A stretch of 64,000 nt of DNA from Cladosporium halotolerans (Eukaryota). Within the stretch, counting starts at the first letter, position 1. Each line of letters opens with the position of its first letter. Below the pieces are notes generated by a model. It saw only the letters and a list, made by a program, of their open reading frames with translations. It ran no database searches and had not been told where the DNA came from. Made by a program: the position numbers and the translations under genes. The stretch spans positions 186,001 through 250,000 of the forward strand of contig NW_027191477.1 in the NCBI RefSeq assembly GCF_011745625.1. Reading direction: 5' to 3'. This document shows, one piece after another, positions 1-64,000 of this stretch.

Positions 1-718
1 CGGACCTGTTCTTCGGGTCACAGTTGAGACATCGGACCTTACCGTAGTCGAGAAATACTTTCAATAGACCCTTCAGAGCAAGCCTCATCATGATATTCTT
101 TTCCACAAATGATTCTATCACAAGTTCCCCACCTTTTCGTGGGTGGTGAGCGCTTGACGTTGTGATCACGCGGTGCCTCGGCAGCGTTGGTTGGCCCAGC
201 CGACGACAGCCACGCCTGCTCAAAGTGAGACAACGCCCGTTTCACCGGCCACCAGTCGTTACCCAGCGGTATGATGGCCTCGAGATGTAGCCTCTCGACA
301 GTGTACTTTTTTCACAGTCATGAGAACACATCATTATCAGAATAGATCATGCAATGAATTTCGATGGGCTAACGTTCGGCCACGGGTCCAACCTTCTCCT
401 GTCCTGCTGATCATCCAGCTCAAGCCTCGCCGGCTGGGCGATTAATGGCGTGGACGATCGCAGCTCCGCGTTTTCTCCATGTGAGACTCGGAATGCACAT
501 TCAGTATTGATTCTAGCCTCCTACATCACAATAGATCCGTATACACTTTGGCTGGGATCTGGCATCTCTTTATGTCTGAGACAAAAAGGCTCTCCGCCAC
601 TCCGAAGGCAAGGGAGGCGGGATGGCATCCGCATGGAAATATAGTAGCCACCAGCAACCCTCTGCGAAAATGGCGGGCCTTGTTACTCTCTATTGCTACT
701 TTGGCTTTGGTGTATAGC

Positions 719-2398
719 ATGTTGTCTCCTCGAACTACAGCAGTGCTAGCCACAACACTTTCCCTCTCCTTCGCCCTACCTAAACCTGCGACCAACGACG
801 CCGTTCAGCAAGATGAACCGGCTTGGCGGGCTACTGGAACAGACAACAGTGCTGGACACTGGTTCTACGAATTTTACGATTCACTGGCTGTGATGCAAGG
901 AACTTCGTTCTGGTCCGGTTACGATTGGCCCGAATCAATAGATTGGATAGCAGCAGTCTTGGGCACGTTACTTGGAGCCTCGGATCGTTCTTTCACTGAG
1001 ATCTTAATCGAGTACGACGGTAGTCTTCCTGGCTCATATTTTTCTGGTCCGACGATCGATGGCGAAATTTCCAGATACTACTCTCAAGTCGAATCTTTCT
1101 TCAAGTCCGAGAACGTGGGCGACATCTTCGGACAAGCTTACGACGACGCGCAATGGGTGGTTCTGGAGTGGCTGGAAGTGATCAAATTCATCAACGAATA
1201 CAACTCTTACATCAATGGATCCGATCTTGGCGAAGAGAATCTTTCACGGTACGCCCACAGGGCTCATGTTTTCTACAACATCGTCCAAAACGAGTTCGAG
1301 ACCTCTCTCTGCGACGGAGGCATTACATGGAATCCAACACTGGAGACATACAAGAACGCCATCACCAACGAGCTTTATCTGTCAAGCTCGATAGCTATGT
1401 ACCTCTACTTCCCGGGAGACTACAACACCGACCCTTATCCAACTGCGAATTACTCGTCTGACACGAACACGACTCTGCCGCCTCTTACATTCCTTCAGCC
1501 GCACGATCCGGTCCTTCTGGACAATGCGATCAAGGAATATGATTGGTTCAAGACGCACAACTTCACCAACGAGCAAGGCCTGATCGTGGATGGATTCCAC
1601 ATCTCCAAAGGCCAGACCACGTGCGACAAACGCAACGAGATGGTCTACACCTACAATCAGGGAGTCATCCTTTCCGGCCTCAGAGGCCTGTGGGAGGCTA
1701 CTGGTGACCCTTCGTACCTTTCTGACGGTTACGATCTCGTCAACACTGTGATCGACGCAACCGGCTGGAACGCCCAAGACGCGTCAGAAGCAAGCCAGTG
1801 GTCCGGTCTGGGACGCAACGGCATCATGGAAGACTACTGCGACGCGTCGGCGAACTGCTCGCAGGACGCGCAGATCTTCAAAGGCATCTACTTCCACCAC
1901 CTCGGGATCTTCTGCGAGCCGCTCCCGACCATCACGCCTCTTGTGGCGAACCTCACTGTGCTCGCCGAAGACGACCTCGCCGCTTCCCACTCAGGACACT
2001 GCGACGGCTTCCGCCCGTGGGTCATTCACAACGCGAACGCGGCCCTGAGCACGCGCGACCAGAACAATGTCATTGGCGGCTGGTGGGGCTCCGCGCACAA
2101 CAACGGGACAGAGGGTGCGACTCTAGACATGTCGGTGCCGCGTCCTGAAGGCAGCTGGGACGAGCGCAATGACCCTTCAGTGCTCGATCAGGCGCCTTGG
2201 GCTTGCCGCGACGCGGATGGCTGCCGCCAAGGCAGAAATGGCAACGCGTTATCGGCTCGGTATGTCAAACCATCAGCGATACGGAGCAAAAAACGCGACG
2301 TCAACGATGGCGGGCGAGGGAGGACGGTGGAGACGCAGGGCAGTGGTGTCGGCGTCGTCAAAGCGGCGAGCGACTTCACGCGCAAGAGACCGGCTTGA
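719..2398 (+). CDS. Secreted GH76 family (alpha-1,6-mannanase/DFG5-like) glycoside hydrolase, intronless
   Basis: ATG at 719 begins a signal peptide (MLSPRTTAVLATTLSLSFA). Contains AYDDAQW catalytic di-Asp motif, CDGGITW, YKNAITNEL, YTYNQGVILSGL and FKGIY, all typical of GH76. Confidence 0.85.
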   Translation: MLSPRTTAVLATTLSLSFALPKPATNDAVQQDEPAWRATGTDNSAGHWFYEFYDSLAVMQGTSFWSGYDWPESIDWIAAVLGTLLGASDRSFTEILIEYDGSLPGSYFSGPTIDGEISRYYSQVESFFKSENVGDIFGQAYDDAQWVVLEWLEVIKFINEYNSYINGSDLGEENLSRYAHRAHVFYNIVQNEFETSLCDGGITWNPTLETYKNAITNELYLSSSIAMYLYFPGDYNTDPYPTANYSSDTNTTLPPLTFLQPHDPVLLDNAIKEYDWFKTHNFTNEQGLIVDGFHISKGQTTCDKRNEMVYTYNQGVILSGLRGLWEATGDPSYLSDGYDLVNTVIDATGWNAQDASEASQWSGLGRNGIMEDYCDASANCSQDAQIFKGIYFHHLGIFCEPLPTITPLVANLTVLAEDDLAASHSGHCDGFRPWVIHNANAALSTRDQNNVIGGWWGSAHNNGTEGATLDMSVPRPEGSWDERNDPSVLDQAPWACRDADGCRQGRNGNALSARYVKPSAIRSKKRDVNDGGRGRTVETQGSGVGVVKAASDFTRKRPA

Positions 2399-2920
2399 GC
2401 GATCCGGTCTATTTCACGACTTTCATGACCATACATTTGCCACATATACACAAACGATTCTTTCAGACGTCTTATCATGCTTTCATGTCCGGATTCCAAG
2501 CCCTCTACCAAATCTGGCAGACGCCCCTGAGAGCCAAGTTCCAAGCCGCCCAAATCTGTTCTTGAGCGCCCCGCGCTCCCCAATCTTGACTCCTCCCAAC
2601 CAACTGCTGTATCGAAAGCCTACTGCAGAGTCTATTGCTGCGCCGCATTTCTGGGCGTAATTCAACTGTAGCAACAAACACCTCCTCAAAGATAAGTAAA
2701 GATGGCATTTCTCTTCATGGATTTCTCTTTTCTGCTCTGACTCGTCGTGTTCCTTTCATACCCCTGCTGTTTTGTCGCTCGCTTAAATCCGGTTTCCGCG
2801 AGATTGTATCGGCCTGCGTCATTCTATATCGACGAAGCCGTCTGCATGTCAACAGTATAAAAATATATCAAAGGGAGCATTCAGCTGCCAGAAAAGTATC
2901 GAAGTCACCGGCCCGCCAAC

Positions 2921-3900
2921 ATGAGGGTAAATCGCATATCTGCCATCCTGGCATTAGTCCCTTCAATTCTCGCAGACATAGTCGAACCCTCATCGCCCAA
3001 ACGCGGCCTCTGTTACGTCGAAGGTGAAGATCCCGCAGACGACAAAACCTGGGATGGCTCGGAGTCGGATCTCACCTGGTACTACAACTACCAAGCAATG
3101 CCCACAGACGCAATCGACAGCAAACTCCAATTCGTCCCCATGCTCTGGGGCGCCGACTCCTCCAACGACAACGCAGATGCCACCAGTTTCTACGACACAG
3201 TAAAAGGACTTATCGACTCTGGCCGCGAAATTCAATACGTGCTAGGCTTCAACGAGCCCGACGGCTGCACAGACGGAGGCTCCTGCGTCGACCCATCCGT
3301 CGCAGCCTCAGAATGGATCGATAAAATCGAGCCGCTGAAAAACCTCGACCTCCAGCTCGGCGCGCCGGCCGTGACGGGCTCGCCCCGTGGTCTGCAGTGG
3401 TTGCAGGAGTTCTACACGGCGTGCGACGGCGGGTGCACGACGGATTTCCTGCCAATCCACTGGTATGGGAATTTCGAGGGCATGGCGTCGTTCATGGGCC
3501 AGGTCAACGCGACGTATCAGAACATGACGATGTGGATGACGGAGTTTGGGTTCCCGGGGCAGGATCTGGAGACGAGTCAGACGTTCTTCAATCAGAGTAT
3601 TAGTTATCTGGACAGGCAAGAGTAAGTGGCGCGGCGATCTACATTGGCCCTTCGATCGCACTGCTGACTCCATTTAGCTATGTAACGCACTACTCGTGGT
3701 TTGGCGCCTTTCGCTCCGACGTCAGCAACGTTGGGCCCAACAGTGCCCTGCTCACGGAGAAGGGCGAACTGACCGATATGGGCGCTTACTACCTCGGTGA
3801 ACCCGCCGAGGGCAACATCCCTTCAAGCGCAACAGATCGTGCCATCTTCGCTGGGTGGTCTATCTTTGTCAGCGCTGCTTTGTTTTGGAGTTTTGCTTGA
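2921..3900 (+). CDS. GH128 (ASL1-like) beta-1,3-glucanase with signal peptide and hydrophobic C-terminus (putative GPI); intron 3622-3677
   Basis: KRGL, WYYNY, FVPMLWG, LGFNEPD, IHWY and WMTEFG motifs. The GTAAGT...CTGAC...TTAG intron restores YVTHYSWFGAFR; stop TGA at 3898-3900. Confidence 0.85.
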
Positions 3901-4489
3901 TCCAAACTGAGCATGCAGGCACGCGGAGGCCAGCTCGACAGGTGTGTAATTATTAGATATCTCCGATCAGCGTGGGCGTCCAGACGCATCTTTCGACGAG
4001 AGATGAAGCTTATGATATTAGGATTGTATGTGTTGATTAGCCACGCAGGATCATATAGCGATAGATCTGTAGATAGCGAAATATAAAGAGATGCATTATC
4101 ATGAACACGAATCTGGTGTCCAATCTGGAGCAAGCATTGTGATGAGATGACGTGCCATCTTACCGTCAGACCGTGACGCATTGTAGGCCTTACCATTCAT
4201 GAGCATAGTGCTCTTGATTGATGCTAGGACATGGTACACGTAGTTGATGTGATCGCATAAATAACATACATGCCGAAATCCGTGCATGCATAACGCGCCA
4301 GCTCGACGTCGTGCGTCCTCAGGCATCCCATCAGGCTCTCCAAACCCAGTGGGGAATAATTTTGGTCTTGTGTCTTGGCGCGGCACAGCCGAAAAGCCGT
4401 CACACGCTGTAGCAGTGAAGCATCTCACACGCCCAGCGACGACCCTCGACAACCTCACCGCCCTTCGACGAGACCGAAATACCGTCAAA

Positions 4490-5322
4490 ATGGTAAGCGA
4501 CGCCTCCGAAACCGAATCTGTGTGCGATGGAAGTGTGTCTGCCGCGAGATGAGCTGCCGGATGGATGTGGAGGGATGATGGAGTATGGATGGAAATTGCT
4601 GGGCTGGCTTTGGAGAGATGATTGGGGTGCATGATTGCAGATTCAAAAGAGGAGGCATAAGATGCATTGCGCATCTTGCGCGTGGGCTCGACATTTTCCA
4701 CTGCATGTTTGGGATAATCGGAGGATGGACAACGCAATGTCGAATTGCAGCTGCGGTGGCGACGGACAAATCTTTCGGGCATTCGGCGGCAGGCACACTT
4801 TTCGCACACAGCCACGGGACACATATACAGCGAGAATCGCATACTGATCTCGCGCTCTACAGGTCAACATCCCGAAGACGCGCAGGACCTACTGCAAGGG
4901 CAAGGACTGCAAGAAGCACACCCAGCACAAGGTCACCCAGTACAAGGCTGGCAAGGTGCGCTACACCGAACAGACCCTCCGACCCGCGAACCCACAAGAC
5001 TAACACATCCAAAGGCTTCCCTCTTCGCCCAGGGTAAGCGTCGTTACGACCGTAAGCAGTCCGGTTACGGTGGTCAGACCAAGCCGGTTTTCCACAAGAA
5101 GGCCAAGACCACCAAGAAGGTCGTCCTCAGATTAGAATGCACTTCCTGCAAGACCAAGGCTCAGCTCGCCCTCAAGCGTTGCAAGCACTTCGAGCTTGGG
5201 TACGTTATACCTCGACTGGAAATATCCAGACCTGCTGCGCGCAGGCGCAGAGAGAAGGAACTCGTGCTAACCTGCTCTATAGTGGTGACAAGAAGACCAA
5301 GGGTGCCGCTCTTGTCTTCTAG
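4490..5322 (+). CDS. RPL42: 60S ribosomal protein eL42 (L44); exons 4490-4492, 4863-4955, 5015-5199, 5283-5322
   Basis: Spliced product [74 protein letters not shown]...[20 protein letters not shown]. Confidence 0.97.
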
Positions 5323-5911
5323 ACGGGTGCATTATGGTTATGGCGCTAGGGATGATAAGGGAGCGGTCTGTGCGTGTAGCCTCCTCGAGTCTATGATCCT
5401 CGAGGGCTCGGAATCAAAGCTTCGTTTCTCCTGTTCTATTGTCCGCGTCTTCGCACAACTTCGACAAGAGCATAACGCTCTCGGCAAATTCTCTGACGAC
5501 GACTGTCGACTTGGCCAAAGCAACAACGAAGCATAAACGAGAGATGATGTGTTGCAAAAGCTGAAGGGCGGCGTTCGCAATCCGGGATGTGAACAATAGC
5601 AACGGGCACACTGCAGCGAGGGTTGCACGTATCAATACCTGCGTGGATCATTCATGCGACATTCACCGGCCTTCCAGATTTGTGTCCCCTTTCTCAGTCA
5701 CGCCTCAGACTCCTATTCCTTCAAGCGATTCTTGTACCAACGACGATGATGCACTAAGCAAAGGTCATTCGAAACGTACTTTTATTTGATGACTCGCATT
5801 GCACGCGGATATCTAAAGCCTCCTTCCCCCTACGAGCATTTCACGTGGCGATAACCCGAATGATGAAGAACGGAGACTCATGTTTCATCGCTCGTATCTC
5901 AGCCCCAATCT

Positions 5912-8061
5912 CTACGCGCCCATCTGCTCAGCAGTAGCCATCAGCGAGCCGACGAAAGTGACAATCAAGCGCGTGCGCATGTTCGTGATATCCTCCGGCA
6001 CCAGCCAGATAGTAGCGCCCATCTTGCGAGCAATCGAGATAGCCAGCTTAGCGTTAGCGTACATCTCCTCGTCCGTCCTGCCAGGCGCAACAAGATCGTA
6101 GTCGACGTAGCTGCTCTGCATGCCGTGCAAGACGTCGAGGAAGAAAGTGCCGTTGGCGAGGCTCTTGTCCTTGAACGAGCGGACCTGCGAGTTCTTGCCG
6201 CCCTTGGCCGCCATGCCGTTGGCCCAGTTGACCATGTCGGCGTCGCTGATCTCGCGCTTGCCCATGCGCTGGGCGAGGCCGGAGAGGGTGTTGACGATGT
6301 CGCGGCGCATTAGCTGCCAGACCATGCCGAGGGTGAGGGTGCGCTGGCCGTCGGTGATGTCGGCGCCCTGGATGCCGACGAGCGAGAAGTGGTTCTGCTT
6401 GCCTATCTCGACGGCGTAGTTGGTGTTCTCGACAGCCTTGAAGCGCGAGAGACCGGACTTGATGACCAGGTACTCCTCGTCCGGGTCGGTGGCCTGCGCG
6501 GGTGCGGCGTTGGCGGGCGGCTTGTTGACGTGGCGGTGGTTGACGCTGCCGGGGATGACCTTGTCGTAGGCCTGCAGGAGGATGGTGCCGTCGCGGAGGT
6601 CGTCGAAGAAGGAGACGACGGTGGGCTTGACGTTGAGGGAGTTGAGCCAGAGGGTGAAGACGCGGGCCTCGCGCTCGCCTTCGGCGTCGAAGTCCTCAAT
6701 CTCCTGCTTCTCCTCCTCGGTGATGGGCTCGAGGCAAGGGTGGGTGTTGAACAGGTTGGCGACGAAGGCAAGGTTCAGCTTGGGGTTACCGGCCACGAGA
6801 GAGGTGGGGGACAGGAATTTGCGGCAGTCCAGCTTGTCGGCGTTCTGCAGCACTTGCTCAGCGCGCTGCAGGAGGTCGGGTGTCTGCAGAGGAGCTCTCG
6901 AGCAGGTCTCAGGCTTCAATTGGTTGAGAAGGACCGTGTAGTTCTCGCCGTCCTTGACGTCTGTTGAAAAGTTCGAAACACTGCGAATTGTCAGTTTGCG
7001 CTGCCCAGAAGTGTGCAGATCGTCTTCTATCATACCGCTTGCCCCATTTGGCGTTCGCCAGGTGGTAGTTGAACCATCTCAGCAGGATCTGCTCAGGAGG
7101 CAGACGCAGGAACTGTTCTAGTGTCTCGCCATCCTCCAGCAGTCTGTAGAGCTCAGGGTGTAGCTTGATATCGATCTTGCCGAGGAGACCTCGCCTGATA
7201 ATCTGCCAGATCAGACCGAGGATCAAGTGATCTCTGCCCTCAATAATGTCGCCGCTGCCAATGTTGACAACAGAGCAACCAATACCCTTCGCCGACTCAA
7301 TGACGATGTTGTTGTTCTCAGTCATGTGGAATGCATTCAGCTGCTTGATCTTCTTGCCAGCCCTGTTCAGTACACGCTCGTCGATGGTGTCCGGTACGCT
7401 GTCGTTGATGAGCTTGGCCAGCACGAGACCGTCCTTGCAGTGGTCGAACATCTCGAAGGTGTTGGTGTCGAAAGGAAGCAGGTGTCCAATGTCCACATCG
7501 CCAGCGAGGACCGCGTTGATATGCCTGGTGAACTCAGTGAGTTCATCCTCGTTGATAGTGTGTTGCGAGCTGCCAGTGGCGCCGCCGACCGTAATCCTGC
7601 CGCCTCCTGCACCTCCACCGATGCTGGATGTCTTCCCGTGCGATGGTGAGCCAGATGCGCCGTTTCCTTGCTGAGCAGCGTTGCTAACGCCTCTGGGTCG
7701 CTGAGGGCCGGTGCCCATGCGCTGCTGAGCCGGCGACGACATTCGCAGCTTGGAGATCAGATCGACATAGTCATCGAGCTCAACGCGCCGTGAGCTGTCC
7801 AGCTCGACTTCTCTGAGCGCCTGGCGGACGACATCGTAGGGCTGGCGTTCGGAGTTCTGCGTGGCCTTGATGACGGTCGCCTCGTCGAGGTAGCCGCGGT
7901 CGTCGACGTCGAGTTTACTGAAAGCGTCGGAGAGGCCCAAGACCTCCTCCTGCTTAAATTGGGGATACTTCCTGTGAGCGCCATGTCAGTGCCGGCCTTT
8001 CCGAGCGAGGACAGGGAGGGGAGGGGAGGGAGACGGACTTTTGAAGTTTGAGGACGTTCAT
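5912..8061 (-). CDS. SAC6: Fimbrin (actin bundler, four CH domains); introns 7972-8038 and 6981-7035
   Basis: MNVLKLQKKYPQF start, DGLVLAKLINDSVPDTIDERVLN, LRLPPEQILLRWFNYHL, FTLWLNSL and AISIARKMGA. Canonical splice sites join the ORFs in frame. Confidence 0.95.
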
Positions 8062-9671
8062 GGTTGCGGCGTGAGGTTGAAAGAGGTCTCTGGGAGGAAG
8101 AATGGGTCAAGTCAAGTCGGCCTCACATGCGCATGCGGCAGCCTAGCGACGAGTGTACTGTACGCGGCACGACTGGGGTGTGTTTGGCAAGCTGAGTGTG
8201 ACGTTTGCCCCGCTAGTGGCGGTGCAGACTTGGGGACAACTTGGGCTGCTCGGGCTGCTCGGGCTCTCATCACTCGAGCCTTGGAAGCCATCGCCGCCTC
8301 GGCCGAAAGCGGGGAGGCCAGACGATCGAACATCTTCACACTTGCAGTTGGCGATCTACCTGAAGACGTTGAATCTGTGTCAATACGTTGCTTGACGATT
8401 GACATTATTCTGAACAAAATGGCAGCCATTTCCGTCATCAACAACAATTTCGTGTCGGGCAGGGTTTCCTTGTTCGGTTCGTTCAGGTCCCAACAACTGT
8501 CCCGGTGAAACATGCATCTCGAACTTGTCACACTGTGGTGAACGTCCTTGCAACGACCCTTGAAACGTAGCGGTCACCAAATGAATACAGTTGGAGTAGG
8601 CAGTGTAAGTCGCTCTCAGTAATTTTGCTAAACGATCGCAAATGCAAATGGCCAACCATCTGATGTTAATCGGCAATTGACAGTCCGTACACATCCCAAT
8701 GAACGTGGACTTACTTTGGGCGGAATCGCAAGCGAGTTTCGATCTTAAACCAGGGGAAACCAGATCAACATACATTGATATGCCTCTATTTAAGGGTGTC
8801 CAGAATGCAGGGTATTGTCGTTAGATGTAATTCTGGGTCATGACTTGCATCGAGGCAGGGTAGAGACCAGCGCAGCTTGATGGCCAACGGATCTCCATGC
8901 TTTCACTCAATCAACACTCGTTGACGGAGAAATATCCAGAACACCACGGCGATGCAGCTGAGAATGAATTTTAAATTAGAGTATGGTGACACGTCGCCAG
9001 GGGCATGGATGCGCGGCTACACAACAACTGCCCCAGGCCCAGACGAAGGCAAAGAACAATCAACACAATGATGGCGTTGTGCGACAGAGGTTGGTCACAA
9101 CCTTGTAAGCGATGTACATCTTCCACAGCTTGGCACATCGATCCCTGGAATAGCAATCGCAGGTGATCGGTGACACAGCCGCCTTGATGGACGCCTCGGG
9201 CGGCAAGGTCGAGTTTCATGCATGACCGTGCAGTGGGTTGAAGAAGGATGCCTTCGCTGTTCAGCCCAGCCAGTGCAGCGCGTAAGAGCATTCGGTTTCA
9301 GGCTGCGCCACTTGTCATCGCCTTGGTCATAGACATCCAGGCGGCTGTCAGGAGTGAATAATGCTTCGAATAGAACTTACTAGACGAGGGAGGAGACCCG
9401 AGTGGCGAAGTCGGTACATAAGGTAATCGGCCAGCCAGTAGTGCCTGCGTGGGAGAGCCTAAGTGCCTTCCCGGCCGGGAGCAGCCGCCGCTTAGGACGT
9501 CACGCATTTCAACTTCTGACTGTCTTTGCGGGCGCCCACGCACCCCACCAACCATCACCATTTCACCACGCTCAACCACCACTTCACGGACACCACATTA
9601 CTCTCGCTCTGCACACGAGCGATACCAGCCGCATACACACGCTCTCACCGAGTACCCACATACCCGCCAAC

Positions 9672-10397
<726 letters not shown>

Positions 10398-11285
10398 GTT
10401 TGCTTTTCCGAGACACGACACATGCATGATCACAAGAACATGATAGGAGTTGCTTGCTTGGGTTGGAGGAGCGTTTAGAGACAAATTCATCGGCCGCCGA
10501 CAAAGTCACCGGCGGAAAGATACGTTACCGCGAGCGAGATGGCCCTGCCGACGATCTGGACCTTGGCCGATATGACAAGGGCAAGCGACCTTATGCTTGG
10601 ACAGGGCGAGCGGTGGATCAAATTCTTCGACTAGGCAGCAAATGGTTCATGGGTTTATGGCACTCTTCACGCGCTTTCTTTGACACTTTCTCTCTCTCAA
10701 CCTGCTGCATACGATTTTGGAATTATCCTCTGTTCGGGGACGCATACTACTCGTAGGTGTTTAAGTTTGGACTTTCGACACATTTCCGTCCCTCATGCTC
10801 GGCTTCGCACCACCACTGTATCCGTTGTGACTTCCGGTCTCTACGGTAACTGTGGCAGCGGCAAGATTCCACCAGATCTCGAATCGCTTCGAATATCTAT
10901 ATATATGCACCTCTGAGTATCCCGTATCTGTGTTCGTCCCTCCTGCTGAACAGATCAGTTTAACATGTGTCACGGTGAAAAACGTCCCTCGAAGTTACGC
11001 GTCACTTGCTCCCGAGGTTTGCTTCTCACTGCAGCCATAACCTCATCAGTCGAAGGCCTTGGTGAATAGCCCAGCGGCAAAGATATCATTCATTACTGCC
11101 AGCATTCTCAATTAAGTAGATACCCACACAGACAGAACACAATGACACAAAGCCAGATTTCATGATCGTTGCGTTTCTGATCTATAGGAGCAAAAACAGG
11201 CCGTTCACGCATTCCATGCAAGACAAAGAGAAAAAAGAAAATCTACCCTCGCTCGCCACCATCTCTTCAATTCCCTTCCCACCCC

Positions 11286-13034
11286 CTACGTCCCAGCCAA
11301 CCTTAGCCCAAACTCCGGCTTAAACCACTCCTTGACCAAATCCTCCAACACCTCATTCGCCAACTTCTTCGCCTCCTCCGACGACCCAGCCTTGCCCTCG
11401 ATATACAGCTTGATCTTCGGCTCCGTGCCCGAACCCCTCGCCGTGAAAACCACATCCCGCAGCTCGCACGTGATCATCTGCGCCGACGCATCCACCGGCA
11501 ACACCGGCTTCCCATCCGCCGTCCCACTATCCTGCCCCAGCGTCAAATCCGTCCAGCGCAGAATCTCGCGCCCGCCGACCCTCTCCGGCCTCTTCCCGCC
11601 ATTCGACGCCCTCACGGCCTCAAAAACCGCATTCGTCGTCGCCGGCGACGGCGAAATCAAGTACGTGTTCGCGTCCTCGAAGTAGCCGTACTTGGCGTAC
11701 AGCTGCTGCAGCTTCTGCCACGGCGTGAGCCCCTGCTTCTTCCAGCGCTGCCAGGCGGACAGGAAGACGGCCGCGGCCGCGACGCCGTCCTTGTCCCACA
11801 CGACGCCCGGGAACATGAAGCCGATGGCCTCCTCGTACGCGAAGGCCGGCACCTTGCCCTGCGCCGCCAGCTCCTGCGCCACGTTGCCGAGCCACTTGAA
11901 GCCCGTGAGGGTGGAGCGGAAGTGGAAGCCCTCGGCTTCGGCCATGGCCGCCAGCATGCGCGACGAGACGGTCGAGGCCAGCATGGTCAGGCGCGCGCGG
12001 TTGCCGGTGTAGGTGTCGAAGACGTGGGAGGCGAGCAGGATGCCGATCTGGTTGCCGGTGAACTGGTGCCAGGTGACCTTGTCGCGGCGCTCGGCGCAGG
12101 AGAAGCGGTCTGCGTCCGGGTCGTTGGCGAGCACGAGGGACGTGCCGTTCTGCGCGGCCTCGGCCATGGCGAGATCGAGGGCGCCGCGCTCCTCCGGGTT
12201 GGGGAAAGGGACGGTGCGGAACTCGGGGTCCGGGTCCGCCTGCGCTTTCACGACGCGCAGGTTGTTGCCGCGAAACCACATGTCGTGGGCGATCTGGCGC
12301 AGGAAGGGCAGGCCGACGCCGTGCAGCGGCGTGTAGGTGAAGGGCATGACCATCTCGACGCTGGGCATGGGCCAGACGAGCTCGCGGAGGGCGCCCATAT
12401 AGTCCTTGGTGGCCTGGGGGAAGATGCGGTCGACGTTGGGGTGGGAGTCGACGACGGCGGGGTCCCATGTGTCGACGGTGGTGATGGAGGAGATGGCTTT
12501 GGCGATGTCGGCGTCGCGGGGAGGAATAATCTGGCAGCCGTTTGACCAGTACACTTTGTACCCGTTGTCGTTTTTGGGGTTGTGGCTGGCGGTGACCATG
12601 ATGCCGGCGGTGGCGTGGTACTGGCCGACGGAGAAAGGGACCATGGGCGTATGGACGAGCTGTCCAAACCAGAGGACCTTGATTCCCTTGCTCAGGAAAG
12701 CGGCGGCGGCGAGGCGAGCGAATTTCTCAGAGTTGTACCGCGCATCGTAGCCGATCACGACGCTGTGCTGGGAGGCGTCCTTGGGAATTTTCGAGGTAAG
12801 TACGTAGTCCGCGAGACCATGAGAGGCTTGCAAGACGGTAAGAGAGTTCATGTGCGCGAAGCCTGCTTTCATCGACGAGCGCAGGCCTGCCGTGCCGAAG
12901 GCGATGCGTGTTCGAAGGCGTTTCTCGAGTTCCGGTTCGTCTCCCGCTTCGACCAGGTCGCTGATTTCCTTGCGAGACGCCTCATCCCGATCCAGGTCCA
13001 ACCAGCGCTGGGCGAGGTCTTTGATAGGTTCCAT
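11286..13034 (-). CDS. Alpha-D-phosphohexomutase family enzyme (PGM2/PRM15-like phosphoglucomutase/phosphopentomutase), intronless
   Basis: FGTAGLR, catalytic TASHNP, metal loop DPDADR, TLTGFKW, YEEAIG and RGSGTEPKIKLYIE. First ATG at 13034. Confidence 0.9.
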   Translation of the reverse strand: MEPIKDLAQRWLDLDRDEASRKEISDLVEAGDEPELEKRLRTRIAFGTAGLRSSMKAGFAHMNSLTVLQASHGLADYVLTSKIPKDASQHSVVIGYDARYNSEKFARLAAAAFLSKGIKVLWFGQLVHTPMVPFSVGQYHATAGIMVTASHNPKNDNGYKVYWSNGCQIIPPRDADIAKAISSITTVDTWDPAVVDSHPNVDRIFPQATKDYMGALRELVWPMPSVEMVMPFTYTPLHGVGLPFLRQIAHDMWFRGNNLRVVKAQADPDPEFRTVPFPNPEERGALDLAMAEAAQNGTSLVLANDPDADRFSCAERRDKVTWHQFTGNQIGILLASHVFDTYTGNRARLTMLASTVSSRMLAAMAEAEGFHFRSTLTGFKWLGNVAQELAAQGKVPAFAYEEAIGFMFPGVVWDKDGVAAAAVFLSAWQRWKKQGLTPWQKLQQLYAKYGYFEDANTYLISPSPATTNAVFEAVRASNGGKRPERVGGREILRWTDLTLGQDSGTADGKPVLPVDASAQMITCELRDVVFTARGSGTEPKIKLYIEGKAGSSEEAKKLANEVLEDLVKEWFKPEFGLRLAGT

Positions 13035-13636
13035 GGCCTTATCGTCGTTGTTGGCTGATGGGGTGAGAATTGCAACGAAGGGAGATTTTTTGGGGGCTTG
13101 GATGTCTGCCAAATTGCGAGTTTATGATGCCATCGTCGTCAAAAATCGTCTTCGGATGTATTTTTTTGTCACGCGAGCAATCTTGATGCTGCGTGAGTCT
13201 AAGAATGCAGTTTGCAAGCGTCTATTAATTTATCTTAATTGTATGCCTGGTCGCTGCTGAGCAACCCACGTGGGCGTATCTTTTGGACCAACTTCACAAG
13301 CCCTCCTTGCTCCGTGTGGAGAACCCCGGAGATGTTCCGCGTGGCTGAAAACAAACAAACCGATGAATGACATTTTAAGGAATCGCAACCGGCAACTTTG
13401 AGCGTCATATCTATGGTAAAAATCGCGCGCATTTCCTTCAATGATTTTGCAACCCCTTGAAGCTGGGCGTCTCCACGCGAGCACACACATCCACTGGATC
13501 GTGTTACTCACCGGCCCAACCGTTGGTCTTGGGACAACGAAGACGAAAGGAAAATATTGACTGTGAAGTGACATGCATAAAGCTTCTTCTGCAAAGCAAG
13601 ATCTATTCGCGATACGCAACAAGATTTCCAAGTTGT

Positions 13637-14973
13637 TTATACAAAGGCCTGGACTCCAGTGATCGCCCTTCCTAAGATCAAAGAGTGGATGTCACTCTGG
13701 CCCTCATATGTCTGCGTCACAAACAAGTTGGCGACGTGCCTTCCAATGTGGTACTCGTCACTGACAGCGTTGCCGCCGAAAATCTCCTGCAGTATGCGAG
13801 CGTTGACGAGCGCCCTGTCGCAGTTCTGGCGCTTGATCATGGAGATCATCTCGGGCGCCGCCTTGCCCTCGTCCTTCAGCCTGCCGACCTGGTGCGCGGC
13901 CAGGATACCGTACGCGGCGTCCGTCGTCGCATCGGCCAGCTTCTTCTGCACCAGCTGGTACTTGGCGATAGGGTTGCCCTTGAACTGCTTACGCTCCAGC
14001 GCGTACTCCCTCGCGCGCGCGACGCAGTCCTCCAGCGCACCGATGGTGCCCCACGCAATACCGTAGCGCGCGCTGTTAAGGCAGGAGAAAGGCCCGCGCA
14101 GGCCCTCAACGTGCGGGAACATCATCTCGTGGGCGACGGGGACCTCGTCCATCTGGATCATGCCGGTGATGCTGGCGCGCAGGCCGTTCTTGTTGTCCAG
14201 CTTGGGCGTCTCGAGCGTGCCGGGCGGGCACTTGCTGCGCTCGACGAGGAAGCCGCGGATCTTGCCCGTCTCTTGCAGCTTGGCCCAGACCAGTAGGACC
14301 TCGGCGATGGGCGAGTTGGTGATCCACGTCTTGGAGCCGCTTAGGCTGTAGTAGCCCTTCTTGGTCGGGTGCGGCTTGGCCACGCTCTCCATGCTGCCCG
14401 GGTCGCTGCCGTGGTTGGGCTCGGTCAAGCCAAAGCAGCCGACGATCTTGCCCTTGGCCATGCCGGGCAGGAACTTCTCCTTCTGCTCTTCTGTGCCGAA
14501 CTCTTCGATGCCGCCCATGGCGAGGGAGGATTGCACGCTCATGCCGCTGCGGTAGCCGGAGTCTACTCGCTCGACTGCTCGTGTGATCAAGCCTGACGCG
14601 ACTGACGAGACGCCGGCGCAGCCGTATCCTTTGATCGTGGCTCCGAGGAAACCGAGTTCGCCCATCTCTTCCAGGATCTTCTGGTCATAGTTCTCATTGC
14701 GGTAGGCCTCTGTAAGTGGTCCTGTCAGTGGAGTATTCTTAATGTGTGAAAGATGTTTGGAACGGCCATACCGAGAACTCGAGGAAGCATACGCTCCTGG
14801 CAATAGTCTTCTGCTGTCTCCGCAATGGCCAGTTCTTCTTCCGTGTATAGGTTGCTCGCCCCAAGGGGATCTTTCCAGTCGAATGCTAGAGGAGCGTGCA
14901 AGTGTCGGCGGGCAGCAACTGAAGGAGGCTGAGCGACTCGCCTTGCGGCGCGGGCTGTGACAGATCGGAACAT
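13637..14973 (-). CDS. Mitochondrial glutaryl-CoA dehydrogenase; intron 14710-14771
   Basis: Arg-rich targeting peptide [53 protein letters not shown] and [19 protein letters not shown]. Confidence 0.93.
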
Positions 14974-15711
14974 GATGACTACTTTGGACAACCTACAAAA
15001 AGAAGCAAGGGAAGAAGATTGAGAAAGTAAGTCGTGGAGGCAAAGAAACACGCAATGGTCCACGAGAACTACATTGCTGATCTGCAATGGTGGGAAAGCC
15101 GACGAGGGACTATCGGCACCGAAATGCCGAGGCAATATTCCTGAAAGTCGTCCGCCTCACAAACGCCGAGGACGGCGCAGGGAAGTAACTTCGCGTGGTA
15201 TGATGATCACGGCTATGTCCGCTTGTACATGCCCGTTCCATCGAATGTCTTGCAGATACTAGTTTAATACCGAGGTGACGGAATCATTCCTAGTTTTCAG
15301 TGAATAGGCGGACTCTCTCGAGTCGGTCGCCATGGGTTATCGTCACTTTCGAGACGAATGACGCCGATATCGTTCAAGTCCAATCGTGAGCTGGATGGGA
15401 GGGGACGTCATCATCTACATTGTTGCAATAACTGGTCCGTTTGAGAAACAAGATTCAAATGATCTGTAATAACGTATGTGATTTCTTATTATTTCGTGTT
15501 CTCGAGGGCAACTAGTCTGCCGCAAGTGAAGGCGCGTGCTGGTCGCTCCTCGCTTCGTAGCCCCTCCTCCACACAGAAGCCGTTGCCTACGCCAGACGCG
15601 CTTCGCGTAACACCGCGTTTTCCACTTTCGAGCTTTCCCACCTCCACACCACCCTCTACACACGCGCTCCCACCCTCCACAGACCCTCCTCACACCTGAA
15701 CAACCGCCGTC

Positions 15712-16893
15712 ATGGGTATCAAACACCTCTACCAAGTCCTGAAGGAAAATTGTCCGGAAGCGATCAAAGAGGGCGAGATCAAGAACCAGTTCGGCCGCAA
15801 AGTCGCCATCGATGCCTCCATGTCGCTCTATTCCTTCCTCGTCGCCGTGCGCAGCGACGGCCAGCAGCTTATGAATGAGACGGGCGAGACCACCTCCCAC
15901 CTGATGGGCCTCTTCTACCGCACCCTGCGCATCGTCGACAATGGCATCAAGCCGCTCTACGTTTTCGACGGCGCCCCGCCCAAGCTCAAATCAGGCGAGC
16001 TGGCGAAACGCTTCGCGCGCAAGAGCGAGGCGCAGGAGAACCATGAGGAGGCCAAGGAGACGGGCACGGCGGAGGACGTGGAGAAGTTCAGCAGGCGGAC
16101 GGTGCGGGTGACGCGGGAGCACAACGAGGAAGCGAGGAAGCTGCTGAAGCTCATGGGCGTGCCGTACATCATCGCGCCCACGGAAGCCGAGGCGCAGTGT
16201 GCTGTTCTGGCGCGCGCGGGCAAGGTCTTCGCGGCGGCGTCGGAGGACATGGACACGCTTACTTTCAACGCGCCGGTGCTGCTGCGCAAGCTGACGTTTG
16301 CTGAGCAGCGCAAGGAGCCCATTCAGGAGGTGCACCTCGACAAGGTGTTGGAGGGGCTCGAGATGGATCTGAATCAGTTCATTGACCTGTGCATTTTGCT
16401 TGGATGCGACTACCTCGACCCGATCAAGGGTGTTGGCCCTAAGGTCGCGCTGAACCTGATTCGCGAGCACAAGAATTTGGAGAACGTTGTCAAGCACCTC
16501 GAGTCCAACAGCAAGTACACGATCCCGGAAGACTGGCCTTATGCCGACGCTCGAGTGCTCTTCCTCGAGCCTGATGTGCGCAGCGCAGACGACCCCGAGT
16601 GCGATTTCAAGTGGGAGTCGCCGGATGTGGACGGCCTGATCAAATACCTTGTTGAGGAGAAGGGATTCTCCGAGGATCGCGTGCGCTCTGGTGCTGCACG
16701 CTTGGCCAAGAACCTCAAGTCATCCCAGCAGTCACGTCTCGAGGGTTTCTTCAAGCCCAGAGAGAAGACTGAGGAGGAGAAGGCCAGCCTCAAGCGCAAG
16801 AACGACGAGAAGCTAGAGGAGAAGAAAAAGAAGCAGAAGGCCGAGGCCAAGGCGAAGAAGGAGGCCAAGGCTAAGCCGAAGATGAATTCGTAG
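15712..16893 (+). CDS. FEN1: Flap endonuclease 1, intronless
   Basis: [46 protein letters not shown] box QSRLEGFF and a basic C-terminal tail. Confidence 0.97.
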
Positions 16894-17324
16894 ATTGCGT
16901 GCAGACTCGTGCGACGTGCAAGCTTTTGGGATTATGGGCGTTTCAAGGAGCAGGCGTTATCTGAGGCAAAAAGTGATACCACTGGGCGGCCAGACTGGCT
17001 TGGCCAAGGACAGCCCTGCTTTTCAGCGTTGACGATTTGAGATGTACGGGTCACGACATATGTAGACATTCTGTAGCTGACTGCGTGCATGTGACACAAA
17101 AATTCACTTCAACGAAAAAAGAAAGCCCAACGGTAATGCAATGCAAGTCGAGCATGTGATCTGTACGCTGGCGTGCTCAGACGCCAGCACGTGGTGGCGC
17201 TTGGGCCGCGAAGCGAGACTGCAGGGCAACGGCGGTGCAACGGCAGCCTCAGGGCCGAGCCCAAAGCGTCGAGCGCCCGCTCGCTCTGCACCACCTCTGC
17301 CTGCTGCACGACTCCAACGACTCT

Positions 17325-17356
17325 CACCACCACCACCACCACCACCACCACCACCG
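17325..17356. repeat. (CAC)n microsatellite in antizyme 5' region
   Basis: About 10 perfect CAC units. Confidence 0.9.
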
Positions 17357-17535
17357 CGCACTCACCCAACGACAGTCTCTCCAAGCGACTCTTCGCTCAC
17401 CCGCTCACCAATCCGCTCCGACACACCTTCTCAACGACCTCGCCGTCGCCGCAAGCCGCCCGTCAACCGCCTCCACCCACTTCCACCACCACCCTCCACC
17501 GAACCGCATCCGCGCAACCGTGGCAGACCAACGCA

Positions 17536-18605
17536 ATGGCGCTGATATCGGAAAACAATTACACCAGTAGTAGTAATTACCGCCGCTCGTCGTCCGCCTC
17601 CAGCGGCCGTCGCAGCGTCAACACCACCAACACCACCGCTTCCGCCTACGTCGTCAACGCCGCCACCATGGGCTTGACCGGCTTCCACTACACCACCTGC
17701 GGGGCAGGGGGTACGTACCCTACATATCATGCGGTTCTCGAACGCGCAGAAGTACCTCCCTCATCTCTTCCAATATGCTAACACTCGCGCAACAGGAGTG
17801 GGGTGGTTGGTTTGAGGTCGCTTCGGGCGTCCCATCCCCCCCGCCGTCTCCGCACGTCGCTGCAAAGGACCAGGCCTCCAGGCCTTCTCCCTCGCAGCGC
17901 TCGCGCAGCGGAGACGCCGCGCACTACGTCACGGAGGAGTGTGAGAGACTCTTCTGCGAGACGCTCCGGGCCGCGTTCTTGGTTGAGAAGGACGGCGGCG
18001 CCGCGAGGCACTCGCTGGTGATGGGTGCGCGCGACGATGCCGAGGATGCATCGTCGCCGTCGAAGAAGACTCTTGGCGGCTCTGCTGGAATCCCCGTCCA
18101 GCGGCGCCACCAGGCTGATCCGCCGACTCCCTCGCCCTCGCCGAGCGCCACTGTGGTTTACCCCGCGGGCGCTCAGGCTGGGAGTGTGATCAGGGAGTAC
18201 CTGGAAGTCTACGATTACCACGCCACCGGCACGCGGTTCCGGGGCTTCGTAGCGGAGAGCAGCGGCGCGGCCGAGCGCGCGCTCTTCGTCTTCTTCGACA
18301 AAGAGGTCATGGGGCAGGACTTGAAGCCTGGGTGAGTGTGCAATCCTACTTCCTTTACATCAACGCAGTGAGCGACAGTTTACTGACATTCTTTCCACAG
18401 CCTCACCTCCCTCCTCGAGCTCGCGGGCACCGACGGCATCGACTGCGACCAGCTGATCGTCTGTCTCGACCGTAAAGCCGAGGGCTGCAAAGACCTGGCC
18501 AAAGACTTGGGCTGGGTCGGCTTTGAAATTGCCATGCTCGATGCTTGGACCGGGCGTGAGTGCTCGCTGAGCGACAGGTGGCTGTTTCTGGCTATGGATG
18601 TTTGA
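17536..18605 (+). CDS. OAZ1: Ornithine decarboxylase antizyme decoded by programmed +1 frameshift; introns 17711-17795 and 18332-18400; shift site GTT-TGA 17810-17815
   Basis: Spliced ORF1 ends ...GFHYTTCGAGGVGWLV-TGA. The +1 frame continues EVASGVPSPPPSP...EECERLFCETL...DLKPGLTSLLELA...CDQLIVCLDR...LGWVGFE...SDRWLFLAMDV, the fungal ODC antizyme domain. Confidence 0.9.
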
Positions 18606-20091
18606 GTTGATTGAGAGGAGAGACTCGTGTTGATGTGAAGGTTGCTCGACGAGATTGAGCTTGGAAAGGGGCGTGAGGGTTGATTGCTGTTGACTTTAGG
18701 CGGCATGTCCTCACTGGCTTTGGAATGTCTCAGAAAGCTTACTGTCCTTGTTTGTCGCGTTGGAGTTCGTTCTTTCGATCATGGGGTTCTTTCGGCATCG
18801 GCTTGCGAAGGAGCTTTCTTTGGAGTTCTTCTTCATATTGCTTTTGTGCCTTCGATTCCAGAAAGCAACAGTCCTGTCTGACAATAAGTACACACCGTCC
18901 AAAAGCGTAACCGTTTACCTTCACAGCCTCTCATGCCTTTAGTCGTTCCCATAATCTCGTCTCGCCTAGCCTCAAGCTAACTCGTTTTCCCATGCCATGG
19001 AGGCCGGAGTGTCGCCCAAGTCCCCCAAACCCCAACTAACCAAACCCGTGGACGAACAACCTCCAATGCAATCCTGCTCGATCGCTCTCGGTGACATGGT
19101 AGGCACGAGCGGGACGACAAGAAAGGCAGGACTCTTTGCTCAACGTCCTCCACAGGACGGGAGAAACGCGGTCGCAGTCTCGCATTTCGCCCTCGTTCCA
19201 CCCGCGATTCTCCCCCAGGCCTCGATGCCTCGAACAACGAACACGGGAAGCTTCGAGAGGAGACGGGAGAAAGAGGAGCGTGCCATTCGCTTGAGATAGT
19301 CTTACTTAGGCCCGCCTCTCGGTCCTACATCACAGGATGGTAGAGATGAGCGCGACGACACCGGCGAAGAGCTCATCTTGTCTCGCCTCGCCTCAAAGTA
19401 CCTACAGCCGGGCGGGCTCTGCCTAGTCATCAGGACCCATTGACATGAAAGGATAAGACACGAAAACGAAGAATCAGACTGAGCGATGGCATACTCCACG
19501 CAAACAAGGGAACCCAAGAAGGGAAAAGCAAATTGAGATCTCAAAACGCTACGCTACGCTAGACCACCACCACGAACCCAATCCCCTCGCTGTGTTGCCA
19601 TCCACCCAGCCAACGGCTCTCAACAGCAATCTTGCCAAAGAAAGTATACCACACCAAATCCAAGCCATCTATCCCACCCACCCACTCCCTCCCTCATTCA
19701 CGAACGAACGAGAGTGATCGACCGCCGCCACATCTCGCTCCAGAACGCACCGTACCGACCCCGGTCGAGCGAACCAGAGCAAAAATGGAAGTCAAAGACG
19801 CTTTCCGCCCGGGAGAAACTCTCGAGTATCGCAAACCGAAATCAGAAATTGCATTCATCTCATCTCATCTCACATCATCAAAAGCATGGCATGGCAAGGC
19901 AAGCAGGCATTGTAGCGTGGTGTAGTGTAGTGTAAACCATCTCACAAAAAATAAAAAGAAGAGTCCGATTCCAATTCGAAAGTCTAAAGAGGTCAGGTCA
20001 GGTCAGGTCAGGAAGAACCCAAAAAAAAAAGGCAAAAACAACCACAAATTTTTTCTCACTCAAAGTCGTCTCGCCGAATCTGCCGCTCAAG

Positions 20092-20093
<2 letters not shown>

Positions 20094-20123
<30 letters not shown>
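20094..20123. repeat. (CAA)n microsatellite downstream of stuA
   Basis: About 10 CAA units. Confidence 0.9.
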
Positions 20124-20124
<1 letters not shown>

Positions 20125-21033
20125 ACAGACAAACAAACGACTCGCTCCGTCAGCTCGCTTTTCTCTTTCCGCTCTCCCTCCTTCCTTTCCATCCCAGCCT
20201 CGACCACCAATCCACGCCCACTCCGCCCCCTCGCTCAAGAAAGCCCCACCTCCCACAACAAAAGAAGCCCGGCCAGTCGATCAATCCTCGACGGCCAGAG
20301 CCCGCGGGGCGTGCTTTCGAGCGTGGGTGAGCAGAGCGGGCGTGCGTGGAGATCAGGTTGAAGAAAGCTAGGAGGACGCAGACACGTGTATCCTTTTTGT
20401 AATCCCTTCCTTCCTTCCTTCATCCCTTCATCCTCCTTCCACCAAACCACCTCTAGTTCAAAAAAGAAAAAAGCACGCAGCGCAGCGCAGCGTAAACGTT
20501 CAGAAAGTCGTCTCGTTCCGTTCGTCGTTCGTCTCATGTCGGGAAGAAGAAGATAAAAAGAGGCTCTCGGGAGAAGTAAAAGGCAAGCAAGTCGTTTTCA
20601 TTTTTTGGGCTCCGCTCCCTTCTCCCTGGCAGGAGAGCCGGGGAGGTGGAGGGATCGAAGATAGCGGGAGAAAGCAGTGAAGTCGCTTGAGCAGAGCAGA
20701 GCAGAGCAGAGCGGATGGACAGCGGTCGTCGTTCGTCTCGAGATGTAGCAGATTTCGGTTCGGCGAGTGCCGAGTGTATTGTGGTCGTTTCCCTTTCCTT
20801 CCTTCCTTCTTCCCTTCCTTCCTTCCATCCGTCCATCGAATCGAGTCGAATCGGATAGTGAGGAGAGCAGAGTAGTGTTGTGGTTGGGGTCATCATAAGC
20901 GTCGTCATTAGGTGCGAGAAAAGAAGAAAGCCAGATCAAAGCGGTCAACAGAAGAACAAAAAAGAGTACAAAACGTCGGCTCCAGGTCCCTCCAATTTTT
21001 TTGCATCATCAGCAACAACACACCAAACCAGCC

Positions 21034-23200
21034 TTATCGGATCGGCTTGATGGGCTGCTGCTGGCTGATGGGCCTGGGCGCGGCAGCGACGACGCCGGCT
21101 CCAGAACCATCCGTGCGCGCACGCTTGATGCCGTTCTCGCTCAGCGGGCGACCGTAGCCCTCGTCGTCGTCCAGGTCGCGGCCGCGCTTGTTGCCACCGC
21201 TGGTCTGCGGGATGCCGTTCATGGACGGGTACTGGGCGGTGTTGTAGGCCTGGGGCTGCGGGTAGGAGTCCGGGGCGCCGTTGGGGGCCGCACCAGCACG
21301 AGCGTCGTTACTGATGACACTGTAAAGGTTGCTGGCGGGCAGCCGGGCGCGCTGGGGGGTCGTGTAGCCCGGGTAAGCGGCGGTGGTGGTCGTGCGGGGC
21401 GTGGCGCGACCGGAGCCGTTCTGGTGCGGCGAGTGCGTCATCTCGGGCGAGATGTGCGAAGGGTCGGAGTGCATGGAGCCCAGGGGAGCGGCGGGCAGGC
21501 TGGCGTAGGAAGCCTTGCGGGAGCCGTACGAGGCGCTGGTGTGGGTGTATTCACCCTCGTGCTCGCCGTCGCCGTCGTGTTGGTTGGCGTAGGCTTCGTG
21601 GGGCTTGTGCTCGGTGTGCTCGTTCTCTGCACCAGTGCGCGCGGGCGGCGCCATCTCAGTCTTGACACCGGAGTTGGGCTGGACCTGACCGTACTGGGCG
21701 CCGGCGTACGGAGGGTACGCGGGCGCCGGAGCACTGTACATCGGTCGCGAGCCGTCGTAGGCCTGAGTGGTCGGGTACTGCATCTGCGAGGAGCTGCCGG
21801 GGGAAGTGGAAGCTGGAGGAGTTGTTGGCATGGAGTGTGACACAACGGCATTCACTGGGATATGCTGACCTGATTGCATGGCAGCCGTTTGCCCTCCACC
21901 GTACTCATACGAGCTGCCCGAGTTACCCATGTTCATGGTCATGCTGGACGCGCTGGTGGGTGGCGTTGGGAAAGTGTGAGCGCGGTCGAGACCAGGCCTG
22001 CCCGAAGCCGGGTGCGGAGCCATGGAATGAGGAGGCTGAGGAACGCCTGGTGTGCTCATGGAATGGTGGTGAGTGAGAGCGGGAGGCTGAGAGCTGGTCG
22101 GGGTGCGCATGTAGTCGGGCTGGTTTTCCGGACGACGGCGGCCATCGCAGCGTTACCTATGCTCTGCTGACGAGCCTGGTTGGTCGGGTGGTACAACAAA
22201 GCGCCGATGTTGTGGACGAAGAGCGGGTAAAGCAACTCCGTGATTTGTTCCTTGTTCGCGAAATCCAGCGCGCGGTCGAAGGGTATCCTGTGGTTGTCAG
22301 TCTCGTGTTCTTGCACTACTATAAAACAAAAGATCATCCGAAAACTCACCAGACGCCTTTCAAATGCATGGGACCAATCTTGACCACGTGCCTGGTCTTC
22401 TCGCTCTTGAGAATGCCGTCGCGACGACCCCGCGTCATGCCGGCGACATTCAGCAGCTTCGTTCCGTTGATCATGTGGTTGTCCTCTCGCCTGGCCACGC
22501 AAACGCCCTTGGCCTCGACCTGAAAGCAGAGGCTGCCCTCGTCTTCCCACAGAGTCGCAGTGACCCTCGGCTTCATGCCCGGAGGAGCAATCTGGCCGGT
22601 GGTGTCTGGGGTGTGCTGCTGGAACTGCTGTCCCATAGGGGGTGCCGGCTGGCCGGTTGCCATGGTGGGGAGCGGCAGTCCCTGCTGGACCATGCCAGAG
22701 CCCATGGAGGAAGTCGTGGGGTGTCCACCGGCCATTGGCGCCATGGAGCTGGAGTATTGATACGACCCATAGCTGTTGGGCGGGTAGGTCTGCGAGGCAG
22801 GTTGCAGAGCTTGAGGCTGGCCGTACGAGTACTGGCTGATGCCGGAGCCGGGAGCGGACGCCGGAGCGTGCTCCATGTATGTCTGTGGCTGGTTCATGCT
22901 GCTGTATCCTTGGCTGTACTGATAGCCCGAGGGAGCGTACTGCGAGTGGTAGGAAGCTTGCTCTGGCGAGGGTGTCTGCAGGCCAGTCGCGTGCTTGCCA
23001 GCGTCGACGGGAGATGTATACGTGGTGTTCGAGTCGTAGGACTGGGTGCCAGTGCTGAACGAATCAGCCCGGGGCGACGAGCCAACCGAAGAGAGTGATT
23101 GTTGAACCGCAGTTGAAGGCGTCGGGTACTGAGTCTGGTACCAGTGGCTGTTGTCGTCGATTCCCCGGGCTTGGACGTGGGAGATGGGTGGCAGCGCCAG
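21034..23200 (-). CDS. stuA: APSES transcription factor StuA/Asm-1; intron 22288-22349; first in-frame ATG 22897, candidate CUG start 23200; apparent 1-nt frameshift near 22140
   Basis: [59 protein letters not shown]...[18 protein letters not shown]. Downstream [30 protein letters not shown] and NKRGRD blocks are typical of StuA. Confidence 0.93.
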
Positions 23201-24206
23201 TTTCGCGGTAGCTCTCGACGGAGCTATCGTGTGCGGGTGATCTGGGGGGTGAGTGGACAACGCGAGGCTGTCCAATGGGTGGAGTCGGGTCGGACGGCGG
23301 CGCGCGGTGTCGCTGTCGTTATCCTCGGCAAGCAGGACTTGGGGGAGCTGCTCGGGGCGGAGGCGTGAGTGAGGTCGGGTGGGTGGTGCTTTCGTGCAAT
23401 TTCGTGTCGTTAAAAGTCGTTGGTCCCGTGTAAAGCGTGAGGGCTTGTAGTGGTGGGAGTGCCAGGGCTGGACGGTGAGACGCAAGCAAAAGTCGTGAGG
23501 GCGGTGGTGGTGGTGGTGGTGGTGGTGTTGGTGGGCGTGGTGGTGGTGGAAGGCAGCGGCTCGCAGACGCGCAAACAGTCGTCAATGATGCAGGGGGTCG
23601 TAAATATCGTTAATGGTCGTGACAGGTCGTGGCTCGTTGCGGCGAACGAAGCAATACCACGGCAGACCTGGGAGGAATGGAGGTCAGCTCGGGCGGTATG
23701 GCGAGGTATGGACTGGGGCAGCAGCAGCGCGTGTCATGCAGCAGCGACCGGCGGGTTGGAGTCGGAGTCTGCAGAGGGCGCGGATGCTGGTGCTAACGCG
23801 GCGGACGCACCCTGTGCTGGCTGGCTAAGAAATGCAATGCATTAGAGGATGGAGCACGAAGGGAAGGCTTGCTGTGGGTGGGGGACGGGCTTGGAGGATA
23901 AGGCCGGCACAGGCGCGGCGGGCAGGCAGGGCAGGGTGGATGGGTGGATGCGGAGGAGGTTGGTGTTGGCGAGCTAGCGGCTGTGGCTTGCACGCCAGCC
24001 GGCGCGCGGGCGATATCGAGGCCGGGAGGGCGCTAGGCGCGAAGCGGGCGGGCAGGCGAGGTGGTGTGGGGAAGGCGGCGAGAGGCGACCGGGGCGCGGT
24101 GCACGTACCTTTTGGCTGGGGCCGCTGGGAGAGAGAGGTGCTCTCTGTTTGGCTGTGCAGCCGCTGATTGAGCTGCTGGCCTGCTGCTGCTGCTGCCCGG
24201 GCCGGC

Positions 24207-24242
24207 GTGATGGGATGGGATGGGATGGGATGGGATGGGATG
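24207..24242. repeat. (GGATG)n pentanucleotide microsatellite
   Basis: Repeated gatgg units seen directly. Confidence 0.85.
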
Positions 24243-27200
24243 AGATACCTAGAGTGGGATCGGCGCGAGCGTGCGGCCCAGCAGGCGGTGGGTGCGTGTG
24301 TGCGTGTGTGCGTGGGTGAGTGAATGCCGTATTGAGTATTGTGTATTGATCGGATCAGTAGTGCGTGCTCAGGCCAGGCGTGTGCGAGGAGCGAGTTGGA
24401 CGCGCGTGGGCGGCGAGACGCTGCTGCTGCTGCTGCGAGTGACTGGCGCTGGGGATCTTTCTCCCAAGACTTCCAGCTTCCTGCACGATGGCGTGCGCGG
24501 CGAGACACCCAACGGCGACGGCGGAGCAGCTGGCCGGGGCGGCGGTGGGCGGCGTTTGAGATGCGCACGAGGGCGGTGCTGGCGGTGGCGGCGACGGGTG
24601 CGGGAGGGCACGTTGCGGCGGCGGCCAATGCAATGCAGCACGCGCTTCTGCGCAGCAGACGCAGGTTGCGGGCGAAAGGTGGAGGAGGATGCAGCGCGAG
24701 GGTCGAGACACAGACAGAAAGACAGGCAGGCAAGCAAGGCGGGCTGCCTTACCTAGCTCGCGGATGGATGGGTGGGCGGGCGGGTGAGTAGTGAGCTGCT
24801 GACGCGCCGGAGCTGCTGCCCTGCTCTGCTCTGATTAGGCTCAGGTGGGAAGGTGAGAGGTGCCTTACGGTATGCTCGGCGTGTCTCTGCTTCAGACCGG
24901 CGAGCTCAGGCTGTACCTTAGGCTGCTGGCTGCTGGCTGCTGGTGCTGGCGGTGGCAGATGCTGGGCTCGCACTAGCACGGCAAAGCAGCTGTCCTGCTG
25001 CGTGGCGGGCCGTTGCGATGCGCGGCCGCGGTGGGTGTGTGGGTGGTGTCGGGAGCCGGCGCGAAGGCTGGAATAGTCAATCGTATCGCACGCAAGCAGT
25101 CGACGGACGACAGCCGCCGTTGGTCGAGAGGGAATATGCGGTGTGCGGGAGACGTGCAGTAGCAGCGCTGGCGCCGTTTCTGGCTCTGGCTGTGGCTCTG
25201 GCTCTGGCTCTGCGCTCTCGCAAGGCGCGCGAACGACAGGACGAGACGAGACGAGCGGCGGGCGGGTGCTTGAGTCAACAACGGTCGGTCGGCGGGCGGG
25301 TGCGGGAACACGCTCTGAGACACTTCTCTTTCTCGCGCGCAAGTTCGCAGGCAGGCAGGCAGGCAGGTGATGCTGCTTGCTTCTTGCTGGCAGGCGGGCG
25401 GCGGGCCTAAAAGACGCCTCCTCAGTCCTTTCTCTCGACCCGCGCGCCCTCTCTCCCCTCTGCTCGTTTTTGCTGAGACACCCTTTCTCCGCCCCAGGGC
25501 CAACGGGCGCGCGACGCGCAGGGATGCGGCAGCCGGCCTACCGGTGGGGAACAGGCAGGGCAGGGCAGGGCAGGGAATGAGGGCGCCAGGCCTCGCGCGC
25601 GATGGATGGCTGGCCAGCGGACGCCCGTCCTTGGCTCGAGAGGAGGGCCCAGGGAGAGCGCGCGATGCGATCGGCACCGCCGGTTGCGGTAAGAGAATCC
25701 CAGCGCACAGACGACTCGCTCGCCGCGAACAGATCTCGCGGCGCGTGGGTAGATGCTGCTGGGCTGCTGGATGGACGCTGCGTGCTGGGCCTGTCGTGCC
25801 ATTACTACATCCGGACGATGCTGGCCGGCGCGCATGTGCGTTGCGGGCGCGAACGCGCGGATCCGGGGCGACGGTAATCAGAGTACGTACTGGTACATCG
25901 CTGTACACACAGACGCCTACGTTATCGGTACATACACACCAGGTACCTTACCCTCTCAACACGCGCGCGACAAAAACAACGACAGAACGATGACGGCGGA
26001 GGATCGGCGGAATAGGACCGCAGACGGCAAGATCAGGCTCGCGGCCGCCCGCACTCAAAATCGCAAAAGCCATAGTTGCAATCTATCTGAATTCGCCCCG
26101 TCGAGTGGAACAGCGCTCCATCGCCTCGCGGGCCTCGAACGGCGAATTATAACCCCAGCGAGTGACCAGCGAGCGCGAACACAGGCGCGACGAACCTGGC
26201 GTGCTGGCTACCTTCCTAGCTCCCAGCCATATGAAGTCAACTCAAGCCGCGAACAGCGACCAGGGTCGGGAGGGCGGATGAGCGTTGTCGCGAGCGAGTA
26301 GAGCTCGGCGGAAAAGTGGGGCCCCCTCGCGCTCTTGGGCGAGCGATTACACGAGACCCGGCGCCCGCTTTGCGCCCACGCGCCGGTTGATGCGTTGAGG
26401 GCTGTCGCAACAATGGGACGGACGTTGAAACGCCTCGCTTCGCGGCGTGGCGTGGGCGTGGCGGGTGGGCGTGGGCGCGCGGGCGCCGGCGCTGGCGGTG
26501 TCGAAACTCTTTATAGTCGACCCGGTCGATAGCTTCGTATATCTATTACGAGTCGTGAGACATCTGGCCCGCAATGCGCAATCGCCGGCTCGCCGTGGGC
26601 CCTGCGAGCCGGCGGCCGCCCGTTCAAGACTCCAAAGTCCACACGCTCTTCTTGCGAACGACGTGCGCTGCGTGCTGCACGGGCCCTGGCCAGACGGCGA
26701 GCGCAAGCACCCCGGCCTTGGTGGCAGGGGTGATGACGGGCAGCAAGATTGGCACGACGGTCAGCGGTTGCTGCTGCCGCTGCCACTGCCACTACTGTTC
26801 CTTGCTCGCGGCGGTCCGACGTAGCCAGCGAAACGAGGAGCGAGACCCAATAATCGCCCGCGGCTACGTGCAGGGCCAGGGTAAGAAAGAGGGTCGGCAC
26901 GTGAACGGATCGCCTCATCCAAAAGCGACGCGAGCCCCGGCCCATCGTCTCATTTCGCCTGGGTCGTGCCAGCGCACAAGTGCTAGGCTTGCGGTACAAT
27001 ACATGTGTGGTTGTCGATGCGGTAGGGGTCGCGGGATGGTTCGAATGCAGGCGGCGGACGGGACGCTGCGCGAGCGGCGGGAGGGCGAGCAGGGAGCTTG
27101 CCGGGAATCTCGCAGCTGCGTCTGATGAGTGAGATGAGGGCTGGCGCCGGCGCAGGGTCGACGTGGGAGGACGTCAGCGACGCACGCACCCAGCGAGGAC

Positions 27201-28119
27201 GACACGTTGAAGGGCAGTGCCAGAACGGCCAGTTGGAAGACAAGTCACACCGCCTGCGGTGGCATCTGGACGCTCGGAATCGCCCAAAACCGCCCACGTC
27301 CAGCTGCTCCCAACCCGGCCGTGCGGTTCCTTCGCTTCCCTTCCGATCGCCGTCGCACGGAGACAGCGCTCAACAAGGGAGCATCGCCGCACGCGCTCAG
27401 GCGCGATCGACGACGTGCTGGCCAGCCTGGATGTGATGTGTCGACGCAATCACGTGCGTGCGCGATGGCCCCGGCAGCAGGCTGGTGAGCCTGAGCCGGG
27501 ACCCTTGAAGGCTTGAACGTTATCATCTCACCGGCGGCGATGGAGGCGCGCGTGAATCAGGTTGCATGATGCATGGCTAGCCCGGGCTGGGGCGCGTCGC
27601 CGGATTCCGATGCGTCGAATTCGACGTCGACGGGAAGGCGAACATCGAACACATGCCAAGGCAGACGAACGTCGAACACATGCCAAACAAGGGCGCGCAC
27701 GGCAGGCCGATCGATGCACCCAGCCGCAGGCCGGCCGCCTAAGCTCCCGGCGCCCGGCCGCGCACGCTGCAACGGCTCTTGCGGTCCCGCTGCACGCTGC
27801 TGCATGCATGTGATACGGGCGGGCGTGGCCTTCTCGCGCACCGAGCCAGCGCGCGCGAAGGATCAACGCCTCGACACGCGAACGGGGGCTCTGCTCCGAC
27901 CAGAGACACGGGCGGCGTCAGGAAGCGTGGACGGTGGGCGGCGCAGGCATGCCGGCCATATGGTGCCAGCGCAGCGCAGCGCCCCCAGGCGTGGACAGCT
28001 GACGGTCGAGCGATCATCGACCATCGCAACGGCCGTGCCGACTCTCCACCGGCTCACTGGCTCACTGGCTCACAGGCACTGGCCGGTCGCGCGACAGGCG
28101 CGCGCATCATTGCGACATA

Positions 28120-28190
28120 TGCTAGGTACGGAGGTGCTAAGGAGATGCTAGTCACGGAGGTGCTAGGTACGGCGGTGCTAGGTACGGCGG
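28120..28190. repeat. Imperfect 15-bp minisatellite TGCTAGGTACGGMGG, about 4-5 copies
   Basis: tgctaggtacggagg / tgctaaggaga / tgctagtcacggagg / tgctaggtacggcgg / tgctaggtacggcgg. Confidence 0.8.
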
Positions 28191-28691
28191 ACGCTCATCC
28201 TCTCTCCGCCGCCGTCTCGTCGGCCAGGGCGAGGCCTTACCTTACTACATAGCCGGGGCGATAGGCACAGGCGGCGCGGCGAGGCGCGAACGACGGGGAG
28301 CGGGAGCGGGCGCCTCGAATGGCAGCCGGCCACGTCGCGCGTGTGGGTGGAGCTGGCGGCGGCGGGGCCTGCCACTAAGGCAACCTTGAATGCCTTGCTG
28401 CCGTATGCTGGCGCCACACTCTGCGAGGCCCGTCGCACGACATTCCTCCACGGCATCCCATAGGCGTGCGTCGTGCGAGCCGTGTGGTGGCGCGGCAAGG
28501 TGAAACGGCAGCTGCGCAGCTGGTGGCAGCAACAAGAACGACACGCCGCAACGACACGCTGGCCACGCGGGCGCGCCGTGCACATGGCAGGGATGACGGG
28601 ATGGGGATGGGGATGGGGGTGTTGTGCTGTACCGCACTGTACCGTACCGTACCGTGTGCGCGAGTGAGCGGGCTACAGGCGTTGACAGGCA

Positions 28692-28730
<39 letters not shown>
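28692..28730. repeat. (CAGGCT)n hexanucleotide microsatellite
   Basis: About 6 tandem units. Confidence 0.9.
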
Positions 28731-30629
28731 ACAGGCGGACTGGCAGCTCGCGCGTGCCCTCTCCGGCTGGGCAGCCGCCGCTTCGGTCCAGGAGGGCCTT
28801 TTTTGTGGATGGTTTTCGTGTTCCCGCTGTTTTGCGGATCCCGATGGAGGAAGCTCGACTGCTCTGCCTCTGCCCGCCGATCGTTGCGGGGAACCTTTTC
28901 ACTTCGCGCACGCCTGCCCTCACCGCTCTTTCCCCCGCCGCCTGATTGGCCGTGTGGCCAGCGACACACCAGCCTGCCTCCGCCCGTCGACACACGCTCG
29001 CAAGCCCGCGGCATCAGCAGTCGGCGCCAGCTATGTCGCGTCGCCGACGAGGTCAGACATGCAGCTCGAACAGCAGCCCAGCCAGGCCATCTAGAAAAAA
29101 AAAAGTATTCCCCAGCCTGTCCCCGTCACCGTTGAGACATGCAGCGACAATCGCCGCGCTACGAGCCACCGCATCCCGCCCGCGCCAGCGTTGGTAGCCT
29201 CTCTTCGAACCCGCAGTAGCACTCCCAAGGTCCCCTCCCTCACTCTCTCCCGCCAAAAATAATTCCCACACGCGACTCCCCCCGACCCAAGGGTACAGCG
29301 CCAGATGACCAGCGCCGTAGTCCTCACCGCCCGCCCCTCAAACCTGCACACGGGCATCCTCCCCTCAACAGCCTCACCATCTCACCCGTCGCCCTCGTAC
29401 CGCCGGTAGAGACCCAAACCCCAGAATCTTCACACGCGCGCACGCCTCCGCCTGCGCTGCGCGGCTCGCCAGAGCCGAGAAAAGGCACCCAGCCCGAAAA
29501 GCACGCCGGGAAGTCTGCTGCCTGCTTGAAGGAAGGGCTCGCGCGTGTCTGCCGCCGCTGCCCTGCGTTGCTCGAGAGAGAGCGCGCGCCTGCGCCGGCT
29601 GGCCGGCAAAGCAGTGGCCCGCGGTTGCATGGGCGTAGCGTGCGCCGTAGCGCTTCTTTGCTCTTTCGTGCTCCTGCGGCGGGCGGGCGAGCGCAGCTGC
29701 TGCTGCTGCTCTGCGCCTCACTTACTCGTGCGAACTGGGGGAGGAGACCTGCTTGCGTCTCAGGCCGCCTGTGTGTGTCCTGTGCTGTGCGGTGCGCTGC
29801 TGTATGTATGTGTGGATGTATGTATGTATGTATGTGGGTGCGGGCGCGACGCGCTCCGCTTTCGGCGGCATGACATACTTGCATGCATGCGTTTGCGGAG
29901 GCGTGACTTGACTTGAGTGCCGGCGCGACGCAGGGGCGCTCTTGACGATTCCTTTGTTGGTTTTGACGTGAGCGGAACGGGCGACGTGCTTAGAGTTGGT
30001 TGCAGCGTGCGTGGGTTCGGCGTAAGGAGCAGTGTTCGAGAACGTGTGAGGTCGAGTGGTGTGGGTCGTGATTTGCGGTAGATCTCGAAGATGATCAACA
30101 ATTGATGCACTGACACTACAGATGCTTGTAGACCCATTCGGATTGATAGGGAAGTGCTCTTGCGCAGCATTTTTGGTGGCGAGTGTGCACTTGCTTGGAC
30201 AAAACGATGTGCTTGGCCGGACGGCTGCTGGCTGCTTTCTATGTAACGAACGTTCAATGGGAACGACCGCAGCGCATCTGAAGGCAATCGTGATGAGTTG
30301 ACAGTTATAGAAATGTGGGATCAGAACGCCAACGGTCAAGCTCTTAACAGTAGGCATGTGCAAAGACAAGGTGAGGTCGGAAGATGCAAGTAGTCAACGG
30401 AAGGAACGAGGTGACAACTGAGGCATCCCGACAACGGATGTTCCTTCCACAGTTGCAGCATCATCAACCTAAGGTACGCAAAATACACCAGGTAAGGAAC
30501 GATGCCCGTCAAGTCTTACTATTTGCTGAGATCAGATTCTCTCACACACATGATCATTGAATAACCATCACCACTCATCAATCAATCCATCATTTTTCCT
30601 CCGCAGGCATCTCAACGACGTAATGAAAG

Positions 30630-33600
30630 ATGCAGCACGCTGGTCCCAGCGAAGAACCTACCAGCAACCCACCTGAACAACGCAGCTTCAAGACAAAAGC
30701 ATCTCGCTACTTCATTCGTACTCCCTCCTTTGCATCGTTCAGGTCGTCTCCGGCTGCTATCGAGACGAATAGCTGCCGTAGCGGGCAAGACACAAACACA
30801 AGCGTCAGCCGGCTCAAAAGGGTACAACGCAGCGTTTCTGCATTCGCCTCTAGATTGCCCCTGATCAACCGTACGCTCTGCCCTCTCCTGGCAACTTCCC
30901 TCCACCCACTGACCAGTGTGCAGGATATCGTTCCAGATCTCGAATGGAGTCTTCTGGCCCTGCTCCGGGGAAACGCTCGATCAGCCACCAACTCCCATCT
31001 ACCTTTAGACCAAGATGGCCGAGCACCGGTGGCCTTGACCATGTGCCAGCCAGCTCATACACGTTCGGCGAAGGCTCAAACGAGTACTTGCCTCCACGAC
31101 CAGTAATCGCACCACCACCCGCTTCCCTCCCACCGCAGCGAAAGCGGTCTGTCCGCTTCGCAGATCCAAGCCCTAGTCCCTTCGACGGATCTCAGAGCTA
31201 TCAAGACTTCGGCTCTAGTGACAGTGGAGAACTCCGCAGGAGCAGACTCGGACACCGTCTTTCGGAATGCTTTGAAGCTCTGAATGGCAAATTGAACATG
31301 ACGAACGGGACTGATACGGTTTTGCATCGGCAAAATGTGCGCGCAAGGCCCGCTGTTCCGTATATCGACACGGCTATGATCACAACGGGCAGACCGACAA
31401 GACCTCCGAGCACTGCTCCGTCTAGAGCAGCATCTGCGCAGTCCACTAGTGCTTCTCCTGTCAGCACTGCGTCGACTGCAGCAACCTCCTTCGGCTCATC
31501 TCCACGCTCGTTCTCCTCACCAAAACGCCTCGAAGCAGACGAGGGTCAACTCGTCGCCCGACTACTTTCACCTGGCGATGACGTGCTGCTTCCTCCCATC
31601 GAAGAGGACACCAGTCGATTCCTCCTCATCCCACAGCAAGACAGCGTCATCACAGCGAAACCATCAATCGCCACCGTCGAAGCCGCAGCAGCAGCGAAGA
31701 CCTTTCTCGAAACCCAATACAACAACTTGCTACACGAGCCAAGCTCTCCTCGCTCGATGCGTCGCAAACGCCTCGAACAGGATCTGTTTGACCTCAAGGT
31801 GGCTCATGAAGAGCGCGTCAGAGCTCGGTGCCAGTGGTTGCGTACGGAGAACGATCATCTGCGCCAGACGCGTGCGCTGAAGTCTAGCTCGATTGCTCGT
31901 CATGGCGTCAAAGGCATTTCTATCGCTGGCTACGACGTCGTCCGCGTGCTTGGTAAAGGCAGTTTCGGTGTGGTCAGGCTGGTGACTGAGCGGAGTCGGG
32001 CTCATGCAGAGCAGAAGGAGACTTCCAGCGTTGGCAACATCGATCGCAATGATTGCACGGTCAACAGGGCTCTGCCATGTGGGAAGCCATTATCCGACGT
32101 CTTCGCCATGAAAGTCATCCGCAAGTCTGAAATGCTGCGCGGCTGTCAGGAAGGTCACTTGCGAGCGGAGCGTGACTTCCTTGTCAATGCTGAGGGCTCC
32201 CGATGGGTTGTACCCCTAATTGCGAGCTTCCAGGACAATACCAACCTCTACCTCGTGATGGAGTACATGATCGGCGGCGACTTCCTGGGCCTACTGCTGC
32301 GAGAAGATGTGCTGGACGAGGCTGTCGCCAGGTAGTACGTGGCGGAAATGATCCTCTGCGTCGAAGAAGTGCACAAGATGAACTGGATCCATCGAGACAT
32401 CAAGCCGGACAACTTCCTGATCAGCGCTTCGGGGCATCTCAAAATATCCGATTTCGGACTGGCGTTCGACGGGCACTGGTCACACAGCCAGAAATACTAC
32501 ACCACCCAACGCAGCTACCTCATGGACAAGCTCGACATCAAAATCGCCGGAGACAGCCAGGACCTCGCCGAAGAGTCCAGCGCCGCCGACTTCGACGACG
32601 ACATCGCCACAACCCCCAGGCACAGCAAACGCGACCCCGAATCGCACGCCCGCCGCGAAGGCCTCCTCAACTACCGCAACCGCACCGAACGGCGCAAACT
32701 CGCCCGCAGCGTCGTCGGCACAAGCCAATACATGGCGCCCGAAGTGATCCTCGGCCACCCCTACGACGGCCGCTGCGACTGGTGGAGCATCGGCATCATC
32801 CTCTACGAGTGCCTCTACGGCCGCACGCCCTTCTTCAGCGAAAACCGGCAGCTGACCAAAGAGTCCATCGTCGCGCACCGCTCCACCCTCTCCTTCCCCC
32901 GCCACGACCGCTACTCCCGCCCCTCCAGCGACTCCCGCCTCTGGCTCCCGCCCCCCTCCAAGAGCGCCCTAGACCTCATGCGCGCCATCCTCGTCGACAA
33001 AGACGCCCGCCTCTCCTCGCGCCAGTACCGGCAGGCGCAGGGGCCGGGGCTCGCGCGCCGCGCCTCGAACCTGCGCCACGTGCACGCCAACGGCGCGGAC
33101 GAGATCAAGGCGCACGCCTTCTTCCGCGGCGTGCCGTGGGCGGGCCTGCACGCGCGCGCGCCGCCGTTCGTCCCGCGCGTGCGCGAGCGCCAGAGCATCG
33201 CCAAGTACTTCGAGGACGAGGCGGATATTGTCAGCGAGGAGTCGTCGCGGTATGAGAGCTGCGAGGGGGAGGGTGGGGTGGCTGGCGCGGAGAGCGAGAA
33301 GGCGGCGGTCGGCTTGCAGGGGCTGTCGGATGCGGAGTTCCGGAGGGTCCGGGAGCACTATGGCGCGGCTTATGGGAGGTGGAGGGTGGAGAGGGTTGCG
33401 TTTTTGCAGCAGCAGCGGCAGCAGGGTGAGGAGGAGACGGCGGGCTGTGGGGTGAGGAGAGAGCGCAAGAGGCCGCGGGACAAGGTGCTCCGGGACGTGG
33501 TGGTGGGCAAGAAGGTGATGGAGATGCGGAAGAGGAGGGCGTTTTTCGGTTACACGTATCGAAGGCCGAGGCCGGTTGTGTTGGAAGGCGGCGGGAGGAG

Positions 33601-33646
33601 GGGGAGGGTGACTGTTGCGGTTGTTGGGGAGGGTGGGGAGGGGTGA
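30630..33646 (+). CDS. AGC/NDR (Cbk1-related, PUK1/STK-21-like) Ser/Thr kinase; intron 30871-30923; single in-frame TAG at 32333-32335
   Basis: LGKGSFG, AMKVIRK, HLRAERDFL, EYMIGGDFL, then AVAR*YVAEM, HRDIKPDN, DFG, a long activation-loop insert, SVVGTSQYMAPE, CDWWSIG and C-terminal hydrophobic motif FFGYTYRR. Both halves are in the same frame. Confidence 0.88.
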
Positions 33647-36370
33647 AGGTTGAGTAGGATGATGGTTGAACGTAATTATCCGTTTTCGGCTCGGCTTTGG
33701 TTTTGGTGTTGATATGGCGTTATTGACTTATTCGGTGTTCGGTGTTCATACCCTGAGGAGTCGAGGTTCGTTCGAGGTGGGATTGTATAGAACCTAGGGT
33801 AGCGACAATTGTACAGATGACTCTATTCTCCAGAGTGTCAAGGGGTCGTATGCCTACACCGTATCCATCAAATAAGCTCGCAACAAACATAAAACTCGCC
33901 ATACCCTCGTCTGACGAGTAGATTACCGTTCGTTCGCTCCGTGAAGACATTGCATACCCGCGAAACCCCCTACCTAGACGCGTAGGCCTTTTACGGGACG
34001 ATGGAAGTTTTATGCAAACGATAGATACGGGCTCGTAGTTCTACTCAGAGCACTACGATCAGGATCGTTTGAGAAGCAGTGTCCGGACAATCGGTGCTGA
34101 AAGAGCAGAGATGGATGAGAACGGAAGGCCGTTTGGCTGCTCCTCTCTGGTCGGTGATGGACGTACTAGAGACAAAGTTCCGTTCTTTTACAAGCGGATG
34201 CAACAGAGTCGACGAATTTTGCGCGATCGCGTATGGGTTCGTGGTTTGACGGCCGTCATGTTCGGTGAGTGAGCGTTCAGAGATGGTGTGTGAAGAGCGT
34301 GGGATTGCGCTGTGCTGTCCTCAAGGGTCTATCGTGTCCCAGATTCTGTGCTGTCGGCCTTTTCACGCAAACCATTGGAGCGTACTGACGACTTCGATGG
34401 ATCGATTGACGAGCGCATCCGCGGCTCCCCTTCGGCCATATGTAAACATTGAGAGCGCCATCGAAAGTAGGACTCCAGAATCGCACGTCGCTTCCGTTCT
34501 CTGGTGTAACGTTGTTCACCACATTTGACTTTCGTGTCACTTCCATACGTACGATGACGCCTTGCCTGATTTTCGCGGAACGACGATGAGCGGCAGCTTG
34601 AGACAGCGATGGAACAGATGAGATGTCGAGAGTGGAGTACCTGTGCGAGGCGATGTAGACGAGAGGTGCATGCCAAGCCTTGCGCCGATCCGCTCCGCTG
34701 GGTTTATGCAAAGGAGATCTGCCCTAGACCTGAAGTAATGCAGAGCGCGGTCGCTGTCCGCCGTCATCTTGTTGCTCCCATCGTGTGTCTCAACGTCGAA
34801 AAGTGGAGCTTGAACGTGAAGGCTAGGAGGCGTCCATCGAAGGGCGCAGCAGTGTTGTGGATGCGAAGCTGGGCTGGTTGGCTCACGATGGCTCTGTTGG
34901 AGCAGTGTATTTTCTTCTTGCTGCTCTTTCCTCCATAGGGCAGGCACCGTGACGATTGATTTTGAGTCCCAGGCCCAGTCTTCCAGGGCCCGAGTTTGGA
35001 TCATGTATTTGTCCGTCAGTTTGTCCTCTGGACAGATCCAGGGATTCAGCGCGGAGACGGCCTGCGATCCATCTCTGCTTTGAATTGGTACCTGGCTGTG
35101 AGGCACGTGGAAGATGCAGCCACCGCAACTGTCTTTCGAGCACTGTTCGCCAGTGGCGTACGTACGCGCAATCTCAGCCTTAAGGATATTACTGATCAAT
35201 GACATCCTTGTGCAGATTGCCGCGGAGCATCGATAGAAGAATTAGTCGAATGCCATGGATTGTGGCGTCCAGGCTATTGTAGAGCGCCAGTATGCTTCCA
35301 TGCGCGATGACATGGTGGAAGATTCGGCGTCGCGGCCTGTAAAGCCAAAAGTGTATCTACAGGGCACGTATGCAGTCCGGGAGGTCGAGAATGGTTCTAT
35401 ACAGACTACAGACCCTGTTGCACAGGCATCGTGCTCGGAACTTCAACACCCACTCGGAACGGAGTCAAAGATGATCAATTGGACGACGCGTAAGAGATGC
35501 GGACGGGAAGGATGACGACGATGTTTTCCCCAGCGCCCTGGCCCGGCGGGCGAAGCTCAATCCGGAGCCGCAGAAGTTTAGGGCTCGCAACGGGCGCGGC
35601 TCTTGCTGCCTTCCGCCGGGCTCCGGGGGCTTCCTGACTTTCACTAACCTCGCGTTTCTGGGGGTTGAGCCACTGCACAACTGGCCCGCCGTTTTCATGT
35701 TGTCTTCGGGTGCACTGCGCCCGAGCGTGCTGACGGCCGCAGCGAGTGCCATCGGCAAAGCGATGCGATGCGATGCGATGCGAGGCACCGAATTCGCTGC
35801 ACGCATCACGCAGACGGCCAGCTCTCCTGGGCGTAAGCAGTGGTGAGACGGTACGACGATGGAGCGCGCATCTCTCGTGACGAGCGGAGATATCTGCAGC
35901 TGACCGTCCGTGGGGCGGGTGTCAGGCTCCAACCTTCCCGCCGGCCGCGCTTGGGTCGCCTGTCTCGGACGCTGAGACCCTCTGCTCCGAGTGCATAACA
36001 GCGGCTGCTGGAGCGATACACTTCCCATTCCTCGGGACTGCCAATCCCGTCGCTCTCCCAGCACGCCAGATCGTAGCGCAATCTGCACTTGGCGCAGCAG
36101 TCCAGAACATAGGTCCGTCTTCCACTAGCTGGCGCTGTCAAACGCTATCCGGTACATGGCGCTGGCGTCATAGGTGATTGTCTGCACTGCTTACCACAAC
36201 GGCCAAGAAGCTTTGTCAAAGCTGTGAGCTCCCGTTTGGGTGAGTTTGGAGCGCCCGTTGTGTGTGTGTTCATATACCTGCGTCGCAGGGCCCTCCTCTT
36301 CATACGTCTCTCCTCACCTCTATCTCCTCTGTTGCCCACCCTATCACCACACAAGACTCTCCGTGACGCC

Positions 36371-39300
36371 ATGTCGTCCACGGGCGGTATCATCCGCACC
36401 GCATCTGGTCGCCAGACCTATCTTCCAGATGGTCTGGACGAAAACGCACAGTTCTCTGGCAACGGCGACACCGTCTCAAGAACGACCAGCGATACCTTGA
36501 ACAACAATGCCTCTAACAGTGTCGCGCCGGCACCGGAGTCGGGCTACATCACCAGCGAAGGCAAGGAGGCCGCTGAAGACCCCATTGAGACGTCGAAAGT
36601 CGCAGACGACTCTTCCTCTGATGAGTTCATCGAGCCCATCAACGCTGCTGATGCTGGCACCCTCACCAAGATCGCAACTCAGCTTTCCAGGAACCAGTCC
36701 TTCTACGCACGCCGTGGTAGCTCGGTGGCAAACGATGGTCTCCAGCGTACCAATACTCTTGAGGGCATTCAGATGGGCTCCCCCGAACTCGATCCCAGCA
36801 GCCCGAAGTTCGATCTGTACAAATGGATCCGATTTACCATGCGCGCCATTGATGAGGAAGACATCAAGATCGCCCGCGCTGGTGTCACAATGAAGAATGT
36901 CACAGTGCGTGGCACTGGCTCAGCATTGAGCCTGCAGAACAACGTCGGCAGCACGCTGATGGCGCCACTGAGGGTCGGCGAGTTCTTCAACTTTGGCTCG
37001 AAGCCTACCAAGACCATTCTTCACGATTTCGACATTTTGATGAAGAGTGGCGAGATGCTCATCGTCCTGGGAAGACCAGGCTCTGGCTGCAGCACTCTAC
37101 TTAAAACTATGACTGGCGAGATGCACGGTCTTCAAGTCGACGAGCAGTCGACGGTTCACTACAACGGCATCCTTCAGCAACAGATGATGCGCGAGTTCAA
37201 GGGTGAGGTTGTTTACAACCAGGAGGTTGACAAACACTTCCCGTAAGTCTAGCATCTCTTGATTGACTCTCTGAGCTTTACTGATCTCCGCTAGGCACTT
37301 GACTGTTGGAGAGACTCTCGAGCACGCTGCGGCACTGCGTGCGCCGAGCCATCGTATCGAAGGCGTCTCGCGCCAGGAGTTTGTCAAGCACGTCACCCAG
37401 ATTGTCATGGCTGTGTATGGTCTCAGTCACACGTACAACACCAAGGTCGGCGACGACTTCGTCCGTGGCGTGTCAGGTGGCGAGCGCAAGCGTGTCAGTA
37501 TCGCCGAGATGGCACTCTCTGGCTCGCCATTTGCAGCCTGGGACAACTCCACTCGAGGTCTCGATTCCGCTACTGCTCTGACATTCACGAAGTCTCTTCG
37601 TCAGACTGCAAACCTGGTGGGCTCCTCCCACGCTGTTGCCATCTACCAGGCCAGTCAAGCTATCTACGATCTCTTTGACAAAGCTGTGGTCCTTTACGAG
37701 GGCAGACAGATCTTCTTTGGTCCTACCAAGCGCGCTAAGCAGTACTTTGAAGAAATGGGCTGGTATTGCCCACCCCGTCAGACTACTGGCGACTTCCTGA
37801 CTAGTGTCACCAACCCATCGGAACGCCAGGCAAGAGAAGGCTACGACAAGCAGGTGCCCCGAACACCGGACGAGTTCGAGGCATACTGGAGGCGCAGTCC
37901 GGATTACGCACAACTTCACAAAGAGATCCAAGCGCACGAGGAAGAATACCCAGTCGGTGACGCTGGCAAGCTCGAAGAGTTCCGCGCATCGAAGAAGGAT
38001 GCTCAGGCACAGCACACCAGACGCAAGTCGCCCTACGTCGTCTCAGTTCCGATGCAGATCAAGCTCAACATGAAACGAGCGGTGCAGCGTATCTGGAACG
38101 ATAAGGCGTCTACTTTCACCCCAATCATCGGCAACATCATCATGGCTTTGATCGTCGGCAGTGTCTTCTACGGTACACCGAACGCGACTGCGGGCTTCTT
38201 CGCTAAGGGATCTGTTCTGTTCTTCGCGGTCTTGCTCAACGCCCTCAGTGCCATCTCCGAAATCAACTCTCTCTATGCACAGCGGCCGATTGTGGAAAAG
38301 CACAAATCATATGCATTCTATCATCCTTCAACTGAGGTGTGTATCAGCTCACAATATTTGATTGGGTCCCTCATATCGCTAACAGCTTCCCCAGGCCATC
38401 GCCGGTATAGTCGTCGACATCCCGCTGAAATTCGCTCAAGCCGTCTGTTTCAATCTGATCATCTATTTCATGGCTGGACTTCGCCGAGAGCCTTCTCAGT
38501 TCTTCATCTTCTTCCTGATCGCGTACGTGGCAACCTTCGTCATGGCGGCCATTTTCCGCACCATGGCAGCCGTCACCAAGACCGTTTCTCAAGCAATGGC
38601 GCTCTCTGGTGTGATGGTACTCGCAATCGTCATCTATACTGGATTCGTCGTGCCTGTGAGCTACATGGGCGCATGGTTCTCCTGGATAAGATGGCTCAAT
38701 CCGCTCTTCTACGCCTTCGAAATCATGATCGCGAACGAGTTCCACGGCCGACAGTTCACCTGCTCGCAATTCGTCCCGGCCTACCCTTCTCTCACTGGCG
38801 ACTCGTTCATCTGCTCCTCGCGAGGCGCAGTTGCCGGCCAGCGTACCGTGTCTGGCGATGCGTTCATTGCGGAGCAGTACAGCTACTACTACTCGCACGT
38901 CTGGCGCAACTTTGGCATCCTGCTCGCTTTCCTCTTCGCTTTCCTGGCTCTCTACTTCATCGCTGTCGAGCTGAACTCCTCGACTAGCTCCACGGCTGAG
39001 GTGCTCGTCTTCCGCCGTGGCCACGCTCCCGCATACCTGACGAACGCGGACAAGCAATCCGACGCCGAGTCAGGCACGGCAGAGAAATCAGCCCAGTCTA
39101 CCGAAAAGGAAGGCGAGGACGTCAACGTCATCCCGCCGCAGACCGACATCTTCACCTGGCGCGACGTCACCTACGACATCGAGATCAAAGGCAACCCTCG
39201 CAGGCTGCTGGACAACGTCTCCGGCTGGGTCAAGCCCGGCACCCTCACCGCGCTCATGGGAACCAGCGGTGCCGGCAAAACGACCCTCCTCGACGTCCTC

Positions 39301-41220
39301 GCCCAGCGCACCTCTATGGGCGTTATCACCGGCGACATGCTCGTCAACGGCAAGCCGCTCGACTCCAGCTTCCAGCGCAAGACGGGCTACGTCCAACAGC
39401 AGGATCTCCACATGGCCACCGCTACCGTCCGCGAATCGCTTCGCTTTTCTGCTATGCTTCGCCAGCCGAAGAGCGTGAGCAAGAAGGAGAAGTACGACTA
39501 CGTCGAGGATGTGATCAAAATGCTCAACATGGAAGACTTCGCCGAGGCCGTTGTTGGTGTTCCCGGTGAGGGTCTGAACGTTGAGCAGCGCAAGCTTCTG
39601 ACGATTGGAGTGTAAGTGATCACCTTTTGATCTCGTCTTGGAAAAATAGAAATACTGACTTTTTCAGTGAACTCGCTGCCAAGCCGAAGTTGCTTTTGTT
39701 CTTGGACGAACCCACCAGTGGTCTGGACTCCCAGAGTTCGTGGGCTATCTGTGCATTCCTCCGCAAGCTTGCGGATAACGGCCAGGCTGTTCTCTGCACT
39801 ATTCACCAGCCTTCAGCTATTTTGTTTCAACAGTTTGATAGGCTTTTGTTCTTGCGCAAGGTGAGCAATCTTCACGTATACTGCTCTCAGCGCCTTGATG
39901 CTGACCAAAATTTAGGGCGGTCAAACTGTGTACTTCGGCGACATCGGACAAAACTCACGCACTCTCCTTGACTACTTCGCGAACAACGGCGCTAGACGCT
40001 GCGGTGACGACGAAAATCCCGCTGAGTACATGCTCGAGGTTGCTGGCGACAAGAACCACGACTGGTTTGAGACCTGGAAGGCCAGCGAGGAAGCTCGCGA
40101 GGTCCAACATGGCATTGATGAGATCGCTCGCGAGAAGTCTAACGTCAACGATAAGGACGATGACGAGAGCGCGCACTCCGAATTCGCCATGCCATTCCCT
40201 CAGCAGCTGGTCGAGGTCACCTACCGCACCTTCCAACAATACTGGCGCATGCCATCTTACATCCTCGCCAAATTCGGACTCAGCATCGCGGCTGGTATCT
40301 TCATCGGTTTCTCCTTCTACGACGCAGACACGAGTCAGCAGGGCATGCAGAACGTTCTCTTCTCCATCTTCATGGTCACCACCATCTTCACCACCTTAGT
40401 CAACCAGATCATGCCTCTCTTCGTCGACCAACGTTCCCTCTACGAAGTCCGCGAAAGGCCCAGCAAAGCCTACAGCTGGAAGGCCTTCTTCATCGCCAAC
40501 GTCATCGTCGAAATCCCCTACCAAATCGTCGCCGGCATCCTCACCTTCGCCTGCTTCTACTACCCCGTCGTCGGCGTCCAGAGCTCCGAGCGCCAGGCTC
40601 TCGTCCTCCTCTTTTGCATAGTCTTCTTCATCTACGCCTCCACCTTCGGCCACCTCTGCATCGCCGCCATGCCCGACGCCCAGACCGCCTCTGCAATCCT
40701 TACCCTCCTCTTCTCCATGACCCTCATCTTCTGCGGTGTCATGCAGACCCCCGACGCCCTCCCGGGCTTCTGGATCTTCATGTACCGCGTCTCGCCCCTC
40801 ACCTACTGGGTCGGCGGCATCGCAGCCGCCATGCTCTCCGGGCGCGAAGTCGTCTGCGCCGACGCAGAGGTCTCCGTCTTCGACCCGCCCGCCGGCCAGA
40901 CCTGCGAGGCCTACATGGCGCCGTACCTCGCGCAGGCGCCGGGGACGCTGCAGAACCCGTCCGCCACCGCCGACTGCCGCTACTGCGGGCTCAGCGTCGC
41001 GGACCAGTATCTCGGCGGCTCGAACATTTTCTGGGCGGACCGTTGGCGGAATTTCGGGCTCATCTGGGCCTACGTTGCGTTTAACATTGCGCTCGCGACG
41101 TTCTTGTATTATTTCTTTAGGGTGAGGAAGTCGAGTGCGAAGGGCAAGAGCGATAAGTTGCAGAAGTTGGGGTTTGGGCTTAAGTGGATTGTGAACAAGT
41201 TTTGGAAGAAGCAGCACTAA
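36371..41220 (+). CDS. Full-size PDR/ABCG multidrug transporter; introns 37243-37294, 38337-38394, 39612-39667, 39861-39915
   Basis: NBD1 Walker [23 protein letters not shown] and [12 protein letters not shown]2 [15 protein letters not shown] and [11 protein letters not shown]. Two TMDs ending in WRNFG. All introns keep frame. Confidence 0.95.
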
Positions 41221-41486
41221 AGAGGGTGTTTTTTTTTCTCTTTTTGTGTTGATAAAAAGATTGAGGTTTTCTTTGGGTCAAAAAGTGTTGGATATATCTT
41301 ATAATTAACATGTACAATTTTCGCCTGTTGAAGATATTCTGATTACCATCTCATGTGTCAATAAGCTTCTCAAAGAAACTTTCATATGTCGTTGGAGTAG
41401 AGCCACTGGTAGGTGACAAGTCGTTGCAGCTTCCAAGTCCGCGAAATCGCACGAGCCCCTTGTCAGATGAAGCCCTCCCGAGCGCC

Positions 41487-42959
41487 TCACACAACACAAA
41501 GCACCGTCGCAGCACTCAGCCAAGAAGGCGACCCCACCACACCCTCATCACGCGTAGTCTCAAGCCCAAACTCCATCTTCGGCCAAACCAACATGCGCTG
41601 CAACCGCGCATCGCCCCCATGATACTTATCCAAAAACATGCAAATCGCCTGCCCCTCCATCAAGCCACGCCGGTACAGCCACCACTGATACCGGTACAGC
41701 TTCGCATACCAGTACGCGACCATCAGCAGCGCCTTCGCGTCTTTCCGCGCCAGCAGGTCTTTCAGCGCCGGAGGCATGTGCATCATGAAGCCGAAGAACT
41801 CGGTGATATTGTTGCCGTCGCACGTCACATGCAGCAGGCGCGCGAGGCCCATGGCCGTCGTGTAATAAGGGTTCGCGCTCTGGTCAACAGCGTCTGGGCC
41901 GAGATCGAAGAAGTCGCTGAAATCGCGCGTCATGGCGACGCGCTCTTCGCGCGAGAAGTCTCTCGGCTCGAGCATCGGCCTGAACAGCTCGCCGTGGCCG
42001 TTCGAGACGTGTCGGAACGAGCTCCCGGGTCGTAAAGGGTTGGCGATGGCCCAGACGGCCTTCTTGCCGTCGGACATTTTCAGCTAGTCCAAGTCGGAGG
42101 GGTCGGCGGGGCGGAGGGGCCAGGCTTCGGAGGGCGAGCGGGCTTCGATGGTGGCGGATTGGATTGCGCCGAGGAGGGCGGCGGTGGCCCAGAGGGCGTC
42201 TTTGTCGCGCTCGTGGATGGGGGAGGTGAGCTTTTGTTGGAATTTGGAGGTCCCGCGACACCAGTGGGAGAGGATCGTGCGGGAGATTTGGGGCGAGTTG
42301 GAGAGGTAGGCGTCGTGGAGGAGGGTTATGGTTATGACGATGTGTTCTAGGAAGGGATACTGGTCCTGGGATCAGGAGCCGTTTAGAGGTGTAGACGGAT
42401 GGAGTGGACTTACGGTGCACGCCAACTGGAAGACTTGTCGTTGATAGATTCTGGCAGCCTGGTGTGTTCCAACGGACAGTACAGTCCGTTCATTGAACCT
42501 CTTCAGGATCTCCAGCTCTGCCATGCCGAAACAGAGACCGCCCCCACCATCTTCACCATCCGAGCTTGGCGGACTGGGCAAGCTGTTGATGTTGCCGACG
42601 ATCACGGCATTCTGGCCCATCGGGCGACACCTCGCCAGCTGCCGGCTCAGCGTCCTCTCCACAACCCCAAATGCTCTCCCGTCAATCCTCGTTCCCGGCT
42701 GTGCTGCAATAGCAGTGCTCGCCGGCTTATCGTTGAAGCTGAACGAGCTCTCGCCCGCGAAAGTCAATCCGGCAGCACTCCCTTCATACTCGCACTCGAT
42801 TCCAAATGCTTTGCACTTCGCGCACGCAGGCTTGCTCTCATCACACTTGACTCGCCGTAACTTGCACCCAGCACATCCACGTCGTGATTTCTTGTGTGCT
42901 CGGCGGCGACGGTGAGCTTCGTCTGGTTCTTTCGCGTTGGCGGGCTGTGAGGGCTTCAT
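41487..42959 (-). CDS. Zn(II)2Cys6 transcription factor (UPC2-like fungal family); intron 42360-42413; single in-frame TAG at 42084-42086
   Basis: HKKSRRGCAGCKLRRVKCDESKPACAKC...CEY. After the intron YPFLEHIVITITLLHD...DALWATAALLG...EAWPLRPADPSDLD*LKMSDGKKAVW runs in frame into ORF 41487-42077 (ALLMVAYWY, WWLYRR). Confidence 0.85.
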
Positions 42960-43600
42960 GGCTTCTCTTTCAAAGCTGGCCTTCGAGAGGGCGGATAGTT
43001 TTTGTGAGATCTCATCCTACCTCAATGGCGGCACGGCCTGATTTCTATATCTCTGATCGATTCTGAAGGATCATGAACGTGATGACAAGGCTAGCTCGCG
43101 GATACGAAGTGAGGTTAGCGCCGAATCCCGGAGGATTTAAGCGGAGATAGACGTTGGTTGATGTTGGAGTTGAGTCCTAGTTTGGGGTAGCTAGGGTTAG
43201 GGTTGGGGTACCGTCGTCCGACGCTGGTACCTTAAACATCGTATTGTAAGCCCAGCATTTATTCATGTGGCTTGGCGATCACATCCTACATTCTGAATCA
43301 GCAAATCATAATGATCAGCTGCCTTTGCGGGGATATGGATTGTCCCGTGGCGTCGAATTGTGTTGATTAGTGAAATCCTCTCTCCAGCTTCACCCGGTCA
43401 TTGATTCCGTTCGTCAACACCACAATAATCGCAGAAAGCAAGTAACGCGGAACGTCCAATTTTGCGAAAACTCGATAGGTACAGCTTATAGGCATACTTC
43501 AATTGTATATCGTTCCAAAACCTCGCCAGCAGAATCGTAACTCAATCTTTCATAGCTCATCGGTCCAACGTTGCTCGTCTGCGGACATCGTCTCAGTAGT

Positions 43601-44206
43601 CTAAAGCGCCACAACAAGCCCACCAGCAACCATCAGCGCACCCCCAAAAGGCCCGCTAGTAACCATAGCCGGTGCAGCGGCCTTGCTATTCGTCGAAGCC
43701 GCCGCGCCGCCGGATCTACCAGCAGACGCAGATGACAGGCTCGTGGCAGCAGCCTGCGCCAAGCTGCTGTAGTCACGTTGCGAGAAGAAGATGGTCGTGC
43801 TGCACATTTGGGCGACTGTTGGGGAGTTTACGTTACTGCTGGCTGACGTTGAGAGGGTAGAGCGTGAAGTGGCAATGGCAGTGGAAGGAGAGGTAGTTCT
43901 GGGTGCGCCAGGGCCCGCGCCGACGCAGCAGTAGAGGTTGTTGTCGTCGCCGTAGACGGCGCCGGGGCAGCAGTAGGTTTCGCCGTTGTCTTTGTAGGCT
44001 ACATGGCTAGTCGGGCAGGAGGCGGTGCTGGTTTTGGTCTTGGTCTTGTGGTCACTGTCGGTGCGGTGTCTTGTCTTCTGGGTTGGGTTGTCCTGTTAGT
44101 CGGGAGGATGTGTCGGAGGAAAATGGAGATTTCTTACACATTTGGCAAGTGCTGAGGGGAGGACAGCGAGTAATACGAAGATGATCAATCGAAAGAGTTG
44201 CTGCAT
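43601..44206 (-). CDS. Small secreted Cys-containing, Ser/Thr-rich, probably GPI-anchored protein; one intron about 44078-44137
   Basis: Signal peptide MQQLFRLIIFVLLAVLPSALA, then SCPT..YCCPG..LYCCVG, an S/T/A stalk and a hydrophobic tail GGALMVAGGLVVAL. Confidence 0.7.
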
Positions 44207-45071
44207 GGTTACTGATCGTCTGAGTACGGTTGGAGGGATTGAATGGTTGGAGCGGTGGTATCGGATGTTCCCTAAGGCGGACCTTCTAGCTGGTTATATG
44301 TATATTGAACCTGTCAATGCACTGATTTACTTCCCTTCAGCCGTTTACCCTTGTCCAAGGCTCAGGACGCCCTCGCTGCCACAGACTAGCCAGCAGCTGT
44401 GAAGATCAAGGAGGCAACAGAAGCCAAGCAATTCAAGAGTCCAATATTCCAAGTTTCGAGGGCATTTTGGCTCGATAAGCACCTCAAGGATTCTTGGAGT
44501 TTACACTATCTGCGTCTAAAGGTGCACGCTAGGTCCAGAGTCGCACGGATCTGAAAGCTTATTAACCGACCCAGCTGAGGATGCTCAGCCCCAGGAACTT
44601 GAGGATCGTTGCACAGCCATCGATCCATAGCGCTCAGTTGGCACTTCACACAAGGTGACTTAGCAGGACAGAGCGGGACCGGATAAATGAAAGTTTTCTG
44701 AGAGCTGGAGCCTGAGGTAATATCCAGGTAAATGTTTCAATGCAATTGGTTACGACCTTCAGGCTCGCCAATTCACACCGCTCGGACCCCTCTGGCGCAC
44801 ATTGCTGGAATGCTTTGGCAATCAGTGGCGCACGTGTTAATTAAATCGCGAGCCATACACATTGGTTTCCAAAATGAGCGATGTTCTAATGTCGCGTGGT
44901 TCACTTGGAACCTAGAGCAAGATCGCGTGTGGCTTTGCAGTATGCGGAGTCTTGCAGATCCGCGATCGCCAAAGGGGATGTGAAGTCTGTCGGCTTGCTC
45001 GTATTGTAATTGGACGAGATCACGAGAAGGATCATACAGCGGTATGCTGGAGGCCTCGCTGTATCAAAGGC

Positions 45072-46478
45072 TCATCCTTCTTCCATCGTGATATCCTCTT
45101 TTGTCGTCTGTTGATCATGGACATGTTGCGATGTTCCATTGACCCCTCCACCTCCAATTGCCGTTTGTTCCTCTGTGGACTCGGAATTTTTTACGTCCTG
45201 CTCTTTTTTGAGCTCAGCACCGCCTTCTGCCTGACCATTGACAGCGGTTGCTCTCCGCCGATAGATTTTAATGGTCTTGTCCAGTCCGCATGTGGCTATC
45301 GCGCCATCCTGTGCGCACACGTCGACTGACAACACTGTGCCCTCGTGGCCATGCAATCTTTGCAGAATCTCCTTCGAATTTACGTCCCAAAGTACGGTGC
45401 TTCCGTCCTCGCTACCGCATGCAGCCAGCGCCCATTGCTGCTGTACTTCCGCATCCGCAGTGCTCTCCTCAGGCGCCGTCGTGCCATACGTTCCGAAGCA
45501 TATGCCAATGCTGAATTTCTCATTCTTGTGACCCTGATACGTCTTCACGCACCTGCCCTCCACGTAATTCCACAGTCTCACGCTGCTGTCCAGCGTAGCA
45601 GCCAGCACATATCGTCCGTTCGGTGAGAATTTCACGCTCGTCACAGGCGCGTTGTCTTCGTGCACGAGCGTCTTCAGACACTGCCCAGTGCCCGTGTCCC
45701 ATATCCTGATCAAACCGTCGCTGCTGCAACTTGCAGCTAATGTTCCATCTCGTACGAAGTCCACACCAGATACCGGATCCGAGTGGGCGGGTAATGAGCG
45801 CATCACACGTGCTGTCCGCACATCCCAGAGGAAAACCGCCTCGTCATATGACCCAGATACCAAAATGTTGCCTTTCGGCGAGAAAGCCAGAGAGTAGATG
45901 TAGTTGTGATGCCCCGCCAATGGCACAGGCAGCGCCTTTCCAGTCGTCGTATCCCACAGCCTAATAAGCTTGTCGTCCGACCCAGAAGCTAGCACACGAC
46001 TGTCCGGCGACCACGACAACGCCGAGATACCTGCCAAATGACCCTCGAGCGTATGCTGCAGCGCGCCCGTCGCAGCAGACCAGATCTTAAGCGTGCAGTC
46101 CGCTGAGCAGCTCGCCAACCACTTGCCGTCCGGCGAGAACTTCACGCCCGCCACGCCGCGCTTGTGGCCCTTGAGAGTATACTGCAGTGCATAATCGAGG
46201 CTGCGTGGCCGCTCGGCGACTTTCCTCCTCTTTGCGCCAGCTTCGGGCGTGCCTTCTGCGCTGCTGCGGAGCTCTTCGGGGATCTCCGGTGTTTGCACAT
46301 CGCCTTCATTGTCGTCTTCGTATGCGAAAGCGAAATGCTCCGATGCGCCGTCCAGGCCAGGTGGGTACGGTGTTGAGGCGGCGGAGTGATAGGCGGATGG
46401 CGGGTCTAGGGATTCAGAGCGCTTTCGTTTGGGAGATCGGCGACCTTGATGAGGGTCGGGAGTAGATGCGTAGCTCAT
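45072..46478 (-). CDS. SWD3: WD40 protein WDR5/Swd3 (COMPASS subunit), intronless
   Basis: LKGHKRGVAGVKFSPDGKWLASCSAD, SLPAHSDPVSGVDF, CSSDGLIRIWD...GQCLKTL and KTYQGHKNEKFSI. Confidence 0.85.
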   Translation of the reverse strand: MSYASTPDPHQGRRSPKRKRSESLDPPSAYHSAASTPYPPGLDGASEHFAFAYEDDNEGDVQTPEIPEELRSSAEGTPEAGAKRRKVAERPRSLDYALQYTLKGHKRGVAGVKFSPDGKWLASCSADCTLKIWSAATGALQHTLEGHLAGISALSWSPDSRVLASGSDDKLIRLWDTTTGKALPVPLAGHHNYIYSLAFSPKGNILVSGSYDEAVFLWDVRTARVMRSLPAHSDPVSGVDFVRDGTLAASCSSDGLIRIWDTGTGQCLKTLVHEDNAPVTSVKFSPNGRYVLAATLDSSVRLWNYVEGRCVKTYQGHKNEKFSIGICFGTYGTTAPEESTADAEVQQQWALAACGSEDGSTVLWDVNSKEILQRLHGHEGTVLSVDVCAQDGAIATCGLDKTIKIYRRRATAVNGQAEGGAELKKEQDVKNSESTEEQTAIGGGGVNGTSQHVHDQQTTKEDITMEEG

Positions 46479-46961
46479 TTTGTGAGGTGTTTGGTGAGGC
46501 TCGCGCTGCAAGGTGGAGTGATTGAGGATTTATGGCTGGAAGACGCGGAGAACGCGCTGAGCTGGAAGTCGCGTTTTCGGTGATGTCAAAAGCGGATTTA
46601 TGAATGGCTTCACCTTTCAATATTCAAGCACCACCGACTTACCGAATCACTAATTGACCGTCAAGATGGTACCATGTGTGAGAGAGACCTTGTATTGGCC
46701 ATGATGCATAGTTCTATTTGCAGTGGAGCTAAACTCAGCCAGTGCTTGTAACCACAGGGCCATGCCATTAATTTCATTTCATGCTTCGTAACCTGCACCG
46801 AAAGGCGCCATTGCTCCATCGCTAATGCCCGCATTTTATGCCTCTACGCTGCCGTTGCTGATTGCCAAATACCAGCTGCAGAGAGGACTACTTAAGTTAC
46901 CCAGTGGGAACTTGTTCTGTACCTCCCATTCGCGTCGCTCAAACATGCAATCGCGGCGGCG

Positions 46962-48422
46962 CTACGACATGATATCCTCGTCATCTTCGCCCACATTCGG
47001 GCCATTGCTCGTACCTGGAGCATCCCACGTCAGGTCCATTTGATCTGCCAGCTCGGCGTCTGGAGCAGCAGCGCTCTTGTTGCGCTTCGAGACGGCGACG
47101 TGCTCCTTCGTGAGTTGGAGGCGGCGGTCCGCATCACGGACTGCTGCGATTAGTGTCTCGATGCGTTTCGTCTGGGCTTCCAAATCCGATTGAGGCGCAG
47201 TGGCTGTCAATGATGGCTGGTGGAATTGTAGAATGCCCTCCTCTGGCGTCGCGCCCTGAGTAAGTGTTGCGTTGAGGCTTTCCTGACTCATCATCTGGGT
47301 GAGAGTGCTAAGAGTCTCTTCAGGTGACAAGCCCAGATGAGCAGCGACTCGCGATACAGGCAACACAGCATAGGTCTTCTGCAGGTCCGACACGCGGTAC
47401 TTGACCAACGCATGTCCAGCTTCCGCGACAAGACGCGTGTTGCCATCATCAGCCCAAATTTGCGCACCTACATCCATTTCTGCTTGGTATTTCTGCCAGT
47501 CCCTCTTCTCGAAGCTGTCTGCAAGTGCATCGTACGCCTTGGCCACAGATTTGATGTTCTTCCAGACTACTGCATCGACAGTTCGTGGATAAGGGAACGA
47601 TTTGCCTTCTGAGAGCAGACCTATTAAGATCCACTTCTTGAACGCTTCGACTTGTAGTGTACTGGTGCAATGTTGTTGTGTAGGGAAGAGTATGACGTGC
47701 TCGAGGAACAGGCGTGCTCGTTGGTAATTGCGCGTTCCAATGTAGACATGAGCGCCAAGCAGATAGTATTCCAGCACATGTTCCGGAACCACCTTTTCAG
47801 AGAAGCCTGATTCTGATGTGATGAACGCGTTGCTCAACTCATGCTCGTCACTGACCGTCTCTGCCGGAACGCTCTTGGAAAGTGTTTGTGGGTAGGCGAA
47901 AATGTTCTTGTCGAGAATGGGAAGTGCTTGTGTGGGTGTTCCGAGTGCCAGACTTTGCTGAACGAGACTCAGATGGAGGGTCGTAAAGGTCGCGGATGAA
48001 GGGTCGAGGCGGAGGAGAGCGGTCGAGAGCACGCTCAGGTCAATGAGCCCGAAGTGGCTGGAACATTTGATGGCCCAGTCCCACAACATATGCCATAGAT
48101 TTCCTACAAACCGCACTTGCACGGGGTCGAATGAGGCGAAGAATATGCTTGTCTGGTCATAGAGCTCCTCGAGGCGCGCTCTGTCTTTGTTGCCAACGGC
48201 TTCCACGTTATTAACGAGGCTCTTCAAGTAAGCGATGCTGTTGACGGCAGGATCGAGTAGCTCGAGTAAGCTCTTGTTGTCCACGCTCTTGGTCCATACT
48301 GAGGGAGGCAGTTTCTCAAGCGACGCCAGGTATGAGTGGAGTTTGGTATCATATTGGGTGGGTGAAAGTGACTTGACTTTGTCGGGAGGGAAGGCGAGCA
48401 TGGTACCAAGAGGGTCCGCCAT
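46962..48422 (-). CDS. CSN3: COP9 signalosome subunit 3 (PCI domain), intronless
   Basis: LLRLDPSSATFTTLH, LEYYLLGAHVY, VEAFKKWILIGLL, DGNTRLV and LQKTYAVL fit fungal CSN3. Confidence 0.8.
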   Translation of the reverse strand: MADPLGTMLAFPPDKVKSLSPTQYDTKLHSYLASLEKLPPSVWTKSVDNKSLLELLDPAVNSIAYLKSLVNNVEAVGNKDRARLEELYDQTSIFFASFDPVQVRFVGNLWHMLWDWAIKCSSHFGLIDLSVLSTALLRLDPSSATFTTLHLSLVQQSLALGTPTQALPILDKNIFAYPQTLSKSVPAETVSDEHELSNAFITSESGFSEKVVPEHVLEYYLLGAHVYIGTRNYQRARLFLEHVILFPTQQHCTSTLQVEAFKKWILIGLLSEGKSFPYPRTVDAVVWKNIKSVAKAYDALADSFEKRDWQKYQAEMDVGAQIWADDGNTRLVAEAGHALVKYRVSDLQKTYAVLPVSRVAAHLGLSPEETLSTLTQMMSQESLNATLTQGATPEEGILQFHQPSLTATAPQSDLEAQTKRIETLIAAVRDADRRLQLTKEHVAVSKRNKSAAAPDAELADQMDLTWDAPGTSNGPNVGEDDEDIMS

Positions 48423-48943
48423 GGTAATCGTGGTATCGCGCGGGATTACAAGTGATGCTCGAGAGTTTGAGCGTCCAATCTAATGATTGATCGTCCGTGT
48501 CAAGGTTGTCGACGCGGTCCGTAATTCGGAGTGGCCGGCACCATCCACCCGGTCAGATTGTATGGATGATTGGGATCCAGGAATTTCGGTGGTGCGTTAG
48601 TTGAGAAAGCAGGTTGCGCTGAGGATGTATTGAAGGCGACGGCGCGACTTCACATCAACCGCTCGTAGAGCCGCAGGGCCGACCACCGAGTGACGGTGAC
48701 GCTGCACGATCGAGCTCAGGCCACAAACGTGGGGCAGCCAGGCACCCACTCGTCGCGACAGGGTCTCGCCTAGCATTCGAGGTCTGGCCAACCCTCGATC
48801 TTCCACACCTCGCTCTCTCCTTCTCATCTTCCTGCACATACGGCACGCGGCTTCACGCAACCACGGTCTCTACCAGTACATCTTGCAGACTTTGGAGTCA
48901 ATACCTCATTTTGCAGCTCTATACCCCGGCCACGCCACTGAAG

Positions 48944-50662
48944 ATGGCCTCTCCTCAACAACACACCGCATACCGAGAACGACTTCTTTCACGCAACGAC
49001 ATAGAGGCCTTGATTGCAGACGGGCGGAAGATTGTTATTGTAGACGGCAATGTAATCAAAGCAGACGCATGGTTGCCTTTCCACCCTGGCGGCGACAAGG
49101 CGATCCTACACATGGTTGGGCGAGACGCTACGAACGAAGTGCGGGCATTTCATTCGGCTGAAACGCAGCAATGGATGAGAAAATATCAGATTGGCAAAAT
49201 CGATGGAGCATGGACCGATTTCGTGCCGCCGATCCAGTATGGGAAGTTCAGAACAAGAGAAGAGCTCGAAGCGGGTATGGACATCCGGCCGGATCCGACA
49301 GATCATGAACAGACGGATTCATCGGGCCAGGAAAGCTCAGGAGAACCTTCGCCTGTCTTTGAGCCGACTGGGCGCCCGAGCTCTGGTATGCGAAGGCGTA
49401 AAGGCAGCGTGGGCGCGGCCAGTGGCACTTCTTCAACGACCTCTCTTTCATCGCTCGCCATTGAGGAGCCAGCAATGCCGCACAAGCCCAACCAGGGCGA
49501 CGAAAGGACCGCCCAAGAATACCAGCACGATATCGAGACTTTCCCAAGTCTTGATACAGCTACGCAAGCTGAGATCAACGTCAAGTACCGAGCCCTCGAT
49601 AAGCGAATTCGGGAGGAGGGACTGTACAACTGCAACTACAAGGCCTACGCCATCGAAGCATGCCGGTACACTGCTCTGGCTTTGACTTCACATCTCTTGC
49701 TTCGAAGTGGTTGGTACTCCCTCTCTGGCATATTCCTCGGAATGTTCTGGCACCAGCTGGTCTTCACTGTTCACGACGCAGGTCACATGGGCATCACTCA
49801 CAACTTTTACGTGGACAGCTGCATCGGTATCATCATCTCGAATTTCCTTGGTGGCCTGAGTTGCTGCTGGTGGAAGCGCAACCACAATGTTCATCACATC
49901 GTCACCAACAGCCCGGATCATGATCCAGATATTCAGCACATTCCCTTCTTTGCCGTCTCGCACCGCTTCTTCGAAAGCTTGCGTTCGACATACTACGATC
50001 GCATCATGACTTATGACCCTTTCGCAAAATTTGTGCTTCCTTACCAGCACTACCTTTACTACCCTATTCTGTGTTTCGGACGCTTCAACCTTTACGTTCT
50101 AAGCTGGCAATATATCTTCGGTGGCCAAGGGCCTCGCAAGGGTCCTGCATGGTGGTTCCGCTACCTTGAAGCCGCCGGCCAGCTTTTCTTCTGGATCTGG
50201 TTCGGTCACCTCACTGTTTACAAGAACATCCCGACCAACGGGGCACGCCTCGCGTTCGTCCTGCTCAGCCACGCAGTCACCATGCCAGTGCATGTGCAAA
50301 TCACCCTCTCCCACTTCGCCATGTCAACCGCAGACCTCGGCGTCGCCGAATCCTTCCCTCAGCGCATGCTGCGGACCACTATGGACGTCGATTGCCCAGA
50401 GTGGCTCGACTTCTTTCACGGCGGCCTGCAATTCCAGGCGGTACACCATCTGTTCCCTCGCATCCCGAGACACAACCTGCGTGCTTGCCAGAAGCTTGTC
50501 ATGGAGTTTTGCGAGGAAGTCAACATCCCTTACGCGCTGTATGGGTTCCAGGAAGGCAATGAGAAAGTCATTGGTCACTTGGGAGACATCGCCAATCAGG
50601 CAAGGGTCTTGGCCGAGTGTCAGCGCAGCATGACCTTGCATGATGTGCTGGAGGGACACTAG
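48944..50662 (+). CDS. SLD1: Sphingolipid delta-8 desaturase (cytochrome b5 fusion), intronless
   Basis: HPGG b5 motif, His boxes HDAGH, HNVHH and QAVHHLFP, plus VQITLSHF and FFHGGLQFQ. Confidence 0.9.
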   Translation: MASPQQHTAYRERLLSRNDIEALIADGRKIVIVDGNVIKADAWLPFHPGGDKAILHMVGRDATNEVRAFHSAETQQWMRKYQIGKIDGAWTDFVPPIQYGKFRTREELEAGMDIRPDPTDHEQTDSSGQESSGEPSPVFEPTGRPSSGMRRRKGSVGAASGTSSTTSLSSLAIEEPAMPHKPNQGDERTAQEYQHDIETFPSLDTATQAEINVKYRALDKRIREEGLYNCNYKAYAIEACRYTALALTSHLLLRSGWYSLSGIFLGMFWHQLVFTVHDAGHMGITHNFYVDSCIGIIISNFLGGLSCCWWKRNHNVHHIVTNSPDHDPDIQHIPFFAVSHRFFESLRSTYYDRIMTYDPFAKFVLPYQHYLYYPILCFGRFNLYVLSWQYIFGGQGPRKGPAWWFRYLEAAGQLFFWIWFGHLTVYKNIPTNGARLAFVLLSHAVTMPVHVQITLSHFAMSTADLGVAESFPQRMLRTTMDVDCPEWLDFFHGGLQFQAVHHLFPRIPRHNLRACQKLVMEFCEEVNIPYALYGFQEGNEKVIGHLGDIANQARVLAECQRSMTLHDVLEGH

Positions 50663-50836
50663 ACGTCATGCTTGTTCTATGTACCAGTCTGCCTTCTGTA
50701 TGAAGCGATTTAGCGTAGCGGAATATCTGGCTTGGAAATGCAGTCAATCTTCTACACCTCATGGATTGCCATCCTTCCGACCGCTGTCTCCGCCACAGCG
50801 GCACATTAGTGTTCTGGCACAGCAAGTGAGCGACTC

Positions 50837-53800
50837 CTAATCGTTTGACACCCCCGGTGAGCTCGCCAAACGCAATCTCATTTCGCGGAGACAAACGATG
50901 TCTTCATGGAGTCCTAGTAGCTCGACGATTTCCGTGTGGCCCTCGGCTTGTGCTGCTTCTGACGCCGAACCATACTCCGCATTCCGGTGGGTTAAGCTTG
51001 CTCTGTGATCAAGCAGAAGTCGAACGCCATCATATTTGCCCTTCGCTGATAGCACGATCAACGCAGTACCGTATTCGCCTCCCACGGCGTCTACATTTGC
51101 GCCGGCGTCCAGCAAAATGCGCAAAGTTGCAAGATCATTCGTGGGCGGTTGGTCCCATGAGTACGATAGCGATGTCAGAATGTAAGAGCACGCAGCCAGA
51201 TATAATGCACTTTGCGAATCTTGATCTTGATCACACGGATTGGCTCCATGCTGCAACAGAATCTTCAGCAGCCTCGCTTTTGACCCAGCTGATGCTGTGA
51301 GCAGAGGCGTTCGACCTCGGTTATCGACAGCGTTCAAGTCGGCCCCGGCGTCAAGGAGCAACTTGACGATTTCTCGGGTATCGGAGTCATTGCTTCCCTC
51401 AGCTGGCTCTGCTACCAGATGCAAAGCAGTCCGAGACATTTCGTCCCTTCCATTGACGTCAGCTCCGTTGACCAGAAGCACTCTAACGATGTCCACGCAA
51501 GGGAGATTCCTTTCTGCGGCGCGATGCAATGGGCCCGAAGTTCCCGGAGCGTTCACGTTTGCTCCTTTGCGAATGAACAGCTGTATTATCTCCAGAGGAG
51601 CGGAGGCTGCGGCAAAGACCAGAGGGTTGTCATCACGACGGGAATCCAGGGCAGGATCCGCTGTATGATCTTGGCCTGAGAGAAACCGAAAGACATCCCT
51701 CTTTCCCCGTTTTGTCGTCTTGGTTCTCTTGGAAGCGTTCTCGGACCTCTCATGTTGAGCATTGATGACAGCCCCACGATCGAGAAGAAGCTTAACGACC
51801 TTCCACCCACGGAAGGATTGAGATGCCATGCACAAGGGACTGTTGTAATCTGAATCAGAGAGATTTATGTCAGCTCCGTGATCCAGCATAATCTCGACTA
51901 GTTCTTCTTCGTCGTAAAACGCGGCTAAATGCAGCGGGCTACCAGAGTATCCGCCGCACAATGTCTCAAGATCAGGTCGCTCGAGGCCAGGTATTCGCTT
52001 TGCTTGTCGAGACAACAATAATCTGTCTCGTTTGCTAGCATGCACGTTGCTATGGGTGTGCATGATCAGGGCTTTGGTGAGCTCGTAGCAATCCAACATG
52101 ACCAGAAAGTAGAGAAGGTTGGCAGAGTGGTCTTTCTTTAGTTGCAATGAGTTACGCCGATTGAAAAGAAAGATGTATTTCTGCAATGGGAACTGGCTTA
52201 ACGCCGTCAGATCGAGCATACCTCCAACAAATGCAAGCTCGATGTGTGGAAGCCAAGCCTCACAGAGGTACACATATAGAGGGTACGCAAAGCGAAGCCG
52301 TCTTTCAGCAGATTCGTCGGCCGGAATCCCGGACGATGGAATCAGGTCGAAAGATCGTTGACAGACTTCTGCCAACCTTGCATGACTCTTCGCTTCTGTC
52401 CTTTCGCGCAATGTATTGTCCAAACTCGCAAGACCACCATCAAGAAGATATTCTCGGACTGATTCGTGAAGCAGGTGAGCACCTCTCGCTGTAGGCCCAA
52501 CCGCATCTGTAGACCAATGGAATTGCAAGAGACCGCGAGAGACTTGGATAAGATAACGCTCCATTTGGTCTTCGTAGATTTCGCTGCGATTCCAAAAACC
52601 TGTGGCCAGATCCTTAACACTCGTTCTGACAGCAAAGTATAATTCTCGAACCGTCCATGAGCGTCTCCTTCCTGGAAACAGGACCCATAGCAGGAGATAG
52701 ACCAAGGATGAGTCTGCAACGCTTAAGATGTTTGCGAAAAGATCGTGAAGCTGATCTGGAAGGCTTGCGAGGATAGAACGCAGCTCAGAGCGCGCTTTGC
52801 CAGAATCGGTCGCCTCTCTGATCATCTTGACTACAAGTACAACCCACAGGAAAACACCTGAGCAGCGATCGCAGACCGTTCTTTGAAGCTCGGACGCAAA
52901 CGGCTCTGCGAGGGTAAGCTTACTTTGGACGTACTGTGAAATGTCATCCATATGTCCAGGGAGTGAGTCAAGCCTCATCTCTGCATGCGCACGCATCTCA
53001 ATGTGCGGATAGTGTCGACTTGACAGGCAAATTGAGAATGGACATTCCGCGGAAAGAACCGACTCCGAGAGATCTTCGAAGTATCCGATCGCTCGTCGCA
53101 CTGCTTCCTCTTTACACTCGTCCAGGGCATCGATGAAGCAGGTGACTTTTGTGTCTCGCCCCAGCGTATTGATTACCACGCGGAAAGCGTTCTCAAGGAT
53201 GTCTATTGGCCAATCTTGGTTCTCTGTGAAAGGCTGCTGGCTTGAGAGGCATGTCTGTAGCGCAGGAAACTCGTGCAGGAGCTGGTGTAAGAGCGATCGA
53301 TACATTCCCTGAGTCGACTTTGGTAGCTCATCGTGACTTCTCGCGTTGAAGAAAAATGCAACGATGATTTCGTCGTTGCGATTTTCGACGGTGTGGTTGT
53401 AGATGTGCTTCATCAAGGTGGATTTGCCGGTGCCAGCGCTTCCTTTGATCCAAAGCACTCCATGATGGGCTTCGCGTTCAGTAGGATCCCGCCATCTGCT
53501 GTATTCTGGTTGATTGAACACCCAGCTGCATGTTTGAGCGTATGCTGGACTCACTGCCGCCAGGCGATATCCCATTCCCTCAAATGCAAGAGCCCCTAAG
53601 ACGTCGACAGCCCCATCGTTGCCTGGAGAGGGATAATAATGATTGTTGTGAATGTCGCCGAGGTGCACCCTCGCGCTGCCATCCGTGCGAACGTCTCGAT
53701 AATCATGGCCCTTGCGTTCGATGTGCCTTTGCGCAGCTGGCGGCTGCATGAAGTCTATGTCACCCGCTTTGCTCAAATGAGTTGTTCCCTTCCCGTCTTC

Positions 53801-53932
53801 TGCGATCTCATCGCCATCTTTCTCTTTCGCCAGTGACAACCTCGCATCGTTCGGCGCTCGGGTCGCTTCCAATACAGATTGCTGTTGAGGGTCTGAAAGC
53901 GGTCTGCGTCTGCGACCCTCCCCGTCGGGCAT
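50837..53932 (-). CDS. Fungal NLR-like protein: N-terminal amyloid-like motif, NACHT NTPase, ankyrin repeats (alternative start ATG 53749)
   Basis: TCSW, LWIKGSAGTGKSTLMK (Walker A), FFFNAR, CFIDALDEC (Walker B), LSSRHYP, GVFLWVVLVV and HESVREYL. About 7 ankyrin repeats (SPLHLAA..LDHGADIN, TALHLVA..LLDAGADLN). Confidence 0.92.
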   Translation of the reverse strand: MPDGEGRRRRPLSDPQQQSVLEATRAPNDARLSLAKEKDGDEIAEDGKGTTHLSKAGDIDFMQPPAAQRHIERKGHDYRDVRTDGSARVHLGDIHNNHYYPSPGNDGAVDVLGALAFEGMGYRLAAVSPAYAQTCSWVFNQPEYSRWRDPTEREAHHGVLWIKGSAGTGKSTLMKHIYNHTVENRNDEIIVAFFFNARSHDELPKSTQGMYRSLLHQLLHEFPALQTCLSSQQPFTENQDWPIDILENAFRVVINTLGRDTKVTCFIDALDECKEEAVRRAIGYFEDLSESVLSAECPFSICLSSRHYPHIEMRAHAEMRLDSLPGHMDDISQYVQSKLTLAEPFASELQRTVCDRCSGVFLWVVLVVKMIREATDSGKARSELRSILASLPDQLHDLFANILSVADSSLVYLLLWVLFPGRRRSWTVRELYFAVRTSVKDLATGFWNRSEIYEDQMERYLIQVSRGLLQFHWSTDAVGPTARGAHLLHESVREYLLDGGLASLDNTLRERTEAKSHARLAEVCQRSFDLIPSSGIPADESAERRLRFAYPLYVYLCEAWLPHIELAFVGGMLDLTALSQFPLQKYIFLFNRRNSLQLKKDHSANLLYFLVMLDCYELTKALIMHTHSNVHASKRDRLLLSRQAKRIPGLERPDLETLCGGYSGSPLHLAAFYDEEELVEIMLDHGADINLSDSDYNSPLCMASQSFRGWKVVKLLLDRGAVINAQHERSENASKRTKTTKRGKRDVFRFLSGQDHTADPALDSRRDDNPLVFAAASAPLEIIQLFIRKGANVNAPGTSGPLHRAAERNLPCVDIVRVLLVNGADVNGRDEMSRTALHLVAEPAEGSNDSDTREIVKLLLDAGADLNAVDNRGRTPLLTASAGSKARLLKILLQHGANPCDQDQDSQSALYLAACSYILTSLSYSWDQPPTNDLATLRILLDAGANVDAVGGEYGTALIVLSAKGKYDGVRLLLDHRASLTHRNAEYGSASEAAQAEGHTEIVELLGLHEDIVCLREMRLRLASSPGVSND

Positions 53933-54227
53933 CTTGTCGTTGATCTGCTCTTAAGGGTCTGTGCTACATCGTGTAGAGTCATAAGTGGACGAGGCTGAGC
54001 TGAACAGTTCTAGATTGACCTGAGAAAGCTGAGCAGGCATGCGGGCCAATAGCCTGTCAGTGGCTTGCATCAGGCTGCATACTGGCTGCAGATACCCGCT
54101 CTGCTGCGGTCACTTGCATCGATAAAGGTGTATGCACGACAATGGATATTTGACTGCAGCGGTATCACCACAACATCAAAAATATAACTGTATTCAGGGA
54201 CTAGCTTGTAGAAGAGATTGTGGTATA

Positions 54228-55869
54228 TCAATAGTACCACCTGAAGTCCGGCGTCTTCGGTCCGTCTCTCATCAACGCAGTCGATACGTCCTGTCCACGT
54301 TTCCTTGTACCCTGCTTCCTATCTCTGCGTTTATTGTCGAAAATCATGAACGCGCCCAAGCTCAAGGTTAGCACAATGCCAGTCGCACCAAATGCAGCCG
54401 TTGTGACCAAAGCGGGGATGTAGTCGGGAGCATCCTGCGGTCGGAAAATGTTCGATGATACGATACCCATCAAGTTGGCAAGCGGGATGCCAATCGAGGT
54501 GAGAAGCACACGACGCCCTTCGTGGGCGATGTTGTTGTTGAACCAGGTATCGAGCAGCACTGAAGGCGCGGATGTGCCCCATGTCATCATGAAGCATGCG
54601 AAGTAGGCCACTTGCAAGGAGCTCTCGACGTCGATGGCGGCGTAGATCACAAAGCCCATGAAAGTGAAGAAGAAGCCAAGAGCCACGAAGGGGAAGCGCC
54701 AGCGTGTGTAGTCAGACGCAAAGCCGAGCACCAGCAGCATGACGGCACCGGTGACATTGGGCGCAACAGTGTAGAGATTCGTCTTGATGGTACCGTAGCC
54801 TAGTCTAGCCACAATTTGAGGCAAGAATAGACCGACGCTCTGGAGAGGAATTCCAAGACACATCTCGATGCCTAGAATGATCCAGCTTGTAGGCTCTTTC
54901 AAGATCGCAATAGCATCCCGGAAGACAAATTTTTCGTTCACCACAGCGGAAGAGTCAACTTGCATGCGGTAGAAAGCTAGCTTTTTCTCATCCTCAGTCA
55001 GGAACCGAGCGTAAGCGGCGGAGTATGGGAGGAAGATGAAGGCGACGATCGACATGCAAATCGTCAGGCTTCCTTCGATAACGAAAAGCCAGCGCCATCT
55101 GTCGAGTCCGGCATTCTCGATCTGAAAAGTGCCGAATGCGAGCAGGCCGCCGAAAGCATAAGCAATGTTGGACGCTGCATAGAAGATGGCAAGACGGCGG
55201 CCCAGTTCACCGCGACGGTAGAACTGTGTTTGGTAATAGATGACTAGAGGAAAGAAAGCACCTGGAATAAGTGGTCTAGTCAGCCAATCGTACATGACGA
55301 GCAAATCTCGGAGGTAACTGACTTTCGGCCATTCCAAGGAACCAGCGCAACGCGAAGAGACCACCGAAGTTGTACGCGGCCACCACGAGCAATGTCATCG
55401 AGCCGAAAGAAAACATCATAGCAGGAAGTACGCGACTTGGACCGTACTTCTTTCCCAGAATGGCCAGGAAGGGTGCAGTAAGAACGTAAGGTACGAAGAA
55501 GATCGACAGGATAATGTTGTATTGGTTGGTGCCGTCCATGTTGAGATCCTTTTCCAGGCCAGCAGTCTTTGCGTTTCCTTTCCTAGAGTCAGTCACCGAA
55601 GCCTCGAGAGATATATATAGTGGGTTCCTGATTAACTTACCGAGGTTTGCTTTGTCAAGCGCGTTGAAGAGATACATGACTGCCAGCAAAGGGAGGATGT
55701 GGAGATCGAACTTCCAGACCAGCCGTCGCTCGGCAGCACGATCGATGGTGTATGTCTCGCCATCTCCATGCTCAATTACGGTGTTGCCATTTGAGTCGGA
55801 AGTGATCGATGTTGTTCTCTTCAGTTCATCAGAAGGCACGGTGACCTCAACATCCGTGGACTTGTCCAT
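54228..55869 (-). CDS. MFS transporter, Dal5/anion:cation symporter (TNA1-like) family; introns 55578-55640 and 55262-55322
   Basis: ERRLVWKFDLHILP, ALDKANLGNAK, LRWFLGMAESAFFP, FYRRGELGRRLAIFY, WRWLFVIEG and FLTEDEK. Confidence 0.9.
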
Positions 55870-56318
55870 CGTAGCCGCGATGCGAGAAGACGCGCTCACA
55901 GATTATCGTGAGATATGGGCAGCTCGATGAGCTGATCCGTATTCAGCGCTTTTGGACACACAAAAACGAAGGTAACAGGCGAAACTATTCCTTCCCATAC
56001 GCTGTTCACAGTGCCTTGCTTTTATACGAAGGCGGGGCTAAGACTAACCCTGGTAGCTTATCTGCGCCACCCCTCCTACTCACTATCAACCGCCACGCGG
56101 GTGATTGCACGCCGATCACTAGAGCTGATAGGCGCAAGATAGCCGACCACTACATGGTTTCATGTTACTTCGATCTTCCATTGCCAAGTCCAACTGTCAC
56201 ACTTGTCTTCGATCCGATTTCGCCAAACGGAAATAGAGAATGGGCATTGTTCGTTCACTTTATATGAGCTCGGGAACAAAAATGTGGGTTTTCCCGCAAT
56301 AATCGCTTCCCATTCTAT

Positions 56319-56811
56319 CTAGAGGTGACCTGAGCACTCAATCTCAACATCGGTACCCAACGGAAGAGACTTTACGCAAACGCAAGTCCGGACCTGAGCT
56401 CTGGTCAGTGATGAAGTCCACGTGCTTGAGATGATGTGAGCACATACCGGCTTAGGATCCGGGAAGAACTTTGCGTAGACCTCGTTGACGGCTGCAAAGT
56501 CGCCCATGTCGGCAAGGAAGATGTTGACCTTGACTGCTTTAGCGAGACTGGAGCCTCCCGCCTCGAGCACAGCACTGAGATTGCGGAGAACTTGTTCCTA
56601 CAAGCAGATCAGCCAATTATTGTTAACAGCCTTCATCGCGATGTCATACTGTCCTGTCCTGGACACTGCCTTCCACGAGCTTTCCAGTTGCCGGATCAGT
56701 TCCCACCTGGCCGGAGCAATACACCATATCGCCCACGACCAGTCCCTGGTTCAGCACCGGGATGGGCTTCGGAGCCTTGTCCGTGAGGATAACTTGTTTC
56801 GTGAGACCCAT
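56319..56811 (-). CDS. RidA/YjgF/YER057c/UK114 enamine-imine deaminase; two introns (about 56598-56649 and 56394-56447)
   Basis: MGLTKQVILTDKAPKPIPVLNQG...YCSGQVG...NLSAVLEAGGS...VKVNIFLADMGDFAAVNEVY...RTCVCVKSLPLGTDVEIEC. Confidence 0.9.
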
Positions 56812-57396
56812 GATTCTGTGAGTTCAGCTTGAACTTGTCGTGAACAGGGAATTCGATTGCCGAAATATGGTGAATGTCGTAGGGCGCGGCCACGTGTCGG
56901 CCATGTTACAACGCTCAAGTCATCTCTCCGACCAGCGAAGAACTCGAGACCCCGCTCCCAAACCTAGTTATGACAATCAGAAACAATTTCCATCAGGTGT
57001 CAACTGCAAATGACGATAAGGAGGATGCAAGGGCCATGCTACTATCATCCATGTAACCCTACAAACCCCACTCCAGCCACTGCAGGTGACACCCGATGTG
57101 GGGCCGTCTCCAAACGCTCTGCAAGACTGTCGGGTTTCCAACGTGGGCTTTGCGGGGTCGCTTTGCCCGGACTGCTAGTTTGTTGTCGATTGCTAGAAGC
57201 GTTATCTAGGCATCGGGCAACGATGTGGGTTGGCCGCTGGGTGTTGGGCTTGCGATACCGGCGTGAATGGGACTCCTCAGTATCGCCGCGGTCGGCCGGG
57301 CTCTATACCAATGCGACGTTTGTTCGATAACCGGAAAAAGGTGAGAGGCCGATACTCTCGCCGTGCGGCTCGAAGGAACGGTCGAGTGCCCTGAAT

Positions 57397-59154
57397 ATGG
57401 TGAAATTGAAGCATCCGGATATTCTCTTCAAATCCGCATCAGTGGTTGATGGAACAGGACACACACCAGCATTCAAGGCAGACGTGCTGATCCGAAATGG
57501 CTCCATCCAGTACATTCGCACGATCGACGAGGCGGTAGAGAACGGAGAAGACAAATCTGATGACATCCAAGTGATAGACTGCGAAGATGGCAAATGGACG
57601 CTCAGCCCTGGCTTCATCGACATGCACGCGCACTCCGACCTCTCTCTGCTACACACTCCCGAACACCTGGCTAAGATCACTCAAGGAGTTACTACAGACG
57701 TGATTGGACAAGATGGCATCTCCTACAGCCCCGTCACAGACTCCTCGCTCGCTCGCATCAGGAAGCAGATAGCAGGCTGGAATGGCAACCCGAGCGATCC
57801 TCCTGACTTCTTTGAACGGTGGCGCAGCGTGAAAGAGTATCTCGATGTGCTCGACGACTCTGCAATAGCCGTCAACGCTGCTTATCTGGTGCCGCAAGGC
57901 AACTTGCGGATCTTGGTCAAAGGATGGGACTCGTCGGCATGCTCTCAGGCTGAGATCGATGCGATGATAAGCTACCTCCACGCGGCGTTTAAGGATGGCG
58001 CAGTCGGGATGTCGTCAGGTCTGACCTACGTCCCTGGCATGTTCGCGGACAACGCTGAGCTTACACAGCTTTGTCGGGTCGTGGCGGAGTACGATGGCTA
58101 TTTCAGCCCGCATCACCGTTCATATGGCAAGGGAGCAATGCAAGCATACGCGGAAATGCTTGAGCTCGCCCGCAAGACAGGCGTCAGGCTCCATCTCACT
58201 CACGCGACGCTCAATTTCCCTGAGAACGCTGGCCGCGCGGACGAGCTCATTGCCATGATCGACGGGGCGATTGCAGAAGGCCTTAGCATCACACTAGACA
58301 CCTATCCTTACCTTCCCGGCTCCACGACTTTGTCAGCCCTTCTCCCCAGCTGGGTCTCCTCAGCAGACAACAAAGCCGACATCCTCAGCGACCCAGCGCA
58401 GCTCGAGAAAATCCGGCACCAAGCGCTCGTCGAGGGCACAGACGGTTGCCACGGCTGCACATTGAACTGGGACATCATAGAAATCGGCGGCGTGCAAAAC
58501 TCTTCTCTCGCGAGCAAATTCGTCGGCAAAACGCTCGGCCAGATCGCTCGCGAAAACAACCAGGATCCCTTCAACACGTGGGTCGAGCTGCTAAAGCTCG
58601 ACGACTTCGGCACCACGATCATGCAGCACGCCGGGCATGAGGGCAATGTTCGCAAGATTATGCGCCATCGTTCGCACATGGGCGGCTCGGATGGGATCTT
58701 GACGTCGACGAAGCCGCATCCGCGAGGCTGGGGGACTTTTCCGAGGTATCTGGGACATTATCATCGTGATTTGAGTCAGGGCCGAGCAAGAGATATTTAC
58801 AGTCGTGGAGAGCCGGGTGCAGAGAGCTTTGAGGAGGTCGAGCCGGAGGTCATCTTCGCTGGTGGACTGGAAGAAGCGGTCAACCATTTGACGGGTCGGC
58901 CTGCAGCGGTCCTTCGCCTTCGTGATCGCGGTCTTGTGAGGCAGGGCTATCGAGCAGACTTGGTGTTGTTCGATGCGGAGACCATCCTCGATGCCGGGAC
59001 ATTTGCTTCACCGCAGAGGCCGGCGAAAGGCATCCGCACAGTCTTGGTCAACGGCATTGTCGCCGTTAACGAAGGTAAGCCAACCAGGATTCGAGCTGGA
59101 AAAACGATTAGAATGCATAAAGCAGAAGGAGGCAAGAAGTACATCGTCGCTTAG
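57397..59154 (+). CDS. N-acyl-D-amino-acid deacylase (D-aminoacylase, amidohydrolase superfamily), intronless
   Basis: VVDGTG..ADVLI, PGFIDMHAHSD, QGVTTDVIGQDG, GMSSGLTYVPG, DTYPY, GSDG, PHPRGWGTFPRYLG, DRG...G.RADLVLFD and VLVNG. Confidence 0.9.
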   Translation: MVKLKHPDILFKSASVVDGTGHTPAFKADVLIRNGSIQYIRTIDEAVENGEDKSDDIQVIDCEDGKWTLSPGFIDMHAHSDLSLLHTPEHLAKITQGVTTDVIGQDGISYSPVTDSSLARIRKQIAGWNGNPSDPPDFFERWRSVKEYLDVLDDSAIAVNAAYLVPQGNLRILVKGWDSSACSQAEIDAMISYLHAAFKDGAVGMSSGLTYVPGMFADNAELTQLCRVVAEYDGYFSPHHRSYGKGAMQAYAEMLELARKTGVRLHLTHATLNFPENAGRADELIAMIDGAIAEGLSITLDTYPYLPGSTTLSALLPSWVSSADNKADILSDPAQLEKIRHQALVEGTDGCHGCTLNWDIIEIGGVQNSSLASKFVGKTLGQIARENNQDPFNTWVELLKLDDFGTTIMQHAGHEGNVRKIMRHRSHMGGSDGILTSTKPHPRGWGTFPRYLGHYHRDLSQGRARDIYSRGEPGAESFEEVEPEVIFAGGLEEAVNHLTGRPAAVLRLRDRGLVRQGYRADLVLFDAETILDAGTFASPQRPAKGIRTVLVNGIVAVNEGKPTRIRAGKTIRMHKAEGGKKYIVA

Positions 59155-59828
59155 GTATGAATCTGACGACATGAACGGAGCCTAAGTTGGAATGTTCTGT
59201 TGTGTTTGTGAGACCAAGTACCCAGAGAACAAGAAGCTGGTGTGCCGTCGTCCGGCGGCTGCAGAATTTCAGGACTCACAGCGTGCGAATCCGAATATTA
59301 GAAGAACGCAAGCAATAGACTAGTATTGATTGTCTGCATCATAATCAAGATACCTCGAGATACACGCGTAAGATTCGAATGATAGTTTGCATTGCTTTCT
59401 AAGGCGTGTGAGAGGCAAGGCATTACCCCAACCGAAACCCTTGTAACCCCAACCCTAACCATGAAATCTAGTAGGAAGCCGATAACGAGATGTGAACTTC
59501 AACTTCCACAGCGCGGCACAGCTTCGTAAAACATTAGCACTGCATATCACCTCTAGACAGTCTAAGCTCGCAATTCACTAGTTTGAATACTATCAATACA
59601 GCCGACTACCTGATGCACTCGGCTTCTGAAGCTACCTAGGTAGCCTCTCAAGCCAATTTCCGCCGACGCTCCTCGGTCGCGTCGACGTCTACGACCACCA
59701 CCGAAACCGCGCGAGCGACTGAGGTGATACGCTTTATTCGCCATTTTTTTTCGCAACAGTATCACAAACTTCCGCGACTACTTTTGCTCTCGCCATCTGC
59801 GTGAACGCCGGGCAGGGCGACCACGACG

Positions 59829-60370
59829 ATGTCCTCGACGTCGGGCGCTGCGGCAGAGACATGCCAGATTGCTGGGGCAGCAAGATCATCATCGGCGACC
59901 AAGACTGACCAGACCTCGGAGAAGAAGAAGCCGGAGCTATGGGGCTTGGGTAATTTCACCATCGGCCAGCCACACCCATCTCCCATTGAGAACAAGACGA
60001 CCTACGGATGGTACAGCGTCGTGCGGAAAGGTACGGTGCACTCGTGTATCAAACCTCTCTCACCACCCCCATGACTGACTCCTCTCGTCCTGCCCAGCTG
60101 TCCCGATCAACCTCATGCTCGAACCCGACTGGCTCGACCTACCACCCGCGGAATGGCGCTTTCAGCTTCTCGGAAATTGGCACTCCGTGCGTGATCCCTG
60201 GTTCGAAATCCGGCGAGCGCATCCGCTGCAGAGCGAGCTGCGGCCGGACGTGCATCCTCATCTGTTCCTGGTGGCAGAGAGAGAGAGGATGCTAATGAGG
60301 CTGACGCTATGGCGCTGTGCCGGCTTGAGCGGGATGGTCGCCTGCCGGAGTTTGAAGTGCTGGGAAGGGT
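59829..60370 (+). CDS. Hypothetical protein, partial model (exon 59829-60030, intron 60031-60097; 3' end unresolved)
   Basis: A GTACGG...CTGAC...CCAG intron joins two short Trp-rich ORFs in frame. No family recognised. Confidence 0.3.
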
Positions 60371-60965
60371 GAGCGCTGGGGAGGCTTTGGGGGAGCTGGA
60401 GAGATGGAGTGCATTGATGGAAGAGATGACTGCAGGTATGCATTGACGGCGGCGCTCCTGTCTACTTCTATCAAAACGTACTCGGAAAAGAGACTTTTTT
60501 CGGGTGAAAACGAAGATCGCGTTGCCCCAGGACTTCGCATCATCGCTGGCACTCGAAGATGACAAGAGAGCAATTCAAGCAGCCTCAACCCTTGCAAGAG
60601 TTTGCAATCAATTGCAGCCTCTATCTCGACTTCCACTAATATTTGACGAGCAGCGGCAATCCGGCACGGCGCCATTCATCCGCAACCGCTAAATTGAGAG
60701 AGACGCAGCGCGAAGAAGCTCTTGCACGGCGTATAGTATTGCTCTGCAGTGCTCTCAAGGTGCGTAGCCGCATGCGCACTCTCAGTCGAATGGATCCTAG
60801 CACTGTTCCCGGCATCGCCAAGTGTCCTGCGCCGTTGCCAGCTGACTTGATGACAGGTAATCACAGTGTAGAACTTGATCCTCACAGTTTCGGTGTCACG
60901 TCGCGCGCGCGTCGTATCGTTGCGCGACAAGGACGAAAAGCCCGCTTCGGCTGACAACAAAGAGA

Positions 60966-61239
60966 TGACTAACCAGCTTCACTTCACGCTGCGCTTGCAG
61001 GCTTGCACGCGATCATCTGTACGGTTGCTGATCGTGTGTTGCGCTATACGCCGCTGGATAGATTGACAGACTCGACTGGTCATGTTTCTCAACAGTCGGC
61101 GAAAATCCCGCATGAGCAGATGACTAAGGGCTGACTAACGCTCTTCACTTAACGCTCCACTTGCACGCAACGCAGTTGTCTTTAAGAATCGCGCACACGG
61201 CAAAATTCTGCCTCAACGCGATGACTAAGGGATGACTAA
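60966..61239. promoter_or_regulatory. Cluster of five TGACTAA (AP-1/Yap-type bZIP-like) sites
   Basis: TGACTAA at 60966, 61121, 61132, 61222 and 61233, including two tandem pairs 11 bp apart. Confidence 0.4.
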
Positions 61240-61557
61240 GGTGCTCGATATCACGCTCCGCTCGTACAATAATGTTTACGAGGATTTGCTGCGCTCTACA
61301 GCATTGGATAGATCAAAGGATGAGACACTGGTCAGCCGCCCATGAGCAGACGGTCATCGCGTTGATCTCAACGCTTGCCTGTGATCCCGCCGTTTCTCGA
61401 GGCTATATCTATGCGCGTTTCCCCCTCCCTCTCCTGTTTCCTTTCTCTTCCTTTCCTCATACCAGCAAGCAACTATCAGCAAGCACCAGAACACCAACAA
61501 CCAACAACAACAACAACAACCAACAACAACAACAACAAACAACAATCAATCAGCAAC

Positions 61558-61788
61558 ATGGTCCGCGTCTTCGGCAAGTACCTGTGGCACTGCCCTCTGC
61601 GCAAGAAACTGCGCAGAACTTTCCGCAAAGTCTTCGATCTTCCTGATCGCAAGCCCTGGCGCACGCGCTACACCGCGCGCCAGTACACGACGGCGCCCGA
61701 GATCCTGGACATGGCCGACCATGTCGTGATCTACATCGGCTCGGAACGCGAGAAAGTCGTCCTCACACGTCCGAGAATCCCTTTCTAA
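61558..61788 (+). CDS. Small basic hypothetical protein (76 aa)
   Basis: Strong context CAACATGG after a CT-rich and (CAA)n leader, with mostly C/G-ending codons. Product begins MVRVFGKYLWHCPLRKKLRRTFRK. Confidence 0.5.
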   Translation: MVRVFGKYLWHCPLRKKLRRTFRKVFDLPDRKPWRTRYTARQYTTAPEILDMADHVVIYIGSEREKVVLTRPRIPF

Positions 61789-61811
61789 TTGCAGCCTTCC
61801 TCCTGCAGTTT

Positions 61812-61906
61812 GCGCTGGGTAAGTGCGAGACGCGCTGGGTAAGTGCAAGACGCGCTGGGTAAGTGCAAGACGCGCTGGATAAGTGCAAGACGCGCTGGAA
61901 AAGTGC
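61812..61906. repeat. 20-bp minisatellite GCGCTGGGTAAGTGCAAGAC, about 5 copies
   Basis: Near-perfect tandem units seen directly. Confidence 0.9.
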
Positions 61907-62197
61907 TGTGCCGTGCTAATGACTCCGACCTTCTCGTGGTGCACGGTGTGAGTACCTCTCAGAGGGAAACCAACAGGAGTCAACCTTGTAGTTGTAGATA
62001 GTAGTACCTTAGCACAATAAAAGCAGCTATCCTTCATCACAATCATGTCTTACGCCCCTCATATATGCTTTTATCTTCTCGCACCAAGTTTCACGCTCCT
62101 TCTACGTGCCGTCGTCTTGTCGCGCGCGGTTCTAAAGGCCTTGCTCATACACCCCGTCGCGCTCTCGTGTGCGACATCGCGTTTTCGTCGCACAGCG

Positions 62198-62338
62198 GAT
62201 GGTAGCACTCCGTGTCCACGCTTCAGGCGCGAGATGCTTGGAATAGCATCTCGCGCTCCCGGATCCAAATTCGCTTCCTCACGCTACAGAGGCGATGGTA
62301 GCACTCCATGTCCACGCATCGCGCGCGAGATGCTTGGA
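62198..62338. repeat. 45-bp imperfect direct repeat (62198-62242 and 62294-62338)
   Basis: GATGGTAGCACTCCRTGTCCACGC..GCGCGAGATGCTTGGA occurs twice. Confidence 0.85.
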
Positions 62339-64000
62339 GCTAGGTGTGCCTCCGTCAACCGCAGCAGCGCGCCGCCCTTTCCCACCAACGTTGTTGGTTC
62401 CTCCCCTGCCACAGACTGTTGCATGAATGGCGGCCCCAATTTTCCTGCATCACGCTTGACACCCGAACTGTCACATCGCCGCTGGGCACAAATCTTGCGG
62501 CGTGCAGTTGGGCCTACGCGGCAGCCTGCCATTCAGAAGAGCACCGCAACAGCCTCAACTCTACATGCCCTCTTGACCTGCGATCCGCACTTTGCCGCCT
62601 CCTCACCGGCCGCGCAAGCGACTTCCTTTCCATTGCTGCTGTCTTGCCATGAAGATGCCGGTGGAAAGGATATCACCACCTTCGGGGCCGTCGTACAAGA
62701 GCAACACATGCCAGCGGCGAGACGGACGCTGGAACCTTTCGCCGCGGCGGCGGCGGCACTTTCGCGTCGGCCGTGGATACTGTGAGGACGACAAGGGCCC
62801 TTGGGGCTGCGCGACTGTTCGAGAAGTACTGGTGGCAGTGATGCGCACGGCAAGCATGCTCTTGGTTGCACGGCGTCTCTAATCACATCGCTGAAACATA
62901 ATAATAGCCAAACGAAACTCACCCATCAGTAGGATTGCGACACACGCTCAGCCAGACCGAGAAGGCGCGGGCGCCTCAGAGAAATCCGTGGTGGTAGTGC
63001 TGGCTTTGCCACATCCTCACCGTCGCCACCTCCCTTGCCAAAACCCCGCAGACCATCCTTCCCAGAGCCTGGCGCCTGAGTGACAGCTCGGACTTGGGAG
63101 GAGGTGTTGTGCTCGCAGCGGTGACAGGCCCCAAGGAAAGCGACACGGACGGATAGGTGAGGGAGAGGTCGGACGCGAGCAAGCTCCATCTCACTATTAG
63201 CAGAGTCTCATCAAGCAGGACGGGCCTACTGAGGGCATTCTGCCATTGTACGAAGCGTAGGAGTCCGCGGACTCTTGTAACTTGCAGCGTCGGTGGTTTC
63301 TGAACTTTGCAGGCAAACGACCAACCATGAAACCCTATACCCTAACCCTTATGCGCGTATCTAAAGGAGCCGAATACGAACTTCTAAATTCGATATCCGC
63401 TGCCCCGGCTCCCCGGCCACGCCTTGCATGGGTTTGTTCAGCATGAAAACCCGGCTATATTAAAGTCAGCATATACCGCATCGTCAAGCCCCGACGAGTC
63501 CGCTGGAAAACGCTTCCGCGGCTCGGACTGCTACGACCGCTGTTGCTGTGATTGCCGCGAGGGCGGCGATCATTGCTGTTGCGGCTGTCGTTGGCGGCTG
63601 TCGATGGCGGCTGTCGCGCGGAGTGGCGCGGAGCAAGTGCCAACTTGCTTCCAAGGTTGTGTTGGCAGCGCCAGCATTGCACGTACGTGCACTCGTGACC
63701 ACGCGCGCAAACACAGCATCGCTTCAACGTATTCATGTCGCGGCAGCGGAGACGGTGATGCAGGTTCATGGACGATATGGATATGGCTGAGCGTGACGAT
63801 GACTCCTTTCATGGGGACAATCCGGCCCTGCGCTTATCCGATGCCCCTCAATGGCGCCATCAAAACACATCGCGCGGCTCTGCCGAGACAAGAAGACGGG
63901 GCTTCGGCCATATGACCGCAACGCGGAATCAACAACATCCACCACACTTCAAGGCTTCACTCGCATACCGCGACCGGTCGGGAGTTTGCCACAATGTCGA

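Follow-up and report, generated by a model that had tools for sequence, protein, structure and literature searches.

In the stretch of Cladosporium halotolerans DNA analysed here (64,000 nucleotides, contig NW_027191477.1, positions 186,001 to 250,000, hereafter the window), an otherwise intact kinase gene carries one in-frame TAG at a codon that specifies mostly Trp in its orthologs. On comparative grounds, this stop is shown to be real, ancient and widespread, being found in Cladosporiaceae, Mycosphaerellaceae, Teratosphaeriaceae-like lineages and some Pleosporales. A persistent stop at one conserved Trp codon, with a constrained kinase downstream, is hard to account for without a recoding mechanism. 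The TAG is probably the second stop in PUK1 orthologs to depend on editing, one that is placed independently of the first and that A-to-I conversion would correct; within this best reading, such a stop would be ancient in Capnodiales-like Dothideomycetes.

The kinase CDS is a single exon on the forward strand (30944..33646), as delimited by its ORFs and a Pkinase match, and comprises 900 codons ending with a TGA at 33644-46. Its sole interruption is the TAG at 32333..32335 on the same strand (codon 464), which joins two ORFs lying in one frame (30854..32335 and 32336..33646) and replaces the Trp conserved in ARWYVAEM, where helix E begins; the sequence around it translates as AVAR*YVAEM, split by the stop as originally predicted. 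No other in-frame stop or frameshift is present in the 900 codons. The start ATG at 30944 matches the N-terminus of the Cladosporium fusiforme protein P0003 in alignment, and the contigs of relatives that bridge the gene, drawn from four sequencing runs of which two are presumed to be RNA, show no joints. Twelve further ORF pairs split by one stop, as listed across the whole window, were rejected as spurious, judged by their flanking residues alone, and a scan for tRNA genes covering the 64-kb window only found none.

The translation matches Pkinase (PF00069) with an E-value of 9.9e-49, and the GKGSFG, AMKV, HRDIKPDN, DFG and APE motifs are all found in it. The HRD catalytic-loop codons (32390..32398) are intact and lie 19 codons downstream of the TAG, which agrees with the predicted location of the stop upstream of the catalytic loop. 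They are followed, all on the forward strand, by the DFG motif (32450..32458, codons 503-505), the APE motif (32735..32743, codons 598-600), separated from DFG by an insert of 92 residues, and a C-terminal NDR-type hydrophobic motif, FFGYTYR (33542..33562). A long insert between subdomains VII and VIII together with a C-terminal F-x-G-Y-T-Y-R are hallmarks of NDR kinases, and the nearest solved structures are Cbk1 (4lqp, E 4.3e-66) and NDR1/STK38 (6bxi, E 7.6e-64), with MRCK and ROCK ranking below. Judged by its encoded protein, the gene is an NDR-type AGC kinase. It shares the long DFG-APE insert and the C-terminal FxGYTYR with NDR/LATS AGC kinases such as yeast Cbk1, Neurospora crassa COT1 and human NDR1/STK38, but the subfamily to which it belongs is fast-evolving, specific to filamentous ascomycetes and endowed with a long N-terminal region. 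The closest protein match, at 79%, is from C. fusiforme, in accordance with the earlier suggestion that the gene might lie outside Sordariomycetes.

By homology, the kinase is a member of the PUK1/STK-21 family, as had also been proposed; the assignment draws on a reverse search, on models that skip YDGRCDWW and on the fit to published positions. The best Sordariomycete match of the window protein is P0105, and in the search back from it the DWW regular expression was failed by 103 of 120 models, a number that overcounts the skipping of DWW since two Leotiomycete models failing the expression do carry DWW. Among 21 sequences inspected, the models of Fusarium, Claviceps, Trichoderma, Cercophora, Podospora and Xylaria bypass YDGRCDWW, while that of Pyricularia retains WW, a pattern that agrees with the published description of PUK1 orthologs (PMC4817773). 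The first W is expected at CDS positions of about nt 1717-1720 in Fusarium and 1501-1519 in Sordariales, which fits the genomic positions published for the edited UAG codons of PUK1/stk-21 (1830/1836 and 1628) when two upstream introns are allowed for. The sequences FGRRES_01058 and NCU03242 were not among the 120 family matches listed, and the identity of the subfamily between classes is only about 45-50%. FKBP synteny was sought among 18 neighbouring ORFs scanned in the window and none was seen; two Sordariomycete models carry an FKBP gene fused to the kinase.

PUK1 of Fusarium graminearum (FGRRES_01058) and stk-21 of N. crassa (NCU03242) thus provide the known system closest in kind, with membership of the same family and a UAG in place of a conserved kinase-domain Trp. 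The report on these genes describes automated annotation that truncates the model or spans the stop by false introns, as well as TAG and TGG alternating among relatives, both as found here, and gives a correction by editing of at least 90% for the DWW stops of F. graminearum PUK1 (PMC4817773). The window gene differs in that its stop opens helix E and precedes the DWW site by 148 codons, in that its host is a Dothideomycete, and in that editing is here inferred from sequence. The original prediction had stated correctly that the edited stops of PUK1 are tandem Trp codons and had read the equivalent CDWWS codons of the window (32780..32785, forward strand) as normal; these are indeed TGG TGG, both sense, at the site of the published PUK1/stk-21 edited stops. 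In two other orthologs, the metagenome-derived L004 and the Pleosporales-like L002, the DWW codons read TAG TGG, so that the proven editing site of the family is also a stop outside Sordariomycetes. At the helix E column, Sordariomycete orthologs have Phe in 87 of 120 cases, and where Phe is encoded the site described here cannot exist.

Across the homologs that matched the motif, the orthologous column holds W in 104 of 111, F in 6 and H in 1, in line with the predicted aromatic, Trp-compatible position, and TAG and TGG are separated by a single A/G change. Short-form proteins were collected from NCBI, ENA, JGI and Logan assemblies, and 104 of their 120 clusters end exactly one residue before the TAG codon, the other 16 going on with W. 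Their identity extends from 99% to about 61% (one cluster at 99%, ten at 86-88%), and 11 of the clusters, from 10 species, are named, with Hortaea, Ramularia, Lecanosticta, Sphaerulina, Cercospora kikuchii, Rachicladosporium and Macroventuria among the taxa. Given a column dominated by W and short forms that end so precisely before the codon, the stop is, on these alignments, far beyond chance. In seven annotated models (Zymoseptoria, Dothistroma, Zasmidium, Baudoinia, Teratosphaeria nubilosa, Cryoendolithus and Polychaeton), the codon is bypassed via implausible introns, and three of these introns remove the HRD loop. Whether the TAG could be private to one isolate had been raised along with the original prediction; many species share it, according to both the short forms and the tree described below, and all the comparative expectations listed with that prediction held.

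The stop was read as TAG from DNA in the window and in L004, where the TAG at the same codon is directly followed by TAT GTG GCT GAG ATG, the other stop-bearing species being known from protein models. Besides the window, five orthologous loci cover the site, four of them sense and one TAG. Homologous fungal DNA was also looked for in the contig collection and none was obtained, all 80 loci being bacterial kinases. An intron at the TAG was rejected, since the conserved R and Y directly flank the codon and leave no intron space, and since all six DNA sequences (the window and the five orthologous loci) are colinear there. A phase-2 intron giving 'K/R + stop' in other species is without DNA support, and its exclusion applies to the window and L004 only.

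In a tree of 216 sequences, at least 26 changes between stop and sense states are needed, compared with 64-77 in the 10 label shuffles listed. The Cladosporiaceae form a clade of 26 rows with a support of 100, of which 22 are stop and 4 are sense, the C. fusiforme trio being nested within, and the Mycosphaerellaceae lie in a uniform stop clade of 18. Stop and sense (TGG-type) alleles therein alternate among close relatives, and such an interchange implies that one can stand in for the other with little difference in function.

Downstream of the stop, pN ranges from 0.08 to 0.27 against a pS of 0.72 to 0.93; as pS exceeds 0.75 in 6 of 8 comparisons, synonymous sites are saturated and pN versus pS is hence given in place of dN/dS. 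The segment immediately following the stop (495-548 of P0001), which holds the catalytic core, is the best conserved, with 94% identity to C. fusiforme, while the insert and the tail show 61-72%; the N-lobe upstream of the stop has 83%. Four representatives of the downstream half, each starting from the first Met past the stop, retain HRD, DFG, APE and DWW. Among the differences listed between relatives and the window, the indels of the CDS are of 3 nt (at 31110, 33428 and 33437) or form a compensating +1/-1 pair (33069/33076), and five indels listed 3' of the terminal stop are of 1-2 nt each. Where relaxed selection might have been expected of a dead gene half, a check put forward with the original prediction, constraint was thus found: with pN far below pS, a post-stop segment at 94% and indels that preserve the frame, the downstream frame and catalytic motifs are shown, at the level of these comparisons, to be under purifying selection.

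The candidate edited base is A32334, with T at -1, G at +1 and A at +3. It falls in a predicted hairpin (32325..32345, forward strand) made of a 6-bp UCGCCA/UGGCGG stem, including one G-U pair, and a 9-nt loop, GGUAGUACG, which holds the UAG. Both these neighbours and the stem of CGCCA (32326-30) with TGGCG (32340-44) are as first described, T32325-G32345 adding the sixth base pair. Fungal A-to-I editing prefers U at -1 (85.7% of sites), A or G at +1, a purine at +3 and a hairpin loop (PMC4817773), and A32334 agrees with these preferences at -1, +1 and +3 and in its predicted loop, the structural part being weak. On its own, the predicted hairpin is weak evidence and only modestly unusual, because folding of the 61 nt gives a z-score of -0.9 relative to shuffles and 6.6% of the positions of the kinase gene lie inside a loop closed by at least 6 bp (21.5% for at least 5 bp). 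Local folding is also seen there in TGG-bearing orthologs.

If the TAG is corrected by editing, this Dothideomycete PUK1/STK-21 ortholog, with a genomic UAG where Trp is conserved at the start of helix E, would yield from its unedited mRNA a 463-residue product devoid of the C-lobe and catalytically dead. The unedited mRNA would probably be a target of nonsense-mediated decay, and the kinase would be off in vegetative growth. An ADAT-type deaminase (Tad2-Tad3-like), acting in sexual development or at some other specific stage, would then turn A32334, presented within U-A-G in the loop of a short hairpin, into inosine, and the resulting UIG would be decoded as UGG (Trp), giving the full-length 900-residue kinase. 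The site offers what such a correction would act upon, namely a genomic UAG at a codon that is sense (mostly Trp) in orthologs, within a gene otherwise intact and constrained.

A literature search found no report of mRNA editing in Dothideomycetes, although comparative expression data for this class are mentioned in PMC13123824. A-to-I mRNA editing is documented only in Sordariomycetes and Pyronema and was not found in Aspergillus nidulans and Botrytis cinerea (PMC11156358), the Ame1-Tad3 interaction on which editing depends is argued to have emerged inside the Sordariomycetes (PMC11087585, where a heterologous Tad2-Tad3-Ame1 system is also described), and Qi et al. trace the editing system back to the ancestor of the Sordariomycetes (PMC10776026). 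Such an origin counts against editing in Dothideomycetes. If editing does take place at this codon, it would occur in a fungal class for which it has not been reported; current models put the origin in Sordariomycetes (PMC11087585, PMC10776026). A stage-specific correction would point to a sexual-stage switch in a class holding many major crop pathogens. The broader proposal, whose chances appear to us evenly balanced, is that stage-specific A-to-I editing of premature UAG codons exists in Dothideomycetes and also in one or more other lineages outside Sordariomycetes (represented by L004), either older than the Ame1-dependent system or of independent origin, with PUK1/STK-21 as a recurrent target at two Trp codons.

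The main rival to editing is programmed translational readthrough, whereby the UAG would stay in the mRNA and a near-cognate tRNA would insert Tyr, Gln, Lys or Trp, producing little full-length kinase. In fungi, programmed readthrough generates peroxisomal isoforms of glycolytic enzymes through a C-terminal extension past the normal stop, in UGA-CUA-like contexts. The kinase resembles these cases in having an in-frame stop ahead of conserved coding sequence, but its stop is internal, at a Trp codon and in a UAG-U context; U follows the stop in both DNA examples (window and L004), and UAG-U is not known to be a leaky context. A conserved stop with a conserved downstream frame is equally expected from readthrough, and the lack of documented editing in Dothideomycetes speaks in its favour. 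On the other hand, both stop sites (helix E, and DWW in L002, L004 and Sordariomycetes) are on Trp codons, the alternative allele is mostly TGG (W 104, F 6 and H 1 of 111), amounting to an A/G switch, and the DWW stops of the same family are corrected by editing, at least 90% in F. graminearum (PMC4817773). Readthrough is considered unlikely.

It is quite improbable that the truncated N-terminal product, with its regulatory region and N-lobe, is functional in itself, the downstream part being separately expressed or otherwise retained. Such an arrangement would suit the good conservation of the upstream half (N-lobe at 83% relative to C. fusiforme) and the downstream ORF that ab initio callers give from the first Met after the stop, but downstream HRD, DFG, APE and hydrophobic motifs are kept as in intact kinases, the interchange of stop and TGG among close relatives implies near-equivalent function, and a kinase divided between its N-lobe and helix E has no known precedent. 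That the gene is simply a pseudogene, or that the TAG is a nonsense mutation confined to one isolate or an artefact of assembly, is highly improbable, for although a single substitution of G-to-A type in a Trp codon is all that it would take and many Cladosporium-like fungi are mostly known from asexual forms, the same truncation recurs in 104 of the 120 clusters of short forms from NCBI, ENA, JGI and Logan, a second stop or frameshift is absent across the 900 codons, the indels of relatives preserve the frame among the differences listed, and pN is well under pS downstream of the stop.

Editing of the helix E stop also has a parallel in the 71 premature-stop-correction (PSC) pseudogenes of F. 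graminearum (e.g. AMD1, FgAMA1, FgRID and CHE1), which are described as intact apart from a TAG in the reading frame that in most cases goes back to TGG; gains and losses of the stop have recurred at equivalent sites (PMC10776026). All of those stops are inferred to have arisen within Sordariomycetes after the origin of editing there (PMC10776026), whereas the stop of the window's kinase spans Capnodiales-like orders and some Pleosporales. The codon is also a source of systematic annotation error, many public models of the kinase being truncated or built with false introns.

In the window, a plus-strand reading frame (30854-33646) is interrupted only once, by the in-frame TAG at 32333-32335 on which the original prediction was built. 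The kinase gene it holds, starting from the ATG at 30944, which lines up with the N-terminus of the nearest named homolog, has 900 codons, with the TAG as codon 464 and TGA as terminator; the codons around the stop are GCC AGG TAG TAC GTG GCG GAA ATG (AR-stop-YVAEM). Read through the stop, the protein contains a Pkinase domain (E 9.9e-49), has yeast Cbk1 and human NDR1/STK38 as nearest solved structures, and carries a 92-residue insert between the DFG and APE motifs together with an FFGYTYR motif at its C-terminal end. A long DFG-APE insert and a C-terminal motif of the FFGYTYR type are hallmarks of NDR kinases. The best homolog is from Cladosporium fusiforme (79%), followed by those of rock-inhabiting and plant-associated Dothideomycetes, which marks the source as a Cladosporium-like member of that class.

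A search from P0105, the Verticillium protein that was the top Sordariomycete match, recovered a family spread across Sordariomycetes and Leotiomycetes. The DWW regular expression was not matched by 103 of the 120 models listed, which overcounts the models skipping this tandem-Trp motif, since those of Botryotinia and Pseudogymnoascus, both Leotiomycetes failing the expression, do have DWW. In a 21-sequence sample of this family, YDGRCDWW or just its first W is skipped in Fusarium, Claviceps, Trichoderma, Xylaria and Sordariales models, and the Pyricularia model retains WW. Liu et al. 2016 (PMC4817773) describe the same pattern for PUK1 orthologs: F. graminearum has UAG UAG, N. crassa UAG UGG and F. 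verticillioides UGG UAG, Magnaporthe has G's, and annotators introduced false introns. In the CDS, the first W should fall at about nt 1717-1720 in models from Fusarium and at 1501-1519 in those from Sordariales, which is compatible with the genomic positions in the literature, 1830/1836 and 1628, given two upstream introns. Because of this skipping pattern and positional fit, the window kinase gene is treated here as a putative PUK1/STK-21 ortholog.

Among the 111 motif-matched homologs (of 121 sequences from the first search), the stop column holds W in 104, F in 6 and H in 1, while of the 10 unmatched sequences two have WYCAEM, one (P0033) is not placeable and seven skip the codon. In these seven models (Teratosphaeria nubilosa, Baudoinia, Cryoendolithus, Polychaeton, Zasmidium, Dothistroma and Zymoseptoria) the codon is removed by an implausible intron, which in the last three starts exactly at the codon, with loss of the HRD loop. 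In the P0105 family, the column holds His in Verticillium orthologs (P0105, P0122-P0127), Phe in other Sordariomycetes and Trp in Leotiomycetes. A second search, limited to shorter proteins, showed 104 of the 120 clusters listed terminating exactly on the residue that precedes the Trp codon ('...LLREDVLDExVA[KR]'), the remaining 16 running on with W. The terminating clusters, from NCBI, ENA, JGI and Logan assemblies, are between 99% and about 61% identical to the window; among them are Rachicladosporium, Cercospora kikuchii, Salinomyces, Hortaea werneckii (91 members in the cluster), Meristemomyces (two clusters), Sphaerulina musiva, Oleoguttula, Lecanosticta acicola, Ramularia collo-cygni and, in the Pleosporales, Macroventuria anomochaeta. 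Therefore, the stop is neither an assembly error nor a change private to one isolate; as to which codon relatives carry, a point raised in the original prediction, it is mostly Trp, with the stop widespread among species.

DNA of relatives was available as metagenome contigs, in which five orthologous loci cover the site; the codon is TGG in L001, L002 and L005, TTC in L006 and TAG in L004 (53% identity), where it is immediately followed by TAT GTG GCT GAG ATG. All six DNA sequences, the window included, are colinear at the site, and an intron is consequently rejected as the cause of the truncations. A phase-2 intron within the preceding Lys/Arg codon that would mimic 'K/R + stop' in species known from proteins alone found no support, but is strictly excluded only for the window and L004. 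At the DWW site, the window has normal TGG TGG codons (32780-85), as originally read. L004, whose closest named relative is a lichen-forming fungus (56%) and whose lineage is unplaced, carries a second in-frame TAG within that gene copy, in place of the first Trp of CDWWS (TAG TGG, L004:983-985), which is where the edited stop of N. crassa stk-21 has been published. TAG TGG also occurs at DWW in L002 (3260-3262), a Pleosporales-like locus (nearest named relatives Pleosporales, 70-74%) with TGG at the window's site, and the DWW stretch is skipped in four Dothideomycete models (Neocucurbitaria, Paraphaeosphaeria, Lentithecium and Recurvomyces). Thus, the classical PUK1 stop site is present outside Sordariomycetes too, apparently also in Pleosporales. 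The first DWW Trp is Leu (CTC/CTG, 'CDLWS') in L001 (2214-2219), L003 (454-459) and the C. fusiforme protein P0003; this clade is the one that has TGG where the window has its stop.

Relaxed selection past the stop, against which the original prediction was to be judged, was not what the comparisons gave. Over 165-181 codons 3' of the stop, pN was 0.08-0.27 vs pS 0.72-0.93, with synonymous sites saturated, including window vs L004, where both have TAG. Identity to C. fusiforme is highest (94%) in the first 54 residues past the stop, compared with 83% in the N-lobe, 72% in the insert and 61% in the tail, and three Mycosphaerellaceae with an inferred stop show 62-67% similarity downstream and 60-66% upstream. 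Four of the 150 downstream-half representatives listed begin at the first Met past the stop (MILC[IV]EE...) and keep HRD, DFG, APE and DWW; three further ones begin at the next Met. Among the indels listed for relatives aligned to the window, those in the CDS are of 3 nt (31110, 33428, 33437) or a +1/-1 pair separated by 7 nt (33069/33076), and the five past the terminal stop are each of 1-2 nt.

A FastTree phylogeny of the region preceding the site (at most 330 residues) was built with 216 of 241 sequences, the other 25 having no anchor motif or fewer than 150 upstream residues. The stop/sense state requires at least 26 changes, a rough figure as the tree is short with moderate support, vs 64-77 in the 10 label shuffles shown of 200 run. 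Of the 26 rows in the Cladosporiaceae clade (support 100), 22 are stop and 4 are sense, and the nesting of the C. fusiforme trio inside it suggests a reversion to sense. A clade of 18 with Lecanosticta, Dothistroma, Zasmidium, Ramularia and Zymoseptoria is stop-only; most Pleosporales are sense, apart from several small stop groups, and Botryosphaeriales, Elsinoe, Neodothiora and lichens are sense. The pattern on this tree is clear: the stop is old and inherited, and lineages have repeatedly switched between it and TGG, as Qi et al. (PMC10776026) describe for edited stops in Sordariomycetes.

These comparisons establish the existence, age and spread of the stop, the identity of its codon as Trp, the downstream constraint and family membership, and the Trp column, shared stop and constraint are as originally predicted. 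By sequence comparison, the premature UAG of this Dothideomycete PUK1/STK-21 ortholog is new; its placement is independent and its conservation ancient, and it is probably editing-dependent. On the model of published PUK1 editing, we infer that an ADAT-type deaminase would convert UAG to UIG, read as UGG, at a defined stage, which would make the kinase conditional. The context in the window (U at -1, G at +1, A at +3) agrees with the preferences given in PMC4817773 (U at -1 in 85.7% of sites, A/G at +1, purines at +3, hairpin loops 62%). The predicted CGCCA/TGGCG stem is present and lengthened to 6 bp by a G-U pair, with a 9-nt loop; the hairpin on its own is weak evidence: folding of the 61 nt gives a z-score of -0.9, and loops closed by at least 6 bp hold 6.6% of positions within the gene. 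The main rival, ribosomal readthrough of UAG, ranks lower, since both stop sites of the family lie at Trp codons alternating mostly with TGG and the DWW stops were experimentally shown to be corrected by editing. A pseudogene, an error or a functional truncated product ranks below readthrough.

According to a 2024 review (PMC11156358), editing occurs in Sordariomycetes and Pyronema, is absent from A. nidulans and B. cinerea, and its distribution across other classes is still to be determined; a 2020 review (PMC7306014) makes the same point for pseudothecia. Feng et al. (PMC11087585) argue that the Ame1-Tad3 interaction arose in Sordariomycetes, and Qi et al. (PMC10776026) infer a Sordariomycete origin for every premature-stop-correction stop of F. 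graminearum. Within the text of the papers retrieved on A-to-I editing, PUK1 or stk-21 and Dothideomycetes, neither editing in this class nor the window's stop was found reported; stops outside Sordariomycetes at DWW might be marked in Fig. 4 of Qi et al.

Two kinase models, P0130 from Stachybotrys and P0132 from Verticillium longisporum, are fusions with an FKBP-type prolyl isomerase (PF00254) and probably reflect merged adjacent genes; a scan of 18 ORFs surrounding the kinase of the window showed no FKBP. Downstream of this window kinase lies a PDR/CDR-type ABC transporter gene (36113-41217, plus strand; ABC_trans_N, ABC_tran, ABC2_membrane, PDR_CDR), presumably split over several ORFs by introns. 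Depth spikes at 32250-32289 and 32324-32437 in two aligned sequence runs (depth 444 for a 48-nt contig in X6; depth 161 in X13) are located over the most conserved kinase motifs and therefore probably come from kinases of other organisms in the samples, not from the window gene.

Follow-up and report, generated by a model that had tools for sequence, protein, structure and literature searches.

Genes and in-frame stop codons at the locus

The window analysed here is a 64,000-nucleotide stretch of contig NW_027191477.1 of Cladosporium halotolerans, in which a protein kinase gene and a transcription factor gene, each interrupted by an in-frame TAG, lie on either side of a PDR-type ABC transporter gene. 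The kinase gene (30944..33649, plus strand) is of the NDR/AGC type and belongs to a PUK1-like family, and its product matches the Pfam Pkinase model with an E value of 8.7e-49. With the putative start taken as the first ATG of the frame, the gene comprises about 900 codons in one open frame, save for a single in-frame TAG, and terminates with TGA. This TAG (32333..32335, plus strand, context gcc agg TAG tac gtg) occupies the Trp codon of an ARWYVAEM motif, 5′ of the HRD catalytic loop. The two Trp codons of the CDWWS motif in subdomain IX, placed at 32780..32785 on the plus strand from their offset of +149 codons, read TGGTGG, with no premature TAG.

The Zn2Cys6 transcription factor gene (41487..42959, minus strand; Pfam Zn_clus, E 2.4e-09) consists of two exons, 42959-42414 and 42359-41487, the second ending in TGA. 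They are separated by a 54-nt GTAAGT...CAG intron (42413-42360), as given by the splice in the public protein model P0311. Its in-frame TAG (42084..42086, read 42086-42084 on the minus strand, context ttg gac TAG ctg aaa) falls on the invariant Trp of a DLDWLKMSDGKK motif. As the sequence-only reading had proposed, both internal stops are TAG codons at Trp positions, and both lie in regulatory genes.

The ABC transporter gene (36371..41220, plus strand) is free of internal stops and terminates with TAA. Its four introns (37243-37294, 38335-38392, 39612-39667 and 39859-39913) are confirmed by metatranscriptome contigs (share at most 0.20), two of which, X18 and X20, were placed on 30900-43100; within that interval, they cover only the transporter (36340-41304). 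The closest named matches of the kinase belong to Cladosporium, Elasticomyces, Teratosphaeria and Cercospora, and the N-terminal part of the factor is 100% identical to a C. halotolerans protein, in line with the Dothideomycete origin that had been surmised.

The two stops had been described as the only internal ones among the modelled genes. A census of the in-frame stops in the window, restricted to those flanked on each side by 60 or more open codons, returned 111 (61 TGA, 31 TAG and 19 TAA), but the stop at 32333 is the only one spanned by a Pfam domain, a criterion that misses domain-less genes and the C-terminal part of the factor, for which there is no Pfam model.

The kinase TAG recurs among related loci under purifying selection

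In an alignment of 120 homologous proteins, the column of the kinase stop holds Trp in 104 sequences, Phe in six, His in one, an artefactual Tyr in four and a gap in five. We fetched 80 metagenome loci of this kinase with flanks of 1500 nt and located the site in 76 of them. The codon is TAG in 17, TGG in 53 and a Phe codon (TTY) in six, and neither TGA nor TAA occurs there in any of the 76. The TAG-bearing copies group with Cladosporium, Teratosphaeriaceae, Dothideales and Pleosporales references and with one unplaced lineage, and the kinase tree requires at least six changes between TAG and non-TAG states in one analysis and at least seven in another.

The reading frame of the TAG-bearing copies is open on both sides of the stop: L001-L006, for example, have 440-578 codons before it and about 469 after it, and L013 has 505 and 457, respectively. 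Among TAG-bearing copies, the median dN/dS is 0.048 over the 62 codons 3′ of the stop (69 of 152 pairs usable) and 0.021 over the 60 codons 5′ of it (58 of 152 pairs usable), with dS mostly ranging from 0.8 to above 2.

These values bear on whether the kinase is dispensable and the stops are recurrent loss-of-function alleles, seen as pseudogenes in an early phase. G-to-A change at TGG is a common mutation, and L009/L012 have an ordinary TGA in place of one Arg codon, so simple decay is also possible within the family. Against this explanation, dN/dS after the stop stays at 0.048 while synonymous sites are saturated, the TAG-bearing copies show no frameshifts or extra stops beyond other Trp-TAG sites, and the stops are exclusively TAG and confined to four Trp codons. 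We consider it very unlikely. The comparative sequence data strongly support the view that the kinase TAG is maintained by selection and somehow read through, and on this evidence it is not a lesion.

The stop codon is unlikely to lie within a genuine intron

Several annotations assume that the kinase stop sits in a genuine 90-nt intron (GTACGT...CAG; 32335..32424, plus strand). Splice-like signals are indeed present in the window, and nine of the 120 public gene models leave out this region and, with it, the codon. The 90 nt nevertheless encode, in frame, the near-invariant catalytic loop HRDIKPDN, and their excision would leave a kinase devoid of it. The donor is not conserved either, as TAG-bearing copies have TAGTACAT, TAGTATCT or TAGTATGT here. 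A genuine intron over the kinase stop is therefore unsupported, and we regard it as extremely improbable.

Four of the nine skipping models, one each from Zymoseptoria and Dothistroma and two from Zasmidium, read VAR/KY|xSGHL, a junction that requires TA|GT in the DNA. Public models of this kinase are wrong in several plant pathogens, in which a false intron deletes the catalytic loop.

RIP, codon reassignment and sequencing error

Three further origins of the stops had to be weighed: damage by RIP, reassignment of TAG to Trp, and sequencing or assembly error. A change from TGG to TAG is a TpG-to-TpA transition and bears the RIP signature, yet indices and GC content are normal for both genes (kinase and factor, respectively: TpA/ApT 0.52 and 0.42; (CpA+TpG)/(ApC+GpT) 1.19 and 1.29; GC 0.61 and 0.59). 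The caution that RIP might have produced the kinase stop, voiced in the sequence-only reading, is not borne out by these values.

Reassignment is countered by a UBC4-like gene whose last exon reads ...TRKYAI* and terminates in TAG (10395-10397), and by TGG:TAG ratios of 10:1 in the kinase and 9:1 in the factor, with no TAG within the spliced ABC transporter. The earlier argument that housekeeping genes of the window end in TAG thus stands for the UBC4-like gene, and with it the rejection of reassignment; searches for the C-terminal motifs of RPL42, fimbrin and FEN1 yielded no usable terminal exon.

The kinase TAG recurs in 17 independent metagenome contigs, which removes the suspicion of an assembly error there, and a public protein model also stops at the factor TAG. 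RIP, reassignment and sequencing or assembly error are already contradicted by the indices, the UBC4-like terminator and this recurrence, respectively, and we attach next to no probability to them.

Further tryptophan codons of the kinase family are replaced by TAG

Three additional Trp codons of the kinase are TAG in other lineages, bringing the number of such sites to four. The first Trp of CDWWS is TAG (as TAGTGG) in six of 70 related loci, which requires at least five changes; L019 has TAG for the Trp of an SRW motif, and L075 for an N-terminal Trp. The kinase copies L017 and L070 carry two TAGs each. TGA was found at none of the four Trp sites over at least 11 lineage events, an absence with a probability of about 5e-4 if TAG and TGA are assumed to be equally likely. 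Premature TAGs at four Trp codons of this kinase family have arisen, and persist under selection, in at least four Dothideomycete groups. Since recurring and selected TAGs are otherwise hard to explain, UAG would be read as sense in the kinase message.

One way to do so is programmed readthrough of UAG, whereby a near-cognate residue inserted at a low rate would yield some full-length kinase from an unchanged RNA. Known fungal readthrough typically acts where translation would normally end, often at a UGA with C as the next base, and makes extended isoforms. The situation proposed here resembles it in that a stop is bypassed to give a longer protein and differs in the internal position of the UAG at a catalytic-domain Trp, in the U that follows and in the structure around the stop. 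Readthrough would also account for the conserved downstream frame, and a U rather than a purine follows the stop. The kinase site also accepts Phe (six of 76 loci and six of 120 proteins), so Tyr inserted by readthrough might be tolerated, an observation that weighs against editing. Of the three stops, however, it is UGA that leaks most and that near-cognate decoding turns into Trp, and UGA is missing from the four Trp sites over the lineage events counted above. In addition, the conserved structure encloses the stop instead of lying downstream of it, the two TAGs of L017 and L070 would compound a low rate, and the invariant DWW Trp is also affected. We judge programmed readthrough to be unlikely.

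Sequence context and predicted RNA structure

The sequence-only reading had placed both stops in short hairpin loops. In the kinase, the predicted hairpin (32325..32345, plus strand) comprises a 6-bp stem, UCGCCA / UGGCGG, closing the 9-nt loop GGUAGUACG; in the factor (42070..42092, minus strand), a 6-bp stem, UUGGAC / GUCCGA, closes an 11-nt loop that begins with UAG. The loop position of the A holds up, as it is unpaired in both the minimum free energy and the centroid structures of both genes. The folds are, however, no better than those of shuffled sequences: 42 of 200 shuffles fold equally well for the kinase and 77 of 200 for the factor with 61 nt, and 28 of 200 and 18 of 200, respectively, with 41 nt, with z scores of only -0.2 to -1.45 for the two sites. 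Judged on the window alone, these predicted stems could be of chance origin.

Comparison among loci adds to this picture. TAG-bearing kinase copies retain a 5-bp stem with the UAG in a 9-nt loop, and stem swaps among orthologues are compensatory (GCCA/UGGC to GCGA/UCGC). A stem of at least four contiguous pairs occurs in 15 of 17 unique TAG sequences versus 11 of 37 unique TGG sequences (raw Fisher p 8e-5). With relatedness allowed for, the association between TAG and stem is not significant, as only four independent pairs are available (sign test p at least 0.25).

At both sites, the A is preceded by U (-1) and followed by G (+1), forming a UAG triplet. According to PMC4817773, fungal editing prefers the UAG triplet and a site within a hairpin loop, with U at -1 and either A or G at +1. 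We find that the kinase pattern fits published A-to-I editing, because it combines the exclusive use of TAG, U at -1 and G at +1, the loop position and a TAG, in relatives, at the inferred PUK1 site described below.

Comparison with known stop-correcting systems

According to PMC4817773, the premature UAG of PUK1 in Fusarium graminearum (FGRRES_01058), of stk-21 in Neurospora crassa (NCU03242) and of FVEG_01191 is converted to UGG by A-to-I editing in perithecia. The same account places the edited UAGUAG of PUK1 in "the ninth subdomain", where N. crassa has UAGUGG. The window kinase resembles PUK1 in its gene size of about 2.7 kb, in its in-frame TAG at a kinase-domain Trp, in an annotation that conceals the stop in a false intron and in the variation between TAG and TGG from species to species. 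Six related loci share with N. crassa stk-21, as described there, a TAGTGG at the DWW of subdomain IX. The likeness to PUK1 is indirect and concerns gene size, kinase type and the DWW of subdomain IX; we infer that the first Trp of CDWWS is the PUK1/stk-21 site edited in Sordariomycetes. Unlike in the published description of PUK1, the stop of the window kinase lies at the ARWY Trp, 149 codons upstream of the DWW, and its own DWW is TGGTGG; moreover, its host is a Dothideomycete, and the kinase is known here from DNA alone. The titles and abstracts of the literature searched hold no report of editing in this class.

A second point of comparison is a set of 71 "PSC pseudogenes" that undergo restorative editing in F. 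graminearum and whose stops, according to PMC10776026, are traced to nodes within the Sordariomycetes. As in the description of that set, TAG here derives from TGG with several independent gains and losses at one site, some lineages favour the stop over the sense codon, and regulatory genes are among the targets. The sites reported here fall outside the set as described, with the DWW excepted by inference. For some PSC sites, the same source notes stops in single species of other classes, with editing "yet to be determined".

According to PMC11087585, the Tad2-Tad3-Ame1 complex acts on a U-A presented by a hairpin loop, similar to the tRNA anticodon loop. The kinase U-A likewise lies in a predicted hairpin loop, and this complex is the enzyme that we propose. 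As described in PMC11087585, orthologues of Ame1 (DUF726) are widespread in ascomycetes, and the Ame1-Tad3 interaction is inferred to have arisen in the Sordariomycetes. The accounts in PMC11087585 and PMC11156358 assign editing in the Pezizomycetes a separate origin and report that fruiting bodies of Aspergillus nidulans and Botrytis cinerea show no editing on a genome-wide scale.

The transcription factor TAG

Among 150 representative homologues of the factor, the column of the stop holds Trp in 148 and Phe in one, one row beginning after the site. Of 48 closer relatives, 45 have Trp and the other three rows leave the site uncovered; the Cladosporium fusiforme factor (69% identity) is among those with Trp. 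The factor TAG, with Trp in 45 of 45 covering relatives, is species-specific as judged from these alignments.

One explanation, for the factor only, is an ordinary recent nonsense mutation, after which the gene would be dead or would still encode a shortened protein with the Zn2Cys6 DNA-binding part. It agrees with the Trp found in all covering relatives, with the public model P0311 (273 aa, 100% identical), which simply terminates at the TAG, and with a hairpin that is no better than shuffles. The 198 codons 3′ of the TAG nevertheless remain open, and the UAG, the invariant Trp and the predicted loop match the kinase site 9.7 kb away. There is also a 99% identical piece downstream of the TAG (P0121, five member sequences on four contigs), although such low divergence proves little. 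We give this explanation even odds: the factor TAG may be a young site of the kinase type or a plain nonsense mutation. As the factor TAG is present in no other species, the notion that the two TAGs form one system is unproven.

The near-identity of P0121 carries little weight in its own right, its divergence being too low to gauge constraint on the factor frame. DNA contigs of X4 and X5 extend over the factor TAG and show seven and five differences, respectively, over about 2.4 kb, with positions itemised as far as 34777; the 5′ half of the kinase lies outside their coverage.

Proposed mechanism and implications

Our preferred reading, to which we assign a probability of roughly 0.55, is that the kinase stop is maintained and recoded, most likely by A-to-I editing that would convert UAG to UIG, read as Trp. 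The best explanation of the kinase gene is that it represents a Dothideomycete member of a PUK1-like NDR/AGC family in which selection keeps premature TAGs at Trp codons. The unedited message would terminate after 463 codons, 5′ of the catalytic loop, and give an inactive fragment. At some stage of the life cycle, presumably sexual development by analogy with Sordariomycetes, the A of the UAG in its 9-nt hairpin loop would be deaminated to inosine, and by the same analogy the tRNA-deaminase (Tad2/Tad3) complex with a cofactor may act as the enzyme. Decoding of UIG as Trp would then yield the full kinase. Because the full kinase would be made only once the UAG is edited, the stop could act as a stage gate. 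To our knowledge, no sexual stage of C. halotolerans is known, which weighs against this reading.

The data suggest that UAG is corrected in the kinase RNA, as has until now been known only from other classes of fungi. More tentatively, and with somewhat less than even confidence, we propose that Dothideomycetes and at least one unplaced lineage possess a working UAG-to-UGG mRNA editing that would either predate the Sordariomycete Ame1-Tad3 pairing or have been invented separately. Its ancient and repeatedly re-targeted substrate would then be the PUK1-family kinase, and even "asexual" moulds such as Cladosporium might keep a developmental programme unlocked by editing. Such a history would bear on current work, which, as described in PMC11087585, sets the origin of the machinery in the Sordariomycetes. 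Zymoseptoria and Dothistroma, inferred carriers of the TAG, have obtainable sexual stages.

An in-frame TAG interrupts a kinase gene and a transcription factor gene

The gene for an NDR/AGC-type, PUK1-like protein kinase (30944–33649, plus strand) forms one open frame of ~900 codons (Pkinase E-value 8.7e-49), whose sole interruption is a TAG at 32333–32335 (gcc agg TAG tac gtg gcg). The Zn2Cys6 transcription factor is encoded on the minus strand by exon 1 (42959–42414) and exon 2 (42359–41487), which are separated by a canonical 54-nt intron (GTAAGT...CAG), and carries a TAG at 42086–42084 (ttg gac TAG ctg aaa atg). The two genes flank a PDR-type ABC transporter (36371–41220, plus strand), which splices to a single open frame terminated by TAA; RNA contigs from two metatranscriptome studies delineate its four short GT..AG introns (37243–37294, 38335–38392, 39612–39667 and 39859–39913), and RNA was recovered for this transporter alone among the three genes. 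The best named relatives of the kinase are from Cladosporium fusiforme (75%), Elasticomyces, Teratosphaeria, Cercospora and Zymoseptoria, and the N-terminal part of the factor is 100% identical to the Cladosporium halotolerans protein P0311, which therefore assigns this DNA to C. halotolerans or a very near relative, within the Dothideomycetes, Cladosporiales.

A sequence-only reading of the window had assigned both stops to tryptophan positions of regulatory genes, in agreement with the Pkinase match, the Zn2Cys6 class of the factor and our alignments. When 120 kinase homologues are aligned, 104 rows have W at the stop position, 6 have F and one has H, and the remaining 9 rows are models that skip the site (5 gaps and 4 spurious Y). 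The equivalent column of the factor holds W in 148 of 150 representatives, with one F and one row that begins past the site.

The same reading had dismissed codon reassignment, and our data concur: TGG outnumbers TAG 10:1 in the kinase and 9:1 in the factor, the spliced ABC transporter contains no internal TAG, and a UBC4-like gene terminates with ...TRKYAI-TAG. Two caveats that it had raised can be set aside. RIP is rejected by the computed indices, with TpA/ApT of 0.52 (kinase) and 0.42 (factor) and (CpA+TpG)/(ApC+GpT) of 1.19 and 1.29, respectively, at a GC content of ~0.6. Assembly error is rejected as an origin of the stops by the presence of the kinase TAG in 17 independent contigs and by the public model of the factor, which stops at the factor's TAG.

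The kinase TAG recurs across lineages and is followed by constrained sequence

A scan of metagenome contigs yielded 80 orthologous kinase loci, and the site was located in 76 of them. The codon is TGG in 53, TAG in 17, TTC in 5 and TTT in 1, with neither TGA nor TAA at the site in any of the 76 loci. The TAG copies comprise a Cladosporium-like group (L001–L006, L016, L002; 84–88% to C. fusiforme, whose kinase carries TGG at the site), a Teratosphaeriaceae-like locus (L011), a Dothideales-like locus (L017, 85% to Neodothiora), an unplaced pair (L013, L014), a Pleosporales-like group (L029, L043, L049, L058) and one distant lineage (L070). A phylogeny of 77 sequences derived from DNA requires no fewer than six switches between TAG and non-TAG, or seven in a second run. 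The kinase TAG is both recurrent and conserved between species.

The TAG copies are intact elsewhere, as L001–L006 are open for 440–578 codons upstream and ~469 downstream, L013 for 505 and 457 codons before and after the TAG, and L014 for 417 and 454; the shorter downstream frames end where the frames of intron-bearing TGG relatives end. Among TAG copies, the median dN/dS is 0.021 over the 60 codons upstream of the stop (58 usable of 152 pairs) and 0.048 over the 62 codons downstream (69 usable of 152 pairs), which hold the catalytic loop and the DFG motif. The low dN/dS, together with a dS that mostly ranges from 0.8 to above 2 and synonymous sites near or past saturation, indicates that the region downstream of the stop kept being translated while these lineages diverged. 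The case for the kinase TAG being a maintained, recoded stop is strong, and to this extent the proposed system-level correction of stops in regulators, by editing or UAG readthrough, is partly supported.

Public gene models skip the stop codon

Nine of the 120 public kinase models (P0017, P0022, P0024, P0025, P0028, P0029, P0040, P0060 and P0082) skip the codon; they come from Teratosphaeria nubilosa, Baudoinia, Cryoendolithus, two Zasmidium, Dothistroma, Zymoseptoria, Polychaeton and one Friedmanniomyces copy. Two of the species affected, Zymoseptoria tritici and Dothistroma septosporum, are plant pathogens. The nine models miss 13–54 residues around the Trp codon, and the HRD catalytic loop is gone in several. 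This deletion apparently corresponds to a false intron set to dodge an in-frame stop, and PUK1 of Fusarium graminearum is described as likewise mis-modelled by automated annotation (PMC4817773). A real intron is rejected because HRDIKPDN, an invariant loop, is encoded by the 90 nt concerned and TAG copies do not conserve the GTACGT donor. Four of the nine models (Zymoseptoria, Dothistroma and two Zasmidium) read ...VAR/KY|xSGHLKISD, which is exactly the junction obtained when the window is spliced as TA|GTACGT...CAG|C. As this junction needs T-A-G-T in the DNA, we infer a TAG in those four species.

Further in-frame stops in the kinase family

In 6 of the 70 loci where the CDWWS motif was located (L017, L044, L046, L050, L070 and L075), TAG stands in place of its first W codon (TAGTGG); the tree requires at least five changes, and L017 and L070 carry TAG both here and at the window's site. 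TAG also replaces the W codon of SRWVVPL in L019 and that of a conserved N-terminal W in L075, besides the DWW TAG of the latter. The edited UAGUAG of PUK1 is described as lying in the ninth kinase subdomain, where N. crassa has UAGUGG (PMC4817773). The D-W-W-S motif belongs to kinase subdomain IX, which makes the DWW site the presumed PUK1 site. The window kinase also fits PUK1 in gene size (~2.7 kb) and, by arithmetic, in site position (nt 1831 in PUK1 versus ~1838 in the window kinase).

By our reading of the trees and locus groupings, at least 11 lineage events are all TAG (p ~5e-4 if TGG-to-TAG and TGG-to-TGA are equally likely and equally tolerated). Among the family members examined, a single internal stop other than TAG was observed: 123 codons past the Trp site, TGA occupies an Arg position in L009 and L012, two identical Friedmanniomyces-like contigs (NYRNRTER*RLARSVVG). 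The close relative L018 is open at this position, and one copy has apparently decayed in the ordinary way.

Predicted RNA folds around the stops

The kinase UAG lies in a predicted 9-nt loop on a 6-bp stem (32325–32345) and the factor UAG opens a predicted 11-nt loop closed by 6 bp (42070–42092). The hairpin loops of the sequence-only reading are thereby recovered, but neither fold beats shuffled sequences. At the kinase site, arms −8..−4 and +6..+10 pair over at least four contiguous positions in 15 of the 17 unique sequences with TAG, compared with 11 of 37 unique sequences with TGG and 1 of 4 with TTY (raw Fisher p = 8e-5, TAG versus TGG). The middle base of the codon (A or G) is unpaired in 16 of the 17 TAG folds versus 18 of 37 TGG folds (raw Fisher p = 0.002), and a GCCA/UGGC stem is swapped for GCGA/UCGC in separate clades. 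Because the rows are related and independent pairs provide only four contrasts (1.8 the same way, 0.1 opposite and 2.1 without difference; p at least 0.25), the association between TAG and stem is suggestive, not established.

The DWW TAGs are in a loop too, as are 35 of 47 unique TGG versions (centre unpaired). A GAUGC/GCAUC stem at CDWWS (window ~32760–32800) is predicted in most of the 70 loci, TAG or TGG alike. This presumed PUK1 hairpin may predate the stop, or the codons themselves may impose it.

A-to-I editing as a putative mechanism

The kinase pattern combines an internal UAG in place of Trp, UGA being absent from the Trp sites, with U at −1, G at +1, a predicted loop position, TAG/TGG switching between species and strong constraint downstream. 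Restorative A-to-I editing as published for Sordariomycetes bears this signature, with U at −1 (85.7%), either A or G at +1, hairpin loops holding 62% of sites and conversion of UAG to UGG at premature stops (PMC4817773), along with derivation of TAG from TGG and repeated independent origin of the stop at one site (PMC10776026). On account of this match, we rank A-to-I editing of the kinase UAG first, with a probability of roughly 0.55. Readthrough, in which the UAG itself would be translated, is unlikely and is retained because some lineages carry Phe at the site, showing that this residue is tolerated there.

A prior against editing in this fungus comes from the literature, as the editing role of Ame1 is described as having probably originated in Sordariomycetes (PMC11087585) and no genome-wide editing was seen in fruiting bodies of Aspergillus nidulans and Botrytis cinerea (PMC11156358). 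For some F. graminearum sites, Qi et al. describe premature stops in individual species from other classes too, and leave editing there open (PMC10776026). If the mechanism is editing, the kinase would provide its first indication in Dothideomycetes.

The factor TAG and its surroundings

The factor TAG has the same local form as the kinase TAG (UAG, Trp, predicted loop). No other species shares it, W being present in 45 of 45 closer relatives covering the site (of 48 rows). C. fusiforme keeps the kinase–transporter–factor order (Q7P37_003322, Q7P37_003324), with W in both genes. A 99% identical downstream piece of the factor (P0121) is represented by 5 member sequences on 4 contigs; its exon has no upstream Met, and it is therefore no proof of a TAG in those sequences. 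The factor TAG is about equally likely to be a simple nonsense mutation or an edited site of recent origin.

DNA contigs from sequencing runs X4 and X5, each labelled as another organism, depart from the window by only 5–7 bases over ~2.4 kb across the factor (40634–43100) and by ~190 bases and ~29 gaps over the preceding 7 kb (33631–40636), with an abrupt shift in similarity near 40.6–40.8 kb. In a separate region (24000–30000), a census of stop flanks returned no Pfam match; GC content there is 0.66 compared with a window mean of 0.57, and many long open frames overlap on both strands. A stuA frameshift mentioned in the sequence-only reading may lie near this region.

Follow-up and report, generated by a model that had tools for sequence, protein, structure and literature searches.

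An in-frame TAG interrupts a transcription factor gene of the Dothideomycete Cladosporium halotolerans at a codon where tryptophan would be expected. Such a codon may be the mark of an ordinary nonsense mutation or of a stop that is corrected in the message by A-to-I editing, and the question considered here is which of the two this locus holds. The window, that is, the whole stretch of 64,000 nucleotides that was analysed, contains a second TAG-for-Trp stop in a neighbouring kinase gene, so that the two sites could be compared with the same kinds of data.

The interrupted gene and its product

The factor gene lies on the minus strand and consists of two exons, running from the ATG at 42959 to the final TGA at 41487 and comprising 472 codons (Table 1). 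The TAG at codon 274 shortens the factor from 472 to 273 amino acids, within the predicted ligand-binding domain. Around it the frame reads ...DPSDLD-TAG-LKMSDG... and then stays open for 198 codons, in agreement with the preliminary description, made from the letters alone, of a TAG at 42086-42084 followed by a clean frame of about 200 codons. An intron that would remove the codon was looked for and none was found, no homolog having a gap at the site. Splicing from the donor of intron 1 to the TAG as acceptor would leave the frame unchanged, yet 92 conserved codons would be lost and nothing restored; this was rejected. An altered genetic code, with TAG generally read as tryptophan, was likewise discarded because TAG terminates other genes of the window, e.g. 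at 43601, and overlapping frames are of no use as reporters of the allele, since the long overlapping minus-strand frame gives leucine with either base.

Table 1. Positions of the features discussed, numbered from the first letter of the window
Feature	Position	Strand	Remarks
NDR/Cbk1-like kinase with in-frame TAG at 32333-32335	30944..33646	+	
PDR/ABCG-type ABC transporter	36113..41220	+	PF06422, PF01061, PF14510; start taken from first open frame
Exon 2 downstream of the stop	41487..42083	-	198 open codons, conservation equal to upstream part
Stem of 6 bp with 11-nt loop starting at UAG	42070..42092	-	Present in folds, not above chance
Premature TAG, codon 274, replacing invariant Trp	42084..42086	-	
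Exon 2 upstream of the stop	42087..42359	-	91 codons; Upc2-like C-terminal domain begins here with its first helices
Intron GTAAGT...CAG, 54 nt, phase 0	42360..42413	-	From sequence; junction matches annotated P0065 and homologs
Exon 1, Zn2Cys6 transcription factor	42414..42959	-	182 codons, Zn_clus domain; agrees with annotated P0065

The annotated C. halotolerans protein WHR41_06348 (P0065, 273 amino acids) matches the frame upstream of the stop residue for residue and terminates at the TAG; it probably stems from the same assembly as the window and is then no second witness for the stop, which counts on the side of an assembly or sequencing error. Against such an error, the share of the 415 31-mers sampled from 40500-44500 that is found in run X1 is 1.00. 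About three of these are estimated to cover the TAG, so that an independent read assembly, probably of the same sample, agrees with it. The window has no N letters, and we consider an error very improbable.

The Zn2Cys6 cluster encoded in exon 1 is recognized by PF00172 (E=2.8e-9). When the query was combined with 92 of its 106 homologs, the resulting profile (93 aligned sequences) matched four Upc2 ligand-binding-domain sequences with E from 6.7e-12 to 7.1e-8. The structure model of exon 2 (pLDDT 88.7) has Upc2 ligand-binding-domain chains as all of its eight top fold matches, none of them reaching E 0.001. In common with Upc2/Ecm22 (Upc2 ligand-binding domain, PDB 7vpu, 7vpr, 4n9n and 7xb5), the factor has an N-terminal Zn2Cys6 cluster and a helical C-terminal domain; it is about 20% identical to the Upc2 ligand-binding domain, with TM about 0.43-0.45 and a best Foldseek E of 0.013, and unlike full Upc2/Ecm22-type factors this allele stops at residue 273. 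By its Zn2Cys6 domain and its predicted Upc2-type fold the factor is Upc2/Ecm22-like, a likeness that does not imply sterol binding. The stop lies past the third long helix of the model, and about two thirds of the Upc2-like domain would be lost. The PF00172 match, the Upc2 profile search and the structure model thus bear out the earlier claim that the truncated protein would retain its DNA-binding part, the Zn2Cys6 cluster, while most of the C-terminal domain would be missing from it. In the genome the factor's domain has four further matches, the factor being one of several such genes.

The tryptophan and the spread of the stop

Tryptophan stands at the site in 104 of the 106 homologs, that is, in all those that span it, including C. 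fusiforme and Fusarium species with editing; the remaining two are N- and C-terminal pieces of the factor gene itself. TGG, named in the preliminary description as the expected codon, is therefore confirmed. Since protein lists favour read-through forms, DNA was scanned with a pattern accepting TAG and TGG alike. TGG was found in all 13 metagenome loci from other fungi, which encode proteins 35-63% identical and none of which is conspecific; the set scanned may have excluded the sequences closest to the window. The pattern had no match in prokaryote genome contigs or in viral contigs. Among the 104 spanning homologs and the 13 metagenome loci the TAG was seen in no other species. Three short homolog fragments were candidates for covering the site, none of them significant.

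Only one of the 106 homolog clusters starts downstream of the site; it represents the C-terminal piece from C. halotolerans itself. From this cluster of five, P0232 reads D-W-L-K-M and has four differences from the window over the 196 residues past the site, over which it equals P0230. It starts five residues earlier than its cluster-mates, at the frame's only upstream start codon, TTG 42092; the other four begin at a Met past the site and are uninformative on the allele. To judge from this one record, a 1,002-base contig that may derive from DNA or from RNA, a Trp allele exists in the C. halotolerans species group. If the contig derived from RNA, the tryptophan there would point to editing. 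The stop is apparently neither fixed in the species nor shared with relatives, the species-level part of this statement resting on P0232 as a single record. Identity to C. fusiforme is 118 of 169 residues after the stop versus 62 of 91 before it, and the window protein deviates in four of 58 well-conserved columns, the stop being one. Since the downstream part is as conserved as the upstream part, the gene has either been broken only recently or is still used.

A recent nonsense allele weighed against a corrected stop

As the stop appears to be recent and is not shared, an ordinary broken allele is likelier than a switch operated by RNA editing, and we hold it probable that the TAG is a recent TGG-to-TAG loss-of-function allele of the Upc2-like factor. 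A recent G-to-A transition would have converted the Trp274 codon to TAG in one C. halotolerans lineage. The allele would be null or near-null: the message may undergo decay, and a product cut within the compact helical domain would be unlikely to fold or signal. The organism might cope with the loss either as the gene is dispensable or as paralogs stand in for it, too little time would have elapsed for further decay, and a programmed bypass would be unnecessary. The allele resembles the natural nonsense alleles of haploid fungal strains in being a single, lineage-restricted transition in a gene otherwise intact. It differs from typical ones in being of the editable TAG-for-Trp type and in its position 9.75 kb away from the kinase TAG, which is a widely shared stop.

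How often such changes occur in this genome was estimated by a codon-pair scan for in-frame stops over 933,274 bases, with a sensitivity of at best 479/760. Seven candidates were obtained and only two hold up, the factor TAG and the kinase TAG, both TAG-for-Trp. Of the five dropped, one lies in an intron (GTATGT..CTAAC..CAG) and four are shadows of longer frames; three further candidates from a smaller first scan were lost on retraining, the one checked being a shadow frame. An intron can also mimic a premature stop in scans of open frames, as at L078:4244 on the minus strand, where an in-frame intron has its single stop inside the branch site; from a look at the sequence, we take this gene to be NUDIX/NADH pyrophosphatase-like. 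No ordinary nonsense allele was left as background in the 933,274 bases at this sensitivity. With only these two survivors, stops of either kind, whether ordinary nonsense alleles or sites resembling premature-stop correction (PSC), are rare in the genome. That the sole two clear in-frame stops are both TAG-for-Trp and lie 9.75 kb apart counts against the nonsense reading; it remains a coincidence without explanation, in a window that was chosen for the pair. Arithmetic from the genome's codon usage puts TGG-to-TAG at about 1 in 6 of all nonsense changes that arise by transition. RIP was rejected as the cause: although the single change is itself of the CpA-to-TpA type, the indices are normal, TpA/ApT being 0.57-0.67 at 40001-44000 versus 0.58 for the window and (CpA+TpG)/(ApC+GpT) 1.20-1.22 versus 1.25.

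The main alternative is a PSC site, at which UAG would be turned into UIG by a deaminase of the Tad2/Tad3 or OLD type at some stage (the sexual cycle, stress, virus infection), full-length factor being made only then; the stop would be young and harm-permitting, and an editing system already at work on the kinase would have enabled it. We regard this alternative as unlikely. TAG-for-Trp is indeed described as the signature PSC change (PMC10776026), the UAG lies in the loop of a hairpin, its A having U at −1, and the downstream frame is intact and conserved. All three folds of the site contain the stem TTGGAC (42092-87)/GTCCGA (42075-70), which includes one U-G pair, so that folding reproduces the hairpin first described, with the TAG opening its loop. 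Its z values against shuffles are −0.21 (61 nt), −0.48 (101 nt) and −1.88 (36 nt; 11 of 200 shuffles as good). As a control, 101 of 317 out-of-frame UAGs in long open frames of the same contig lie in hairpin loops, 44 of the 317 in an equally or more stable one, and the corresponding base is also in a hairpin loop in six of the 13 TGG-bearing relatives. The figure given for F. graminearum is 62.4% of edited sites in hairpin loops (PMC4817773); set against 101 of 317 controls, the presence of a hairpin loop alters the odds by a factor of about two at most. Fungal editing is described as favouring A or G at +1 and +3 (PMC11156358). The U at −1 and the G at +1 of the site are both forced by the codon, and its U at +3 is contrary to this preference. 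A TAG in place of tryptophan together with a hairpin is insufficient for calling editing.

The best-described stop corrections are the sexual-stage PSC sites of the Sordariomycete Tad2-Tad3-Ame1 system, such as PUK1, AMD1, RID1, AMA1 and SPO11 (PMC4817773, PMC10776026, PMC11087585, PMC13251820). Like them, the factor has an in-frame UAG at an ancestral Trp, a hairpin loop, U at −1 and an intact downstream frame. Unlike them, it belongs to a Dothideomycete, its stop is unshared and apparently unfixed, it has U at +3, and its editing is hypothetical. Genome-wide Tad2-Tad3-Ame1 editing is reported to have originated in Sordariomycetes and separately in Pezizomycetes (PMC11087585), which counts against its operation here. 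In that system Ame1 carries the Sordariomycete MV interface residues; this genome has three DUF726 genes, candidate Ame1 relatives, which with the deaminases below belong on the side of editing. RID1, SPO11 and SPO22 are PSC genes in Fusarium (SPO11 according to PMC13251820). Also against editing, no in-frame TAG was present in the stretches matched, with partial coverage, for Spo11, Spo22 and three DNA methylases of this genome; TAA stops flagged in Spo22 were rejected, as they are located in an intron. Premature stops at PSC sites occur in single species of other classes, where they may or may not be edited (PMC10776026), and reviews treat stop-correcting mRNA editing in Dothideomycetes as an open question (PMC11156358, PMC10776026). 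A literature search that covered few subscription papers, and that included PMC10041177, found no report of mRNA editing for Cladosporium, Zymoseptoria or Dothideomycetes.

In a second system, OLD-ZAO, an edited PSC is known in the zinc-finger factor CHE1/ZAO, whose UAG is edited and beside which the deaminase gene lies (PMC12754623, a commentary on Honda et al. 2025; PMC11169179). The likeness consists in a transcription factor with UAG-for-Trp and in OLD-family deaminases in the genome. OTT_1508 (OLD-type) deaminases gave six matches over the cut-off, on contigs C663, C691, C527, C105, C95 and C128, and five of them have open frames and an intact HxE..CxxC motif. Unlike in OLD-ZAO, no deaminase stands beside the factor, none being found on the window's contig, C175, and the stop is not conserved; furthermore, the Zn2Cys6 DNA-binding domain precedes the stop in the factor, whereas the ZAO fingers are in the C-terminal part. 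The five intact OTT_1508 copies sit on small contigs. Two of them, L057 (C691) and L059 (C527), have resembling flanking sequences near them. On C105 (L061), tandem C2H2-like fingers at 6021-6122 lie downstream of the OTT_1508 motif at 2301, share its strand and are about 3.7 kb away from it, possibly making a deaminase-factor pair of the OLD-ZAO kind.

Young PSCs occur in Fusarium, so that the non-sharing of the stop lowers the case for editing without closing it. The corresponding shares for metatranscriptome contigs were 0.05-0.13, and contigs cannot separate strain differences from editing. The short product might act as an on/off or dominant-negative switch, as the preliminary description suggested, but control of such a switch by editing is unsupported: the stop is missing in all other species seen, a near-identical Trp allele is found and the hairpin is unremarkable. 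It is likewise doubtful that C. halotolerans has a stop-correcting A-to-I mRNA editing in which the kinase TAG would be an old class-wide site and the factor TAG a new one, still segregating, with TAG and TGG alleles coexisting.

Leaky readthrough of UAG-C, by which Gln, Tyr, Lys or Trp would be inserted at position 274 and enough full-length factor made, in small amount, for a residual function, is more improbable still. C is the leakiest +4 base for stop readthrough, and the downstream frame is intact. The residues usually inserted at UAG are Gln, Tyr and Lys; with tryptophan in 104 of 104 homologs, these are unlikely to serve. The context is not conserved either, since the stop itself is not. 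All of these gradings are matters of judgement.

As a plain nonsense allele, the factor TAG carries little weight: it would be a natural knockout, in a common mould, of an Upc2-like regulator that adjoins a PDR transporter, and it cautions against calling editing from TAG-for-Trp and a hairpin. If editing were true, stop-correcting mRNA editing would extend to Dothideomycetes, and a polymorphic site with directly comparable TAG and TGG alleles would offer a test of how such switches originate.

The kinase stop and the neighbourhood

The same data types show a shared stop in the kinase and none in the factor. Tryptophan stands at the position of the kinase TAG in 106 of 120 full-length homologs, and three other C. 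halotolerans haplotypes end at the TAG codon. Of the best 150 divergent kinase representatives, 140 were alignable at the site, protein ends being read rather than codons; 18 of the 140 end exactly at the TAG codon, nine of the best 12 among them. Ten of these enders were looked up; three belong to named fungi, Dothideomycetes among them (Meristemomyces frigidus, Periconia digitata and Myriangium duriaei), and one record is filed under an oak. Ending and W-bearing kinases are intermingled on a quick tree, and this distribution is a further argument for editing at the neighbouring factor. Seven annotated Dothideomycete kinases carry deletions over or beside the site, which may reflect gene callers splicing round a stop. 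In the kinase the UAG forms a 3-nt loop closed by a stem of 6+2 bp, with A at +3; in PUK1, a Sordariomycete PSC gene, the site has been described as a tandem UAG UAG. Relatives tolerate F, H, Q and Y at the kinase site, so that readthrough could serve the kinase as well as editing. The stop position is shared across Dothideomycetes and behaves like a real programmed stop, which on these alignments makes the kinase TAG a strong candidate for a stop that, outside Sordariomycetes, is corrected by editing or read through. It is a better place than the factor for asking about editing in Dothideomycetes.

In C. fusiforme the kinase and the factor are separated by two locus numbers (Q7P37_003322 and Q7P37_003324), and the kinase-factor gene order looks conserved between the species. 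The ABC transporter and the factor are arranged tail to tail. Of four DNA runs compared with 30000-45000, X2, X3 and X12 have contigs that extend across the factor TAG. Over 30000-40600 the sequences of X2 and X3 depart from the window by about 2-3%, but over about 40700-45000 by only 8 and 6 letters, respectively. This suggests a haplotype mosaic whose breakpoint lies close to the 3′ end of the transporter gene, as recombination between strains would produce. At 43601-44235 on the minus strand lies a small intron-containing gene whose product has a hydrophobic N-terminus, Cys-rich and Ser/Thr-rich stretches and a hydrophobic tail, with no Pfam match; it looks like a secreted wall protein, perhaps GPI-anchored. 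Farther along, a 1,037-codon open frame at 50837-53950, on the minus strand, encodes a NACHT-ankyrin protein of the fungal NLR-like type.
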